Source: an uncultured Planctomycetaceae bacterium
GTDB taxonomy: Bacteria > Planctomycetota > Planctomycetia > Planctomycetales > Planctomycetaceae
Length of the DNA: 64,000 nt
Direction of reading: 5' to 3'
Assembly (NCBI GenBank): GCA_963813715.1
Contig: CAWFAK010000008.1
Location: forward strand, 128,001 to 192,000
How positions within the stretch are numbered: the stretch's first letter is position 1; each line of letters starts with the position of its first letter. Below are positions 1 to 64,000 of the stretch, piece by piece. The notes under the pieces were generated by a model. It did not search any database. It was not told the DNA's origin and saw nothing but the letters and a program-made list of their open reading frames with translations. A program made the position numbers and the translations under genes.

Positions 1-192
1 CTGGCATCGGAGACTGGGGATCGGCTGGCAGGTTGCCCTACGTCCGGACACCGACCAGCCACGCGGACTTGATCGGCCTTCCGCGCCAGCCGACGGGATT
101 CGTTGGGATGGGACTGCTTCGCGTGCGCGCGCATAACGGCTGGCCCGCGCGCCGTAATGCACGGCGGGCTTACTCGGCTGTCCGTCAGACGG

Positions 193-2695
193 TTACTGGC
201 TGACCGCCGAGTGCGTCGTCGCGTCGGCCGAGGGGGACCACTTCACCAGGAAGGCTTTGACCTTCGCCGGGTTGTGCTTGGGTCCTTCCTCGAGGACGTC
301 GGTTGGCTGGTCGCGCAGCACCTTGCCTTCCACGTCGAGGACAACGAGGTACGGAAAACCCATTCGCTTTTCGTCCGGGGCGTACTTCTTCAGCAGGTCC
401 TTATTCGTGTCTTCGTCGACCAGTACGAGGACAAACCCTTTCTTGAGCACCTCGGCCACGGCCGCCTCGTGCGTGAAGGTGTCGTGCAGCTTGTAGCACC
501 AGCTGCACCAGTTGCCGCCAAACTTCAGCAGCACGTGTTTGTGCTCGCGTTGGGCGAGCTTGAGGGCAGCCGCGATGTCGGCCTTGGCATCGGCCTTTTC
601 GTTGTAGATGGGCGGGCGTTTGGGTTTGTGAGAGGCGGCGGAAGCGGTCTCGGCCTTGGCGTCCTTTCAGGGAGAGCCCCACCAGCTTGCCGTCGTTGGT
701 GGCCAGCACGATGAACTGCCGGCCGCCGGCGAGATAGCTCATGGGCGTGGAACTGGGAGGAGCGGGCAGCTCGACGGTAGCGACGATGTGGCCGTCGGCC
801 TTGTCGAACGCGCGGAGCACGTTGGCCGCTTTCCCCGGGGCGGCGTGTCCGCCACGGCCGCCGAAACCTTGGGCGACGAAGAGCAGCGTTTTCGTCAAAA
901 GCGGCCCGCCTCCCGGAGCGCCGAGCGGTCCGACGTCGTGGCCGACGACTTGACTGATGACGGCCCGCGGCCCGTCGCCGTGTGGCACCATCCAGGCGCG
1001 TTCGCCGGTGTTGAGGTTGATCGCCGTAATTCGCCCATACGGAGGCTTGAAGAGCGGGAGCCCGTGCGGACCGGCCAAATCGCCGCCGAAGACCTGGCCG
1101 CCGCGGACGTACTTGAAATCGGAGCGAGCCGAGTCGGGTTCGTTGAGCTTCACGACGATCGGGTAGGTGATCGAAGGGATGTAAAGCAGGTTGGTTTCGG
1201 GATCGAAGGCGGCTCCCCACCAGTTTCCGCCGCCGCCCCAGCCGGGCAGGTTGATCGATCCCTTCACGCTGGGAGGCGTGAAGAGCGGGCCATGCGCATA
1301 TTTGTCGAGAATCTTTTTGCCTTCGGCCCTGAGTTCGGGAGTGAAATCGATGAGGTTGTCTTCAGTGGCTCCTTGCCGCTCGAACGGAGCCGGACGCGTC
1401 GGCATCGGTTGCGTGGGCGAGGTGACTTCGCCGGCCACGTCGGATGGCGGCACGGGGCGTTCTTCGATCGGCCAGACCGGTTTGCCGTTGGCCCGATCGA
1501 AGACGAACACAAAGCCGGTCTTCGTGATCTGTGCAACGGCCTGGATCGTGCGGCCGTCGACATGAATGGTGCAGAGCACTGGCGCCGCCGGCAGGTCGTA
1601 GTCCCACAGGCCGTGATGAACCGTTTGAAAATGCCAGATGCGTTTGCCCGTCGTGCCGTCGACGCACACCAGGCTGTCGGCAAACAGGTTGTCGCCCAGG
1701 CGATGGCCGCCGTACCAGTCATTCGTCGGCGTGCTCAAGGGGAGATAAACGTAGCCGGTCTCCTCGTCGACCGTCATCAGCGTCCAGACGTTGGTGTTGC
1801 CCGTGTATTTCCACGAGTCGTTCTTCCAGGTGTCGACGCCGAATTCGTTCCCCTGCGGGACAGTGTGGAAAATCCAGGCGGGCTTGCCGGTGCGGACGTC
1901 GAAGGCCTGCACGTCGCCGCGGGGCATCTCTTTGAATTGCGGGCCGTCGTGAATCGACGAACCGACGATCACCACGTTGCGGCAGACGACCGGCGGAGAC
2001 GTGATCGTGTAGAGCTGAGGCACGACGGCGTGCGGGATGGCTTTGCTGAAATCGATCTTTCCGCCTTCGCCGAAATCCGCCGCCGGTTTGCCGGTCTTGG
2101 CATCGATGGCCCACAGATGGGCGTCGTGCGTCGCAATAAAGATTCGCTCGAGCGTGCCGTCGGTCCAGTAGGCCACGCCCCGATTGACGAAGCCCAGATT
2201 GCCCGGCCGCCCTGCCTCGTAGCTTTTCGGATCGAAGATCCATTTCTCTTTGCCGGTTTGCGCGTCGAGCGCCGCGACGTGACAGAGCGAACTGGTCGCG
2301 TAGAGCGTGCCGCCGACCATCAACGGCGTGTCCTCGTACGCGAACGAAGTCAGCATGCGATTGGTTTTGCGCATCTCGACGTAGGGGGATTCCCAGGTCC
2401 ACTCGACGGCAAGCTTGGCGGCGTTGTCGCGGTTGATCTGCGACAGCGGCGTGTACTTGGTGCTGCCCTGGTCGTGGGCGTAGTACCGCCATTCGCCGAC
2501 CGGCTGCGTGGCAGTCTCGTCGCCGGCGTGCGCGGACGGGATCGCTTGCCCGCACGCCAAAAGCAAAAAACCTGCCCCCGCGAGGAGCCCGAGCACGGCT
2601 GAACAGAAAGAGGACAAACGCCGCGCCGAGCGGACGGATCGCCGCGCTCGCAAATCGACCCGCAATCGCCCGCAACTCATGTCAGCGCCTCGCAT
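193..2695 (-). CDS. PQQ-dependent (glucose/quinate-type) dehydrogenase beta-propeller, apparently fused through one frameshift (~665) to a C-terminal thioredoxin-like domain
   Basis: Quinoprotein motifs are present ([42 protein letters not shown]). Removing one A in CTGAAAGGAC joins it in frame to ...[39 protein letters not shown] (ORF 193..534). Start codon uncertain. Confidence 0.8.
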
Positions 2696-2814
2696 GCTGG
2701 GGACGGGAAGTTTCAGACTTTTGGAATTCTTCTCTCATAGCCATTGACGCGCCAGCCGTAACGGTACAAATGTATACGTACCAGTGACGAGCCTGGACAG
2801 CCAGCGCGGTAAGC

Positions 2815-3054
2815 ATGGACAGCGAGCAACTGACCGCACGACAGGCCGAAAGCATGCGGAACGCACTGATCCCGCACGTTCGCTACCTCTACAAGATGCA
2901 AATCCGCATGGAGAAGACCGGCTTTCCGGCCACTGACGAACTGTTCCAAGCCACCCGACGCGCCTACGACGCGGTTCAGGAACTGTGCATGAAGCTGCAC
3001 TACCTCTCCTGCAAAAGCGGCGTCGGCTCGAAGACCCGCACGGGCGAGACGTAA
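2815..3054 (+). CDS. small hypothetical protein (79 aa)
   Basis: Protein-like composition and GC3-biased codons; divergent from the PQQ gene, with TTGACG upstream at 2744. Confidence 0.6.
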   Translation: MDSEQLTARQAESMRNALIPHVRYLYKMQIRMEKTGFPATDELFQATRRAYDAVQELCMKLHYLSCKSGVGSKTRTGET

Positions 3055-3067
3055 AGGAGACAACGAG

Positions 3068-3274
3068 ATGGACCATTCGACCGACGCCGCGCTTCGCGAC
3101 ACGCTGGGGTTGATTCTGCGCGAGTACTTGAAGGCGATGCCCCGGCGCGGCGGTTCCGGCGGCGAGCACGACACGGCGACGAAAACCGCCGGCGCGGTGG
3201 GTCGAGCGGAGCTGCGGGCGTTGGGCTCGATCGAAGCTTCGCCCATCCGCCGCCTAAGTCCGCCGCGGAGTTAG
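3068..3274 (+). CDS. small hypothetical protein
   Basis: AAAGGAG RBS-like sequence upstream of the ATG, directly after the 79-aa gene. Confidence 0.3.
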   Translation: MDHSTDAALRDTLGLILREYLKAMPRRGGSGGEHDTATKTAGAVGRAELRALGSIEASPIRRLSPPRS

Positions 3275-3479
3275 GCAGACGCCGCTTGCGCACTCCGCCG
3301 GTACGACACGCAGCCGCACAGCGTTCAGCCGAAAGGTGTTATTGCTGGGATCGTCTGAGGCAACGTTTGAAGTCGCTTGCCGGGCGGAATTCGACTTTTT
3401 CGCTCTGTGAGGGCGGTAGTTGTATAGTCAATGGCGAATCGCTGGTGCCTTTGGCGACAACCATGTGAAGGCAACGTAC

Positions 3480-5029
3480 ATGACAGTTCATGAATGGTAC
3501 TACAAGAGTCCCAAGGACGACGAGCTGGGACCGTTCACCGCGGCGGACCTGAAGAGGCTTGCTTCGATGGGTCACATCAACCGCAGCACCATGGTCCGAA
3601 AAGGGCTGATGGTCGATGGGTAGCAGCGGTGAATGTGAAAGGGCTGGGTGCAGGCGAACCTTCCGGAGCGACAACGGTGCCGACCGTTGCGCCCTGCTAC
3701 CGGTGTGCGCATGCGGTTGGGAGAGACCGAAGGAAAGTCGAAATGTCCATTGTCGACAGGGGTACGCGACGCGCGATCTGCCGCACTTGCGCAAGAAAGG
3801 CATTGTCGCCCATTGTGCTCGTCGGCGCTCAGTGACGTAACCTTAGCGATCGTTGGTTTGGTCGGACTCAGCCTTATGATGTTCATGAGGAATGATAAGC
3901 GCACGCAAGGGGCACTAGACGAGCTAGATGCTGCGCCGACGGGTGGCACGGAAGCCACCTCACGGCTGAATCCAGTTAGCCAGCAACGACTCACCGAAAG
4001 AAACAGTCCAGACCCGACATCCGCTTGGCATCGCCGAGGCCGTCGTCAAGGCATACCTCGGCGCGAAGGTTTGGGAAGAGCGACTGCAATTTGTTTCAAC
4101 CGCAGCAAGTGCGCCTCAGATGGAGCAATACTACTGGAACGCGCATTTTGCTTCGGCGATTTCTACCGGGGGCGATCCTTTCGGTAGAGGGGCCCGAAGA
4201 ACCGGTTGGGGCCAAATGCCTCGTTACGGTTGACGTTAGCACGTCGACACCCAATGTGCCGAGACTGCACTATCCGGTCGTCCGTACTGAGGAAGGTTTC
4301 AAAGTCGATTGGACGGAAAGCCAGGCCTTCCACCGGCAAAACGAAGAAGATGGAGTGCGAAAGCAGGATGGGACGACGGAAGTCGGGATGGAGGTGCTCA
4401 ATGGCTCGACGTACCGACGCGAGATGGAATTAGATTGACCAATAATTGTCGGGCGGTTCTGGATTACGTAGAAGTGACGATCGATATCTCAATTCAAAGG
4501 CAACTATATTGGCCACAGCTATACGAATGAGGCGAATGTGCGGCCGGGTGGCTCGTTTACGAAGGAACTGCATTTCTACAACGTGAAGGTTGGAGAGATT
4601 GGGTCATGGAAGTCATCCCTCAAAGTGACGGTCACGCTTGCCAACGGTGAGCTCCGAGAAGCCACGCCTCTGTTCAAATTGAACGAAACACTTTCAGGCT
4701 CTGATCCAAAGCAGCCCAAGCGAATCGAAGAACGACTCATCGGACATTGGCGTGATAATTCTGCCAACACTCCGTTTGAAAGCGCCGGGGAATACTTCTT
4801 TTCGTCAACGATCCCCGAGGCAATGCGAATCGACTCCGCAGGTGGCCGGCTGCGATTCTCAATCGACGTCCTAGAACGAAATTATGCCGCTGGAGTCATG
4901 AAAGTTCGCCTCCTTAGCCACGACTCGGGTTGCAATTCAATGTGGCTCCGATCGGCGAGAGTTCGGCGCAACGCTAAGCGGCATTTCACGCACTGTTCGC
5001 GACTCGCTGAGCAAAACGACGCAACCTGA
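3480..5029 (+). pseudogene. GYF_2 (DUF4339)-domain membrane protein, multiply frameshifted
   Basis: N-terminus WYYKSPKDDELGPFTAADLKRLASMGHINRSTMVRK-(fs)-GRWVAAVNVKGL is GYF_2-like. Then a CxxC...CxxC segment, a TM segment (LAIVGLVGLSLMMFM) and further fragments in other frames. Visibly AT-richer than the flanks. Confidence 0.6.
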
Positions 5030-5092
5030 CAAATCGCAAGCGAATGGGAATTGGATCGATAAGACAGATCGACCATGAGCTCTCACCTTCAA

Positions 5093-6586
5093 TTAATAAG
5101 GCGAGCTGTCGCTCTTACGTCTGCTCTGTAATTCAGTGAGACGGTTCAGGTAAGCCCGTTCAGCTCGTGTTGGAAGATCCTCAGCGCGGGGCGTCCATCC
5201 GAAGAGTCGCTTTTGCTTGATCTCTTCGGCCACTGCGGGAGGGACCTGACTGAACCAGCCGGCGTCGCCCGCCTGGATCTGCCGCAGGACCTGGTCCGAA
5301 TCGATGCCGCGGCACGCCGGGTTCGCCCCCACGATCGGCACGATGTAGCGATTTTCGAGCAGGTGCTGATACAGATGTCGCACCCGCGAGGGAACCTGGA
5401 CGGTCTCGGCCGTGACCAGCTGTTGCGTGTCGTGGTCCCAGCGCGGATAGACGTACATGCGGACGTTGTCGGCAAACAAGCGACCCACCGCCTCGAGCGT
5501 GCCGCCGCGGAGGCCTTCGTAGTGTGTGTCGTCGAGAATGTCCAAGAGCGCCGGAACGCCGAGGGCGATGCCGACCTTCTTTTGCGTGTACCGCGAAAAA
5601 TCTTCGACCAGGCCGTAATAGGGCCCGTGATTGGAGATCAGCACGGTCTTTCCCAGGATGCCCAGGATGTCGACCCGATCGAGAAAGTCCTGCTTGTCGA
5701 CGCCTTGCTGCGGATGCAGGTCGCGTAGCGTCAGCTCCATTAGCTCGATCGGCTCTTCACCGACCAACTCGGGCTCGGCCCGGAATTGTTCGAGCCCTTT
5801 GTCGAGGAGATCCATCGACAACAAGTTGACGGGACGAAAACGGCCCCGCTCGACCAGGATCGGCCGCTGATAGAGCACTTCGGCCGGCTGCACGACCTCG
5901 CCTTGAGCGGTAAACAGCGCCGTGTCGGTGAAGGCCCGCTCGATCAGCTGCAGGCACATCAGCCGATTGTCGACGCCGGCAAACGCGGGGCCGCAGAACT
6001 TGACCATGTCGATCTCGACCCGCTCGCGGGTGAGATGATCGAAGAGCGAGGCCAAGAGGCCTTCCGGATCAGCGTGGCCATAGACGGCGCCGTGCAGCAA
6101 ATTGACGCCGACGAGGCCGATCGCCTCGCGTTCGCGCTGCCGATCCGAATCGTGCGTGGCGACATGGACGATGATATCCGACGGTTCGGCCCGCGGCGCC
6201 GTTTGAAAACGGACGCCCAGCCAGGCATGTCCGGCGGAGCGACGGGTGCGGCTGTGCGAGGCGGCCGTGTCGGCAAAGACAAAAAACGCCGTCTGGTCGC
6301 CGCGCAGCGGGCCGAGCCGCTCGAGGAGCAACTCGTATTCGTAGGCCAGCATGGACTCGAGCCGCTTGCGGCTGACGTAGCGTTCGCTGCGGCCGTAGAT
6401 GGCGTCGCTGACCACCATGTCGTACGCGGAGATGGTCTTGGCGACGGTTCCCGAGGCGCCGCCCACTTGAAAGAACCAGCGGGCCACTTCCTGTCCGGCG
6501 CCGATCTCGGCGAACGTCCCGTAGACCCGCGCATCCTGGTTCATCCGGAGCGCTTTTTCTTCCGGCGAGAGCAGCTGTCCATCCAT
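5093..6586 (-). CDS. conserved protein of the 'YGTFAEIGAGQEVAR' family (nucleotidyltransferase-like; often loosely annotated)
   Basis: Recognisable conserved N-terminus GTFAEIGAGQEVARWFF.VGGASGTVAKTISAYDM and the motif LVERGRFRPV. Function not established. Confidence 0.75.
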   Translation of the reverse strand: MDGQLLSPEEKALRMNQDARVYGTFAEIGAGQEVARWFFQVGGASGTVAKTISAYDMVVSDAIYGRSERYVSRKRLESMLAYEYELLLERLGPLRGDQTAFFVFADTAASHSRTRRSAGHAWLGVRFQTAPRAEPSDIIVHVATHDSDRQREREAIGLVGVNLLHGAVYGHADPEGLLASLFDHLTRERVEIDMVKFCGPAFAGVDNRLMCLQLIERAFTDTALFTAQGEVVQPAEVLYQRPILVERGRFRPVNLLSMDLLDKGLEQFRAEPELVGEEPIELMELTLRDLHPQQGVDKQDFLDRVDILGILGKTVLISNHGPYYGLVEDFSRYTQKKVGIALGVPALLDILDDTHYEGLRGGTLEAVGRLFADNVRMYVYPRWDHDTQQLVTAETVQVPSRVRHLYQHLLENRYIVPIVGANPACRGIDSDQVLRQIQAGDAGWFSQVPPAVAEEIKQKRLFGWTPRAEDLPTRAERAYLNRLTELQSRRKSDSSPY

Positions 6587-6869
6587 CGGCTCGTCTTCCC
6601 CTGCGACTGTCGAGACCCGCCTGCCGCACCAAATCGTGATCGATCCGGCGACGCGGCGAAAGGCTCAGGCTCGAAGCGCTCCGCCTTCGTAGGGTGTGAC
6701 TAGGCCGCTTCGGCCGCAGGCACACCATGAGGAGCCGCCGATTCTTGGATCAATTTGCGATCGCGCGCGAAAACGGTGTGCCTGCGTCCGCCCGCAGGCG
6801 GACTGGTCACACCCTACGGTGCCGGACCGGACCGCGGGCGCCGGTCGTTCGATCCGCGCACCGTCTCGG

Positions 6870-8548
6870 CTATCGCGTGAAATTCAATCCCGGGTCGTTC
6901 GGCGGGCCGCCCACCATTTTGAAGGAGAAGCGATCCGGTCCCTCGGCGTTGACCTTACCGACCATCGTGCCGCCGTTGTCGTATTCCAGTACCAGGGTGG
7001 TGCCGGCCAGCTCGTACTTGCCGCCGAAGGACTGCGTCTTGTCGGGCCGGGCGTACTTCCAGTTGAACTTGCCGTCGGCGCCCAGCGACAGGTCGATGGT
7101 GCCGCCGCCCGCCGGGGGTGCCGCGTGCCACGACCCGGCCACGTTGGCTGGCGCCGTCAATTGGGTGTCGGACGGGGCGTTTGCCGGAGCTTCGGCCGTG
7201 GCCGGCGCGACGGCGGTGCCATTTCCATTGCCGTTGCCATTTCCGTTGTCAGGCGGCGCAATCATCGCCAGCAATTGTCGCGAGACTTGATCGTTGGGGG
7301 CGAGCTTCACCACCTGCTCGAACTGGCGGGCGGCAGGGTTCGGGTAACCCTCCGTCAAGTATTCGTAGCCCAGCAAAAAGTGCAGATCGGCCGAGTTATC
7401 GTTCTGCCGCACCGCGTCTTCCAGGGCGCGAAGCTGCTTGGTGTAGATATCGACGCTCGGATACAGGCTGCTCATCGTGGTCCAGTCCCAGCCGGGACCG
7501 ACGGACAGCACGGCGTAAAGCGTACCAGCCGCTTCCTTATAGCGGCCCATGGCGAAGAGGACGAGCGCGCGAAACTCGTGCAAGGGCGTGTCGCTCGGCG
7601 TCTTGGCGATGGCCGCATCGATCGTCGACAGGGCGGTCGGATAATCGCCTTTGTAGAAAGCGTCGCGGGCCTGGTCGCTCAGCGATACGGCACCCGTCAC
7701 CGAGGGATCGTTCGGATCGGGCAAGGCCGCGGTCGTCACGATGGGCTGACCGTAGTCGAGGGCCGGGTATTCGACGGTCGTCGGGGCGATGTAATACGGG
7801 TTGTAGTACGGATAGTAGCCGGTGTCGTAGAAGAGCGAACCAACGGCCCACGAGGTCAAGCCGAGGGCCGCGGTCCCGATGCCCCAACTCGCCCAGGGAT
7901 GGGAGTACCACCAGCCGTTGCCCCAATGCCCGTTCCAGTAGCCGTGATACCAGGAGTTGTGAACGTTGTGCCAATAATCGCTGCGATTGTTGATGCGATC
8001 GCCGCGGTTATTGATTCGGTCGCCCTGGTTATTGATCCGGTCGCCGCGGTTGTCGATGCGGTCGCCGCGGTTATCGATGCGATCCCGCGAGTCCGGTTGT
8101 TGACCCGGTTGTCCCGATTGGGGAGACGATCCCCGCCGTTATTGATCCGGTCGCCGGCATTGGGAAACCGGTTGCCGACATCGCCGCGATTCTCGATGTT
8201 CGGTCGATTGTTGGCGAAGTTCTGGCGGTTGGCCGCCGCCACCGAAGTTGCCGCCGTTACCGAAATTCCCGTTGAAGCCACCGCCGGCGCCGCCGCGGAA
8301 CCCGCCGCCGTTGACGTTGCCTCCGTTGAAGCTCCACCACCGCGGAAGCCGCCGCCGCCGTTGAAGCCGCCACCGCCGCCGCCTCCACGGAAACCGCCAC
8401 CGCCTCCTCCGCCGCCGCGGAACCACCGCCGCCCCCCGCGACCGATGGCCCAGACCTCGGTCACGGGCGCGGCCAACAGCGCGAAGCTCGTCAGGGAAAC
8501 ACCGGCAATCCGTTTGAAGGAAACGGTCAGGCTTGTCTTATCGCTCAT
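6870..8548 (-). CDS. secreted Gly-rich / repeat / TPR protein (frameshifted)
   Basis: Signal peptide, GGGFRGGG repeats, RI(N/D)NRGD repeats, a W/H/Y-rich segment (YYNPYY), then TPR-like helices (HEFRALVLFAMGRYKEAAGTLYAVLSVGPGWDW). The ORF is split across frames. Confidence 0.75.
7985..8160 (-). repeat. 21-bp coding tandem repeats (heptad RI[ND]N[RQ]GD)
   Basis: Repeated GGTCGCCGCGGTT(A/G)T(T/C)GAT units on the + strand. Confidence 0.8.
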
Positions 8549-8575
8549 TGCAAATGTCCTCGATCTCGCGGCCGA

Positions 8576-9523
8576 TCAGCGGGCGACGCCTGGTTCGGGA
8601 GGTCTGCGGACGATCTTGACCTCGGTCGGCGGCATCATTTCGGTTCCGACGACGTGGTCAGTCGAGCGCCAGGTGTAGGAGTGTTTGCTCGTCGGCGTGA
8701 TCAGATTGGTGGCCGACGAAGGTGTGCCGTCGCGGCGAACGCCCGTCGCTTTCACGACCCAGTGATCGCCGGCATTGGTCCAGATCGACTCGCCGTGTCC
8801 GCCTTCGGTATCGAACTGCCACGACTTGATCCGCTTGGTGAGCGGGTCCCAGCCGATGCGCTGGCTGATATCCATGGCGTCGCGGCCCCGCATGCGGACC
8901 TTGATGTCGCCCAGAATGTAATTCTTGTTCTCGGCCCACTTGTATGACGTGAGGACGACCGATTCGCGGCTTTCGTCGATCCAATCGCCGACCAGCCATT
9001 CGAGCGGCTTCAATCGGTCGTAGTTGGTCATTTCGGTGCCCGGCGTGTCGTGGACAAAGCCCATCAGCCACTGGCCGGACCGGGTCTTGATATGCAGGGC
9101 CGTGTAGCGATCGACGTCGGCCGGTTCGTTGGGCCGGTGCGTGACCTTGGTGACGCCGGTTTCGACCGCGAGCGCCGTGCCGATGAAACGAATCGATTCA
9201 ATCTCGACGGACATCTGCGGCTGCGGCTTTTCGGCGACGATGGTCGCGAAGACCTTTTCGATCGCCTCGCGCCCCTGTGTGGTGTTTCCCTCTTCGTCGA
9301 CCATCTGCGCTTCCGGCACAAACAGCTTGCCGATGGCCGCCGCGTCGCCCGCGTTGAACGCTTTGACGAACGCCTCGACGTTGGCGCGGATGACGGATTC
9401 ATCCTTCGACGGCACAACCTGGGACTGACCGGTCGCCGGCGAGCGGTCTTGAGCATGCGCGAGACCCGCCGCCGCGGCCAGTCCCAGAACAATCAGCAAA
9501 GACCTTCGAGTGAGTTGCAACAT
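8576..9523 (-). CDS. secreted SgcJ/EcaC-like (NTF2-like/DUF4440) protein
   Basis: Signal peptide; FVKAFNAGDAAAI...GREAIE NTF2-like domain; second domain LEWLVGDW...RIGWDPLTKRIKSWQFD. Confidence 0.8.
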   Translation of the reverse strand: MLQLTRRSLLIVLGLAAAAGLAHAQDRSPATGQSQVVPSKDESVIRANVEAFVKAFNAGDAAAIGKLFVPEAQMVDEEGNTTQGREAIEKVFATIVAEKPQPQMSVEIESIRFIGTALAVETGVTKVTHRPNEPADVDRYTALHIKTRSGQWLMGFVHDTPGTEMTNYDRLKPLEWLVGDWIDESRESVVLTSYKWAENKNYILGDIKVRMRGRDAMDISQRIGWDPLTKRIKSWQFDTEGGHGESIWTNAGDHWVVKATGVRRDGTPSSATNLITPTSKHSYTWRSTDHVVGTEMMPPTEVKIVRRPPEPGVAR

Positions 9524-9954
9524 GGAGTCACCTCCGCGGTGAAGACATCTCACGCAGCGACCGTGGCGGGAACTTGCGGCACGTCCCCCCACTGAAACGT
9601 CTGCTGCGATTCAGCTGACAAATTGCGCAAGCGCTGCCAAAAACTGCCCAAGGTCGATCGGAGCCGACTTAGCGACAGGACGGCAACCCGATCGCACGAT
9701 TCCGCGCTTGAATTCTGCCCGTGATCTCGCCGCCCGAATTGCGGCAGCGACGGTTCCGAAACGGCGTTGCGTGGGACGAATGCCGCCGTTGTGGGAGCAG
9801 TCGCGACAGCTACAATGTGATCTCCGCACCTGGCAAAATCAAGGGCGCTCTCGCCGCTGCCGAGCTCTTTCATCCGCCGCGCAACGGCGCGTCGCGTCCT
9901 GTCGCCATCGCCGGTCGACCCAAATTCGCCGAACGGAAAAATCGGAATCGCGCC

Positions 9955-10680
9955 GTGGTCGGAGAGATCACTCGACAAGACCGCAGACACCGGTTGCACG
10001 TCTGGCGGATGCTGCTCTTTCTCTTGGCGATTTATGGCGTCGCCGCCTATTTCGTCATTCCCTACGGCTGGAAGCGTTACGCGCGGCGGCATCCCGAGCT
10101 CGAAGACATCCCGCGGATCACCCACACCGCCAGCGGAATTCCGGGAGACGCGCTCAACGTGGAGCTGATCGGCACCGAGCGAGATCTGAAGAGTGCCATG
10201 ATCGCGGCCCACTGGTACCCGGCCGATTCGCTCACGCTCCGCAGTTGCCTGGAAATCGCCGAGGCGACCGTCCTCAAACGGGCCTATGACGATGCTCCGG
10301 TCAGCAATCTTTATCTCTTCGGTCGCCGCGAGGACCTGGCCTTCGAGAAGCCGGTCGGTAAGAACCCGCGGGCCCGGCATCACGTGCGGTTTTGGCGCGA
10401 TCCGACGGCGGATGCCGAGGATCGCACGGTCTGGATGGGTGCGGCCACCTACGACAAAAGCGTCGGCTTCAGCCACCGCACGGGACAGATCACCCACCAC
10501 ACGGACCCCAACATCGATGCCGAGCGCGACTTTTTGTTGATGGACCTCCAGACCACGGGCGGCCTGGCCTCGATCGACATCGTTGACGGATTCCATACTG
10601 CGTTGTCAGGCAAGAATGGCGGCGGAGATCCGTGGCATACCGACGGCCGACTGTTCATCGGTGTGCTCGAACCGCGCTAA
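9955..10680 (+). CDS. LssY C-terminal domain protein
   Basis: GDALNVELIG, AAHWYPAD, APVSNLYLFGRREDLAFE, RHHVRFW, ATYD, THHTDPNIDAERD; N-terminal TM segment. Start approximate. Confidence 0.8.
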   Translation: MVGEITRQDRRHRLHVWRMLLFLLAIYGVAAYFVIPYGWKRYARRHPELEDIPRITHTASGIPGDALNVELIGTERDLKSAMIAAHWYPADSLTLRSCLEIAEATVLKRAYDDAPVSNLYLFGRREDLAFEKPVGKNPRARHHVRFWRDPTADAEDRTVWMGAATYDKSVGFSHRTGQITHHTDPNIDAERDFLLMDLQTTGGLASIDIVDGFHTALSGKNGGGDPWHTDGRLFIGVLEPR

Positions 10681-10710
10681 GAACCCTGGACGAATCGATC
10701 TGAGAAATCC

Positions 10711-11772
10711 TCAAGCCGCAATGACCGCTCGTTTGGCGGGCAGCGGCAAACGAATCCGGAACTCGCTCCCTTTTCCAGGCCCGTCGCTCCGCGCTTCAAC
10801 AGTGCCGCCGTGCAGGCCGACAATGTGCCGGACCAGCGACAGTCCGAGCCCCAGACCTCCCTGCGAGCGGTCACGGGTTTCGCCCACTTGCATGAAACGG
10901 TCGAACACCTTCGGCAAGAGATCGGCGGGAATGCCGACGCCCGTATCGCGAACGCCGATCTGCACATGCCCCGTCTCCGCCTGAACTGTCAGCTCGATGC
11001 GGCCGCGCTCGGGCGTGTACTTGGCAGCGTTATTAAGCAGGTTGGCGAGGGCCTGCACGAGCCGCGCGGGATCGGCCTCGATACGAACCGGCTCAGGCGG
11101 CAACGTCACGACGAGCTCGTGGGCGAATCGCTCGATCATCGGCTGGCTGGCTTGGACCGCGTCGTGCACGACGTCGGCCAGCTCGGTCCGCTGCAAATGC
11201 AGCTGAGTCTTTCCCGAGCGAATCCGCGACAGATCGAGCAGATCGTCCACAAGCCGCGTCAGTTGCTGGAGCTGTCGCTCCAGCACCATGCGCACGCGCT
11301 CGAGCGAGCGGGCATCGGCCGACGCGAGCCCCACGCTGGCCAGGCCGTAATGGATCGGGGCGAGATGATTGCGCAGTTCGTGGGCCAAGGTCGCCAGAAA
11401 GTCGTCCTTGTGGCGGTCGGCCCGCTTCAGCTCGAGCAACGAACTTCGCAAAGCCGACGTGCCCCAACTGATCGCCGCCCCTTCCAAAAAGAACAGCCCG
11501 ACCTGAAAGTTCTCCTCGAACGAGTTGTTGTGCAGCACCTGTCCCGGCGTGATGAAGAACCAATCGCAGAAGAAGGCCGCGGCAGCCGTCGCCAGCAGCC
11601 CTGGACCAAGGCCTCCCAGCCACGAACTGAACATGACTCCGGCGAGAAACAGCAAGAAGGGGTTCACCTCGCCGCGGAGCGGTCCGAAATAGCTCTTGAG
11701 CACGACCAGCAATCCCATGGTGAGGATCGCCACACCGTAATGCAGCAGTCGTCCGGCCCAAACGGAATGCAT
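10711..11772 (-). CDS. membrane sensor histidine kinase (DUF4118-like TM + HisKA + HATPase)
   Basis: FLATLAHELRN H-box, NLLNNAAKYT, DTGVGI, GGLGLGL. Confidence 0.9.
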   Translation of the reverse strand: MHSVWAGRLLHYGVAILTMGLLVVLKSYFGPLRGEVNPFLLFLAGVMFSSWLGGLGPGLLATAAAAFFCDWFFITPGQVLHNNSFEENFQVGLFFLEGAAISWGTSALRSSLLELKRADRHKDDFLATLAHELRNHLAPIHYGLASVGLASADARSLERVRMVLERQLQQLTRLVDDLLDLSRIRSGKTQLHLQRTELADVVHDAVQASQPMIERFAHELVVTLPPEPVRIEADPARLVQALANLLNNAAKYTPERGRIELTVQAETGHVQIGVRDTGVGIPADLLPKVFDRFMQVGETRDRSQGGLGLGLSLVRHIVGLHGGTVEARSDGPGKGSEFRIRLPLPAKRAVIAA

Positions 11773-11838
11773 GGCTTCCTCCTCCCTGTGATTCGATTAG
11801 GGCGTGTTCCCAGTGGTCACAGTCGATACGTGCGTCCG

Positions 11839-12861
11839 CTAGACGCGGGGCGCTGTTTCCGGCTTCAGGCTCTCACCGGTCGTCTCTTCGACGCGCTCAC
11901 GCCGCGGCTTGGGCCGGACAAACGACGCCCCGATCCCTGCCGCGAGCAAGAGCGCGATGGCCGCGAGCACGTAATAGGTCAGTCCGGGAATGCCGTGCAG
12001 GACGTCTTTCAGCAGCAACTTGAGACCGATCACCGCCAGAATCGCCGCGAGGGCCCGGTTGAGATAATGAAAACGATCGATCAGGTGCGCGAGTGCGAAA
12101 TACAGGGAGCGGAGCCCCAACAGCGCAAACACGTTGCTCGTGAAGACCAGAAACCGGTCCTCGGTGATCGCGAAGATGGCGGGAATCGAATCGGCGGCAA
12201 ACAGTAAGTCGGCGCTCTCGACCGCGACGAGGGCGAGCGCCAGCGGCGTCAGCATCAGCCGCCCGTCGATGCGGACAAGAAACTTTTGGCCAACAAGCTG
12301 ATCGGTGACGGGAATCAGACGGCGGACTAAGCGCACCAGGGCCTGGCCCTTCGGCCGCGAATCGTGCCGTTCGACCAGCATCCTCACCGCGGCCGCAATC
12401 AGCAGAACGCCGAACACGTACAGGATCCAATGGAATCGCTCGATGAGCAGCGAGCCGACGAGGATCATCAGTCCCCGCATCACGAGCGCGGCAAGAATGC
12501 CCCAGAACAGCACGCGATGCTGATGGGCGGCCGGAATGCCCAAGTAGCCGAAGATCAGGGCGATGACGCAGAGGTTGTCGACACTGAGCGATTTTTCGAC
12601 CACATATCCAGTCAAGAATGCCGTCGCCGCGGCCCAACCGTCGGGCTCCGCGTCCGGGACGTCCATGCCGAACCAGTGCCGCTCGTAACCAAAGTAGATG
12701 AACAACGTGAACAAGAGCGCCAGCCCGACCCAGCCGCCACTCCAGAGCAGCGCTTCGCGGACAGGGATCGCGTGCGCTTTGCGGTGGAACACGCCGAGAT
12801 CGAGCGCGAGCAGGACCACGATGAAACCAATGAAACCGAGCCACAACCATTCCATGACCAT
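11839..12861 (-). CDS. TerC/Alx family metal homeostasis membrane protein
   Basis: LALDLGVFHRK, EKSLSVDN, QHRVLFWGI, DLLFAADSIPAIFAIT, TSNVFALLGLRSLYF. Confidence 0.92.
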   Translation of the reverse strand: MVMEWLWLGFIGFIVVLLALDLGVFHRKAHAIPVREALLWSGGWVGLALLFTLFIYFGYERHWFGMDVPDAEPDGWAAATAFLTGYVVEKSLSVDNLCVIALIFGYLGIPAAHQHRVLFWGILAALVMRGLMILVGSLLIERFHWILYVFGVLLIAAAVRMLVERHDSRPKGQALVRLVRRLIPVTDQLVGQKFLVRIDGRLMLTPLALALVAVESADLLFAADSIPAIFAITEDRFLVFTSNVFALLGLRSLYFALAHLIDRFHYLNRALAAILAVIGLKLLLKDVLHGIPGLTYYVLAAIALLLAAGIGASFVRPKPRRERVEETTGESLKPETAPRV

Positions 12862-13049
12862 CTCCGAGAACGCGCGGGACTGAGGCTGCTCGATTCCAGC
12901 GACGGGTGTCACATGAGCGCGCCGGCTGGCGACGTTGCAGCGGAATACGCGATTCCGCCGGCGCCAAAGCGCAGCGCTCAGCAGGGCAGCGAACTCGTGG
13001 CGCTACGCGTCAAATCAACGCGCGCGTCGAGCCGTCGCTGGCGCGCGGT

Positions 13050-13358
13050 CTAGCACCGCAGCGACATCAGCGCGTAGAGATGGTCCGTGCCTTCGCCATC
13101 CGGCAGTGCACAATGTGCAGCGGAGCGAGCGGCCGGGAGGGTGAGCGAACGTTCGATCAAGGAAGACCGGCAGGCCGACGGGGCCAGCCCCTCAGCCGTG
13201 CTCGCTCGACGGCAACCTGCGCCGTCAAAAAAAGCCTCAGCATTTTCTCCGCCCAAATCTCCGCCTGTGGCGACGGTGGGAAAGTAATCGTCGACGCCTG
13301 CCCAACCCACCAGGGCAAACAGCAACAGATTACGGAGAAAAAGGCCGTACCGGTTCAT
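13050..13358 (-). CDS. small exported/membrane-anchored protein upstream of TerC (possible leader peptide)
   Basis: N-terminal hydrophobic segment, low-complexity middle, C-terminal DHLYALMSLRC; same strand as TerC. Confidence 0.5.
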   Translation of the reverse strand: MNRYGLFLRNLLLFALVGWAGVDDYFPTVATGGDLGGENAEAFFDGAGCRRASTAEGLAPSACRSSLIERSLTLPAARSAAHCALPDGEGTDHLYALMSLRC

Positions 13359-13687
13359 CCGGCGTTCCACCACAAAGAATCAGGTCGTCCGTGACTGCGA
13401 ACGTCGTCTATTGTAACGTCAGCCGTTCAAACGTGTCGGTGCGGTGAGCGGATCTTCACTCGCCGGATTTTAGTTGGCGGATTCGCCGCACTCCAGGGTA
13501 CCCGTGGCCCCTCGTGGGTCATACGATTGGGCCTGCCAAAACATCCGCGGCCATTTTCGACCCGAGACACGTACAAATCCGATGGCCGGCGGTTCCGACA
13601 CTTTTGTGTCGCGACAGCCTCGAGCCACAACGGCACATCGGCGTTTTGGTCAATCAAATTGTCGTCCATGATGCCCAATTGCCGACC

Positions 13688-14941
13688 ATGACACACGATG
13701 CCGCTGCCCAGGTCCGCGAGACGGTGGACGCCGTCTACCGCTCGGAATCGCGCCGCGTGCTGGCCACGCTGATTCGGCTATTGGGGGATTTCGACCTCGC
13801 TGAGGAAGCCTTGCACGAGGCCTTCGCGTCGGCGGTCGAACAATGGTCGCGCGATGGCGTGCCGGCGAACCCCCGAGCCTGGCTCGTTTCGACCGGCCGC
13901 TTCAAGGCGATCGACACGCTCCGCCGTCGCGCTCGCCACGATGCCTCGCTGCTTGCCCTGGCCGAACGGCTGGACGCCGACCTGCGCAAATCGGCGGGAC
14001 CGGAAATGGTCGCCGTCGAAGACGATCGCCTGCGGCTGATTTTCACCTGTTGCCATCCCGCGCTGCCGCCGGAGGCACAAATCTCGCTCACGTTGCGCGA
14101 AGTCTGCGGACTCACGACAGAGGAAATCGCCAGTGCCTTTCTCACCGCTCCGCCCACGCTGGCCCAGCGCATCGTGCGGGCGAAGGCCAAAATTCGTGCC
14201 GCAAAGATTCCCTATCAAATCCCGTCGCGCGAAGAGTTGCCCGACCGCCTGGGGACGGTGCTGCATGTGATCTATTTGGTGTTCAACGAGGGTTATTCGG
14301 CTTCCTCGGGTGAGTCGTTGACACGCCCCGATCTTTCCGGCGAGGCCATCCGGCTGGGCCGCCTGTTGTTGGAGCTGTTGCCCGAGCCGGAAGTCCGTGG
14401 CCTCGTGGCGTTGATGTTGTTGCACGAGTCGCGACGCATGGCCCGAACGCGGCCGGACGGCGAACTGGTCCTGCTGGAGAACCAAGATCGCGGGCTTTGG
14501 AACCGCGGCCAGATCGAGGAAGGGCTCGCGCTCGTCGCGGAAGCACTCGCCTCGCAACGATTCGGGCCGTACAGTCTGCAGGCGGCAATCGCGGCCGTGC
14601 ATGCCGAAGCGCCGCAGCCGGCCACGACCGATTGGTCGAGAATCGTCGGTATCTACGATCTGTTGCTGCAGATCGAATCCTCGCCAGTTGTCGAATTGAA
14701 CCGGGCCGTGGCAGTGGCCATGCGGGACGGTCCGGCAGCTGGATTGGAACTGATCGACGCCATTCTCGCACGGGGCGATCTGACCGATTATCACCTCGCT
14801 TATGCGGCCCGGGCCGATTTTTGTCGGCGGCTGGGTCGGACGGCCGAAGCGGAACGCGCCTATCGGCAGGCGATCGACCTGGCCCGGCAGGAACCGGAAC
14901 GGCGATTTCTGGAGCGACGACTGGCAGAATTGGGCGACTAA
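13688..14941 (+). CDS. ECF RNA polymerase sigma factor with C-terminal TPR extension (ECF42-like)
   Basis: GDFDLAEEAL, DDRLRLIFTCCHPAL, AQRIVRAKAKI, YLVFNEGY, GPYSLQAAIAAVH; followed by YciI genes. Confidence 0.92.
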   Translation: MTHDAAAQVRETVDAVYRSESRRVLATLIRLLGDFDLAEEALHEAFASAVEQWSRDGVPANPRAWLVSTGRFKAIDTLRRRARHDASLLALAERLDADLRKSAGPEMVAVEDDRLRLIFTCCHPALPPEAQISLTLREVCGLTTEEIASAFLTAPPTLAQRIVRAKAKIRAAKIPYQIPSREELPDRLGTVLHVIYLVFNEGYSASSGESLTRPDLSGEAIRLGRLLLELLPEPEVRGLVALMLLHESRRMARTRPDGELVLLENQDRGLWNRGQIEEGLALVAEALASQRFGPYSLQAAIAAVHAEAPQPATTDWSRIVGIYDLLLQIESSPVVELNRAVAVAMRDGPAAGLELIDAILARGDLTDYHLAYAARADFCRRLGRTAEAERAYRQAIDLARQEPERRFLERRLAELGD

Positions 14942-15082
14942 AGATTTTCTGCGAAGGCCTGTCGATTCCGGCGGCGGCCGAACGACTAGTTCGCGAGCCG
15001 TCGATGTGGCCCCGGAGGAATGGGGCGGCGATTCGGCCCAAACACTCTCCGCCGCGAGCGGAACTATCCAGGAGACACGACC

Positions 15083-15499
15083 TTGCGATTCATGGTCATT
15101 GTCAAAGCGAACCCCGACTCCGAAGCCGGCGTCCTGCCGACCCCGGAATTACTCGCCGAAATGATGAAGTACAACGAAGAACTGGTGAAAGCGGGCGTGA
15201 TGCTGTCCGGCGACGGGCTGCACGCCAGCTCCAAGGGAGTTCGGGTCAAATTCTCGGGCGGCAAAACGACCGTGACCGACGGCCCCTTCACCGAAACCAA
15301 AGAGCTGATCGCCGGCTTTTGGATCTTTAAGGTGAAATCGAAGCAGGAGGCGATCGACTGGGTCAAGCGAGCGCCGATGCAAGACACCGAACTCGAAATT
15401 CGCCAAATCTTCGAGGCCGACGACTTCGGCGACAACCTCACTCCGTCGCTCAAGGAAAAGGAAGCTCGATTGCGGGCCCAAACGGCCAACAAAAAGTAA
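15083..15499 (+). CDS. YciI/DGPF family protein
   Basis: TDGPFTETKELIAGFW motif; GGAG RBS before a TTG start. Confidence 0.88.
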   Translation: MRFMVIVKANPDSEAGVLPTPELLAEMMKYNEELVKAGVMLSGDGLHASSKGVRVKFSGGKTTVTDGPFTETKELIAGFWIFKVKSKQEAIDWVKRAPMQDTELEIRQIFEADDFGDNLTPSLKEKEARLRAQTANKK

Positions 15500-15568
15500 A
15501 CGGCACACCGAGCGGCACCCCCGCAATCAAAAACATCATGTCCGTCGACAAACACAGGAGAACTCGCC

Positions 15569-15982
15569 ATGCAAGTTAGCCCGTATCTCTTTTTTGAGGG
15601 TCGTTGCGAGGAAGCTCTCGAGTTCTACAAGAAAGCCGTCGGAGCGGAGGTCAATTCGCTGATTCGCTACAAGGACTGCCCAGATCCGCTGCCTCCCGGC
15701 ATGTTCCCGCCGGGATCGGAGAACAAGGTCATGAACGCCGAGTTCAGGATCGGACAGTCGAAGCTCTACGCCTCGGACGGACGCTGCTCGGGGAAGCCCG
15801 TGCATCAAGGCTTTTCGCTTTCCGTGACGGTGGCCAACCCGGCGGAGGCCGGTCGCTGCTTCGCCGCTCTCTCCGATCAGGGCCAGGTGCAGATGCCGCT
15901 GGGCAAAACGTTCTTCTCACCGAGCTTCGGCATGCTCACCGATCCGTTTGGCATCGAGTGGATGGTCTACGTGGCACCGTAA
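15569..15982 (+). CDS. VOC/PhnB family protein
   Basis: PYLFFEGRCEEALEFY, QMPLGKTFFSPSFGMLTDPFGIEWMV. Confidence 0.9.
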   Translation: MQVSPYLFFEGRCEEALEFYKKAVGAEVNSLIRYKDCPDPLPPGMFPPGSENKVMNAEFRIGQSKLYASDGRCSGKPVHQGFSLSVTVANPAEAGRCFAALSDQGQVQMPLGKTFFSPSFGMLTDPFGIEWMVYVAP

Positions 15983-16083
15983 CGCCGATCGGCCGTGCAC
16001 GATTCGTGCTTGGCCACGTCAGTACCATGCCGCGTCAGTACCATGCCGAATCAGTCCCACTCTTTGACTCACAGGGTCCGGTC

Positions 16084-16470
16084 ATGAAATACATGCTGTT
16101 GATTTATAGTGACGAAGAGGCGTGGACCGATGCCGAGCGCCAACACTGCTTCGCGGAATCGACCCAGCTCACGCACGATTTGAATGCCGCCGGCCAGTTT
16201 CTGGGAGCCTCGCCGTTGCACTCCGTGTCGACGGCGACGAGCGTCCGCATCCGCAACGGCAAACGACTGGTCACCGACGGCCCATTCGCCGAGACCCGCG
16301 AGCAGCTCGGCGGATACTTCCTCATCGAAGCTCCCGACCTCGACGCGGCGATCGGCATTGCGGCGCGCATCCCGGGAGCGCGCAAAGGAACCGTCGAGGT
16401 CCGCCCGGTACTAGAACTCGATGGGCCGCCGACAGAAGCCTCCGCGGACGCGGCAAGACGCGTCGATTGA
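16084..16470 (+). CDS. YciI/DGPF family protein
   Basis: MKYMLLIY, TDGPFAETREQLGGYF, GTVEVRP. Confidence 0.9.
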   Translation: MKYMLLIYSDEEAWTDAERQHCFAESTQLTHDLNAAGQFLGASPLHSVSTATSVRIRNGKRLVTDGPFAETREQLGGYFLIEAPDLDAAIGIAARIPGARKGTVEVRPVLELDGPPTEASADAARRVD

Positions 16471-16604
16471 CCGCCCGCGTGGACAGAGCGGTCACGGATG
16501 GATTAAGGGAGTTCGACCGCCCGCAATTGCGAGGGGTGCGACCGATCTGGGATACTGCAGGCTGACGTCGAGATCTCCGGCACGTAGCGGCGAACAAAAC
16601 TCTC

Positions 16605-18076
16605 ATGACCGGTCTGCGGCACGGCTTTTTGGCCGATCGAGCAGTCACTGCTGATCCGGCAGCGACTGGCGGAGGCTCGTTTTCGCGGCGGGCCCTATTG
16701 CAGCGGGCGGCCAGCGGCTTCGGCGCCGTCGCGCTCTCGGCCCTATTTTGCGACGACGCATTTGCCAACTCGGCGAGCCCGGCTGATCCGCTCGCGGCGC
16801 GGCCGCCCCATTTTCCGCGCGGGCCAAGCGGGTCATCTTTCTCTACATGGACGGCGGCCCTTCGCAGGTCGATACGTTCGATCCCAAGCCGCGGCTCGAC
16901 CGGGAGCACGGGCAACCCTTCAAAATGAAGGTGCAGCCGACGCAATTCGACAATGTCGGCACCACGCTCAAGTCCCCCTGGCAGTTTCGCAAGCGGGGCC
17001 AAAGCGGACTCGACGTGAGCGACCTCTTCCCGCACGTCGCCCGGTGTGCCGACGACCTGTGCGTCATCCGGTCGATGACGTCGCAGTTCTCCGAGCACAC
17101 GAACGCAAATTATTTCCTGCACACCGGCCTGGGACTGGTCGGCCGGCCGAGCATGGGTTCCTGGGTGCTTTACGGCTTGGGGACCGAGTGCCATGACCTG
17201 CCCGGCTTCGTCGTATTGAACGGCGATTTGATTCCGCCCGGCGGCCTCGAATGCTTTCACAACGGCTTCTTGCCGGCGACGTATCAGGGCTCGGTCTTCA
17301 AGCGCGGGGCCAACCCGGTCGCCGACTTGAGAAGCCTCGACTCGTCGCCCATCCGGCAGCGTCGCGAGCTGGAGCTGATGCGGCGGCTGGACGCGGCTGG
17401 CCTGGAGCGGAACGGTCCCAGCGACGCGATCGAGTCGGCAATTCGCAATTACGAGCTCGCATTCCGCATGCAGACGGCCGTCCCCGAGCTGATGGACGTT
17501 TCGCGCGAGTCGCGAGCCACGCAGGAGCTGTATGGCCTCTTCGATCCGTTCGAGAAGACCCGCAACTACGCGCACCAGTGCCTGGTCGCCCGACGGCTCA
17601 TCGAGCGGGGAGTTCGCTTCGTCGAACTGACCTGCCCGCAGGTGGCGGCCGACCGCTGGGACCAGCACAGCCGCCTCCGCGAGGGACACGAACTCAACGC
17701 GCAGGCCACCGACCGGCCGATCGCCGGCCTGCTCACCGACCTCAAATCACGCGGCCTGCTGAAAGACACGCTGGTGATCTGGGCGGGCGAATTCGGCCGG
17801 ACGCCGATGGCCCAAGGCAGCGACGGCCGCGACCACAACCCGTTCGGCTACACGATCTGGATGGCGGGCGGCGGCGTGAAGCCGGGCTTCGTCTTCGGCA
17901 AGACCGACGAGTACGGCTACTATGCGATCGAGAACAAGCTCGAGATGTACGACCTCCACGCGACGATGCTCTACCTGCTCGGCCTGGACCACAAAAAACT
18001 CACCTTCCGCTTCAGCTCTCGCGACATGCGACTGACCGACGTGCACGGCCAGGTGGCACACGAGATCATTGCCTAG
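16605..18076 (+). CDS. DUF1501 domain protein (frameshift ~16820)
   Basis: Tat-like SRRALL, then (AKRVIFLY)MDGGPSQVDTFDPKP, WDQH, GEFGRTP, GRDHNP, DLHATMLYLLGLDH. Confidence 0.9.
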
Positions 18077-18079
18077 CGC

Positions 18080-18613
18080 TCGCGCAACCGCGCCGGCGTA
18101 GAAAACTGATCTTGTTTGAATCGCCCTCTTGTGGCTGAATGGAGAGAGCGGTTTTTTATTGCGCTGCGGAGAAGATCCGTAGGTCGAACGCGCGCGACGG
18201 GATCGCGTTGCCGGCGTTGATTGGGTGGGCTCGTGTTGCGCGGGAGCGGCGATTGTGGTTTCAGGTGCGCAGCGACATGAGCGAAATGTCATCCCAACCC
18301 CCAGTGGTGTGGTCAACTACTTTCACAAGGTAGTTGACCACGGAGATAGTTGACCACAGGCCGTGCGCCGGGGAACGGTTCCCCGCCAGGAACGAAAAAA
18401 GGGTTCCCTACTGGTGGTGGGGATCCTTTTTCACTAAACGGAGTCGAAAGATCGCCAGCAGCTGGACCCGTTCCCGAGGATGCCGACCCCAGCAACTGTC
18501 TCGGAACGGTGGGACAAGTGGACCCGGCGGGACACCGAAAAGTGGTCCCGGCGTGACGGGACTCCATGAATTGATATAAGGGGAAAGGGCAAAAGTGGTC
18601 CCACCGCGCGGGC
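18080..18613. repeat. modular non-coding repeat, copy A (intact; empty IS target site)
   Basis: About five blocks are shared, in the same order and inverted orientation, with 56838->56603 plus 52860->52430. Central palindrome GGTCAACTA-N11-TAGTTGACC at 18311-18339. Confidence 0.9.
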
Positions 18614-18667
18614 TTCCGCCTCCGCAATCTTGCTCGACGGAGGGGCGGTCTGCGGTAAGTCACTGAC

Positions 18668-20393
18668 CTACGGCGACAACTTACGACCATAAACGGTCGC
18701 CAGGCGATCGATCGCCGTGTCGACGGCGGCGGCCTTGGCGTCGGCACTCAGTCTCCCACTCTCCGCCAGCAGATCGGCCAGTTCGTCCAGCGTGCGGCGT
18801 GACAGGTGCGGGCTGTAAAGCAGCATCAGCCGTCGTTCGACGAGATCCTCCAGCCGCTCGACTCGCTCGTGCGCGATCACCCACCGCACGAACGTCCGTG
18901 GCAGGGAGCTGTCGACGACGCTTTCCAACCGCCGCGGATCGGCGTCGCTCGATTGGGCCTGCAGAATCTCGCCGGTGAGCGTGCCGCAAAGTTCCCAGAT
19001 TGCGTTCACTTGCTCGCGGACTCAAGCCAAACTGTGAGGCGACTTGCTGTTTCTGGGCGTCCCGGGCCGGGGCGTCCTCGCCGAGGTTTTTGCTGCCCGG
19101 CAGATAACGTCCCACGGTCAACGCCGAGCGGGTAATGCCGAGACGCGCGAGGACCGAGTCGGTCACCAGCTCGCCGAGGGCGCGGGACGTCGTCAACTTG
19201 CCGCCCACCAGCGTGAGCACGGGGATCCGCCCGTGGGATTGGACGGCAATCGAATGGTCGCGCGAGATCGAGGCTTCCGATGCGTTGCCGGCGTAAGGCA
19301 GCGGCCGCACGCCGCTATAGGTCAAAGTGACGTCGCTGGAGACCAGGTGCACTCCGGGAAACAGCTCGTTCACCGTCTCGATCAAATAGGTCAGTTCGGC
19401 GGGCGAGGCGACGGCCGTCTCTGGGGGAGCGTCGAATCGCTCGTCGGTGGTGCCGACAAGCACGGCGTCGCCGAAGGGCAGCACGAAGATCAAGCGACCG
19501 TCGGCCGCCTCAGCATAGACGCCGGACGGTCCGATCGCCTGCTTGAGCGCCGCCTGATGACTGACAAAGTGGCTCCCCTTGGTACCACCAAACAGCCGCG
19601 GGGCCGGCACGTGCAGCTCGCCGAGCGTGAGGTCGCCCCACGCGCCGGTCGCGTTGATTACGAGCTGGGGCGTCACGGTGCTCGCGACGCCGCGGGAGTC
19701 GGTGATTTTCACGGTCTCATCGATGAACTCGGCCTGCGAATAGGTAAACAGGCGGAAATCGACGCCAGTTGTCTCGGCGATTTGCCGTGCGTCCTCGAGC
19801 AGCGCCACGCAGTAGCGTTCGGGAAACCGCATTTGGGCATCGCTATAGGCGCAGAGCCAGCGGAACCGCCCGCGATCGACCTGCGGCACGCCGGGCTCGT
19901 TCGAGTCGTGGACGCAGTGCGCCGGCATCTGCGGATCGGCCGCAAAGCGGTCGTAAAGCGACAGGCCGATCTCGATGGCCCACAGCCCGCGCTCGCTCGC
20001 GTGCTGCAAGGGATGCGTCAGGCGGTTGAGCAGCGGCGAGCGAGTGACTCCCAGAAATTTGAGTCCCGATTGAATCAATCCACTCGTTCGCTCTGCGACA
20101 GGGATGTAGAGTCGCAGCGGCTCGACCAAGTGGGCCGCCAGCTTGCAGAGGCGCGTGCGTTCGGCGAGCGATTCGCGGACGAGATGGAAGTCGGCGTACT
20201 CGAGATAGCGCAATCCGCCATGAATCAGCCGCGACGCCCGCGAGGTCGCTCCAAAGGCGATGTCGTTTTTTTCGACGATCCAGACGTCGATGCCGTTGAG
20301 CAACAGCTCGCGGGCCGTGGAGCAACCGTTGATCCCGGCCCCCAGGATCAGAACTTTCGGGCGCCCGCTCGAACTCGTGGCCGCTTCAATCAT
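18668..20393 (-). CDS. glpD: FAD-dependent glycerol-3-phosphate dehydrogenase/oxidase (frameshift ~19010)
   Basis: GAGING FAD motif, TSRASRLIHGGLRYLE, TKGSH, VGTTD, YSGVRPL, GGKLTT; C-terminal LEDLVERR in the next frame. Confidence 0.85.
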
Positions 20394-20569
20394 GGCCGGT
20401 ATTGTTTCGGACGCCGGCCCGGAAGTGAAGGGACGCCGGAAGGCGGCTTTCGCCCGGAAATGCCAGCCGGTTTCCCGCAGTTTGCCTGTCGCCTAGAATG
20501 AGAGACCGCGATCGCGGGCTGTTTCGTGCGGAGCAGCCAAGCCGGTCGCTTTCCGCCGAGGCAGATTCG

Positions 20570-21785
20570 ATGACGTCCAGCCCAATCGAGCAAGCCCTGA
20601 CAGCTCTGCGGCATGGGCAGCTGGTGATCGTGGCCGACGCGCTCGATCGCGAGAATGAAGGGGACTTGATCTGCGCGGCCGAGACGATCACGCCGGAAAC
20701 AGTCGACTTCATGCTGCGGACGGGGCGGGGCTGGCTGTGCGTGCCGCTGACACAGAATGCCGCGGAGCGATTGAACCTGACCCACGCCGTCGCGACCGAC
20801 CGCAATACGGCCCCGCACAAGACGCCGTTTCTGATCCAGGTCGATCACCGTGAAGCGGGAACCGGCGTCAGTCCGAACAGCCGAGCCATGACGATTCGCG
20901 CGCTGGCCGATCCGCGTTCGACGGCCGCCGATTTCGTTCAGCCGGGCCACGTGTCGCCCCTGTTGGCGAAGGAAGGGGGCGTACTCCGCCGCGCCGGCCA
21001 TACCGAGGCGACCGTCGATCTGCTCCGTATGGCCGGCATGAAGCCGGTCGGCGCGCTGATCGAGGTTTGCAGCCAGCGGCACCTGGGCATGGCGAACATG
21101 GCCGAGTTGCAGGAGCTGGCCGCCGAATATCAGATTCCGATCGTGTCGATCGAGGATCTGATCCGCTATCGCCGCGTCCGTGAACAATTAATTCATCGCG
21201 AAGTCGAAGTGCCGCTGAAGACGAAACACTACGGCACGCCGACAGTCATCGCGTATAGCGTCGCACACGAAGACCAGGAGCCTCTCGCCCTGGTTTGGGG
21301 CGACCTGGCAGGAGCGGAGCGCCCGCCCTTGGTCCGGATGCACTCTTCCTGCTTTACGGGCGACGTGCTCGAATCGCTCCGCTGCGACTGCGGCGCCCAG
21401 CTCCAGATGGCGATGGAGACGATTTATAAGGAGGGAGTCGGCGCGGTCGTCTATCTTCCGCAGGAGGGGCGGGGCATCGGCCTGCTGGCCAAACTCAAGG
21501 CCTACAAGCTGCAGGACCAAGGTCTCGATACGGTCGAGGCTAATCATCGCCTGGGTTTCAAAGCTGACCAGCGCGACTACATGGTCGGCGCGCAGATCCT
21601 CAAGGACCTTGGGCCTGACCAAAATTCGCGTGCTGACCAATAATCCCAAGAAGACCGACTCGGCCGTCTTTCACGCCGTCGAGCTGGAAATTGTCGAGCA
21701 AGTGCCGATCATCGCTCCCCCCGATCCGCACCGCGAAAAATATCTCGCGACGAAGCGCGACAAGATGGGCCATCTTCTCCCGTAG
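20570..21785 (+). CDS. ribBA: bifunctional DHBP synthase / GTP cyclohydrolase II (frameshift ~21620)
   Basis: [45 protein letters not shown]; continues LTNNPKK...KRDKMGH in a shifted frame. Confidence 0.95.
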
Positions 21786-22288
21786 CGGCTGCACGGTCGC
21801 GCGCGGTCGATCCATCTCGCCCAGTTCGCATGGGCGCGATCGTTTCTGGCGTCACCTGGATTGGCGACGGGCATCGCCGCCGCGATCGCTGCCTCGGCAC
21901 CGGGTTGGTCGGTTTTGAACCGGTAAGAATCGTTTGAGTCCGCCTCGAGCGAGCGGGGACGATGTCCATGCGGCGATGGTTTGACGGTTCTGGAAATGGT
22001 TCGGTTGCCACGGTGTACCATTTGCGCGGACCACGTCGACCCCGTTCAGCCGGCGACGTTGACGCCTCCAGACAGCCAACCGGGCTTTTGCAACTTCGGC
22101 CCCACCTTTGCTCTGCGCCACGTCGTGGCGTTTCTGGAGAAACTGTCCCGAAGCGGATCCGCGCCTGGGCTCCCCTCGTCGCTACTGGGATTTCCTTCGC
22201 GAGATGGTTCCAAACTGGCCGTCGGGCGAGCATTCTGTGACGCTTCGCGGTTGAATGGAGTCACGTGAAACCGAGCAGCGCATCCCCG

Positions 22289-25200
22289 ATGAACCAACCG
22301 ACTCTTCCCTTCCGCCTGACCATCGGCGTTGCCGTTGTGGTCGGCCTGGCCACCGTTCTGGTCGGTTTTCTCGCAATCGGAGCCATCTCTTACTCGAACA
22401 CGCGCACCCTCTGGCAGAACGTCGAATCGGCTGAACACACTCAGCAGGTCCTGCTGGCATTGAACAATTTGCTGTCCCTGGCCAAGGACGCAGAGACGGG
22501 ACAGCGCGGGTTTCTGATCACGGGCGACGAACGCTATTTGGCGCCTCACACGCAGGCCGTCGACCAGATCCACGGCCAGCTCGAGGAGTTAAGCCAGCTG
22601 GTCCGCGAGAATCCCGAAGAGCGGGACCACCTGCCGGAACTTCGGACGGCCCTACTCTCCAAGCTTCACGAACTCGATCACACCATTGTCACTGCGCCGC
22701 AAAGAGGGATTCGACGCGGCCAAAGCGATCGTCATGACAGACCGCGGGAAAGGGGCGATGGACCAGATTCGCGCGGAAATCAGCGCGATGCAGCAAGCTG
22801 AACGAGCCACGCGCGCCCGCCAAATCAGCGAGATGCAGTTGGCCTACGAACGGGCCGTCAGCACGGGCATTATCACCAGCGTGCTGGGATTCCTGCTTTC
22901 TGCCGTCGTCGCCTACTTGCTGCGGCAATCCGCCAACAGCCAGGCACGACAGGAATGGATTCAGGCCGGACAGCTGCAAATGGGCGAACTCATGCGGGGC
23001 AACCTGCAGTTGGCGCAACTCGGCGACAATGCGGCTCCGTTTCCTCTGCCAGTATTTGGATGCTTGTGCCGCCGTCTTTTACGCCCGCGAAGGGCAGGCC
23101 TTTGTTCGCGTCGCTGCTTACGGAGTTCCCGACGACGCGCTCCCCGCAGCCCAGTTCACCGAGGGCGACGGCCTGCTCGGCCGGGCGGTCAAAGACAAGC
23201 AGACAATTCTGTTGAACGACGTGCCCGAAGGCTATCTCACGGTCGGGTCGGGCCTCGGCCGCGGCAATCTGCGAAATCTGATCATTCTTCCCGTCGCCGA
23301 GGACTCGCAGATCAATGGAGTGTTCGAGTTCGGTTTCCTCCATGGCGCCAAGGAGCCAGTGCAGGAACTGCTGACCCGACTGAAAGAACCAGTCGGAATG
23401 GAGATTCGCGCGATCGGCTACCGCAAGCACTTGCACAACCTGCTGGAAGAAACGCAGAGACAAAGCGAGGAACTGCAGACCCAGAGCGAAGAACTCCGCG
23501 TCTCGAACGAAGAGTTGGAAGAGCAGAGCCGCGCCCTGCGGGAGTCGCAGGCACGGCTTGAAAACCAGCAAACCGAACTCGAGCAGATTAACGCGGATCT
23601 CGAGCAGCAGACTCAGTTGCTCGAGTACGAGCGCAACGCGACTCGGCGCACGAACGCCATGCTCGACGAACAAGCGCAAAAACTCGCTCAGGCCAGCCGC
23701 TACAAATCCGACTTCCTGGCCAACATGTCGCACGAGCTGCGGACGCCCCTCAACTCCTCGCTGATTCTGGCCAAATTGCTGGCGGACAATCCCGAGGGAA
23801 ACCTGACGACCGAGCAGATCGAATACGCCGAAACAATTCAGGCGGCCGGAAACGACTTGCTCGCGTTGATCAACGACATTCTCGATCTGTCGAAGGTCGA
23901 AGCGGGCCGCATGGACGTGCATGTGGAGCTAGTGCAGCTCGACCAGCTGTTGCTCGACTTGAAGCGGCTGTTTGATCCCTTCGCGACACAAAAAGGCCTC
24001 GATTTCCGGTGCCGACTGGAGCCCGGCTGTCAGGAATCTATTAAGACCGATCGACAGCGACTCGAACAGATTCTCAAAAATCTGCTCTCCAACGCTCTCA
24101 AATTCACCGAAAAGGGTTCGGTTGCTCTCCAGGCGAGACAGGCGGCGAATGGCCGCGTCGAATTCGCGGTCTCCGACACGGGCATCGGAATCCCGGCCGA
24201 TCAGCAACAGCTCGTCTTCGAGGCGTTTCGACAGGGAGACAGTTCACCACATCGCAAGCAAGGCGGCACTGGTTTGGGCCTCTCGATCTCGCGAGAGCTG
24301 GCACGGCTCCTTGGAGGCGAGCTAACCCTGGCAAGCGAACCTCAAGTGGGCAGCACGTTCACTCTTTCGCTGCCCGTCGAGCTGGAGTCGACCACGGGAA
24401 AGCTGCGCAAAAGCGCACCCAGGCAGGATTTATTCCTCGAAGAGTCCGCGACTCGCCGCGAGGTCTTTCCGGTCGCCACGCCGTCGCGCGAATCGTCCAA
24501 ACGCAGCAAAAAGAAGTCCGACGACGATCGCGACCGCTTGAGCCCCACCACTCGCACCATTCTGGTCGTGGAAGACGACGAGGCGTTCGGCAAAATCCTG
24601 CGCGAACTTATTCAGGAGATGGAGTTCAACTGTCTGGTGGCGACGACGGCCGAGGAGGGCTTTAACCTCGCACTGGAGCACGAGCCCCGGGCCGTGATTT
24701 TGGACATCGGACTCCCCGATCATTCGGGTCTGTGGGTCTTGGATCGGCTCAAGCACGACCGGCGGATGCGGCACATCCCGGTCCACGTCATTTCCGCGAC
24801 CGACCAAACACGCCTCGCCATGGAGTTGGGAGCCGTCGGTTATATGCTCAAGCCGGTGGAGCGCGCGGATGTCGCGGCCGCGCTGCGACAGCTTGAAGTT
24901 CGGCTGGATCAGGAGATCGGCCGCGTGCTCGTTGTCGAAGATGACCCAGTCCAGCGGGCCGCCGTGTGCAAGCTGCTGGCTTCCCACGAGCTGGAAACGG
25001 TGGGCGCGGCGACCGGAGCCGAATGTCTCGAGGAGCTCAAGCGCCGCACGTTCGACTGCATGGTCCTGGACCTGACGCTTCCCGATTCATCAGGGTATGC
25101 GCTCTTGGAGACGTTGAGTCGCGAGGAGGCATACTCGTTTCCGCCCGTGATCGTCTATACCGGGCGGGATTTGTCGGAAGACGAGGAGCAGCAGCTCCGC

Positions 25201-25734
25201 CGCTACTCAAAATCGATCATCATCAAGGGGGCCAAGTCGCCCGAGCGATTGCTCGACGAGGTCACGCTGTTTTTGCACAAAGTCGTTTCGAACCTTCCTG
25301 CCGAACAGCAGCGGATGCTTGAGAAAGCCCGCGTGCGGGACGAGACCTTGGAAGGCCGCCGCATCCTGATCGTGGAGGACGACGTTCGCAACGTCTTCGC
25401 GCTCACGCGGGTTTTGGAATCGCGCGGTGTTTCGGTCGAAATCGCGAGGAACGGCCACGAGGCGCTCAACTCGCTGGAAAGACTTAACGGTGGGGCGACC
25501 CACGTCGACCTGGTCCTGATGGACGTAATGATGCCGGAGATGGACGGCCTGACCGCTGTCCGAGAGATCCGGAAACGCTCCGAGTGGAAAAAACTGCCGA
25601 TCATCATGCTGACGGCCAAGGCCATGCCGGACGATCAGGCGGAGTGTCTGGCGGCAGGAGCGTCAGACTATTTGGCCAAACCGCTGGACGTCGACAAGCT
25701 CTTGTCACTCATCCGTGTCTGGTTGCCGCGCTAG
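22289..25734 (+). CDS. CHASE3/GAF hybrid histidine kinase with three receiver domains (frameshifts ~22690, ~23030)
   Basis: DAETGQRGFLITGDERYL (CHASE3), FLANMSHELRTPLN, GGTGLGL, three REC domains. Confidence 0.9.
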
Positions 25735-25746
25735 CGAGTTTCGGTC

Positions 25747-26574
25747 GTGACCGATAAAGCCGACGATCTCGAGCTCAAGCTGCTGCTCGATGCGGTCTAT
25801 CAGCGCTATCACTACGACTTTCGCGGGTACGCGATGGCGTCCTTGAAGCGCCGGCTCTCCCACGCCAAGGATCACTTTGGCTGTCGCTCCTACTCGCACC
25901 TGCAGGAGCTCGTCCTGCACGACGAGACAATGCTGACAAAGCTGCTCTCGTACCTGACGGTGCAAGTCAGCGAATTGTTTCGCGATCCGGATTATTTTCG
26001 CGCAATTCGCCAGGACGTTGTCCCCTACCTCAAAACCTATCCTTCGCTCAAGATTTGGGTCGCCGGATGCAGTTCGGGCGAGGAACTGTATTCCCTTGCG
26101 ATCTTATTGCGAGAGGAGGGCTTGGAAGAGCGGTCCATGCTCTACGGCACGGACATCAACCGAGAAGCCCTGCGACAAGCCGAAGTCGGGATCTATCCGC
26201 TCGACCGGATGCCGCTCTTTACGGAGAATCATCGGCGGTCGGGGGGCAAGTCGTCGTTGTCGGACTATTACACCGCGAACTACGATGCGGCCGTCCTGGA
26301 CAAGAGCCTGAGGCGCAAGGTCCTGTTTGCCGACCATAGCCTGGTGACCGACTCGGTCTTTGCGGAGGTTCAACTGATTTCGTGCCGCAACGTGTTGATC
26401 TACTTCGACCGGGAGTTTCAGGACCGGGCGATCAGCCTGTTCAAGGACGCCCTGACGCTGAACGGTTTCTTAGGAATTGGAGCCAAAGAGAGTTTGCGTT
26501 TTTCGCGTCATTCGGGGGCATTCGCCGACTTCGTGCGGAGTGCGCGAATTTATCAACGGCGGGGCGACTCATGA
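25747..26574 (+). CDS. cheR: CheR-type methyltransferase
   Basis: YDFRGYA, LFRDP, KIWVAGCSSGEE, ISCRNVLIYF. Confidence 0.92.
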   Translation: MTDKADDLELKLLLDAVYQRYHYDFRGYAMASLKRRLSHAKDHFGCRSYSHLQELVLHDETMLTKLLSYLTVQVSELFRDPDYFRAIRQDVVPYLKTYPSLKIWVAGCSSGEELYSLAILLREEGLEERSMLYGTDINREALRQAEVGIYPLDRMPLFTENHRRSGGKSSLSDYYTANYDAAVLDKSLRRKVLFADHSLVTDSVFAEVQLISCRNVLIYFDREFQDRAISLFKDALTLNGFLGIGAKESLRFSRHSGAFADFVRSARIYQRRGDS

Positions 26575-27147
26575 CGCGACACCGCATCGAGGCCGTGGCC
26601 ATCGGGGCGTCCGCCGGCGCGCTCGATGCGCTCTCCACGCTCCTGAGCCAGCTGCCCCGCGACTTCCCGCTCCCGCTGCTGATCGTCACTCACCTGCCGC
26701 CCGATCGCGACAGCATCTTGTGCTCTTTGCTGGCTGCGAAATGTCAAATCGGCGTGCGCGAAGCCGAGGATAAGGAGCCGATCACTCCCGGCGTCGCGTT
26801 TGTCGCTCCGCCGGATTACCATCTGCTCGTTGAGACGGACCAGCGGCTGTCCCTATCGAGCGACGAGGCCGTGCAGTTCTCGAGGCCCTCGATCGACGTG
26901 CTGTTCGAGTCGGCGGCCGACGCCTATGGTCCCGCGTTGATCGGCGTGATCTTGACGGGCGCGAACGACGACGGCGCCCGCGGTCTGCGGGCAATCGTCT
27001 CTGCCGGCGGCGTGGCGCTGGTGCAGCGGACGGACCTCGCCTATGCGTCGGCGATGCCGAAGGCGGCGCTCGCTGCCTGCCCCACCGCGCGAGATGACAC
27101 TGGAGGAAATGGGAACGTACCTTTGCGAGGTGGTCATCGCCCAATGA
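26571..27147 (+). CDS. cheB: CheB methylesterase domain protein (frameshift near the C-terminus)
   Basis: IGASAG, APPDYHLLVE, RPSIDVLFESAA, LTGANDDGA. Confidence 0.9.
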
Positions 27148-28755
27148 CTCCGAACCGGTTGCCCGTCTATTTTCTGGCCGTCGACGACGTGGAAGAGAAC
27201 CTGATTGCGCTCGAAGCGCTACTCAAGCGCGAGGGTTTGGTGATTCTCCGCGCAGGTCTGGGCGCAACGCGCTGGAGCTCTTGCTCAAGTACGACGTGGC
27301 ACTCGCCATGATCGACGTCCAAATGCCGGACATGAACGGCTTTGAATTGGCGGAGCTGATGCGGGGAGCAGGGCGCACCCAACGCGTGCCGATCATGTTC
27401 CTTACGGCGGGAACCGCGGACACTCAGCGTCGTTTTCGCGGCTATGAGGCGGGCGCCGTCGATTTCCTGTATAAGCCCATCGAACCGCATGTCCTCCGCA
27501 GTAAGGCAAATGTATTTTTCGAGCTCTATCGACAGCGCCAGGAAGTGGCCCTGCAGCGTGATGAGCTGAAACACGCGAGCGAGGAGATCGCGCGGTTGCT
27601 CGACGAGAGCCGGCGCTCCGCCGCCGCATTGAAGCTGGCTGATCAGCGCAAGGACGAGTTCCTGGCCATGCTGGCCCACGAACTGAGAAATCCGCTGGCT
27701 CCCATTCGCAGTGCCGTGGAGATTCTCAATCTGTCTGGCAGAGGCGTCGAGTCAGACGTGACCGAGATCATCGGGCGGCAGGTGGGCCACATGTCCCGCT
27801 TGATCGACGGTCTGCTCGACGTCGCGCGGATCGCCCGCGGCAGAATCGAGCTCTCGAAAAAGGAATGCGACCTGAACCGCATCGCTCGACAGACGGCAGA
27901 CGACTACTCCGTGGCGCTGGCGTCGGCGGGCGTCACGCTGGACGTGAACCTTGCCAACGAACCGCTGATCGTTGTCGGCGATCCAACCCGTTTGACGCAA
28001 ATCGTCGGCAATCTGCTGCATAACGCAGCAAAGTTCACGCCTGCCAACGGTCGCGTCACCGTCTCGACAAGCAGGAACGACGCGGCTCAATCGGCCGTTG
28101 TGACCGTCCAAGACACCGGCGCCGGCCTGACGCCCGACACGCTCACCCGGATTTTTGAGCCGTTTGGCAAGATCGAGCGAGCGACTGATCCAAATCATGG
28201 TGGGCTCGGACTCGGACTTACCGTGGCCAAAGGCCTGGTCGAGCTGCACGGAGGTTCGATTGCGGCCGAAAGCGAGGGAGCCGGAAAGGGCGCCCGATTC
28301 ACGATCACAATTCCGCTCGCGCTGACGCGGCTCGCAACCGAGGCTCCGGCGCAGCGCCCGCCGAAACCATGGACTCTCACCCCTTGAAGATCGTGTTGAT
28401 CGAGGACAACCAGGACGCGGCCTCGTTGCTCCGCAGGCTCCTGAGCGAATTGGGGCACGACGTGCGGGTCGCATTTGACGGCCCGGCGGGGGTCGCACTG
28501 ACGCGCGAGTTTCGGCCCGACGTGGTCGTCTCCGACTTGAAGCTGCCGGGCGACCTGAGTGGCTACCAGGTGGCTCGGCAACTTCGCTCCGACGCCGCGA
28601 CGTCGCAGGTGTCCTTGATCGCGCTCTCGGGCTTTGGCGGAGACGATAGTCGCTCCGAGGCAGAGAAATCCGGTTTCGACCACTACCTGGTCAAACCCGC
28701 CGAAATGGCCGAGCTGACCCGCGTGCTGGCGCAAGCGACCGTCGAAGCGGACTGA
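27144..28755 (+). CDS. REC-HisKA-HATPase(-REC) hybrid kinase (frameshift ~27260; the last REC 28369..28755 is fused or separate)
   Basis: LAVDDVEENL, DVQMPDMNGFE, FLAMLAHELRNPL, GGLGLGL, C-terminal REC ending GFDHYLVKP. Confidence 0.85.
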
Positions 28756-28797
28756 ACGCTGCGGCCGCTCGCCACGATACGAGTGGGGGTCAGCCAC

Positions 28798-30177
28798 TTA
28801 CTTGAGCAAGTAGGCGTTCACCACGGAGATTCCCGACATCAGCGTCCCAACGATCCCCAAGAGACCCTGGTCGTTCCCGCACAGGTACAGATTTTCCAGG
28901 TGCGTGCGGCCGTTGGACATTTTTTCCGCGGCTCCGTACACGCAGCCGTTGAGATGGCCCGTGAATTTCCGAATCGTGCGCGGCGTAAAAAAGTCCGTGT
29001 CGACGATGGCGTGCCGGAAGTCGGGGATCACGCGAAGGGCGGACTCGAGCAGCCGCTGGCCCCAATAGTTTTTTTCGCGTTCGTATTGTTCCGGTGGCAG
29101 ATTCAGCCAGTGGGCGGGATTCGCCAACGCAGTGATGCGGATGCGTCCCTCCTCGGGAGGGCGTTCGTACTCGAAATTGTTTGGCGAGCAGATGATGCCG
29201 CTGCGCAAGTCGATCGGCTCGCAGGGCATCTCGTAGGTGAACTTGGGAGAGTCGTTGTAGAAGACGATCGTCGCGTCGTGCCCCAGCTCGGACGGCTGTC
29301 GATCGAGAGAATAGATCGACTCGGTGTAGGTGATGTTGCCGGCCTCGACGGGGGCCGGGCGGTCGTCGGCGCCGCCGAGCAGCCGCAACGTCTCGAGCGT
29401 GCCGGCCGACGAGATGATGTTGTCGGTTTCGATCGTCTCGCCGTCGTCGAGCACGATGGCGGTCGCCCGGCCGCGGCGGCTCTCGATCGCGCGGACGCCG
29501 CTGCGCAGTCGCAGTTCGCCCCCGAGCTCTTTGAATCTGCGGACCAGCACTTTCAGGATCCGTCGCACTCCCTCGAACGGCCGGGCGAACCCTTCGAGGA
29601 AAATGCTGCGAAACATGATCGCGAACTGAGAGAAGTCCATGTCGTTGGGCGAAGCGCTTCCGTAGAAGAGCAGCGGACACATCAGCATTTCGATTAAGAG
29701 CGCGTCGTGGAAAAAGTCGGCCAGGACGGCCCGTGCGGAGAGCGGGCACTTCTCGAAGCTGGCGACCTCGAACGCCGAGATGTGAGTTACGAGCCGGGAA
29801 AACGCGTCAATTTCGGCGGGAAAATGCTGGCGGACCTGCTGCGTCAATTCGTCGATGCCGTTGCTGAACCGCAGCGTGCAGTCGGGAAATGCGACGGTCG
29901 AGAAGCGTTGCGGCGAAAGTCCAAAATCGTCCCACCGCAGGCGCAGTTGTCGCAGAACCTTGCTCAGCGGGCCGGTCTTCGCGCCCGGCGGCGCGTAATT
30001 GGTCACCGCGTGCAGGCCCACATCGTGATTGCGGCCACGGAGGCGATAGAACGAATTGAGGCCGCCGATCGTCGTGTGCCGCTCGAGAATGCACACGGAC
30101 TTTTCGTAGTAGGCCAGCCGGATTCCAGCGGCCAGACCCGACATGCCGGCGCCGATGATGACCGCGTCGTAGGCCAC
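28798..30177 (-). CDS. phytoene desaturase-like FAD-dependent oxidoreductase
   Basis: IIGAGMSGL, DVGLHAVTN, TPRTIRKFTGHLNGCVYG, GIVGTLMSG. Confidence 0.88.
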   Translation of the reverse strand: MAYDAVIIGAGMSGLAAGIRLAYYEKSVCILERHTTIGGLNSFYRLRGRNHDVGLHAVTNYAPPGAKTGPLSKVLRQLRLRWDDFGLSPQRFSTVAFPDCTLRFSNGIDELTQQVRQHFPAEIDAFSRLVTHISAFEVASFEKCPLSARAVLADFFHDALLIEMLMCPLLFYGSASPNDMDFSQFAIMFRSIFLEGFARPFEGVRRILKVLVRRFKELGGELRLRSGVRAIESRRGRATAIVLDDGETIETDNIISSAGTLETLRLLGGADDRPAPVEAGNITYTESIYSLDRQPSELGHDATIVFYNDSPKFTYEMPCEPIDLRSGIICSPNNFEYERPPEEGRIRITALANPAHWLNLPPEQYEREKNYWGQRLLESALRVIPDFRHAIVDTDFFTPRTIRKFTGHLNGCVYGAAEKMSNGRTHLENLYLCGNDQGLLGIVGTLMSGISVVNAYLLK

Positions 30178-30223
30178 GGGTCATTCGCCTGAGGAAACGG
30201 TGGCAGCCATCACAGCGGCCGGG

Positions 30224-30487
30224 CTAAGCCGAGGCCTGGGCGCCTTTCAAAAGCGGCGAGAGATAATCAACCGTGCCGGCCATGGTCGACAGGCGCGGAT
30301 AGTCGTCCTCGGGAATCTGGATGCGGTACTGCTTCCGCAACTCCATGACGATGTCCAGAAAGTCCATGCTGTCGAGCTCCATTTGCTCTCGCAGCGGGAC
30401 ATCGTCCTTGAGGCGGGTCAAGTCTTCGTCGGGCGCAATGCGCTCGAGGATATCGACCACAACCCGTCGAATGTCGTCCGGATTCAT
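30224..30487 (-). CDS. acyl carrier protein
   Basis: Acidic ~87-aa protein with the LDSMDFLD phosphopantetheine Ser motif. Confidence 0.9.
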   Translation of the reverse strand: MNPDDIRRVVVDILERIAPDEDLTRLKDDVPLREQMELDSMDFLDIVMELRKQYRIQIPEDDYPRLSTMAGTVDYLSPLLKGAQASA

Positions 30488-30643
30488 TCCCAAAGCTCCA
30501 GCCTTCTTCTCAAAGAACCCACGCGGACCAGACGCCGGCCGGCGCTCCTGCCGCACCGTGCGTTTTGCCCCTGCTTGCGTTCCGCGCTCGGTGCGCGGTT
30601 TGGGAACGCTTCCTGTGGGCGGAATCCACACCGATCGCAGACG

Positions 30644-31907
30644 TCACCGCTGCGCGGACGCGGGGAGTTTTTTGACGATGACGACCGAATTAATCCCCAG
30701 CATGCCGAACGAGTTGTTCAGAATGCAATCGACTTTCCCCAGCCGGCGCGGCTGATTGGCCACGATTTGCGGCATCGCGCAGTCGGGATCAATCGTATCG
30801 AGGTTGATTGTAGCGTGTGCGATTCCATCGTCAAACGAGGGGAGATTCCCCAAGAGTTCCAGCGCCCCAGCCGCTCCCATCGCATGGCCGATAAAGCTCT
30901 TCGTGTTGTTGATGGCCACGTTCGGGCTGTCGCCGAAGACTTCCCGCAGGGCCCCCACCTCCTCGATGTCGCCCTGTTGGGTTGCCGTCGCATGGCTGCT
31001 GACGATGTTCACGTCGGTCGGCTTGAGGCCTGCCCGGTCGAGTGCCAGGAACATGCATTCGGCCTGGCGATGGCGGTTGGGCATGACGAAATCGCCGGCG
31101 TCCGAGTTCATCGCATAGCCGACAATTTCGCCGTAAATGCGGGCTCTCGCGGGCCAGCGCGTCGGGCAACCGCTCGAGCACGCAGACCCCGCCCCCCTCG
31201 GCCACCACGATTCCGTTGCGATCTTTGTCGAACGGACGGCTGGCCTTGGTCGGGTCGGGGTGGCGGGCCAGCGCCCCTTCGGCCTGAAAGCTCGCGAAAA
31301 TCCCAAACGTGTGAATGCTCTCGGAGACGCCGCCGGCCAAAGCCTGATCGACTTCGCCCAACCGCAACATCTGCACGCCGTGAATCAGACCGGCGTTGCC
31401 CGCCGCACACGCCGCCCCGACGGTCAGATGTGGACCGGTAATCCCCAGGCTGATGGTTACTTCGCCGGCCGGGTTGTTGGCCACCGTGCGGGGATTGTGA
31501 TGATGGGACCAGACAGCCGTGTCGTAGTCGTAGCGCGAAATCTCATAGATTTCGTTCTCCGTCTCGACGTTGCCGTGCTCGGTGATCCCGAGGAAGACGC
31601 CGACTCGGCGTTTTTCAATCGTTTCCCAGGCAAGCCGCGCGTCCTGCACCGCTTCGTGGGCACAGTAAATGGCCAGAGAGCCCGCTCGTGTGCCCCGCCG
31701 CAGGTCCTTCTTCTTTTGGTAGCGGAGGACGTCGCAGCGGCAGACGCCGGCGACCGTCGGCGGCATATAGCGGGTTTCGTACGGGACGACTCCCGAGCGG
31801 CCCTCCAGGAGGGCACCGCGGAATTCCGACAGATTGTTGCCGTTCGGTGCCGCCAGACCGACGCCGGTAATGACGATACGATTGCTGTCGGACACGCGGT
31901 CGGCCAC
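30644..31907 (-). CDS. fabF: beta-ketoacyl-ACP synthase II-like (frameshift ~31150)
   Basis: RIVITGVG, catalytic ACAAG, RPFDKDRNG, SSHATAT, KSFIGHAMGA, NSFG. Confidence 0.88.
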
Positions 31908-32214
31908 CAGCTGGGTTGACTAACTGCTTTGCGCAAGGCGATACGCAAGAGGACGTTGAGGGCGAATCCAGAGATTACCGCACCCGTTCGTTCGTGACAA
32001 GTTGTGGAAATTGGACGGCAAACGGTCTGGGTCGCCACAATTGCCTCGCCTCAAGCGCGCCACCCCGCGCCAGCGAGACAAACAAGCGATCGTAACCGGG
32101 CGCGGGTCCTCGAAACCGGTCTTGCGTGAAAACCAATCGTGACCATAATTTGCGTCCCCTCCCCGTTCGATTTCGCTGCGGCATTTTGCATTTGAGCTTT
32201 CGGGATACGCACGG

Positions 32215-33153
32215 ATGTGGTGCCCCACTTGTAAGGCGGAAGTCGCTGCCGAGGTTGCGGCCGACAACCGCCGCGTGCGCTGCGCTACGTGCGGTAGCGA
32301 GATCCCGGTGCCGGCTGGTTTTAACGGCCTGGCAAAAACTCGCGAGGCCCGCGAGCTTCTCGATCGTTGGGCCTCCGAGCGGCAGACCGAACCCACGCCC
32401 GCCCGCTCTTCTGCCGGCCGAGTTGTTACCGGCGCGAGCCGATCGCCTGTCGGTGGTATTGGGAACAGTGGCGGAGGTGTGAATCTCGAGGCCGACACAG
32501 CCTATGGCTCCGGCCGGGCCGACGACGTCGTGCCGGTTCGGCCCGAACATTCTCAGCAAGAAACACCGGGCGCTTCGCGACGATTCGACACGGCCCAAAC
32601 GCTTGCCGGTCCGACCGGAGCCGAACCCGTGCGCGGGTCCGGAACGGGGTATTCGACGTCAGGCGGATCGAGCCCCCGCGCGATCCCGCGAGTCGAAAGC
32701 AATCGGGTCCATCGCGTCCACGGATCCGACTTCAACGGTCCTAACTTCGACATCCAAGGCAGCCTGCTCGAAACCGATCGCCGCAAGACGAATTGGACTT
32801 ATGTTCTGGGCCAGTTGCTGGCCTACTCGGGCGTCGCCCTGCTGACCGTCGGCAGCACGCTCGTCCTGTGGGGATACTTCGGTGGACCGGCTAGCTATGC
32901 CCCCACCGGATGGCTGACCACGATGGCTGGCCAGATGATCCTGATCCTCGGCGTGGTCACACTCGTTTCCGGCGGCATGGAGCAGACGAACGAAGACGTG
33001 CGCGTCCGCATCGAACGGCTGGGCGAGCGCATGATCCGAATCGAGCAACTTGCTCGCGACCACGCCCTCCGTGGCCCGAATAACGCTGCCGACTATTCCC
33101 GCGCGTCGGGGCCGGATGCTGGCTCTCGGCAAGAGTCCGAACTGCGCCGCTAG
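32215..33153 (+). CDS. hypothetical protein: N-terminal Zn ribbon, disordered linker, two TM helices, short coiled coil
   Basis: MWCPTC...RCATC; C-terminal hydrophobic helices. Confidence 0.75.
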   Translation: MWCPTCKAEVAAEVAADNRRVRCATCGSEIPVPAGFNGLAKTREARELLDRWASERQTEPTPARSSAGRVVTGASRSPVGGIGNSGGGVNLEADTAYGSGRADDVVPVRPEHSQQETPGASRRFDTAQTLAGPTGAEPVRGSGTGYSTSGGSSPRAIPRVESNRVHRVHGSDFNGPNFDIQGSLLETDRRKTNWTYVLGQLLAYSGVALLTVGSTLVLWGYFGGPASYAPTGWLTTMAGQMILILGVVTLVSGGMEQTNEDVRVRIERLGERMIRIEQLARDHALRGPNNAADYSRASGPDAGSRQESELRR

Positions 33154-33198
33154 AGCGGCTTGGACTCGGTCACGCGTTGCGGGAAACTATCTCTCATC

Positions 33199-34642
33199 AT
33201 GTCCGATCGTCCGTCCGTTGTTTGGTTCCGCTGCGATCTTCGCCTGGCCGACAACCCCGCCCTGACGGCCGCCGTCGCGGCGGGGCGGACCGGTCATCCC
33301 GCTCTTCATTTGGTCACCAGACGAAGAAGGGACATGGCTGCCCGGTGCGGCCAGTCGCTGGTGGTTGCACCAGTCGCTCGTGGCCATCGAACGCGAGCTT
33401 CGCCAGCACGAGTCGCGGTTAATCATCGGTCGCGGTGCGGCGCTCGAGGCATTGCAACATGTCGTCCGCTCGACAAAAGCCGCCGCTGTATATTGGAATC
33501 GCCGCTACGAGCCCGCACTCGTCAAGCGCGATCGTCAGGTCGAAGAGGCGCTTTCCAAGGCCGGCACGCCAGTCGAAACATTTCCGGGCAATCTGCTCTT
33601 CGAGCCCGCGGACGTGCTCACAAAGGAACGCAAGCCGTATCGCGTTTTCACTCCTTTCTGGAATGCGTGCCGCGCTCTGGGCGAACCGAGCGCGCCACTT
33701 GCCGTACCGCGGCGCTGGCTTTCGTCGTCCCGCTGGCCGAAATCGCTCGGCATCGACGCGCTGGAACTCGAACCCAAGCTCGACTGGGCCGCCGCATTTC
33801 GCGATGTTTGGACGCCGGGCGAGCGCGGTGCCAGCCGCCAACTGTCGCGGTTTCGCGACGAGGCGCTCGCCGAATACGTCCGTGGCCGCGATCGACCCGA
33901 CACCATCGGCACGTCGCGGTTATCACCCCATTTGCACTTCGGCGAAATCACGCCGCGGCAAGTGTGGCATGCGCCTCAACGACGATAACCGCAAAAAGGC
34001 CCCGTTTTCCGCCGCCCCGCGAGCCAAATTCCTGGCTGAGCTCGGATGGCGCGAATTCGCACACCACGTGCTTTATCACTTTCCCCACACCAGCGATCAA
34101 CCACTGCGGGAAGAATTCAAGCGATTTCCCTGGCGGCGCGACGCACGGCGCTCAAGGCCTGGCAGTGTGGGCAAACGGGCTTCCCCATCGTCGATGCCGG
34201 AATGCGCGAACTGTGGACCACGGGTTGGATGCACAATCGCGTGCGAATGATCGTCACCTCGTTCCTGACCAAAGACTTGCTGATCCCCTGGCGCGAGGGC
34301 GCCAAGTGGTTTTGGGACACGCTGGTCGACGCCGACCTCGCCAACAATACGCTCGGTTGGCAATGGACGGCCGGCTGCGGTGCCGACGCGGCCCCCTTCT
34401 TCCGCATCTTCAATCCGGTTTTGCAGGCACGGAAATTCGACCCCGAAGGATCGTACGTCCGCAGCTGGGTGCCGGAACTCGCGGCTCTGCCGCTCAAATA
34501 CCTGCACGAACCGCACAAGGCGCCGCCGGACATGCTGGCGGCAGCGGGTGTACGATTGGGCGAGAATTATCCGCGACCTATCGTCAGCCACGCCGATTCG
34601 CGCGCCGCAGCCCTCGCTGCCTTTCGCTCACTTCGCGGCTGA
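33199..34642 (+). CDS. phrB: deoxyribodipyrimidine photolyase (about three frameshifts)
   Basis: WFRCDLRLADNPAL, TSRLSPHLHFGEI, ELGWREF, TGFPIVDAGMREL, WMHNRVRM, GWQWTAG, RIFNP. Confidence 0.92.
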
Positions 34643-34660
34643 GCGAACGCCTGCCGCACT

Positions 34661-36062
34661 TTATTGACGTGCCCGGCCAGGACGCTGCCAAGTCTCGCCG
34701 CGCTTGTAGCGATTGGCCCGCTCGACGACCACCGGGTCCTTGCTCGTCGCGATCACCTTGTCGAGCGCCTTGTCGACCTCCGCTTTTTTCGGATCGCGGA
34801 CTTCGCGGTGGTGTGCAATTTCGACGATCGTTTCGCAGGCGAGCTGGGCAAACTCGGGTTGGTCAACGTAAGGCAGGACGAACCGCACCGAATCGACGGC
34901 GTACGCCGTGCGGATGCGGTTGATCACGAGCGAAACTTCTTCCGGCGTTCTTGGCGATTTTCATCGCTTGTTTCAGTCGCTCGAGTCGTTCCTTGTCGGA
35001 GCGATTGTCCCGCGCGGCCGCCACCTTTACAAAACCACGGAAGGCCTGGGCCCGCTCGGCCGGGTCGCCGGCTTTTGTCGCGATCGTGGAAAGCGTGTCG
35101 GCGACGCTCGCGTCCGGCCATTTGCTGAGGGCGTCGATGCCGAGTTGCCGACGACCCGCGTCCTCGCCTGTGGCAATCGCAGCCACGAATTCGATCAGCT
35201 TCTTGCCACCGACGCGCCCGAGGAGCGACAACAGTTGGTCACGCTGCCCGGCGTCAACTGTGCTCAGTGCCTCGATCAGAGCCGCGCCACGCTGGTCCGG
35301 GCTTTCGATACGCTCGCAAACCTGGGCGACGTCCTTTTCGGCAGCGTCACGCTCGTAGCCTTTGCGGGCCTTCAGGACGCCCGGCAACATCTTTGCGATT
35401 TGGTCCGGATGGCCGAGCTGACCGAGTGCGGCCATCGCGGCGCGCCGCACGCGGACATTATCGTCGAGCGTCGCGCCGAGGAGCGCCGGCACCTGGTCGC
35501 TCGCCCGCCGCGTCGCGAGCACATCGATCAGCGCGCCGTGAACGTCCGAGGATGCCGACAGCAGATCGCCCGCCAACGTCTGATTGATCGAGTCGACCGG
35601 GATTTCGATGAGACTCCGGCGGGCTGCCGCTTGTTCGGCATTGGTCGGTGCCGCCAGCGACTTGACGAGCAAGGGGACATCTTCGGGAGTGCCCAGTTTA
35701 CCGAGCGACAGGAGGGCCGCGGCCCGCACGTTTTCATCCGTGGTTGCAGCGAGCAGGTTGAGAACACCCGTTCGCGCGGCACGATCGCCTCGATCGGCCA
35801 GGGCATCCAGCAGAGCGATTTGTCCGCCGGCGTCGAGCTTTGGGAACTGCGCGACAAAAAGTTCCGTGAGAGCCGGGCCGCGAGCCGCGGTCCGCACCTG
35901 CTCGAGTCCGGCCGCGCGGAATTCCTTGTCGTGCTCGCCGATGAGCTTGACGATGGTCTGGACGAACTCGTCCGTTTGGGTATCGGCCGCGCTGGCGACC
36001 GCCGTCGCAAAGACGAACGCCAGCCCCAGAACCAAGCCACCGCGCCAGAATCGCAGCGCCAT
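34661..36062 (-). CDS. secreted HEAT-repeat protein (frameshift ~34935)
   Basis: Signal peptide and repeated VRxAAxxALG helices; the C-terminus continues in ORF 34661..34927. Confidence 0.8.
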
Positions 36063-36131
36063 CGTGCCATCTCCCGAAGAAACTACTGAGTTGAACGAGT
36101 GAACCGCGGATTGCGGATTAAGGCCCAGCCT

Positions 36132-36830
36132 CTAGGCCCGAGCACAGGCCAGCAGGCCGCGCGTCGCCGCCAGGCGGACCAGGCGCGGCTGTTGCTCGCC
36201 CGCCAGAGACTGATAAATCGCCTTCGCTTCCGCGTGCTTGTCGGCGGCTAGGAGGGCCTCGGCACAGGCCAGGAGTCCGTCGATCACAACCTGCTTGTCG
36301 CCGTTCGCCGACGGTAACGCCGCCTGTAGGACCGCTGCCGACTCGGCCGTGCCGATCGTTCCGAGCGCGAGCGCGGCGGCTCGGGCGACGGCCGGATCGT
36401 CCGTCTGCAGCAATTTGCCCAGCGGGGCGACGGCGGCCGCATCGCGCCGCGAGCCAAGCGAGCTGATCACGCCGATCTTCTGGCTACCGCTCACCGTGCC
36501 GAGCGCCTCCCGCAGCGCGGCTCCCGCCTCGGGGACATTGATCCGCTCGAGCGCGTAACGGGCCATGTGCGACTGCTCTTTGTTGCCGAGTTGCCCGGCC
36601 AGCGATGGCACCGAGGCGACCGTGCCAACGATCATCAGCTTGCGGCACACGTAATCGTGGGCGTCGCGCGAAAGGCTTTCCTTTAGGGCGGCGAGCAGGC
36701 GATTCTCCAGATCCTGGCTGACGGCAGGGTCGCCATGCGCGGCAACGGCCGCGTCGTCGATCGGCGACAACACCGATAGGTCGGTCCCCCAGTCGAACTT
36801 TTTCAGGGCTTCAAAAGCGTCGGCCAGCAT
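36132..36830 (-). CDS. HEAT-repeat protein
   Basis: MARYALERI, VARAAALALGTIG, VRLAATRG. Confidence 0.8.
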   Translation of the reverse strand: MLADAFEALKKFDWGTDLSVLSPIDDAAVAAHGDPAVSQDLENRLLAALKESLSRDAHDYVCRKLMIVGTVASVPSLAGQLGNKEQSHMARYALERINVPEAGAALREALGTVSGSQKIGVISSLGSRRDAAAVAPLGKLLQTDDPAVARAAALALGTIGTAESAAVLQAALPSANGDKQVVIDGLLACAEALLAADKHAEAKAIYQSLAGEQQPRLVRLAATRGLLACARA

Positions 36831-36923
36831 GGTTCGCGTCCTGATTGGCGGGCTTTTGTTCGGATGCGATGCGGCGCGTGGCAAGGCGAAGCGGGCGACC
36901 CTCGCCGAGTGGTCATTGCCGGA

Positions 36924-38157
36924 TTACAACTGCCACGGCTCGCGGCGAGCGCGATCGATGAAACGGTTGGCTTCGGCATCGCCGGGAAACTCCTGCCGGG
37001 CAGCATCCCACTTGAGCGAGCGCTTTGAGCTGGTAAGCAATATTTCCCAGGTGCGACACGACCGCGGTGTTGGCCGCCAGCTCGATATCGCGGAAGGGCT
37101 TCTCGCGGGTTTTGACGCAATAAATGAAGTCGGCACCGATATTGTCGCCGCCTTTGTAGGTGGGCACCGGCTTGGGCGGCAGTTTTTGCCCGGGCGTCCC
37201 TTCGATCTGCATGTTCTGCGCGTGTGGCCGGTTGTGCGTCAGGACCAGGCCGTTCGGATATTTGTATTCGAGGAAATGGCCCTCTTTGTCGTCGTGATAA
37301 ATCACTTCCTCGGGCTGCAACTCGCGAACGTCGCAGATGAAGGTCGCCCCGCCGAAGTGATGGGCTCCCCAGTCGGTCATGCCGCCGCCCGAATAGTCGC
37401 TGAACGAGCGCCAGCTCGCGCCGTTGATCGAATAGCTGCCGCTGCAACGCTTCGAGTTGTACGGCCCCCACGGCGCGGGGCCGAGCCACATGTCCCAGTC
37501 GATCTTCTCGGTCATTTCTTCGGGTGGCAGATTGCACAGTTTGGGAAGCGGCCCGACGTTGACGTTGATCGACTTGATCTTCCCGAACTCGCCCGCCCAG
37601 GCCGGATCGACCTGCTTGCGATAATCTTCGAGCACGCGCTGGCTACCGCCGGAGACGACGCGTCCGTACCGCCGGGCGGCGGCGATCATCAGCGGCCCCT
37701 CCCGCAGGGTGAGCGTTTCGGGCTTTTGGCAGAAGACGTCTTTCCCGTTGCGGCAGGCTTCGATGGTGATGATCGCGTGCCAGTGATCGGGCGTGGCGAT
37801 GTGCACCGCGTCGATATCGGGCCGCGCCAGCAACTCGCGGAAATCGTTGTAGGTCTTGCAGTCGTGATTCCGGTAATGGCCGTCGATCGTCGCCTTTGAC
37901 CGCGTGCGGACCTCTTCGCGAACGTCGCACATCGCCACGTACTGCACGTCTTTGCGATTGAGGTAGCCCCACTGATCACCGCGGCCCATGTTGCCGATGC
38001 CGATCCCGCCCATCACGATGCGATCGCTCGCCGCCGGCCGTTCACTGTTGCCCAGCGCAGAGGAGGTGATGATGAACGGCACACCGAACGCGGCTCCCGC
38101 GCCGGCACCGGCCGTCTTCAAGAATTCACGACGAGTGGGTCGCTTCTTCTGGCTCAT
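36924..38157 (-). CDS. Tat-exported Gfo/Idh/MocA oxidoreductase (frameshift near the C-terminus)
   Basis: TRREFLK, IATPDHWH, DVFCQKP, WDMWLGPAP, DWGAHH. Confidence 0.9.
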
Positions 38158-38489
38158 GGATATTCCTGTTTTGAAGGACGGCGGAAAGGCAGGGTCCGGA
38201 GGCCGGCATCGCGGGGGATTGACGACAGTTTAGCTCGACGGCTCACGAGTTGTCACCAGATCGGGGCCACCAAGGAATCAATCGCGACCGCGATGTGAGC
38301 GACTGAATCCTCGCGCGGTGTCTGCATCATCGATCCGAAGCTCGCTGCAAGCGGATTTGACCGAGATCGGCATTTGTCCGACAATCGCGGCGGAAACGGC
38401 GGTCGCGCCGCTTCTGATGACGAAGGCCCAACCCGAATCGCGTTCTTCCTACCCCGGTGAGCCTCCAGCAACTTTCCGCCGAAGAATCC

Positions 38490-39940
38490 ATGCGTCCCCT
38501 ATTCCTGAAAACGCGGCCCGTCCAACCCATCCGGTGGCTGCTGGCAATCGGAATTATCTTGCTGCCCGGTTGGCAGGTCCGAGGAGCCGAGGATCCCGGA
38601 CGGCCGAACATCGTGCTGATCCTGGCGGACGACCTGGGCTACGGCGATCTCGGTTGCTACGGCCAAAAGCAAATCGCGACGCCGAATATCGATCGCCTGG
38701 CGGCCGAAGGTCGACGATTTACGCAGTTTTACGCCGGCTGCACGGTGTGTGCTCCGTCGCGTTGCGTGCTGATGACCGGGCTGAATACCGGACACTGTTA
38801 TATTCGCGGCAATTCCAACCACAGCCTGCGAGGCAGCGACGTCACGGTGGCCCAAGTGCTCAAGCGGGCCGGCTACGCAACGGGCCTGTTCGGCAAGTGG
38901 GGGCTCGGTCAGGAGGGCAGCGACGGCGTGCCGACGCGTCAGGGTTTCGGGCGGTTCTTCGGCTATCTCGACCAGGTGCACGCGCACAATTACTTTCCCG
39001 CCTTCCTGATTTCCGACGAATCGCGAGAGCCGCTGCAGAACGTCGTCCCCGGACGGGGCCTCTACGGTTCGGGAGTGGCGTGCAAAAAGGTGCAATACAG
39101 TGCCGACCTGATCCGCGATCGGGCGCTGGCGTTTCTCGACGAGCACAAGTCCGGCCCGTTCTTTCTCGAGTTCGCATCGACTCTGCCGCACGCCAACAAC
39201 GAATCGCGCCCGAACGGGATGGAGATCCTGGATTATGGGCCTTATCGCAACAAGGATTGGCCCGATCCGGAAAAAGGTCAGGCCGCGATGATCAGTCGGC
39301 TCGACTCGGACGTGGGGCGGATTCTGGCCCGGCTGCACGAGCAGGGCCTCGACGACCGCACGATTGTGCTCTTCACCTCGGACAATGGCGGGCACAAAGA
39401 AGGTGGGCACGATCCGCGGTTCCTCAACGATATGGGCCCGCTGCGGGGGCACAAGCGGGATCTCTACGAAGGGGGCATCCGCGTGCCGCTCGTGGTCCGT
39501 TGGCCCGGCCATACCCCGGCGGGAACCGAGTCTTCGCACGTCGGCTATTTCGGTGACTTTTTCGCGACGGCGGCGGCGCTCGCCGGCGTGACTCCACCGA
39601 CAGGGCTCGACAGCGTGAGCTTCTTGCCGTCGCTCGATGCCACCGTGGGCAAGCAGTTGGAGCACGACTCTCTGTACTGGGAGTTTCACGAGCAAGGCTC
39701 GGCCCAAGCCGTGAGAATGGGGAATTGGAAGGGCGTGATTCGGCCATTGGGTTCGGGGCACGTCGAGTTGTATGATCTGACGACCGATCTGGGCGAGATG
39801 CGCGACGTCGCCGCCCAGCACCCGGAAATCGTCGAGCAAATCGTGTCAATCGCCAAGAGGCGCACACGCCGTCGCCGCTGTGGCCGGATGCCGATCCCAA
39901 GGCCAAGCCGCAGCGAACGGCGCGAACAAGGAGTTCGTGA
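38490..39940 (+). CDS. arylsulfatase (frameshift ~39857)
   Basis: PNIVLILADDLGYGD, formylglycine motif CAPSR, GKW, SDNG, LYEGGIRVP, ELYDL; true end ...PSPLWPD...SS* in a shifted frame. Confidence 0.92.
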
Positions 39941-39941
39941 C

Positions 39942-41448
39942 ATGGCGTTCAAGCAGCGCGAAGAGGGGCCGAAAAGCGCCCCCGCCTCCGGCCCGACCGG
40001 CCGCATCGACCGAGGAAAAGTCGGCCAAGAACGCTGCCGCTTCGAAATCGATGCCCGAGCGGCTGATGTCGTTGGACGCATTCCGCGGCTTCACGATGCT
40101 GCTGATGGTCTCGGACGGGTGGGCCATCTCCAATCTCGTCAAACACCATTCGGACATCCTCACTCGGTACGACGGGCATTGGTACGGCAAGCCCTGGAAG
40201 ATGTTCTGGAATACGGCCGCCTGGCAACTCCAGCATGTGGAATGGACGGGCTGCGTCGCCTGGGACCTGATCCAGCCCTGCTTCATGTTCATGGTCGGCG
40301 TGGCGATGCCGTTTTCGTTCGCCAAACGCGAGTCCCGCGGCGATTCCTGGGGGCTGCAGTTCCGGCACGCCCTGATCCGCTCACTGATTCTGATTGGGCT
40401 GGGAATTTTCCTGCGATCGACCAATTCGAACATGACGTACTTCACGTTCGAGGACGTGCTCACGCAGATCGGGCTGGGCTACATCTTCGTGTTCATCCTG
40501 CTCCGGGCCCCCTTCGTCGCCCAGTGCGTTGCCGTGCTCGTGATCTTGGGAGGTTATTGGTTCTGCTTCTACCACTATCCGCTGCCCGCCGAGGGGAATC
40601 TCGTCACGAAGTACCTCATGGAACACGGGGCGAAACCGGACGAGTGGAATCAGTTCACGAACGCGGGCCTCAAGCCCGATCACATCGCCGAGCACTGGAA
40701 CAAACACACCAACGCGGCGGCCGCCGCCGATCGCGTCTTTCTCAACTGGTTTCCCCGATCGCGCGAGCCCTGGAACGGGAAGAAATTCTGGGTGAACAGC
40801 GGCGGTTATCAAACGCTCAACTTCATTCCCTCGATCGTGACAATGTTGTTCGGCGTGATGGCCGGGCAGCTTTTGCGCGGCCCATGGACGGCGCGAAAAA
40901 AGCTCGGCACGCTGATGGCGGCTGGGCTGGGTTGTTTCGTCGTCGCGATGGCGATCGACACCACGATCTGGCCTTTTCACGTCGGCCGGCTCAACTATTC
41001 GCTGTGCCCGATCGTGAAGCGGATCTGGTCGCCCTCGTGGGCCGTGTTCAGTGCGGGTTGGGCGTTCTGGTTTTTGGGGCTCTTTTATTGGGTCGTCGAC
41101 ATGCGGGGACACCGCCGACTGGCCTTCCCGCTGGCGATCATCGGCATGAATTCGATCCTGGTCTATTGCCTGGATCATCTCTCCGGGCACTGGCTCTCGG
41201 ACATGCTGCGAATTCACCTGGCAACGTTCGACCAGGGCGTCCACGGACTGATCGTCAAGCTGAGCAACTGGCTGCCCGCCGTTGGCCGATGGTCGTTCGT
41301 CCGCTGGATGGGCCATGCCTCGCTCTCCGACGTTTTCTACGGCCGAGAGAGCGTCTTCACGCCGATTTGGCACGAATTCGCAATCCTGCTGCTCATCTGG
41401 CTGATCTGCCTGTGGCTGTACCGCCGTCGCATCTTCGTTCGCATTTAA
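39942..41448 (+). CDS. DUF5009 / heparan-alpha-glucosaminide N-acetyltransferase-like membrane protein (5' frameshift)
   Basis: AAGGAG RBS before the ATG at 39942; RLMSLDAFRG, WDLIQPCFMFMVG, VLTQIGLGY, PIVKRIWSPSW, GMNSI. Confidence 0.85.
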
Positions 41449-41634
41449 CGGCGCTTTAATCGAAGACGCCGGCCAGGATCGCAGGTTCCTTCCAAAGCGG
41501 TCGCAGCAGATGCTCCTTTTGTAGCGACCTTTCCGCGATTGGCTTCTCGCTCCCGTCAGCAGGCGCAAATGCTGGCCGCTTGGTGCGGCGACGTGACCTA
41601 CATTTGGCTGGTCACGTTTGCGGGAGAAAAGGCC

Positions 41635-42360
41635 GTGCGGAAAGATCGTGAACGAGTCACGCGTGCATTGGATTGCCTTTCGACCGGCTTGGCGCCCTAC
41701 GTCGAACGGTCGCTGGTCGACGTGTATCACGGAGACTGGCGGAACGTCGCGCAACAGAGTTTTCGCGACGACCGGGGCACAGGCAAAGCCGGACCCGACA
41801 TGCGCTGGGATGCCCACGCACTGTTGACAGTGATGTGGGACCAATGGAACCGCGTCTTTCGCGGCCGTCTCGACCACGCCGAACGCAGCCTGGTGAGCGA
41901 GCTCCGCGAATATCGCAACCGCTGGGCGCATCAGACCGATTTCGATTTCGACGACACGTATCGCATTCTCGATAGCACCGAGCGCTTGCTGAAAGCCATC
42001 CAATCGGAAGAGGGGGCAACCGTTTCCCGCGAGAAATCGGAGCTCTTGCGGGCTCACTACAGCAACGAAGCCCGCGCCGCATATCGCAAGGCCCAGATTC
42101 GTCGTCGGCAATGGCACGATCTGATTATTTACGGAGTGTGCGGAGCGTCGCTGGTCTTCGTGATGCTGACACTGCTGGGCGCGCACTACTGGTACATGTC
42201 GCTCTTTATCGTGCTGATTTTTTCCTATCTTGCCTACAGCCGCGCGTCTGCGCCGGCGCCGTTCTTCTCGGGCCCGCACGAGTGCATGGAGTGCGGAAAG
42301 GTCATTTATGGAGACAATTGTCCCTATTGCTCCCAAAACGAAGAAGCCGTCGCCGGTTAA
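41635..42360 (+). CDS. Swt1-like HEPN domain protein with two TM helices and a C-terminal Zn ribbon
   Basis: GLAPYVE, WDAHALL, RSLVSELREYRNRWAH (RxxxxH), DTYRILDSTERLL; TM pair; CMECG...CPYC. Confidence 0.75.
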   Translation: MRKDRERVTRALDCLSTGLAPYVERSLVDVYHGDWRNVAQQSFRDDRGTGKAGPDMRWDAHALLTVMWDQWNRVFRGRLDHAERSLVSELREYRNRWAHQTDFDFDDTYRILDSTERLLKAIQSEEGATVSREKSELLRAHYSNEARAAYRKAQIRRRQWHDLIIYGVCGASLVFVMLTLLGAHYWYMSLFIVLIFSYLAYSRASAPAPFFSGPHECMECGKVIYGDNCPYCSQNEEAVAG

Positions 42361-42637
42361 GTGCAAATTTCGAGCTTTTTGGACTGCAAATTGCGGGCTT
42401 TGGGTGACATGGAGGCAACTGTACAAGTCGTTAGAGTGACCTTAAATCTCCAAGCCCTCTCAAACTTGCTATCATTCATAAATAAGCGTAAGTTCGTGCC
42501 CGCTTGTGGGCCGAACCGGCGTTGACCGCTCTGGACATTCGGAATAAGTAGCCGTTCCCCCGCGGAGTTCCGCGGAAAGGTGTCGCATCAAGCCTGATTG
42601 ATTCGCTGCAGATCAGAGGACTAGAGGAAGCGGGTTC

Positions 42638-44083
42638 ATGCAGATTTTTCCGCGCCCCACCGAAACGCACGAGGGCGATGAACCGCCGCTACCGGTCACC
42701 CAGGGCCGGTTGCTCGACTTTGCCGAGGATCCCATGGCCTGCATGCTGGGCCTGCGGGCGCAGCACGGCAACCTGGCTGTCCTCGAAGAGAATACTCAGC
42801 GGATCGTGTTCGTCTTTGGACCGGAGCTGAACCAGCTCGTCCTCTCCGATTGCGAGACGTTTCACTCCCGCTTCTTCGCCATCCGCGGACCGCGGAATTC
42901 CGCTCAGCGCCGGCTCACCTCCGGCATCATGAGCATGAACGGCGAAACTCACAAAGAGCATCGCCGAGTCGTGAAGGGCCCGTTTGAGCGGAAGGCGCTG
43001 CCGTTTCATCATGGCCCCATCTGCGATCTGACGCGCGGCCTATTGGACTCGTGGAAGGTCGGCGAAGTCCGCGACATGCACGTCGAGATGACGCGGATCA
43101 TGCTGCACATCACGAGTGCGCTGTTGTTCGGCGTCGAGCAGCCCGAGTTCGCCTGGAAGGTTGGCGACATGATCGACCGCTGGGTCGAAATGAACCACCA
43201 GACCGGCATGGGCGCCTTCGTCTCCGATCCCGAGATCAACGACCGCTATGCCGAGCTGCTCGATTTCGCCAACTCGCTCGAGGACGAAATCCGCACGATG
43301 GTCGCGCTGCGTCGCGCGTCGCACAAGGCAGGCGACGACGTCCTCTCGCTCTTGATTCGCGCGAGCGAGTTCGATCACAAAGTTTCGGCCGAAGAGATGA
43401 TCGGCCACGTCGCGCTGCTCTATGGCGCGGCTCACCTCACCACGGCCAACACGCTGACTTGGACGCTGTTCCTCCTGGCGCAACACCCAACGATCATGCG
43501 GCAGCTCCATCGCGAGATCACCGACGTCATGCAGGGGGATTGCCCCACGTACGAAGAGATGACGCGGATGCCGCTCACCGAACGAGTGCTGCGGGAGAGC
43601 ATGCGGATTCTGCCGGCGTCGTCCTACTCGCAACGGATCTGCGCGGTGCCCACGATGCTCCGCAATGTGCCGCTCAATCGGGGCACGCCCGTCGTCTTCA
43701 GCCAATACGTGACGCACCACATCCCCGAGCTGTATCCGGATCCGGAGATGTTCCGCCCGGACCGCTGGCTCGAGGGCCCCGTTTCGCCTTACGCGTATTT
43801 GCCCTTTGGCGCGGGGGCGAAGATGTGCATCGGAGCTCCGCTGGCCATGCAAACGCTGCGGACGATGCTGCCTTCGATTCTCAAGCGCTACCGACTGACC
43901 GTTGTTCCCGGAGCGGAAATCAACGGCAAGATCGTGTCGACCATGCTGGGACCGACAACCCCGGTCCCAATGCGGATTGCCCGGCAGGATGGCCGGTTCG
44001 AAAGCAGTCCGGTGATCGGAAACATCCATTCTATGGTGTTTCTTCAAGACGCTACCCCCACGCGCCTCCGGCGGGCCGCCTAA
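42638..44083 (+). CDS. cytochrome P450
   Basis: ExxR (ESMR), FRPDRW, heme motif PFGAGAKMCIG. Confidence 0.92.
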   Translation: MQIFPRPTETHEGDEPPLPVTQGRLLDFAEDPMACMLGLRAQHGNLAVLEENTQRIVFVFGPELNQLVLSDCETFHSRFFAIRGPRNSAQRRLTSGIMSMNGETHKEHRRVVKGPFERKALPFHHGPICDLTRGLLDSWKVGEVRDMHVEMTRIMLHITSALLFGVEQPEFAWKVGDMIDRWVEMNHQTGMGAFVSDPEINDRYAELLDFANSLEDEIRTMVALRRASHKAGDDVLSLLIRASEFDHKVSAEEMIGHVALLYGAAHLTTANTLTWTLFLLAQHPTIMRQLHREITDVMQGDCPTYEEMTRMPLTERVLRESMRILPASSYSQRICAVPTMLRNVPLNRGTPVVFSQYVTHHIPELYPDPEMFRPDRWLEGPVSPYAYLPFGAGAKMCIGAPLAMQTLRTMLPSILKRYRLTVVPGAEINGKIVSTMLGPTTPVPMRIARQDGRFESSPVIGNIHSMVFLQDATPTRLRRAA

Positions 44084-44520
44084 CCTGTCGCCCAAAGACG
44101 CGCAGACTGGCTTCACCAGCCCCGAACCGGCACGTCCCGCGCGAGTCGCCGCGAAATAACCATCCGTTCCGTCCGCGCGCCGCGCGATGTTGCCGAAAAT
44201 CCACGCATCTTGGCGGTTTTTGTCCAATCGCTTTCGGCACGTTGGCCGTTTTGGGCTACAGTTGGATGGCCGGCTTTTAATCCAAAGTTGGCCCGTGAAT
44301 TGAACTTGGTCATGCACGCGCAAATCATTGCCGAGACCCGAACACCGCGTCCTGAAAGCCACGTCCTGAAAGCCACTGTATGGGCTACTTTATTCTCACC
44401 ACCGTTTGCACGCTGACTTACCTCGGCTATCTCCCCATTCCCAGAAACGTGCTGATCGCGGCCTGCGTCGTCTACGTTTTGTACGATGCGTTCAAACGCT
44501 AACGCTTTCACCTTCCCGTC

Positions 44521-45495
44521 TCAGCACTTCTCATTAACCGGCGACCAGCGGGGAATGCCGGACGACCTCAGCACGCTTTCGGCCAATTCTTCCGCCGTTT
44601 CGCTCCCGGTCATTTCGATCGGGCGACATTCTTCCAAGTGACGAAACCATGTGTGCTGCCGCTTGGCAAATTGCCGCGTTCGCGTTTGGATCAACGCGAT
44701 CGTCTCGGCCAGCGGAACGCCCTCTTCGAGATGGGCGATGACCTCCTTGTATCCAAGCGCCTGTCGTGCGGTGTGACTGAGCGGCTGCGGCCCGGCCAGC
44801 AACCCGCGGACCTCCTCGATCAATCCATCGGCGACCATCGCCTCGACGCGGCGATCGATGCGCTCGTAAAGCCAGCGGCGCGGCGGCGAGAACCAGTAGA
44901 CGTGTTGAGGCCGGTCTTCGAGCGGCAACGGCGCTTGTCGCTGGAATTCTGAAAGAGGCCGTCCCGTCGCAAAGTACACCTCCAGAGCGCGGACAATTCG
45001 CCGGGCATCGTTGGCGTGAATCCGTCGCGCGGCGCGCGGATCGACAGTCGCCAGCTTCGCGTGCATTTGCTCGGCCGAGGAGCTCGCGAGTTCCTCGGTA
45101 ATTTGACGGCGAATCTCCGGCGCAATTTCGGGACCGTCGAACACGCCCCGCAATAATGCTCGCAGGTAGAGCCCCGTCCCGCCGACGAAGAGCGGAATCC
45201 GTCCGCGCGCGACGACGGTGCGCGCAGCGTCAGTGGCAGCCGACAGATACTGCGCCACGCTGAATGATTCGTGCGGCTCGCACAGATCGATTAAGTGATG
45301 CGGCATCACCGCGCGAAGTTGTGGTGACGGCTTCGCGGTCCCGATCTCCATGCCGCGATAAATCGACATCGAATCCATCGACAGAATGTCGGCGCCGATT
45401 CGCATCGCGATCGCGACGGCTGCCGCGGATTTTCCGCAAGCCGTCGGCCCCGCGAGAAACCAAGAGCGCTTCAAGATGTCGTGGGAAATCTGCAT
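44521..45495 (-). CDS. miaA: tRNA dimethylallyltransferase
   Basis: GPTACGKS, DSMSIYRGMEIGTAKP, VGGTGLY, QALGYKE, TRQFAKRQHTWF. Confidence 0.95.
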   Translation of the reverse strand: MQISHDILKRSWFLAGPTACGKSAAAVAIAMRIGADILSMDSMSIYRGMEIGTAKPSPQLRAVMPHHLIDLCEPHESFSVAQYLSAATDAARTVVARGRIPLFVGGTGLYLRALLRGVFDGPEIAPEIRRQITEELASSSAEQMHAKLATVDPRAARRIHANDARRIVRALEVYFATGRPLSEFQRQAPLPLEDRPQHVYWFSPPRRWLYERIDRRVEAMVADGLIEEVRGLLAGPQPLSHTARQALGYKEVIAHLEEGVPLAETIALIQTRTRQFAKRQHTWFRHLEECRPIEMTGSETAEELAESVLRSSGIPRWSPVNEKC

Positions 45496-45848
45496 GAAGG
45501 ATCGCCGTCCGCTGATTCTATCGGTCGCGTTCTCAGCGGTCTCACCGCCGTCGCGCACGCATTTCTGTAAGCTTTACAAGCCCGCTGAAAAATCTCCAAA
45601 ATCGGCTTGACGCTTTCGCGGGAATCGTGAGAATGCCGCTCTCTTGATTGCGGTTTCAACGCCGCGATCGAAAGCAACTCCTACAACAGCAACTCCTCAA
45701 CGTTCTGTTGTTCTTCCTCCTCACATCTCGAATTTCGATTTAGACCCGGCCGAAGGTTCTTCGTGCCCCAGGCAGCACGCGCGTGCACCCCGATTTTCGC
45801 ACGCGCACTCTGGCTGCCGGTGCGACTGCGCCCTCGGCGGAGAGCCGT

Positions 45849-47366
45849 ATGACCCCGCGGTTCATGCCACTGCCCCTGCGCGTGCCCGTCAGTCTGCGCA
45901 CGCTCTTGCCCACGGCGAGTTTCGTCGGGTGCGCGGACATCCGCGTGACCGAAGCCACCGAGCAGAGCGGTCAGTGTGGCCCTCACATGCTCTTCGCGGC
46001 AATCCCCGGCACGCATGTCGATGGAGCGGACTTCGTCGACGAGGCAGTCAAGCGGGGAGCCAACAGTCTGCTCGTTCAACGGCCGCTGCCCAACGCTCAC
46101 ATTCCTCAGTGCGTCGTCCCGCACGCTCGCAAGGCCTTCGCGGAACTCTGCTCCGCCCTGGCCGGCTATCCTTCGCGTCACCTGCAGACGGCGGCCGTCA
46201 CCGGGACCAACGGCAAGACGACGGTGACCTGGCTCATCCGTTCGATTTTGGAACGGGCCGGACATCGCACCGGATTGCTGGGCACAATCGAATACCACGA
46301 CGGCGTCCACTCGTCGCCGTCGAAAATGACCACCCCCGACTCGCAGTCGCTGGCCCACTGGCTCTCGTCGATGGTCGCTGCCGAATCGACGCACGCCGTG
46401 CTCGAAGTATCCAGCCACGCCCTCGAGCAGGAGCGGACGGCCGGTACTGAGTTCGACGTCGCGGTTGTCACGAACATTACCCACGATCATTTCGATTACC
46501 ATCACGATCTCGATTCCTACCGGGCGGCCAAGGCCCGATTGCTTTCGCACCTCAAGGCTCAGGCGCTCGTCGTCCTGAATGCCGACGATCAACACAGCTC
46601 GGCCCTGGTTGGCCGCGTCGCGGGAGACGCCCGCGTCGTCACCTACGGACTCGAGCGGCCGGCTCGCGTGTGGGCCACCATTCTCGATGAATCGCTGCGG
46701 GGTTCCCGATTCCTGCTCCGCCGCGCCACCGACTCGATCGAAGTGTCGACGCCGCTCGTCGGCCGACACAATGTGTCCAACTGTCTGGCCGCAGCCGCGG
46801 CAACCGAACGGTTCGGCCTCTCGCTGGCCGAAGTGAAAGCCGGCATCGAAGGGCTGCGCCTGGTTCCCGGCCGGATGGAACGGGTCGACTGCGGACAGCC
46901 GTTCGATGTCTTCGTCGATTATGCCCATACGGACGATGCGCTGCACCGCGCGATCGGCTTCCTGAAACGGCTCTCGCACGGCCGCGTGCTGTGCGTTGCC
47001 GGCGCGGGCGGGGATCGTGATCGGTCCAAGCGTCCGCTGATTGGCCGCGCGTTGAGCGAGGCCGACGTCGCCATCGTCACCAGCGACAATCCTCGCTCCG
47101 AGGACCCCGACCAAATCATTCGCGAGGTCGTTGCCGGCTGTCCGGCGGCGGCCCATGAACCGGTCGTCGAACCCGATCGTGCCGCCGCCATCCGCCGCGC
47201 ACTCGGGTTCGCCGAGCCTGGCGACTGCGTGCTCGTGGCCGGCAAAGGACACGAGCGGGAACAAATCATCGGCAACCGAAGAGTGCCTTTTGTCGACCGC
47301 GACGTGGTGCGGGACGTTCTGGTACGGCGCAAGCCGACCGCCGGCGTCACCGCGGCAATCGTCTAA
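45849..47366 (+). CDS. murE: UDP-MurNAc-tripeptide synthetase (mDAP-type)
   Basis: VTGTNGKTT, LEVSSHAL, HDHFDYH, VDYAHT, DNPR specificity motif, AGKGHE. Confidence 0.95.
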   Translation: MTPRFMPLPLRVPVSLRTLLPTASFVGCADIRVTEATEQSGQCGPHMLFAAIPGTHVDGADFVDEAVKRGANSLLVQRPLPNAHIPQCVVPHARKAFAELCSALAGYPSRHLQTAAVTGTNGKTTVTWLIRSILERAGHRTGLLGTIEYHDGVHSSPSKMTTPDSQSLAHWLSSMVAAESTHAVLEVSSHALEQERTAGTEFDVAVVTNITHDHFDYHHDLDSYRAAKARLLSHLKAQALVVLNADDQHSSALVGRVAGDARVVTYGLERPARVWATILDESLRGSRFLLRRATDSIEVSTPLVGRHNVSNCLAAAAATERFGLSLAEVKAGIEGLRLVPGRMERVDCGQPFDVFVDYAHTDDALHRAIGFLKRLSHGRVLCVAGAGGDRDRSKRPLIGRALSEADVAIVTSDNPRSEDPDQIIREVVAGCPAAAHEPVVEPDRAAAIRRALGFAEPGDCVLVAGKGHEREQIIGNRRVPFVDRDVVRDVLVRRKPTAGVTAAIV

Positions 47367-47477
47367 GCCCAGCGTACAAACCGTTTGAGATTGCGACTCA
47401 TGTTGCCGGAAATGATCACCATTATTTCTCGCTTGTTCGTGCTGCTGGCCCTCGGGCCGGCTGCAGGGCCAACTGGC

Positions 47478-48905
47478 ATGGAACGCGTGACACTCCAAGA
47501 ACTCGAGACCGCGACGGGAGGGCGAGCAATCGCCTGTAACCCGGCGGCCATCGCGTTCGAGCGGGTGACGACTGACTCGCGGACGGCCCGACCCGGTGAC
47601 CTTTTCTGGGCACTGCCAGGCGAACAACACGACGGACACGAATTCGTCGCCGACGCGATGAGCCGCGGGGCGGTGGCTTGCGTGCTTCAAGAAAACAAGA
47701 CGGTTGCCGGCGTGCCGGCGGTCGTCGTCCCCGACGTTCTGCAGGGATTGCAGGACTTTGCCCGATCGCAACGCCAGCGCATGGACGCGCTGGTGATCGG
47801 GGTGACGGGGACGGTCGGCAAGACGACGACTCGTGAAATGCTGCACGCCGCCCTCAGTCCGGCCTTCGCGGGCTGCCGCAGCCGGAAGAATTTCAACAAC
47901 CACATCGGCGTGCCGTTGAGCGTGCTCGACATCGAGTCGAGTCACGAGTTTGCCGTCCTCGAATTGGCCGCCTCGCGACAGGGTGAGATTCGCCAACTGG
48001 CCGAAATCGCTCGACCCGAAGTCGGCGTGCTCACCAGCATCGGCGTGGCGCACCTGGACGGGTTCGGCACCATCGAAACGATTGCCGCGACCAAAGCCGA
48101 GTTGCTCGAGTCGCTTCCGCCGAGCGGATTTGCCGTCATCAACGGCGACGATCCCCGCTGCCTCGCGGTGACCGCTCGAGCCCACTGCCCAGTCATCTCG
48201 GTCGGCGAAGGAACAAATAACACCTTGCGGGCGACCTCCGTCGAAACGGACAGCCGCTCGCTCCGATTTGCAGTCGATGGCACGACATACGGGATTCCGG
48301 CCGTCGGACGGCATCACCTGGTTGCCGGACTGGCCGCGGTTGCGGTCGGACGAGAGCTGGGCGTCAAGCCGCGCGATCTGGCCGAAGGCCTGTCGCGGTT
48401 CGTGCCTGTCCCCGGTCGTTGCGTCGTGAAACAGCGCCGACCGTGGACACTGATTGACGACAGCTACAACGCCAACCCGACCTCGGCCGAGGCGGCCTGT
48501 CGCCTGCTCGCCGACTGGAACGATCACGGACTGAACGATCACGGACGCCGAATTCTGGTCCTGGCCGACATGCTCGAGCTGGGAGCCGAAGCGGCCCACT
48601 GGCACGCCTCCATCGGGGCGTGTGCGGCGAAGCTCGGCCTCAACGGGCTGGTTGCCGTCGGCAGTCACGCCGCCGACCTGCTCGCCGGCGCTCGTCAGGC
48701 GGGCATGCCATCCGAACAACTGGCCCAGTGCGACGAACTTGACGTGGTGGCCGCGGTCCTCGACTGCTGGCTCGAGCCGGGCGACGTCGTGCTGGTCAAA
48801 GGCTCTCGTTCGATGCGGATGGAACGCGTCGTCGAACAACTCGTCTCGCTCTCGAACATTCAGGAGAACATTGCCCCGTGCACCAGCACGAGGGCCTGCG
48901 CATAG
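47478..48905 (+). CDS. murF: UDP-MurNAc-pentapeptide synthetase
   Basis: TDSR, GVTGTVGKTTT, NFNNHIGVP, IDDSYNANP, DMLELG, VLVKGSR. Confidence 0.95.
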   Translation: MERVTLQELETATGGRAIACNPAAIAFERVTTDSRTARPGDLFWALPGEQHDGHEFVADAMSRGAVACVLQENKTVAGVPAVVVPDVLQGLQDFARSQRQRMDALVIGVTGTVGKTTTREMLHAALSPAFAGCRSRKNFNNHIGVPLSVLDIESSHEFAVLELAASRQGEIRQLAEIARPEVGVLTSIGVAHLDGFGTIETIAATKAELLESLPPSGFAVINGDDPRCLAVTARAHCPVISVGEGTNNTLRATSVETDSRSLRFAVDGTTYGIPAVGRHHLVAGLAAVAVGRELGVKPRDLAEGLSRFVPVPGRCVVKQRRPWTLIDDSYNANPTSAEAACRLLADWNDHGLNDHGRRILVLADMLELGAEAAHWHASIGACAAKLGLNGLVAVGSHAADLLAGARQAGMPSEQLAQCDELDVVAAVLDCWLEPGDVVLVKGSRSMRMERVVEQLVSLSNIQENIAPCTSTRACA

Positions 48906-49205
48906 TTTTGAGGTTCTGTTGTGTACGTAGGGTTTGCGGGAATCCGACGTACTGTTCGGCTTCGGCCGGGCGGAAGCATTCAGACAATTGGAACAAGTGA
49001 TTTCTGGGTCAATCACTCCAAGTGTCCGCTTCGCAGCAGAACCTACAGACCGGGCGCCGAGGGTGTACCTCGGCGCCCGGGGATACACCTGTCTCAGTCG
49101 GTTCTTGACTAAGTATGTCGAACTCAAACCTGACCGAATCAGTTGACGGGTGCGGCCGCTTCAAGCGCGCCGATCTGTCGATGTGGCGGTCACGGGCAAA
49201 ACGCG

Positions 49206-50309
49206 ATGCTGGTCTGGCTGGTCAACTGGTTCGCTCCGATGCTGCGGCAAGTCGAGCTGCATTCGGCGGGCGATTCGCGCGTCTTTCTGACGGCGCGAAC
49301 GGCCCTGGCCAGCGTGACGGCCTTTGTGCTGGCGATCGCTTTGGGCCCACTGGCGATCCGCTGGCTTCGCGGCCGGTTCCGGGAACGCATTGCCAGCGCG
49401 TCGAAACGGTTGAACGAAATTCAGGCGGCCAAGCAGTCGACGCCGACCATGGGCGGATTGTTCATCGTCGCCGCGATTGTGATCGGAGCGCTGCTGTTTG
49501 GCGATTTGACGAATCTGTATACGCAACTGGCACTGCTCACGACGGTTTCCTTCGGGGCGCTCGGTGCCTGCGACGACTGGATCAAGCTCAATACGCCGCG
49601 GAACGGCTTGAGCGTACGACAGAAGTTTGCCGTTCAACTTGTGTTGGCTCTGCTGATCGGCTCGATCTTGTACTGGCACCAGCGGACGGTGCCGCACGGA
49701 TTGGAGCTGATCGGACCGTTGGGAGCCGGCAGCCTGTTTCTGGGCGGAGCGTTCATTGTTTGGGCCGTGCTGGTGATCGTGGGGACCTCCAACGCGGTCA
49801 ATCTGACCGACGGTCTCGACGGGCTGGCGGGCGGCTGCACGGTGTTTGCCGGCTCGGCCTTTGTGGCACTGGTCTATCTGGCCGGCCATCGGACGATGTC
49901 GGAGTACCTGGGAATTCCATTCATTTCGGGATGCGGCGAGCTGAGCGTGGTCCTGGGCGCGATGGTCGGGGCGATGCTCGGTTTCCTGTGGTTCAACTGC
50001 TATCCGGCCCAGGTCTTCATGGGAGACACCGGAGCCTTGCCAGTCGGTGCCCTCTTGGCACTGGCGGCCCTCGCCTCGCGGCAGGAAGCCCTGCTGGTGA
50101 TCGTGGGCGGCATTTTTGTGATCGAAACAGTGAGCGTTCTGCTGCAAGTCGGCTGGTACCGACTGACCGGGAATCGGCTGATCGCCTGCAGCCCACTCCA
50201 CAATCACTATCTGTTTCAGGGTCAACACGAGATCAAAATTGTCGTCCGGTTTTGGATCGGCTCGGCCCTGCTGGCGATCGTCGGCGTGGCCAGTCTCAAG
50301 CTCCGGTAG
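49206..50309 (+). CDS. mraY: phospho-N-acetylmuramoyl-pentapeptide transferase
   Basis: [41 protein letters not shown]. Confidence 0.95.
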
Positions 50310-50402
50310 ACCACCAACTTGTGAGCAAAGGTCCGACTGCCCGGCCGCAATCAACAGGAAATAAAAGCGTCTAGCAGGTTTCGTTAGGGAGAGAGGGATT
50401 CC

Positions 50403-50444
50403 GGAAGCCGGTTCGACCGACTCAGGTCGGTTGAACCGGCTTCC
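50403..50444. terminator. long hairpin downstream of mraY
   Basis: GGAAGCCGGTTCGACCGAC-TCAG-GTCGGTTGAACCGGCTTCC: 19-bp stem with one G-T pair and only a weak U tract. Confidence 0.55.
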
Positions 50445-51023
50445 ACCCTTTCGAAGCCGGCCTTAGTGAGGCGTGGATTTCGGGGAACGCGGAAACATTT
50501 GCTTATCCGTCACCTCCCGTATCAATTCCGGGAAAAAGGGAAACTTGGCAAGCAAAATGCTTCCTTCGAGGTTGCCGCACCTGTACCATGGCTCGCTACG
50601 GTCCAAAATCGACCTGCACAGGGATCGTCAACAGGTGCGAAGTGGAGCTCTCGAGAATGAAATCCGTCAGCCCCTGGTTTCAGACCGCACAACTCTTGAA
50701 TGGAATTCGCAAGACCGTTTCGGAGATTGAGGCCAACCGCTCAGTCCCGGCGGATCGCAACGTTCGGCCGGCCGATTCTGCGATTTTGCAGCGTGTCGAC
50801 GAGAAAAAGCCGAACTAACGCTCGATTTCGCATCCCGCATTGATTTTCCACCCGGGAAGTCTCGGCCTCCGCGAAATGTGACCTGGGCGGTTTCCGCCAG
50901 GAAAGCTATCCTTCCGCGCGTGCTTTTTGTCGCGGGAGCGACCTGCCGCTGAGGCGCCCTAAACCCGCTGGCTGCCGGCCGCCCACCCCGTTTCTGCTCG
51001 CGCTCAAGCTCCAGGTACGCGCC

Positions 51024-51776
51024 ATGGCGGGCCGATCCTCAGCCGCGCTTTCGGGCAAATTTGCCCACATCCCCTCCACATCCGAGACGCCGCCGGCCCG
51101 AACCGACGCCGCCAACTCGACCGCTTTAAAAAAGGAACGGAGCCGCTCTGGGCGGCGAAGGGTCGCTTGGATTGTTGGGCTGACGGCCGTCGCCATTCTC
51201 GTAGGCGCCGTTTCGCTTTGGTTCTTGGTACTCCGAGACCGGCTGATTCCTAAGCGATTCGGCGAGGTTGTGCCGAACAGGGTGTTTCGGAGCGGCCAAA
51301 TCTCGCGACATCTGATCGCGGACGTTGTCGATCGCCATCAGATCGGCACCATCATCGATCTCAACGGCCTCGACCCGTCCGATGCCGACCAGCGAGCCGA
51401 AGTTGAGGTCTCCGAAGCCAGAGGGGTCCACCTCCTCCGCTTTCCGTTGCGGGGCGACGCGACCGGGCCAATCGACCGCTATGCGGGCGCCGTGCAAGCG
51501 ATGGCTAATTCCGAGCAGCAGGGTCGTGCCGTCCTCGTCCATTGTTCCGCCGGCTCGCAACGAACGGGGGCCTGCGTGAGCTTCTACCGCCTGCTCGTCC
51601 GCCACGATCCGCCCGAAGACGTGTACCGCGAGCTTGTCGCGTACGGCTGGAACCCGCGGACGAACCAGGTCCTGCTCAACTACGTCAACGGCCACATGCA
51701 CGAGCTGGCGCAGATGCTGGTCGAGCGACACGTCCTCGATCACGAGCCGACGCCGCTTCCCACGCTCCACCCGTAA
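51024..51776 (+). CDS. membrane-anchored tyrosine/dual-specificity phosphatase family protein
   Basis: VFRSGQ, TIIDL, catalytic VHCSAGSQRT (CX5R). Confidence 0.85.
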   Translation: MAGRSSAALSGKFAHIPSTSETPPARTDAANSTALKKERSRSGRRRVAWIVGLTAVAILVGAVSLWFLVLRDRLIPKRFGEVVPNRVFRSGQISRHLIADVVDRHQIGTIIDLNGLDPSDADQRAEVEVSEARGVHLLRFPLRGDATGPIDRYAGAVQAMANSEQQGRAVLVHCSAGSQRTGACVSFYRLLVRHDPPEDVYRELVAYGWNPRTNQVLLNYVNGHMHELAQMLVERHVLDHEPTPLPTLHP

Positions 51777-51809
51777 GCACCGACTCTCGCGAGGCCGCGC
51801 CACAGACGC

Positions 51810-52154
51810 AGGCTAGAACTTCGAGAGAAGCCTGCGCGTTTTACGAGGCGCTCGGGTTCCAAAAACTCCTCGACGGCGACGTGGCCATTTTTGCCGTCGG
51901 CCGGACGTCCTTCATACTGCAAAGACGTTTCGAGCAGCAGTGGGCCGAGAACTGCATGATGCAGCTGATGGTCGACGACCTGGACGCCTGGTGGGCGCAC
52001 CTCGAAAGTCTCGACCTGCCGAATGCGTTCGGCATCAAGCTGCTGCGTCCACCGGCGAAGCAGCCCTGGGGACTGCGCGTTGCCTACGTCGCCGACCCCT
52101 CGGGGAGTCCTCTGGCACATCGCCGAGCGGCGCGAGAATCATCCCGCCGATTGA
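51810..52154 (+). pseudogene. VOC/glyoxalase family gene lacking a clear start (5'-truncated, 3' frameshift)
   Basis: FYEALGF, MQLMVDDLDAWW, QPWGLRVAYVADPSG-(fs)-VLWHIA; no in-frame start after the phosphatase stop. Confidence 0.65.
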
Positions 52155-52429
52155 GTGCCGCGGACAGCTCTTGACCGACGCCGGGTCGTGGGTGCGTCTA
52201 CCGCGAGACATCAGGCGCGGGTGGCTGGGGTCAAGCCGCCAGGTGCGCCCCCAGTTCGGTTGCAGCACTGTCCCAATCAATCCCGTCCCGAGTCCCGTCC
52301 CGCCGTTCGAGTCCCGTGTTGCGAGTGGTTCCCGTCCCTGGCAAGAGAATCTGTGAGAGCCCGCGTTCCTTCGGGCTGAAACCCGGGGCCGTTGTCGGAC
52401 GCCTGTCTCGATCGCTGCGGGGCCGACTG

Positions 52430-52860
52430 GCCCGCGCGGCGGGACTACTTTTCCGTCTCCCCTTATATCAGTTCACGGAGTCCCGTCCCGCCGGGACCAC
52501 TTTTCGGAGTTCCGCCGGGACCACTTGTCCCACCGTTCCCAGACGGGTGGCTGGGTCAGCGTCTGCGCCAACGGGCCTGAGTGCCGGGTGCCACTGGCGG
52601 GGGCTTTGGCCCGCCAGTGTCTTCCCTCAAAATCGAGGCCGGTGCCCACGTTCTGAAACGCTGCCAATTGGGTGCATCGCTTCTCAAAGCCGCCGCTAGC
52701 GGCACCAATGCCTCGTCGGCTGCTGGGGGGAACTTTCCCTCCCTTAGTGAAAACGGATCCCCACCACCAGCAAGGACCCTTTTTTCGTTTCCAGCGAAGA
52801 TCTTTTCCCCATTGCGCGGCCTGTGGTCAACTTTCTGTGTGGTCAACTACCTTGTGAAAG
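52430..52860. repeat. modular non-coding repeat, copy B, left part (inverted relative to copy A)
   Basis: Matches the reverse complement of 18320-18613, e.g. CCCCTTATATCA.TTCA.GGAGTCCCGTC and CCACTTGTCCCACCGTTCC, with an extra ~130-bp internal segment. Confidence 0.9.
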
Positions 52861-52868
52861 GAATGGCA

Positions 52869-54260
52869 CTAGGTTAAGGAGTCGCCTCCGAATTCAGCCG
52901 ACGGTGGCACCGATTCCGGTGGACCTTCAAGTAGATCGTTCCAAGCCGGACGCCGTTTCTTCTTTCGTGGTTCCTGCCGCCCCGGACGATTGCCAACGCG
53001 GTGGGCTGCGACGGTCGTCAGGAAAGCAGAGTACAACGCCTCGCTTCCGCTTGCAGCCATCATCGCGGGCGTGAACGATTCGACGGCCTGCATCGCGCCC
53101 TTCACGCTCAACTGTCGCGGGGTGGTCCCGGTTCGCTTCGCCGACTCCGTCATTGTTCCGCGAAGTAAATTGTAGGCAAGCAAGTGGGCGAAGATTTCCT
53201 TCGTCACCATGTCGGGATTCTTGCAGCGGAGCACGTCGAGGTGCATCGACTGCTTGAGCGAACGCAGGTCTAGTTCACAATTCCACCGACGCCAGTACAG
53301 GTCGGATAATTCCTTTTGCGGGATCGACGGGTCGGTAATCGTGCTGATGACGATCGCCTTTTCGGTGCCGCCGCTGCGTCCCTCTATGTCTATCATGAAT
53401 TCGCGGACCAGCACCGTCTCCGGCATCTGAGTCGAAGGCCTCGCGGTCTGCCTTGTGATGGCATCGCGGCTTGTGCCATTCGACGATATGGTCATTCTCC
53501 CCAAGCCGAAATCCCTCGCTGAAATCGACCGTGCGGTTGCTGGTGGCTGACAGACACCATGTCGATGCCCCGCTGAGCGAGAGCGGCGACCGTGGAATAC
53601 GACGGATAGAAGCGATCGGCTACAAGAATGTTGCCCCGCTGCATCGTGTCGAGCATGCCGCGGAGAAGAGCCCCCTCGCCGGTCCCTTTGCCTTCGTGTG
53701 CTGCGAAAGCGAAATCGACGACCGCCCCCGTCGGCCAGACGAAATCATCGCCACGGCCCGCATGACCGGAAACCCGACGCCCTTTGCGTTGATGGACTTC
53801 GACTCTGTGGGAACGCCAATTGATTCTCAGGCGTGTCGGGCATCGAGAGGCCCGTGCCGTCAACCAGGAACACCTCCCGATCCCGCCAGTGCCACGAATC
53901 GTCGGCGGAGTCATGGACGTTGCGGCCGATCTCTTTCGCCAGCCGAACCATGACCGGCAACGGGAAGCGACTGCGGGCATCGCTGTAGCTGGCAGACGAT
54001 GCCGAGCAAGCGGGCAGGCCAGTTGCAACACGGTGGGCAAGGATGCGGGACACCGCCTCATTCAGCGATTTGTCCTGAGAGAGGCACTGTGACAGCCAAG
54101 CCCAAAGTGTGACCAGCGGGCAAAAGACACGCTGGCGATATTCGTGGCCCTCAGCCTCAAGCGATCGCAGGACGTGCTCGCGAGTCAGGATACGCCCGAA
54201 TGGCAAGCCGCTGTCGTTGGCGAATTTATCCCTGACGACGCCGAAGTCTTTGCGGGGCAT
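52869..54260 (-). CDS. IS4-family DDE transposase (several frameshifts)
   Basis: N-terminal RQRVFCPLVTLWAWLSQCL...SYSDARSR; LVDGT; VADRFY; Y(2)R(3)E(6)K signature YWRRWNCELDLRSLK. The stop codon lies inside the TIR. Confidence 0.9.
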
Positions 54261-54442
54261 TGTGGGTCCGCTTTCCCGTCGATGGGGCGAACCGCGTAGA
54301 ATCGTAGCTTGTCAGGGCTGGATTCTGGCGATTCGCCTGGTTTCTGTGTTCTCGCCCCGGTTGGATTGGCGTCCTTCCGGGGTTTTCTATTTCGCTCGAT
54401 TTATTGTACGGACAACAATTAGGTCATGCAAGGGAAAAGCGG

Positions 54443-54471
54443 TTGACACGCCGATTTTTTGTCCGTATTAT
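54443..54471 (+). promoter_or_regulatory. sigma70-type promoter with overlapping operator-like repeats
   Basis: TTGACA-17 nt-TATTAT. Related motifs TTGTACGGACAA (54404), TTGTCCGTA (54459) and TTGTACGGA (54471). Confidence 0.7.
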
Positions 54472-54478
54472 TGTACGG

Positions 54479-54667
54479 ATGAAAAAGAAGCGGGGGCGAC
54501 CACCCCTGCCGGAGAATCGGCGCAAGGGGGAGCGGATAGAGTTTCGGGCCGAGCCAAACGAGCGGGAAGCTTATGAGGCTGCCGCAAAGGCCGCGGGCCT
54601 GGAGCGCTCAGAATGGATGCGTGACCGACTTAATGCGGCCGTTCGCCGAGAATCAAAGAAGCCCTGA
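54479..54667 (+). CDS. ribbon-helix-helix-like DNA-binding protein (62 aa), probably leaderless
   Basis: MKKKRGRPP...RIEFRAEPNEREAYEAAAKAAGLERSEWMRDRL; the ATG is 7 nt after the -10 box. Confidence 0.75.
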   Translation: MKKKRGRPPLPENRRKGERIEFRAEPNEREAYEAAAKAAGLERSEWMRDRLNAAVRRESKKP

Positions 54668-55089
54668 ACGGCACTATCGGGAATCCACTTTCTTGTAGTA
54701 GGATCAACAGAATGGACGTGTCGGGAGTTGGACCCGAAACCGAATGCTTATAAGGCGACGGTCCCACCTGGCACGCCCGAGGACGGCGAATTGGAGGAGA
54801 CGGGGTACGATCCCGTAACCGCGGATTTAAAGTCCGTTGCTTTGCCGATTAAGCTACTCCCCCCTTTGCCGTTGCTCATCCACCCCGGACCAGCGGGTAC
54901 GATCCGCTGGTCCGGGGGGATTGACAAACTGAGCACTGGGCAAAGTCTTCCCAGACAACCCAAAGCACCTAGGATCTTATAGGCACTTCGCAAATCTTTG
55001 CCAGCAAAGGACTTCCAATCACCTTGCCGACAACGGTATCATGATACCGTTATTTACTGGTCGGTCAATACCGGAATTTTCCGGAGGGG

Positions 55090-56548
55090 GTGATCGGAGT
55101 GGACTTTCAGCCGCTAATCGCGCCGTACTCGCCTTGGCGCCAGCCGGAAAGCGAACGGATCTGGGACACCGAAGTGCCCAAATTCCGCCGGCCAATTTTT
55201 TCGCAGCTCAAAGAGGATCTGCAGTCAATCGAGCAAATCGTGTCGATCACCGGACCGCGACGCGTCGGAAAATCGACCCTGTTGCGCCAGCTGATTCAGT
55301 ACCTGCTCGCGGAAAAGCAGGTGGATCCGTCGCAGATCATCTACTACCAGTTCGATGATCCGGCCCTGTTCCGGAAGGGGGTGAACGGCGGGGATTTGCT
55401 CGAAAGCATGATGGAGCACCTGTGTCGAGCCAAGGCCCGCCCTGCCTATCTGTTTCTCGACGAAATCCAGACGCTGGACCGTTGGGAGCTTTATCTCAAG
55501 AAATTCTACGACCTGAAGTATCCGGTCCGCATGGTCGTGTCTGGCTCCGCGTCCAGCCCGATCTTCAAGAAGAGCCGCGAGAGCCTTCTGGGCCGAGTGA
55601 AGGATTATCGCGTACTGCCGTTCTCGTTCAGGGAATATTTGCTCCATGAACTGGAACCGTCGAGCCCGGCAATCTTGGAAGAAATGAAGGGCATCTATGA
55701 GGCTGGCGAAACCTTAAAGGGAATGTTGGTCCGGCATCCTGAGCACATCGACAGGCCATCGGCCCAAGTCCCCAGAATGTCCGAAGACCTGTGGCACCGA
55801 TCACAGGAGGCCCTGAAAACCTATTTGGTTGACGGAGGCTTTCCTGAAGTGTCAGCGCTTCAGACTAGCGACAAAAAGATTGAATACCTCTTTGAGAACC
55901 AGGTTAAAAAGGTCATTTTTGAAGACCTCGTTCTCGCAACCGAGTTTAGGAAGCCCGAACAGCTCAAAACGTTCTACGTGTCCCTTCTCGAAAAACCCGG
56001 ACAAGAGGTGAATCTAACATCACTGTCTCAGGACATTGGCGTCAATGTGCAGCAAATTGAGAAATACTTGCCCTTGCTCGAAATGACCGATCTGATCGGC
56101 CATGCGAGCAAATTTCGGCGATCGCCCATGCGTGTCCGGCAGGGCAACAGAAAGTACTATCTGACGGACTTGGCGCTCGAGAAACGCCGTCTTACGGATC
56201 GGACCGGAACTGCTGGAGAGCGACGAAATTCTCTCGATGTACGCCGAAAACCTCGTTTTTAATGCCCTGAAGAAATGGGTTGGGCCCATCGAAGTGGACT
56301 ATTATCGAGAGAACCAATACGAAGTCGACTTCATCGCTCACACGCGGATTTCGCTCTACTTCCCGATCGAAGTCAAATACCGCCGCTCTTGGGACAGGCG
56401 CGACCTAAAGGGCCTTCAGCACTTCAGGACTAGGAACCCATGCCACATGCCCTTTGTCGTGACACGAGATCACGACGATTTTGGATTCGAGGAAGATTCA
56501 AAAGTCGTTCGCGTTCCGCTGCTCTTGTTTCTTCTGATGTTCGACTGA
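55090..56548 (+). CDS. AAA+ ATPase (AAA_14/DUF4143-like) with C-terminal PD-(D/E)XK-like domain (frameshift ~56180)
   Basis: Walker A GPRRVGKST, Walker B FLDEIQ, SGSAS, ESLLGR, GGFPE, KYYLTD, then EVDFI...PIEVKY. Confidence 0.88.
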
Positions 56549-56602
56549 TTCACGCATGAACGCCCCCAATAATGGAGGCGACTCCTTAACCTAGTGCCAT
56601 TC

Positions 56603-56838
56603 CCTTGTGAAAGTAGTTGACCAGACCACAGGGGGTTGGGATGACATTTCGCTCATGTCGCTCGGCACCCGGCACCACGACGGGCGTCCTGCGCAACGCG
56701 AGTGCCGGTCGTGCGAAGCCGCCACGCAGATCGTCCATCTGCGGATCTTCCGCGGTGCAAGAAAACCTGCTCTCTCCATTCAGCCACAGCAGGCCAATTC
56801 AAACAAGATCAGTTTTCTACGCCGGGGCCGTTGCGCGA
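56603..56838. repeat. modular non-coding repeat, copy B, right part
   Basis: Reverse complement of 18080-18330, e.g. GGGGGTTGGGATGACATTTCGCTCATGTCGCT, CTCTCTCCATTCAGCCACA and ATTCAAACAAGATCAGTTTTCTACGCCGG. Confidence 0.9.
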
Positions 56839-57003
56839 AATAAAGGGTCTCTATTTGCGATCCGCCTGCGCGAGCACCCTCTTGTTTGGCAACCGAGTCT
56901 CGCCCAGAATGGCTCGCGTCAGCCGCAAGCCTCTCACCCTGCTGCGGCGCTCTCCAAACGGGGCGAAGGAGTCCTTTCACACGGCCTGATTTGGGCGATT
57001 GCC

Positions 57004-58446
57004 ATGAGCTACGACCTGATCTTCGCCAAGCCGATTGCCACAATTCCCAAAGAGCAAGAGGACGAAGTCTTCCGGGCTCTAACAAAGGACAATCCCGGCG
57101 GCCTGTTTGAGCCGCTGCCCCTCGAAAAGATCAACCAGGCTCTCATCGAACTCTTCGAAGACTTCGAGCCCGCGACCGGCACGGGCATCGAGGACGGCAA
57201 CGGCTCGGCCGAAGTCGGGCATTCGGCCTACTATTTCTGGTTCAGTTTTTACGGCGACATCGACGAGATGACGGACCGGATCGTCGAAATCTTTCGGCGG
57301 TTCGACTGCCCGGTCTTCGATCCGCAGTGCAACGGACTGCAGCCGCTCGATAATCCGTGGGGCCGGCCGCCCGGGAGCGGCGCTCTCGGATCCGGATTTC
57401 AGAAGGCGTTCGCCCGCGAGCTGGAGAAAGTGCAAGCACAGGTCGCCGCGCAAAAGCCGGAAGTGCGCGAGACGCTCGAACGCGAGTTGGCCGATCTTCA
57501 AGAGAAAGCCGCCGTCCTGAAGAAAAAACAAGACGAGAGCCGCGCCAAAGCCGCCGCTGCTCGCCAGGCGGAAGAGCAGAAGCGCGAAGCGGCGGATCGC
57601 AAGGCGAATCCAAAGCAGTATGAACTCATCGCGCAAATCGAGCAGGAGTGCGCCGGCGGCCGTTGGCAACGCCTGGGGATGACCGCGAAGCATTGCGGCG
57701 AGACGATCTACTATTCCCCTCAGCTGACGTCGGAAAGCGAGCACCGTTCCTCGCTGCCGATCACCGCGAGTCGACGACTCGTGGAGCTGAAGTTCCTCGA
57801 AGCCATCCCGTCGAGCCAGCCGAGTTACGACTCAGTTGCGGTCGCCCGACGAACCGCGGCGATGGCGGTGAACTACTTCTTCGGGGACTGGGAGGAAACC
57901 ATCCCGCGAAGAACGCTCCTGGGGATGAAGTTCGACAAAGTCCCTCTGACAAAAGAGAAAATGCGCAAGGCGTCGAATTGGATCGAGCCCTATCGGGAAG
58001 GCTTGCTGTTGGCGCTCTATGCCGATGACGAGCCGTCGTTTCAAAGGCTGATCCAGTGGCCCGACACCGACCTGCCGGTCGACGACGGGATCTGGAACCT
58101 GACCGCGGCCGACAACCAGGCTCACATCGCGCTGGCGGCGATCTTGCGCGGAGAGCCGAAGGCGAAGGTCGACCAGCTCATCACGGCCCCTCTCAGGAGC
58201 GGTCGCAAACGAGCGGTCGCCTTCGCGTCGGCTGCGCGGGCCTTCGCCGATGACGACGCCGCGGCCTTCGCGAAGTCTCTGAAGGAACTGAGCAATTTGT
58301 ATCTCAAGAAGCCGCCGCTCCTCGTGAACGCTCAGCGTCCCGAACTGCACGTGGACGGATCCCTTCTCTGGCACCTCGGTCTGCGCAAGAAGTTCGCGCT
58401 GCCCGAGCTTCCGGAACGGAATCTCGATTTGATCCTCCGCCGTTGA
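57004..58446 (+). CDS. hypothetical protein (small N-terminal domain, coiled coil, helical C-terminal domain)
   Basis: Long ORF with strong codon bias; MSYDL...VFDPQ domain, E/K/A-rich coiled coil, helical C-terminus. Confidence 0.75.
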   Translation: MSYDLIFAKPIATIPKEQEDEVFRALTKDNPGGLFEPLPLEKINQALIELFEDFEPATGTGIEDGNGSAEVGHSAYYFWFSFYGDIDEMTDRIVEIFRRFDCPVFDPQCNGLQPLDNPWGRPPGSGALGSGFQKAFARELEKVQAQVAAQKPEVRETLERELADLQEKAAVLKKKQDESRAKAAAARQAEEQKREAADRKANPKQYELIAQIEQECAGGRWQRLGMTAKHCGETIYYSPQLTSESEHRSSLPITASRRLVELKFLEAIPSSQPSYDSVAVARRTAAMAVNYFFGDWEETIPRRTLLGMKFDKVPLTKEKMRKASNWIEPYREGLLLALYADDEPSFQRLIQWPDTDLPVDDGIWNLTAADNQAHIALAAILRGEPKAKVDQLITAPLRSGRKRAVAFASAARAFADDDAAAFAKSLKELSNLYLKKPPLLVNAQRPELHVDGSLLWHLGLRKKFALPELPERNLDLILRR

Positions 58447-58516
58447 GTGGCGCTGCCGCTTGCGGGGCGGCGGTTCACCCGCAAACGGCCGCACGTTTTG
58501 AGCGACAGAGAGAAAT

Positions 58517-58963
58517 TCAGGCCGCTGTCGATTCGAGCAGTTTTTTCAGATTGGCGGCCGCGTGTCGGGTTTGCTTCCCGACGCCCAGTCGGATGAGCGG
58601 GGAGAACAGTTTTGCCATGACAGTCTTGGTCGTGATTTCGATGGCGTGCAGCGTCTGTGCACCCTCGGGCGCCGGCGCAACGCGCAAGTCCACGGACACG
58701 TCGAACATGGCGTCAAAATACTTGCAGTGGAGCCGCTCGCCCGGAGTGCGTGCGACGATTTGTCCGTCCATCGAGGCTTGCCGGCTGCCTTGCCGATAGA
58801 CGTAGCGCAACTTGTCGCCGGGCGCATTTGGCCCGGAGCCCACCTTCTCCAGGCTCACACACGGAGGCAACCATTTCGCCGTGAGCGGCAGGTCATCGAT
58901 GGCCGCAAAAGCCCGCGCCGGCGTGGTGTGGACGACAACCGAGTGTTCATAACGAATGGGCAT
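58517..58963 (-). CDS. SRPBCC/polyketide cyclase-like protein
   Basis: 148 aa; HSVVVHTTPARAFAAIDD...KW; C-terminal helix ANLKKLLE. Confidence 0.8.
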   Translation of the reverse strand: MPIRYEHSVVVHTTPARAFAAIDDLPLTAKWLPPCVSLEKVGSGPNAPGDKLRYVYRQGSRQASMDGQIVARTPGERLHCKYFDAMFDVSVDLRVAPAPEGAQTLHAIEITTKTVMAKLFSPLIRLGVGKQTRHAAANLKKLLESTAA

Positions 58964-59253
58964 GAAAGACCTCGAAGTAACGTTCCCGAATTCCGCTCGA
59001 ACTCGATCGCCGCGCCCGCCCGACGATACTCAGGAGGCGATCTCCGAGCAACGAAGCGCCCCGCGACAATTCTCTCCGGGAACGGCGTTCTCCCGTCCCT
59101 CGCCGCCATTCTTCGTGCGCCGCCGACCTTCTTGCATCGTCTGGCCGCCGGGGCCGCGCTTGGCCGACTCACGGCGGACTCGCGGGCCGCGACCACACTC
59201 AAAAGTGAAACGGTCCGGACCGTTTAGAACGATCCGAACCGTGCGGTCGACGA

Positions 59254-59440
59254 GGTGCGGGCGAGAGGAAGCGAACCTGCACTCGCAAAAAGAGGGAACA
59301 GGACCCTCAATCCTGCGCGTGTGCCAATTCCGAATCCTTGGATCGCGGTTTCACGCACGTCCAGATTGTCGTCGCGTGGTGCCGGCTCGTAGTCACGGGT
59401 TGATCGCCGCTCTGCGGATTCCGGGGTGGATCGACTCGCG
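59254..59440 (-). repeat. tRNA-Leu(GAG)-derived repeat, copy 1 (tRNA-like part 59254-59332 lacks the 5' acceptor strand)
   Basis: Minus strand: CGGAATTGGCACACGCG-CAGGA TTGAGGG TCCTG-variable arm-GCAGGTTCGCTTCCTCT-CGCCCGCACC. The upstream ~110 nt is shared with copy 2. Confidence 0.8.
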
Positions 59441-59877
59441 GGCGGGGCGACGAAATTCCCGATGGTGCGTCGTTCGAAAAACTTTGGAATCGCGACCCAG
59501 TTTTCCCATTTTTTGTTTGAAACTCGCGGCACGCCCCGCAAGAATCGTCTCACCATCTCACCTTGCAAGCCCCATGAAGGTTTGCGCCGCTCGATGTCTG
59601 CATCGGAGCGAGCAGGCGTTGCCTTTGTTGCGGTCAGTACTTCGAGGTCCCGCGCACGGCATCGACGCACGCGGACTTCAACGAGTTAATTACGGATTCG
59701 CTCAAGGTTGAGTTCGAAGGCCATTTGTGCCTTCTGTCGCTGGATGTGCACGTCGATCGGGATTAATACGACCCGAGCTTGACCGTTTACGCGCCGTAAC
59801 ATCGAAAACAGGAGTGCGACACGACACCTGCAGCAAACCGCGTCGATTGACATGGGTGTTTTCAAAAGGGCCCAACA

Positions 59878-61649
59878 ATGCAGAGTCGTCCTCGTGCCTG
59901 GTTTCGTCGTCAATTTCGTTGCAGCTCGGTTTCCAGCCGACGGCGTCGTGGCTGCACCGATACGGCCATCGGAGCGATTGAGCCGTTGGAAGAGCGCACA
60001 TTGCTGACCTGGACGCCATTGGCAAATATGGCTCCCGCCCAAATCTCGACCATGCTGCTCCTGAGCAATGGAACGGTGATGTCTCAGTTTGGAACCGATC
60101 AACCCTCGACCGCGTGGTACTCGCTTACGCCCACGAACGGCAGTTACCAGCAGGGCAAATGGGGAAATCTCGCGTCGATGAGCCTCGGGCGGTTGTTTTA
60201 TCCGTCGAATGTCCTCACGGACGGCCGCGTGCTCGTCGCTGGAGGTGAAGACACGTCGACCGGCAGTGGGCAAAACACAGGTGAGATTTACAATCCGGTG
60301 ACCAATTCGTGGTCCTCGATTTCGGTTTTTCCGCAAAATGCCATCGCGGACGACCCAAGCGAAACACTGCCCAATGGCTCCGTGCTCTTCGGCTTTGACG
60401 GCGGCCCGCAGACCTATATTTACAATCCGTCCAGCAACGCCTGGACGAATGGCGGGACGAAGTTGTACGGCGACTGGAGCGATGAGGAGACTTACCTGAA
60501 ATTGCCGGACGGCAGCATCCTCACGTATGACATCTGGTCGAGCATCGGATCGGGCGTGGCCACCGCGAGCGCTACATTCCCTCAACGAATTCGTGGGTGG
60601 CGGCCGGTACACTTCCCTCATTGCTGAGCACCGACTACGAACTCGGCCCGGCATTCTTATTACAGAATGGGCAAGGGTTCTATATCGGCTCAAACGGCAA
60701 AACAGCCTTGTACAATCCCTCCACCAACTCGTGGAAGGCCGGGCCGTCGATGCCGGACGGAGGCGCGGCCGGGGATGTTCCGGGCGCCGAATTGCCAGAC
60801 GGCAACGTGATTTTTGCCGGCACGGTCCCGAATGCCAACGCGCTGTTTGAATACCACTGGCAGTCGAACACCATCACCCTGCTCAGCACTCCTCCCGAAT
60901 TGACTTCGGCCTTGAACCAGCAAGCTCCATTCGTCTTTCGCATGCTGGATTTGCCTTCGGGGCGGATCCTCTTCACCGCGGATTCCACTCAGCTCTGGCT
61001 CTATGACGAGTCGCAGAATTCCAACGAACCGGCGCCCGTGGTGAAGAGCATCACAAACAACGGCAATGGGCTCTACACGCTCGCCGGGACGGGATTGAAT
61101 GGCATCAGCGAGGGGGCGGGTTATGGCGACGACGCCGAGATGTCGACCAATTACCCGATCATCGAGCTGACCACGCAGTCGAATTCCAACTTCTACTTCG
61201 CGCGCACGTTCAACTGGAGCTCCACAGGTGTCGCGACCGGTCGAACACCCGAAACTGTGAACTTCACTCTTCCCGCCGGCATCCCGAACGGTAACTACGT
61301 CTTGACCGTCATTGCCAGCGGCATTGGCTCCTACGGCACTGATTTCCGCGTGGGGAATGGACCGTCTGTTGTCTCAGCGGCGGCAGGAACGCTGGTCACG
61401 AGCCCGCCGACTCCCGCGGTAAGTGCGTCTGGGTGCCGCTCTGACACCGTCAGCGGTCAACGGCGCTCCGCGGCAGTCGCCAATCCCACAACGAACGAGG
61501 TCGTTGTCAACGCAAATCAAGCCGTCGTCGTCAATCCGGTCTCTTCTGATCCACAACCGGCGGCGCACACTTCCACGTCGACTGCCGCTGACAAACCCGA
61601 GGAGATCGACGCGGTCTTCGCGGCCGGCCCGTTTCCCGACTTGCTCTGA
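59878..61649 (+). CDS. secreted kelch/galactose-oxidase-like propeller protein with LEPR-XLL motif (frameshift ~60570)
   Basis: IEPLEERTLL; repeated LxDGxVL / YNPxTNSW blades; S/T/N-rich; C-terminal IDAVFA. Confidence 0.8.
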
Positions 61650-61775
61650 TTGCTCGGATTAGTCTTCACGAGGCGAGATCCAGTTTTCTTAGAGCAGGCT
61701 GTGCCGGCCGTCAAATTCTGGTAGCGCGACCAACGAGTTCCGTCCCGAGACGGCAGGCACACCGAGACGGCGCAA

Positions 61776-61820
61776 ACAAAACGGCCCGGAACGCTCGCGG
61801 CGTTCCGGGCCGGGGTTTTT
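61776..61820. terminator. bidirectional intrinsic terminator-like hairpin
   Basis: CGGCCCGGAACGC-TCGCG-GCGTTCCGGGCCG flanked by A and T tracts. Confidence 0.7.
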
Positions 61821-61824
61821 GTAA

Positions 61825-62013
61825 GTTGCGGACGAAGGGGTCGAACCTTCACTCCCCAAAGAGAGAACCGGACCCTCAATCCTGCGCCCGCGCCAATTCC
61901 GAATCCTTGGACCGCGGCTGCACGTGCCCAAATCGTGCCGTTCGTAGCATGCTCCCCGCTCGTAGCCGCAGGTCGATCGACCCGCCTCGGATTCCGGCGC
62001 GGATCGATTCGCG
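61825..62013 (-). repeat. tRNA-Leu(GAG)-derived repeat, copy 2 (tRNA-like part 61825-61901)
   Basis: Minus strand: CGGAATTGGCGCGGGCG-CAGGATTGAGGGTCCGG-...-GAAGG TTCGACC CCTTC-GTCCGCA. Same TCCAAGGATT junction and upstream blocks as copy 1. Confidence 0.8.
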
Positions 62014-62061
62014 CGAATTCGTCGAGCTCTGTCGAGCCAAGTGCTTCGGGCGGTTCGCGTC

Positions 62062-62559
62062 TCAGCGATTGGGATCGGCCGTGGTCATCCACTCGATCAC
62101 GCTGCTCTTGGGCAACGGCGTCACGCCGAGTTGGCGGAACATGTTGAGGCATTGCGCACGGTGATGCATGCCGTGCGTCGCCACATGGGTGATGACCCCG
62201 CCGCGGCTCAAGAGCAGCGTCACACCGTCACGACGTTGCCGCGTGACCGTCTCGTCGAGCGGATAGGTCCGCGCGCTGGCCAGGAGATCGGCGCTCAGCT
62301 CATCCAGCAGGGCGAGCAGCTCGGTCGTCGAGCGTGTTGATCCCTCGAGCCGCGGCCGCTGTTCGCGACCGGCCAGCAGATCGCCCCACACGCGCATCGC
62401 GGCCAGGATGTGCGTCGTCGTGTCGTGCAACGAGCCGGGCCCCATGTCGAACCGGTGGTGAAATTGTTCGGGCGTGAGTGCCGCGCAAGCCTCGATGATG
62501 TTCCGCGTTGCCCAATGGTCGTGAGCGAGCATGATTTCGACGGGGTTGCTGGTCGGCAT
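62062..62559 (-). CDS. DinB family protein
   Basis: HDHWAT, SLHDTTTHI, HVATHGMHHRAQ metal-binding His pattern. Confidence 0.88.
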   Translation of the reverse strand: MPTSNPVEIMLAHDHWATRNIIEACAALTPEQFHHRFDMGPGSLHDTTTHILAAMRVWGDLLAGREQRPRLEGSTRSTTELLALLDELSADLLASARTYPLDETVTRQRRDGVTLLLSRGGVITHVATHGMHHRAQCLNMFRQLGVTPLPKSSVIEWMTTADPNR

Positions 62560-62888
62560 CGCAGTTCACTCCACGTGGTCATCTGCTGTCTTTGCGAGAA
62601 AGTCCCTCGAAGATTACGAGCGACGATACTCAGGACACAATCTCTGAGCAACGCGGCGAGAAATAAAGGGGACGTTGCCGCCAGATTCGCCCTCATCGCC
62701 CGGATTCTGAAGGCCAACGAGTGCGAGCTCAATCGTGCGCCGCGACGCCCGGTCTCATCCAACGTCCTACATCGGACCGACGGACCGGCGAAACTACTGG
62801 GAGTTGACGCACCGCTTTACCTCGCAATTGACCGCTCGCTCTGTGGCACCCTAGGATGAGGTGTCCTCACCTGCGGAGCGACAGTCAG

Positions 62889-64000
62889 ATGCCCGGCCCG
62901 AGCGACGAACACAACGCCCCCGCGTTACGTGAAGCCGAAGAGCACTTTGCTCATCTCGTTGCGGCGGTTCAGGATTACGCGATCTTTCTGCTGAATCCGG
63001 CAGGCTACGTCAGAACGTGGAATGCCGGCGCGTCGCGGATTAACGGCTACGCCCCTGATGAAATCATCGGCAAGCACTTCTCGCAGTTCTACCTGCCCGA
63101 GGCGGTGGCCAAAGGCTGGCCGCAGCACGAATTGGAAACTGCCCGCCGCGTGGGGCGATTCGAGGACGAGGGCTGGCGCGTCCGCAAGGACGGCAGCAAA
63201 TTCTGGACGAGCGTCGTCATCACCGCGCTGCGTGATGCCGACGGCAAGCTCAGCGGCTTTCTGAAGATCACGCGCGATCTCACCGAACGCAGGGAGGCCC
63301 TTGAATCGCTGCGGCAGAGCGAGCAACGGTTCCGACTGCTCGTCGCCCAGGTCAAAGAGTACGCGATCTTCATGCTCGACCCGAACGGACACGTGTTGAG
63401 CTGGAACGCCGGCGCACAGCGAATCAAGGGCTATACCGCGGACGAAATCATCGGCAAGCACTTTTCGACCTTCTATTCCTCCGAAGACGTGGCGTCGGGA
63501 AAGCCCGCGCGAGAACTGCAGATTGCCCGTGAGCGGGGCAGCGTCGAGGATGAAGGCTGGCGGGTGAGAAAGGATCATTCGCTGTTTTGGGCGAACGTCG
63601 TCATCACCGCCATTCATGACGAGCACCAGCGCCTGATCGGATTTACGAAGGTCACACGCGACATGACCGAGCGGCGCAAGGTGGAAGCGCTCGAGGCGGC
63701 CGATCGGCAAAAGAACGAATTCCTGGCGATGCTCGCGCACGAGCTGCGAAACCCCCTGGCTCCGATTCGCAATGGACTCGAGCTCCTCAAGATGCAGGAC
63801 ATTGATCCGGATACCGCGCACCAGACAACGGAGATGATGGAACGGCAAGTCATCCATCTCGTTCGCCTGGTCGACGACTTGCTCGATGTGTCCCGGGTGA
63901 TCACGGGAAAACTGTCATTCAAGAAAGAACCCGTCGAGATCGACGCGATCGTTCGAGCCGCCGTTGAAGAGAGTCAACCCGCGATTGACGCCCGCGGGCA
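62889..64000 (+). CDS. PAS-PAS histidine kinase (runs off the window end)
   Basis: Translated by hand from the ATG at 62889: two DYAIF/EYAIF...WNAGA...EDEGWRVRKD PAS domains, then FLAMLAHELRNPL. Confidence 0.9.
   Translation, partial: MPGPSDEHNAPALREAEEHFAHLVAAVQDYAIFLLNPAGYVRTWNAGASRINGYAPDEIIGKHFSQFYLPEAVAKGWPQHELETARRVGRFEDEGWRVRKDGSKFWTSVVITALRDADGKLSGFLKITRDLTERREALESLRQSEQRFRLLVAQVKEYAIFMLDPNGHVLSWNAGAQRIKGYTADEIIGKHFSTFYSSEDVASGKPARELQIARERGSVEDEGWRVRKDHSLFWANVVITAIHDEHQRLIGFTKVTRDMTERRKVEALEAADRQKNEFLAMLAHELRNPLAPIRNGLELLKMQDIDPDTAHQTTEMMERQVIHLVRLVDDLLDVSRVITGKLSFKKEPVEIDAIVRAAVEESQPAIDARG

Follow-up and report, generated by a model that had tools for sequence, protein, structure and literature searches.

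What kind of mobile element keeps a tRNA gene and a candidate defence gene between its ends, and does it choose the palindrome in which it is inserted? These questions are raised by a locus of an uncultured Planctomycetaceae bacterium, a soil planctomycete with a 7.49-Mb genome (assembly GCA_963813715.1, contig CAWFAK010000008.1). We analysed positions 128,001-192,000 of the forward strand, and this stretch of 64,000 nt is called the window throughout. The reading that we favour, with moderate confidence, is that the locus is a recent transposon of an IS4 clade of Planctomycetota, with a tRNA slot, cargo and the functions proposed below. The features are listed in Table 1.

Table 1. Features of the element and its target (window coordinates)
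Feature	Position	Strand	Evidence
Unoccupied paralogous palindrome, same arms and loop, reverse orientation	18311..18339	.	direct reading, genome comparison
Palindrome left arm GGTCAACTA	52841..52849	.	direct reading
Left target duplication CCTTGTGAAAG, the entire palindrome loop, 11 bp	52850..52860	.	direct reading
Terminal inverted repeat (TIR) adjoining transposase 3' end	52861..52889	+	direct reading, repeat finding, core match
IS4-family DDE transposase	52869..54260	-	ORFs, profile matches; frames interrupted in assembly
ATA-GAC-ATA, conserved rare Ile codon pair in transposase	53385..53393	-	codon alignment of homologues
Divergent control region	54261..54478	.	repeat finding, promoter scan, genome comparison
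Ribbon-helix-helix (RHH) protein (NikA/MbpA/VapB-like), 62 aa	54479..54667	+	conserved core gene; homologue and profile evidence
tRNA gene, 72 nt, anticodon UUA (reads UAA)	54792..54863	-	ARAGORN, Rfam RF00005
Hairpin, 14-bp stem, just upstream of tRNA	54871..54929	-	repeat finding, folding
Perfect 20-bp palindrome AACGGTATCATGATACCGTT	55032..55051	.	direct reading
AAA_14 + DUF4143 ATPase cargo, PDC-S01 (PADLOC candidate-defence) type	55090..56548	+	ORFs, profile matches
Distal TIR	56574..56602	-	direct reading, repeat finding, core match
Right target duplication CCTTGTGAAAG	56603..56613	.	direct reading; empty-site contigs
Palindrome right arm TAGTTGACC	56614..56622	.	direct reading

Boundaries of the element and its empty site

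The element spans positions 52861-56602 (3,742 bp), with the boundaries read directly. One end is GAATGGCACTAGGTTAAGGAGTCGCCTCC and the other is its exact reverse complement (29 of 29 positions), and repeat finding recovered the identical pair. The 19-nt core of the end is found at only two sites in the window when up to three mismatches are allowed (expected number from 100 shuffles: 0). No third end-like sequence was found in the interior by repeat finding or core match; the first-pass annotation had likewise seen no second TIR next to the transposase start. The transposase stop codon TAG (52869-52871, minus strand) falls within the adjoining end, and the same is true of all 12 relatives checked. 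The genome contains one copy of the element.

The first-pass annotation had described a duplicated target that is restored by excision and suggested recent activity, and both points are borne out. Direct reading shows that removal of the element and of one duplicate yields the reverse complement of the unoccupied palindrome, GGTCAACTA-CTTTCACAAGG-TAGTTGACC. Contigs from two soil-metagenome runs (X2 and X3) join position 52849 directly to 56603 with a single copy of the 11-mer, the 11 letters at the joint being common to both sides. For example, record 11 of X2 (324 nt) matches 52596-52849 with one mismatch, passes over 3,753 bp and continues without mismatch through 56603-56672. In other words, the empty allele occurs in near-identical DNA without any part of the 3,742 bp. 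This exact empty site supports the view that the insertion is recent and polymorphic, and the perfect ends and duplication agree with it. As in transporter ISs, the duplication flanks the full 3,742 bp and genes unrelated to transposition lie inside the ends.

The target palindrome has only eight members in the genome, seven intact and one interrupted, while the surrounding repeat modules occur ~20-30 times in mosaic arrangement. REP/BIME sequences are expected in mosaic arrays with a copy number above 100 in a genome, so the target resembles REPs in its form but falls short of their abundance.

Transposase, cargo and related elements

The assignment to the IS4 family, already made in the first-pass annotation, is best seen in the intact homologue of genome G002. 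Its transposase scores 196.5 bits against the NCBIfam IS4 profile NF033592 (curated cut-off 115 bits) and has the triad D134-78-D213-112-E326, which is inside the D(60-110)D(100-150)E spacing, as well as the Y(2)R(3)E(6)K motif (YWRRWNCELDLRSIK, from residue 319). Transposases of 458 aa are encoded by single ORFs in G002 and G003, whereas the window copy is split over several frames in the assembly. The split gene gives three pieces (70.6, 27 and 75.8 bits), each of which stays below the cut-off for this reason; nevertheless the DDE motifs are present, distributed over the frames, and the YREK motif (YWRRWNCELDLRSLK) is found in the ORF at 52869-53504. At 11 bp for the window element and 10-12 bp for 17 relatives, the target duplication corresponds to about one helix turn.

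These 17 relatives, found in other Planctomycetota among 29 close loci, are bounded by both ends and the duplication. They are 3.0-6.8 kb long, of which 1.5-5 kb separates the transposase start from the far end. All follow one plan, in which the transposase at one end is succeeded by a divergent RHH gene and variable cargo before the other end. At least 17 of the 29 loci have an RHH homologue upstream of the transposase. The shared layout of the 17 relatives indicates that the cargo is a trait of the family. It also disposes of two other sources of the passengers that the first-pass annotation had named as grounds for refutation, namely a separate nested insertion or a far TIR left by a second IS. 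The passenger genes noticed at that time are present, but the tRNA gene, the role of the RHH gene as a conserved core and the broken frames had been missed. The order of parts that best explains the clade, in our opinion, starts from one end with the DDE transposase, continues with the divergent RHH gene and with a tRNA or tRNA-like gene encoded on the same strand as the transposase, and closes with variable cargo before the other end.

The control region contains a sigma-70-like promoter (TTGACA-17-TATTAT, 54443-54471, plus strand) flanked by TTGTACGGA and TACGGACAA repeats. An IS1-like element at another place in the genome shares the segment 54279-54386 of this region. No second ORF linked to the RHH gene was found, as a type II toxin-antitoxin pair would require; its neighbour is the convergent tRNA gene. 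The cargo ATPase matches the PDC-S01 profile with E = 2.2e-52 over positions 12-300, and the part that follows its frameshift matches positions 315-407 of 412. It is a candidate defence gene, likely anti-phage.

Two close relatives show how the insertions are placed. The G003 element (4,464 bp, CTTTCACTAGG duplicated between GGTCACCTA and TAGTTGACC) is in a non-orthologous site, with the opposite orientation relative to the repeat flanks, but is cut in at exactly the same arm/loop borders as the window element. The G002:C10 element (5,124 bp) is in the orthologous site, where the left flank has 94% identity over 2,664 nt. Compared to the window element, its interior is flipped and its cargo is different; it is flanked by duplicated CCTCGTGAATG, and a third loop-like copy is also present.

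Before these data are interpreted, two other explanations need to be weighed. One is that the element is a decaying relic, with true pseudogenes for both transposase and ATPase, a passenger tRNA that is degenerating, and no function left in any part. The transposase has at least four frame-breaking insertions (single bases near 53539, 53429 and 52936, and a +2/+3/+2 stretch at 53737-53803) and the ATPase has one (near 56185), none of them in long single-base runs; moreover the T-loop and variable region of the tRNA are unusual and the element is single-copy. We nevertheless think a relic very improbable, given the perfect ends and duplication (11 of 11), the empty allele in near-identical DNA, and the contigs of a further run, X1. 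These differ from the window by 0-4 substitutions and 1-3 single-base gaps; over 151 and 183 nt there are no substitutions, yet single bases are missing. Such gaps are inside the transposase gene, and one is within 56158-56341, the interval that contains the ATPase frameshift. Two of the three listed gaps coincide with bases also absent from G002 and G003, so the relatives side with X1 there. All length differences are insertions in the window, a pattern that fits consensus error over natural decay. The frameshifts of both genes are probably consensus errors of the assembly; if they were real, the element would now be immobile. The other explanation concerns the target: the window and G002 might share one old insertion, G003 being a coincidence in repeat-rich intergenic DNA, so that no target choice is involved. 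The orthology of the two sites, the similar identities of element core (83%) and right flank (85%), and the quite different target sequences of other family members would suit this. It appears most doubtful to us, since the inner orientation is reversed and the cargo differs, the duplications are identical within but different between the genomes (CCTTGTGAAAG vs CCTCGTGAATG), the extra G002 loop copy resembles an excision footprint, an empty allele exists, and G003 is cut at identical borders in a non-orthologous copy. In addition, a fixed 11-bp target, TGTCCCGTCCC, is also seen for another IS, whose end tips are near-identical to these.

Returning to target choice, the comparison supports a preference for the palindrome loop in the closest sub-lineage (window, G002:C10 and G003), a statement that is based on three insertions, two of which share one orthologous locus. 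The earlier suggestion that the repeat family is targeted specifically thus stands for this sub-lineage and not beyond it: neither the G002:C1 copy nor the ends in G004, G005, G008 and G009, all of the same genus, are in this palindrome, and more distant family members are inserted in other sequences.

The tRNA gene and its slot

The tRNA gene is located between the RHH gene and the cargo. ARAGORN and Rfam agree on it (RF00005, 61.3 bits vs a gathering score of 29, full length 1-71). It folds into a 7/5 cloverleaf with a variable region of 4 nt and the T-loop AUCGUAC (A54/U58), and CCA is not encoded. The acceptor stem (GGGGGAG/CUCCUCC-A) has the pairs G1:C72, G2:C71, G3:U70 and G4:C69 with discriminator A73, and 6 of its 7 pairs match the host tRNA-Ala (86 other tRNAs of the genome were compared). 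The G3:U70 wobble and A73 are those expected for alanine identity, and a role of G3:U70 in alanine acceptance is described in PMC5389517, where allo-tRNAs with this pair led to the insertion of Ala at stop codons in E. coli. Suppressor anticodons imply only synthetases that ignore the anticodon (PMC11028032). We predict, from the sequence, an ochre suppressor with an alanine-type acceptor stem, which would be a very unusual cargo for such a transposon. The anticodon is read from the assembly alone, as 54765-55066 is outside the read and contig cover; the RNA run X7 has zero cover on the element. We note that TTTAAA versus TTTTAA at the anticodon is a run-boundary type of error that is possible in a noisy consensus. 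Upstream, the hairpin has a 7-nt loop, AUCGUAC, equal to the T-loop of the tRNA, and the 20-bp palindrome overlaps a promoter-like site (minus strand, 55068-55041) that points toward the tRNA.

In the relatives, this slot is occupied either by UCA or UUA suppressor tRNAs or by an allo-tRNA(UAU)-like RNA. Counting the window, four copies have suppressors, all with Ala-type or Ser-type identity sets. The G002 homologue has the anticodon UCA, keeps G3:U70 and A73, and shows a compensatory change from A6:U67 to U6:A67; two further copies are serine-type tRNAs with a long arm and G73 (UCA, 59.6 bits; UUA, 48.6 bits). The allo-tRNA(UAU)-like RNA is found in 13 of the 29 close loci. Its 9/3 cloverleaf with a long variable arm is of the allo-tRNA type, with 91% of cells paired vs 46-61% when the alignment is slid, and 12 pairs have changed on both sides, which was attained by none of 500 shuffles. 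The window tRNA, being 7/5, is not of the 8/4 or 9/3 long-arm type, and the slot-RNA model R1 does not match it.

The RNA has a possible counterpart in the transposase. The first site of the ATA pair is ATA in 29 of 31 close homologues, while five other conserved Ile columns have one ATA among 86 codons. In this genome ATA is rare (2.2 per 1000 codons); among stop codons, TAA is the rarest in long frames and UGA the commonest.

We propose the following working of the element. The transposase would bind the ~19-29-bp ends and move the whole 3.7-kb unit by IS4-type cut-and-paste, with 11-bp staggered cuts at both arm/loop borders of GGTCAACTA-N11-TAGTTGACC within a mosaic intergenic repeat, while the RHH protein would repress the divergent promoters. 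The tRNA may be charged by alanyl-tRNA synthetase, which would read G3:U70 and A73 and ignore the anticodon, and it would place Ala at UAA and, by wobble, at UAG. The slot could then be where the family keeps a private decoding RNA. For most relatives this would be an allo-tRNA(UAU)-like RNA matched to the conserved rare AUA codons of the transposase, the two together acting as a codon-level gate on transposase synthesis; in four copies including the window, a nonsense suppressor may have replaced it. That IS4-like and IS1-like families carry a private UAU RNA gating their own AUA codons, with some slots refilled by Ala or Ser suppressors, is a tentative proposal. If true, it would be a mobile, self-contained codon gate on transposition, and transposons that shuttle defence genes would also spread tRNAs that change the reading of the genetic code.

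On the other hand, the slot might be structural or regulatory: an RNA of tRNA shape that has a strong promoter of its own and lies upstream of the transposase, antisense to the RHH gene, could serve as an RNase P/Z processing signal or as an antisense or read-through switch between the two genes, the anticodons for AUA, UAA and UGA surviving as the least harmful ones if the RNA were ever charged. This would agree with the placement of the RNA, which in every case points in the direction of the transposase gene and converges on the RHH gene, its distance from the RHH stop codon being 0-3 nt in allo-type copies. It would also agree with the identical RNA-RHH module in two unrelated transposase families (IS4-like and IS1-like), with the rarity of ATA and TAA, and with the fact that suppression is needed by no gene of the element: we found no in-frame stop in these genes that would require it, and no consistent match between anticodon type and the stop codons of transposase or RHH genes. 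In an amber test in E. coli by Mukai et al., six allo-tRNA(UAU) species showed no activity, and the authors suggested that they are unused in translation (PMC5389517). However, a regulatory slot does not easily account for the anticodon, as UAU persists, despite covarying stems, in at least 69 of 79 metagenomic copies, nor for ATA at fixed Ile positions in both linked transposase families. The four suppressors keep Ala or Ser identity sets, one with the compensated acceptor pair, and UCA is not a harmless anticodon since UGA is the commonest stop of the genome. We consider a structural or regulatory slot unlikely and retain the decoding slot as our working proposal.

Comparison with known systems

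The closest counterparts in architecture are the IS231-type elements and their MIC231 cassettes. They likewise belong to the IS4 family, have DDE/YREK motifs, duplicate about one helix turn of the target, and carry passenger genes in additional DNA that separates the left end from the transposase gene (PMC2266710). De Palmenaer, Siguier and Mahillon (2008) describe this modular layout as unseen in other IS4 subgroups (PMC2266710). The ends differ, beginning here with GAATGG, while IS231 and ISH8 are quoted with CAT in the same source. Unlike in IS231/MIC231, the passenger layout is clade-wide in Planctomycetota and includes a conserved RHH gene, a tRNA slot and defence-like cargo.

Site-specific insertion into repeated extragenic palindromes is shared with ISPpu9, ISPpu10, ISPa11, ISPsy8 and ISRm19/22 (Tobes and Pareja 2006, PMC1525189). 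In contrast to these REP-targeting elements, an IS4-family enzyme here duplicates the whole 11-nt loop, and the palindrome, itself one module within a mosaic intergenic repeat, is present in ~8 copies rather than hundreds. IS1397 is another REP-targeting insertion sequence; the elements named here belong to other families, IS110 and IS3.

The slot RNA of the relatives resembles the allo-tRNA(UAU) of soil Acidobacteria in its 9/3 arrangement, its long variable and Sec-like D arms, its anticodon UAU and a possible five-way junction (PMC5389517). Mukai et al. (2017) mention a transposon-related ORF and toxin-antitoxin genes near allo-tRNAs (PMC5389517). The hosts here are Planctomycetota, a phylum to which that paper does not refer, and it describes neither matching ATA codons nor a constant position of the RNA within bounded transposons that belong to two families. 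The window tRNA, unlike the allo-tRNAs, is canonical in its 7/5 fold.

Stop-codon-recoded phages encode suppressor tRNAs, so a nonsense suppressor on a mobile element has a parallel there; here, however, the carrier is a 3.7-kb DDE transposon without in-frame stops found in its genes. In Streptomyces, bldA tRNA-Leu(UAA) and rare TTA codons show that a dedicated tRNA can be a translational gate in a GC-rich genome. The proposed gate would be similar in its use of a rare codon and one dedicated tRNA. It would differ from bldA in that the identity looks serine-like and not cognate, so that the gate could be negative or positive, and in that one mobile element moves the tRNA-like gene together with the gene that it gates.

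Element boundaries, empty site and target choice

The IS4-family element of 3,742 bp lies in the loop of a repeat palindrome. The first-pass annotation had described perfect ends, a perfect duplication, and filled and empty targets within one window, and direct reading confirmed this: positions 18311-18339 are the intact reverse complement of the reconstituted target. The inverted end pair was also recovered by a repeat search of the window, and the 19-nt core of the ends was found at just these two sites at up to 3 mismatches, where none is expected by chance. The window corresponds to positions 128001-192000 of contig C8 of the genome (G000; 7.49 Mb, 18 contigs, 63% G+C), which has a single copy of the element. 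The coordinates of the features are collected in the table.

Features of the element and copies of a second IS4-family element in the same genome
Feature	Position	Strand	Remarks
Terminal inverted repeat, 29 nt	52861-52889		exact reverse complement at 56574-56602
Target duplication CCTTGTGAAAG	52850-52860 and 56603-56613		directly flanking the element
Palindrome arms GGTCAACTA and TAGTTGACC	outside both CCTTGTGAAAG copies		
Transposase pieces	54260-53745, ~54061-53492, 53504-52869	minus	match NF033592 positions 5-132, 148-204, 232-332
RHH (ribbon-helix-helix) protein, 62 aa, NikA/MbpA/VapB-like	54479-54667	plus	
tRNA gene, 72 nt, anticodon UUA	54863-54792	minus	ARAGORN; Rfam tRNA model
AAA_14 + DUF4143 ATPase	55090-56548	plus	one frameshift near 56185
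Second IS4-family element, copies in G000	C5:443950-445479, C5:1088343-1089872, C8:69254-70766, C11:44405-45934, C16:394040-395552, C17:682375 onward		

Public contigs were aligned to window positions 52500-57000. A 324-nt contig from X2, a public soil run, matches 52596-52849 with 1 mismatch and then 56603-56672 with 0, i.e. 3,753 bp are skipped. The joint has 11 letters common to both sides, which is the exact empty site with one loop copy, and the joint in a further run, X3, is identical. Taken together, the perfect ends, the perfect duplication and the empty site show that the insertion is recent and not fixed in the population, in agreement with the earlier view of a recently active IS.

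There are 7 intact palindromes of the target type in G000 in addition to the interrupted one. The palindrome belongs, as a single module, to a mosaic intergenic repeat, of which the other modules have ~20-30 copies; around the insertion, modules at 52429-52539 and 52699-52811 of the window have ~30 and ~20 copies in the genome. The intergenic region of the insertion site also has two long paralogues (C5:350348-351033 and window 18080-18613). When translated, the repeats resemble conserved ORFs; they are probably non-coding.

Comparison with genomes of the same genus shows how far the target choice extends. In G003 a 4,464-bp element with CTTTCACTAGG on each side lies between GGTCACCTA and TAGTTGACC, in the opposite orientation relative to the repeat flanks; its site and that of the window element are not orthologous. 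On contig C10 of G002, a 5,124-bp element occupies the site orthologous to the window's (flanks 94% over 2,664 nt on the left and 85% over 2,502 nt on the right); it is internally flipped, carries different cargo and has CCTCGTGAATG duplicated. The duplication copies are identical within each genome and different between genomes, so these are separate, recent insertions at the same arm/loop borders. Beside the right end of the G002:C10 element (locus L017, 11139-11162), loop 11-mers stand in tandem, CCTCGTGAATG, T, CCTCGTGAAAG, before the right arm; the extra loop-like copy resembles a footprint left when an element had previously entered and left this palindrome.

A preference for the palindrome, which the first-pass annotation had suggested as a possibility, is supported for the closest sub-lineage (window, G002:C10, G003) but not for the copy on G002:C1 or the ends in G004, G005, G008 and G009, which lie in other sequences. 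In more distant relatives the duplicated sequences are different, and TAG stands at the centre of many of them. The off-palindrome copies in the wider family thus indicate that the preference belongs to the closest sub-lineage. We note that a second IS4-family element, without cargo and 1,512-1,513 bp long, is present in G000 in six copies, all outside the window. Its transposase is 28% identical to the window's and its end tips are nearly the same (GAATGGCACTAACTTAAGG); it duplicates a fixed 11-mer, TGTCCCGTCCC, of another intergenic repeat. One of its copies has inverted rather than direct flanks, as after recombination between copies.

Transposase, cargo and family-wide layout

The intact transposase homologue of G002 scores 196.5 bits against the IS4 model NF033592 (cut-off 115) and contains D134-78-D213-112-E326 and Y-2-R-3-E-6-K. 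This DDE spacing and YREK motif fit the IS4 hallmarks described in De Palmenaer et al. 2008 (PMC2266710), and together with the score they uphold the assignment to the IS4 family. Relative to four homologues, one extra base is present in the window transposase near each of 53539, 53429 and 52936, and 53737-53803 is a +2/+3/+2 stretch. Contigs of the public run X1 that overlap the element have 0-4 substitutions but 1-3 single-base gaps relative to the window. Record 6 (54170-54323) shows no substitution but lacks 3 bases, those at 54264, 54282 and 54306, the last two of which are absent also from G002 and G003. Record 3 (53431-53558) has one gap; record 8 (56158-56341), which spans the interval of the ATPase frameshift, likewise has a single gap, again with no substitution. 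Since the extra base is in the window in all of these differences, the frameshifts are read as probable consensus errors of the assembly, and the frameshifted genes are probably intact. In the cargo of G002:C10 an MT-A70-like methylase gene (L017, 7337-7851) is broken across three frames, and the G002 gene orthologous to window 56617-58446, in the flank, is likewise split; indel errors thus appear to affect the related assemblies too.

A protein-guided scan turned up 80 loci, 29 with at least 60% identity (L022-L050) and 51 with ~42%; all are labelled as Planctomycetota except for a few short contigs labelled otherwise. Both ends and a 10-12-bp duplication were found at 17 of the 29 close loci, with element sizes of 3.0-6.8 kb. 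In these 17 elements one end adjoins the transposase, and 1.5-5 kb separate the transposase start from the other end; at L036 a third, inner end is present. At least 17 of the 29 close loci have a divergent RHH homologue upstream of the transposase, and the gene was also identified by eye at L042 and L028. Elements in genomes of the same genus are 83% identical to the window's across the block of transposase, RHH gene and tRNA. In the last ~20 nt of the close relatives' elements the transposase stop is TAA or TAG within the conserved end CCTTAAGCTAGTGCC; the stop falls inside the end in all 12 relatives checked and in the window, and TGA is never used.

The recurrence of this layout in 17 relatives indicates that the architecture is ancestral, and it excludes the readings of the cargo as a separate nested insertion and of the far end as a remnant of a second IS, so that the cargo is integral to the IS, as first proposed. 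A composite-transposon origin is moreover contradicted by the fact that the similarity ends at 29 bp. Searches of the window show no inner end, in line with the earlier statement that no second end lies beside the transposase start.

The cargo is often defence-like, as judged from the PADLOC matches of the relatives and of the window ATPase. The two parts of the latter each match the PADLOC candidate system PDC-S01 (E = 2.2e-52 on profile positions 12-300, then 315-407 of 412); the window RHH protein has no match in PADLOC. The scan included 15 cargo proteins of relatives and three window ORFs, and 5 of the 15 gave matches (PDC-M04A, PDC-S46, a type II methylase, HNH and, weakly, capP). Most of the 105 cargo ORFs scanned from the 17 elements belong to no family; the families found include HNH_2, P63C, M78 peptidase with HTH, DUF3800 (twice), SMC-like ATPase, SDH-type protease, DUF7689, N6/N4 methylase, DUF6941 (twice) and GmrSD_N.

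A slot for putative decoding RNAs, and conserved ATA codons

Between the RHH gene and the cargo lies a tRNA or tRNA-like gene, a position that we call the slot. The window tRNA scores 61.3 bits over its full length with the Rfam tRNA model, and 27:43 is its sole non-standard pair. Its anticodon is given as assembled, in a region (54765-55066) where the assembly is error-prone and the public runs, the RNA run X7 included, give no cover. It has the T-loop AUCGUAC and a variable region of 4 nt, and none of the 86 other G000 tRNAs is a close copy (best 55 of 72 nt). The acceptor stem GGGGGAG/CUCCUCC, with A73, contains G3:U70, and 6 of its 7 pairs recur in the stem of the host tRNA-Ala; the anticodon arm resembles tRNA-Lys(UUU). 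The G002 homologue (74 nt, anticodon UCA, canonical T-loop) keeps G1-G4, U70 and A73, with a compensatory change of A6:U67 to U6:A67. The slots of L040 and L028 hold tRNAs with a long variable arm and discriminator G, with anticodons UCA (59.6 bits) and UUA (48.6 bits), respectively. In other words, all four nonsense tRNAs are built on alanine-type or serine-type bodies. Alanine and serine are two of the systems with anticodon-ignoring synthetases (PMC11028032), and allo-tRNAs with G3:U70 insert alanine at a stop codon in E. coli (Mukai et al. 2017, PMC5389517). We infer that the window tRNA is an alanine-inserting ochre suppressor. Directly upstream of it, positions 54871-54929 (minus strand) form a long hairpin whose loop repeats the tRNA's own T-loop, AUCGUAC; in G002 (L017, ~8440-8475) the counterpart hairpin loop and the tRNA T-loop are both UUCGAGC.

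No element gene needing suppression was found by re-reading the window element with TAA as sense or by comparing stop codons. Dependence of the cargo on stop-codon reading was rejected, as neither the G002 cargo with TGA as sense nor the window element with TAA gave convincing longer genes. A match between anticodon and stop codons was likewise dismissed: the transposase stops are TAA or TAG in 12 out of 12 relatives, the RHH stops vary, and neither tracks the anticodon. A classical type II toxin-antitoxin pair of RHH gene and tRNA was rejected because a protein toxin is lacking and a tRNA, once made, could not be counteracted by a repressor. In metagenome contigs the 3' half of the window tRNA has 0 exact matches.

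The usual occupant of the slot is different. At 13 of the 29 close loci it is an RNA of ~92 nt with the loop CUUAUAA, on the transposase strand and just past the antisense RHH gene. It fits a cloverleaf of the 9/3 type in which the variable arm is long: pairing reaches 91% of cells, as compared to 46-61% with slid partners, and 12 pairs show changes on both sides, which 0 out of 500 shuffles match. Rfam reports just a weak tRNA-Sec look-alike (26 bits), and ARAGORN at lowered thresholds gave mostly false calls, so it was taken as a lead only. The RNA corresponds to the allo-tRNA(UAU) group described in Mukai et al. 2017 (PMC5389517).

Our model of this RNA, R1, found none at the 51 distant loci and no match in the window element. 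In G000 it found four copies, each adjoining an IS1-like transposase (62 bits on NF033558, under its cut-off) and two also an RHH gene. A local cluster spanning ~8 kb (G000:C15:107236-115463) consists of three allo-tRNA(UAU)-like RNAs, with an IS1-like transposase after each of them. A transposase segment was present at 11 of 12 fetched relative loci carrying the slot RNA. Metagenome contigs with its 21-nt core include 53 loci whose downstream sequence is 600 nt or longer. A transposase homologue was found at 42 of these, most of them IS1-like and 3 IS4-like, usually with an RHH gene in between; UAU is kept in at least 69 of 79 readable loops. The 108 bp upstream of the window transposase start (54279-54386) are 84% identical to G000:C15:107627-107732 (L002, 1501-1606), which precedes an IS1-like transposase with a divergent RHH gene and an allo-tRNA(UAU)-like RNA. 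From this likeness a control module seems to be common to both transposase families.

Certain ATA codons of the transposases are conserved. Within VREFxIxIE, a motif of the IS4-like transposases, ATA encodes the first Ile in 29 of 31 close homologues and the second one in 17 of the 31, the adjoining codons varying freely; the window transposase has both (53385-53393). The other five conserved Ile columns of 20 intact genes have 1 ATA among 86 codons, and the ATA share of Ile codons in long G000 frames is ~5%. In the IS1-like transposases beside the UAU RNA, ATA fills one conserved Ile column in 17 of 17 cases and another in 18 of 24, and a third has 0 among 21. The RHH genes show no conservation of ATA codons. 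The second ATA is present in 10 of 13 copies with the UAU RNA versus 3 of 13 full-context copies without it, and in these as in the other ATA counts kin are not independent. Distant homologues have Val or Ile at the ATA positions, so a serine-type reading there would be disruptive.

Proposed mechanism and comparison with known systems

We propose that the whole unit is moved by IS4-type cut-and-paste, with 11-bp staggered cuts at the loop borders. The RHH protein would repress divergent promoters; its gene is preceded by a promoter, TTGACA-17-TATTAT, flanked by TTGTACGGA / TACGGACAA repeats. The tRNA would be transcribed from a promoter-like site at 55068-55041, which overlaps a palindrome (55032-55051), and once charged by AlaRS it would read UAA and UAG. 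The usual slot occupant would tune the decoding of the transposase AUA pair.

The original finding of a cargo-carrying IS in a repeat palindrome is real, and its reading is supported. A transposon clade with a fixed slot for candidate decoding RNAs is not among the known kinds. As far as our literature searches reach, there is no precedent for the conserved tRNA slot, for the nonsense-suppressor tRNAs that occupy it or for the link to ATA codons: we found no paper on transposon-borne suppressor tRNAs in bacteria and none that links allo-tRNA(UAU) to ATA codons in transposases. If the link is functional, it would assign a role to the allo-tRNA(UAU) class, which is abundant but unexplained, and make it directly accessible to experiment; it would be a new mode of transposition control, and small DDE transposons would carry nonsense suppressors, along with candidate anti-phage genes, from one genome to another. 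The 11-bp insertion, specific to the loop and free in its orientation, may in addition be useful for site-selective integration.

Cargo-carrying and palindrome-targeting IS elements are themselves known kinds. In elements of the IS231 type, passenger genes lie on additional DNA between the left end and the transposase; according to De Palmenaer et al. 2008 (PMC2266710), this layout had not been seen in the other IS4 subgroups. Some other IS elements insert specifically into REP sequences (Tobes and Pareja 2006, PMC1525189).
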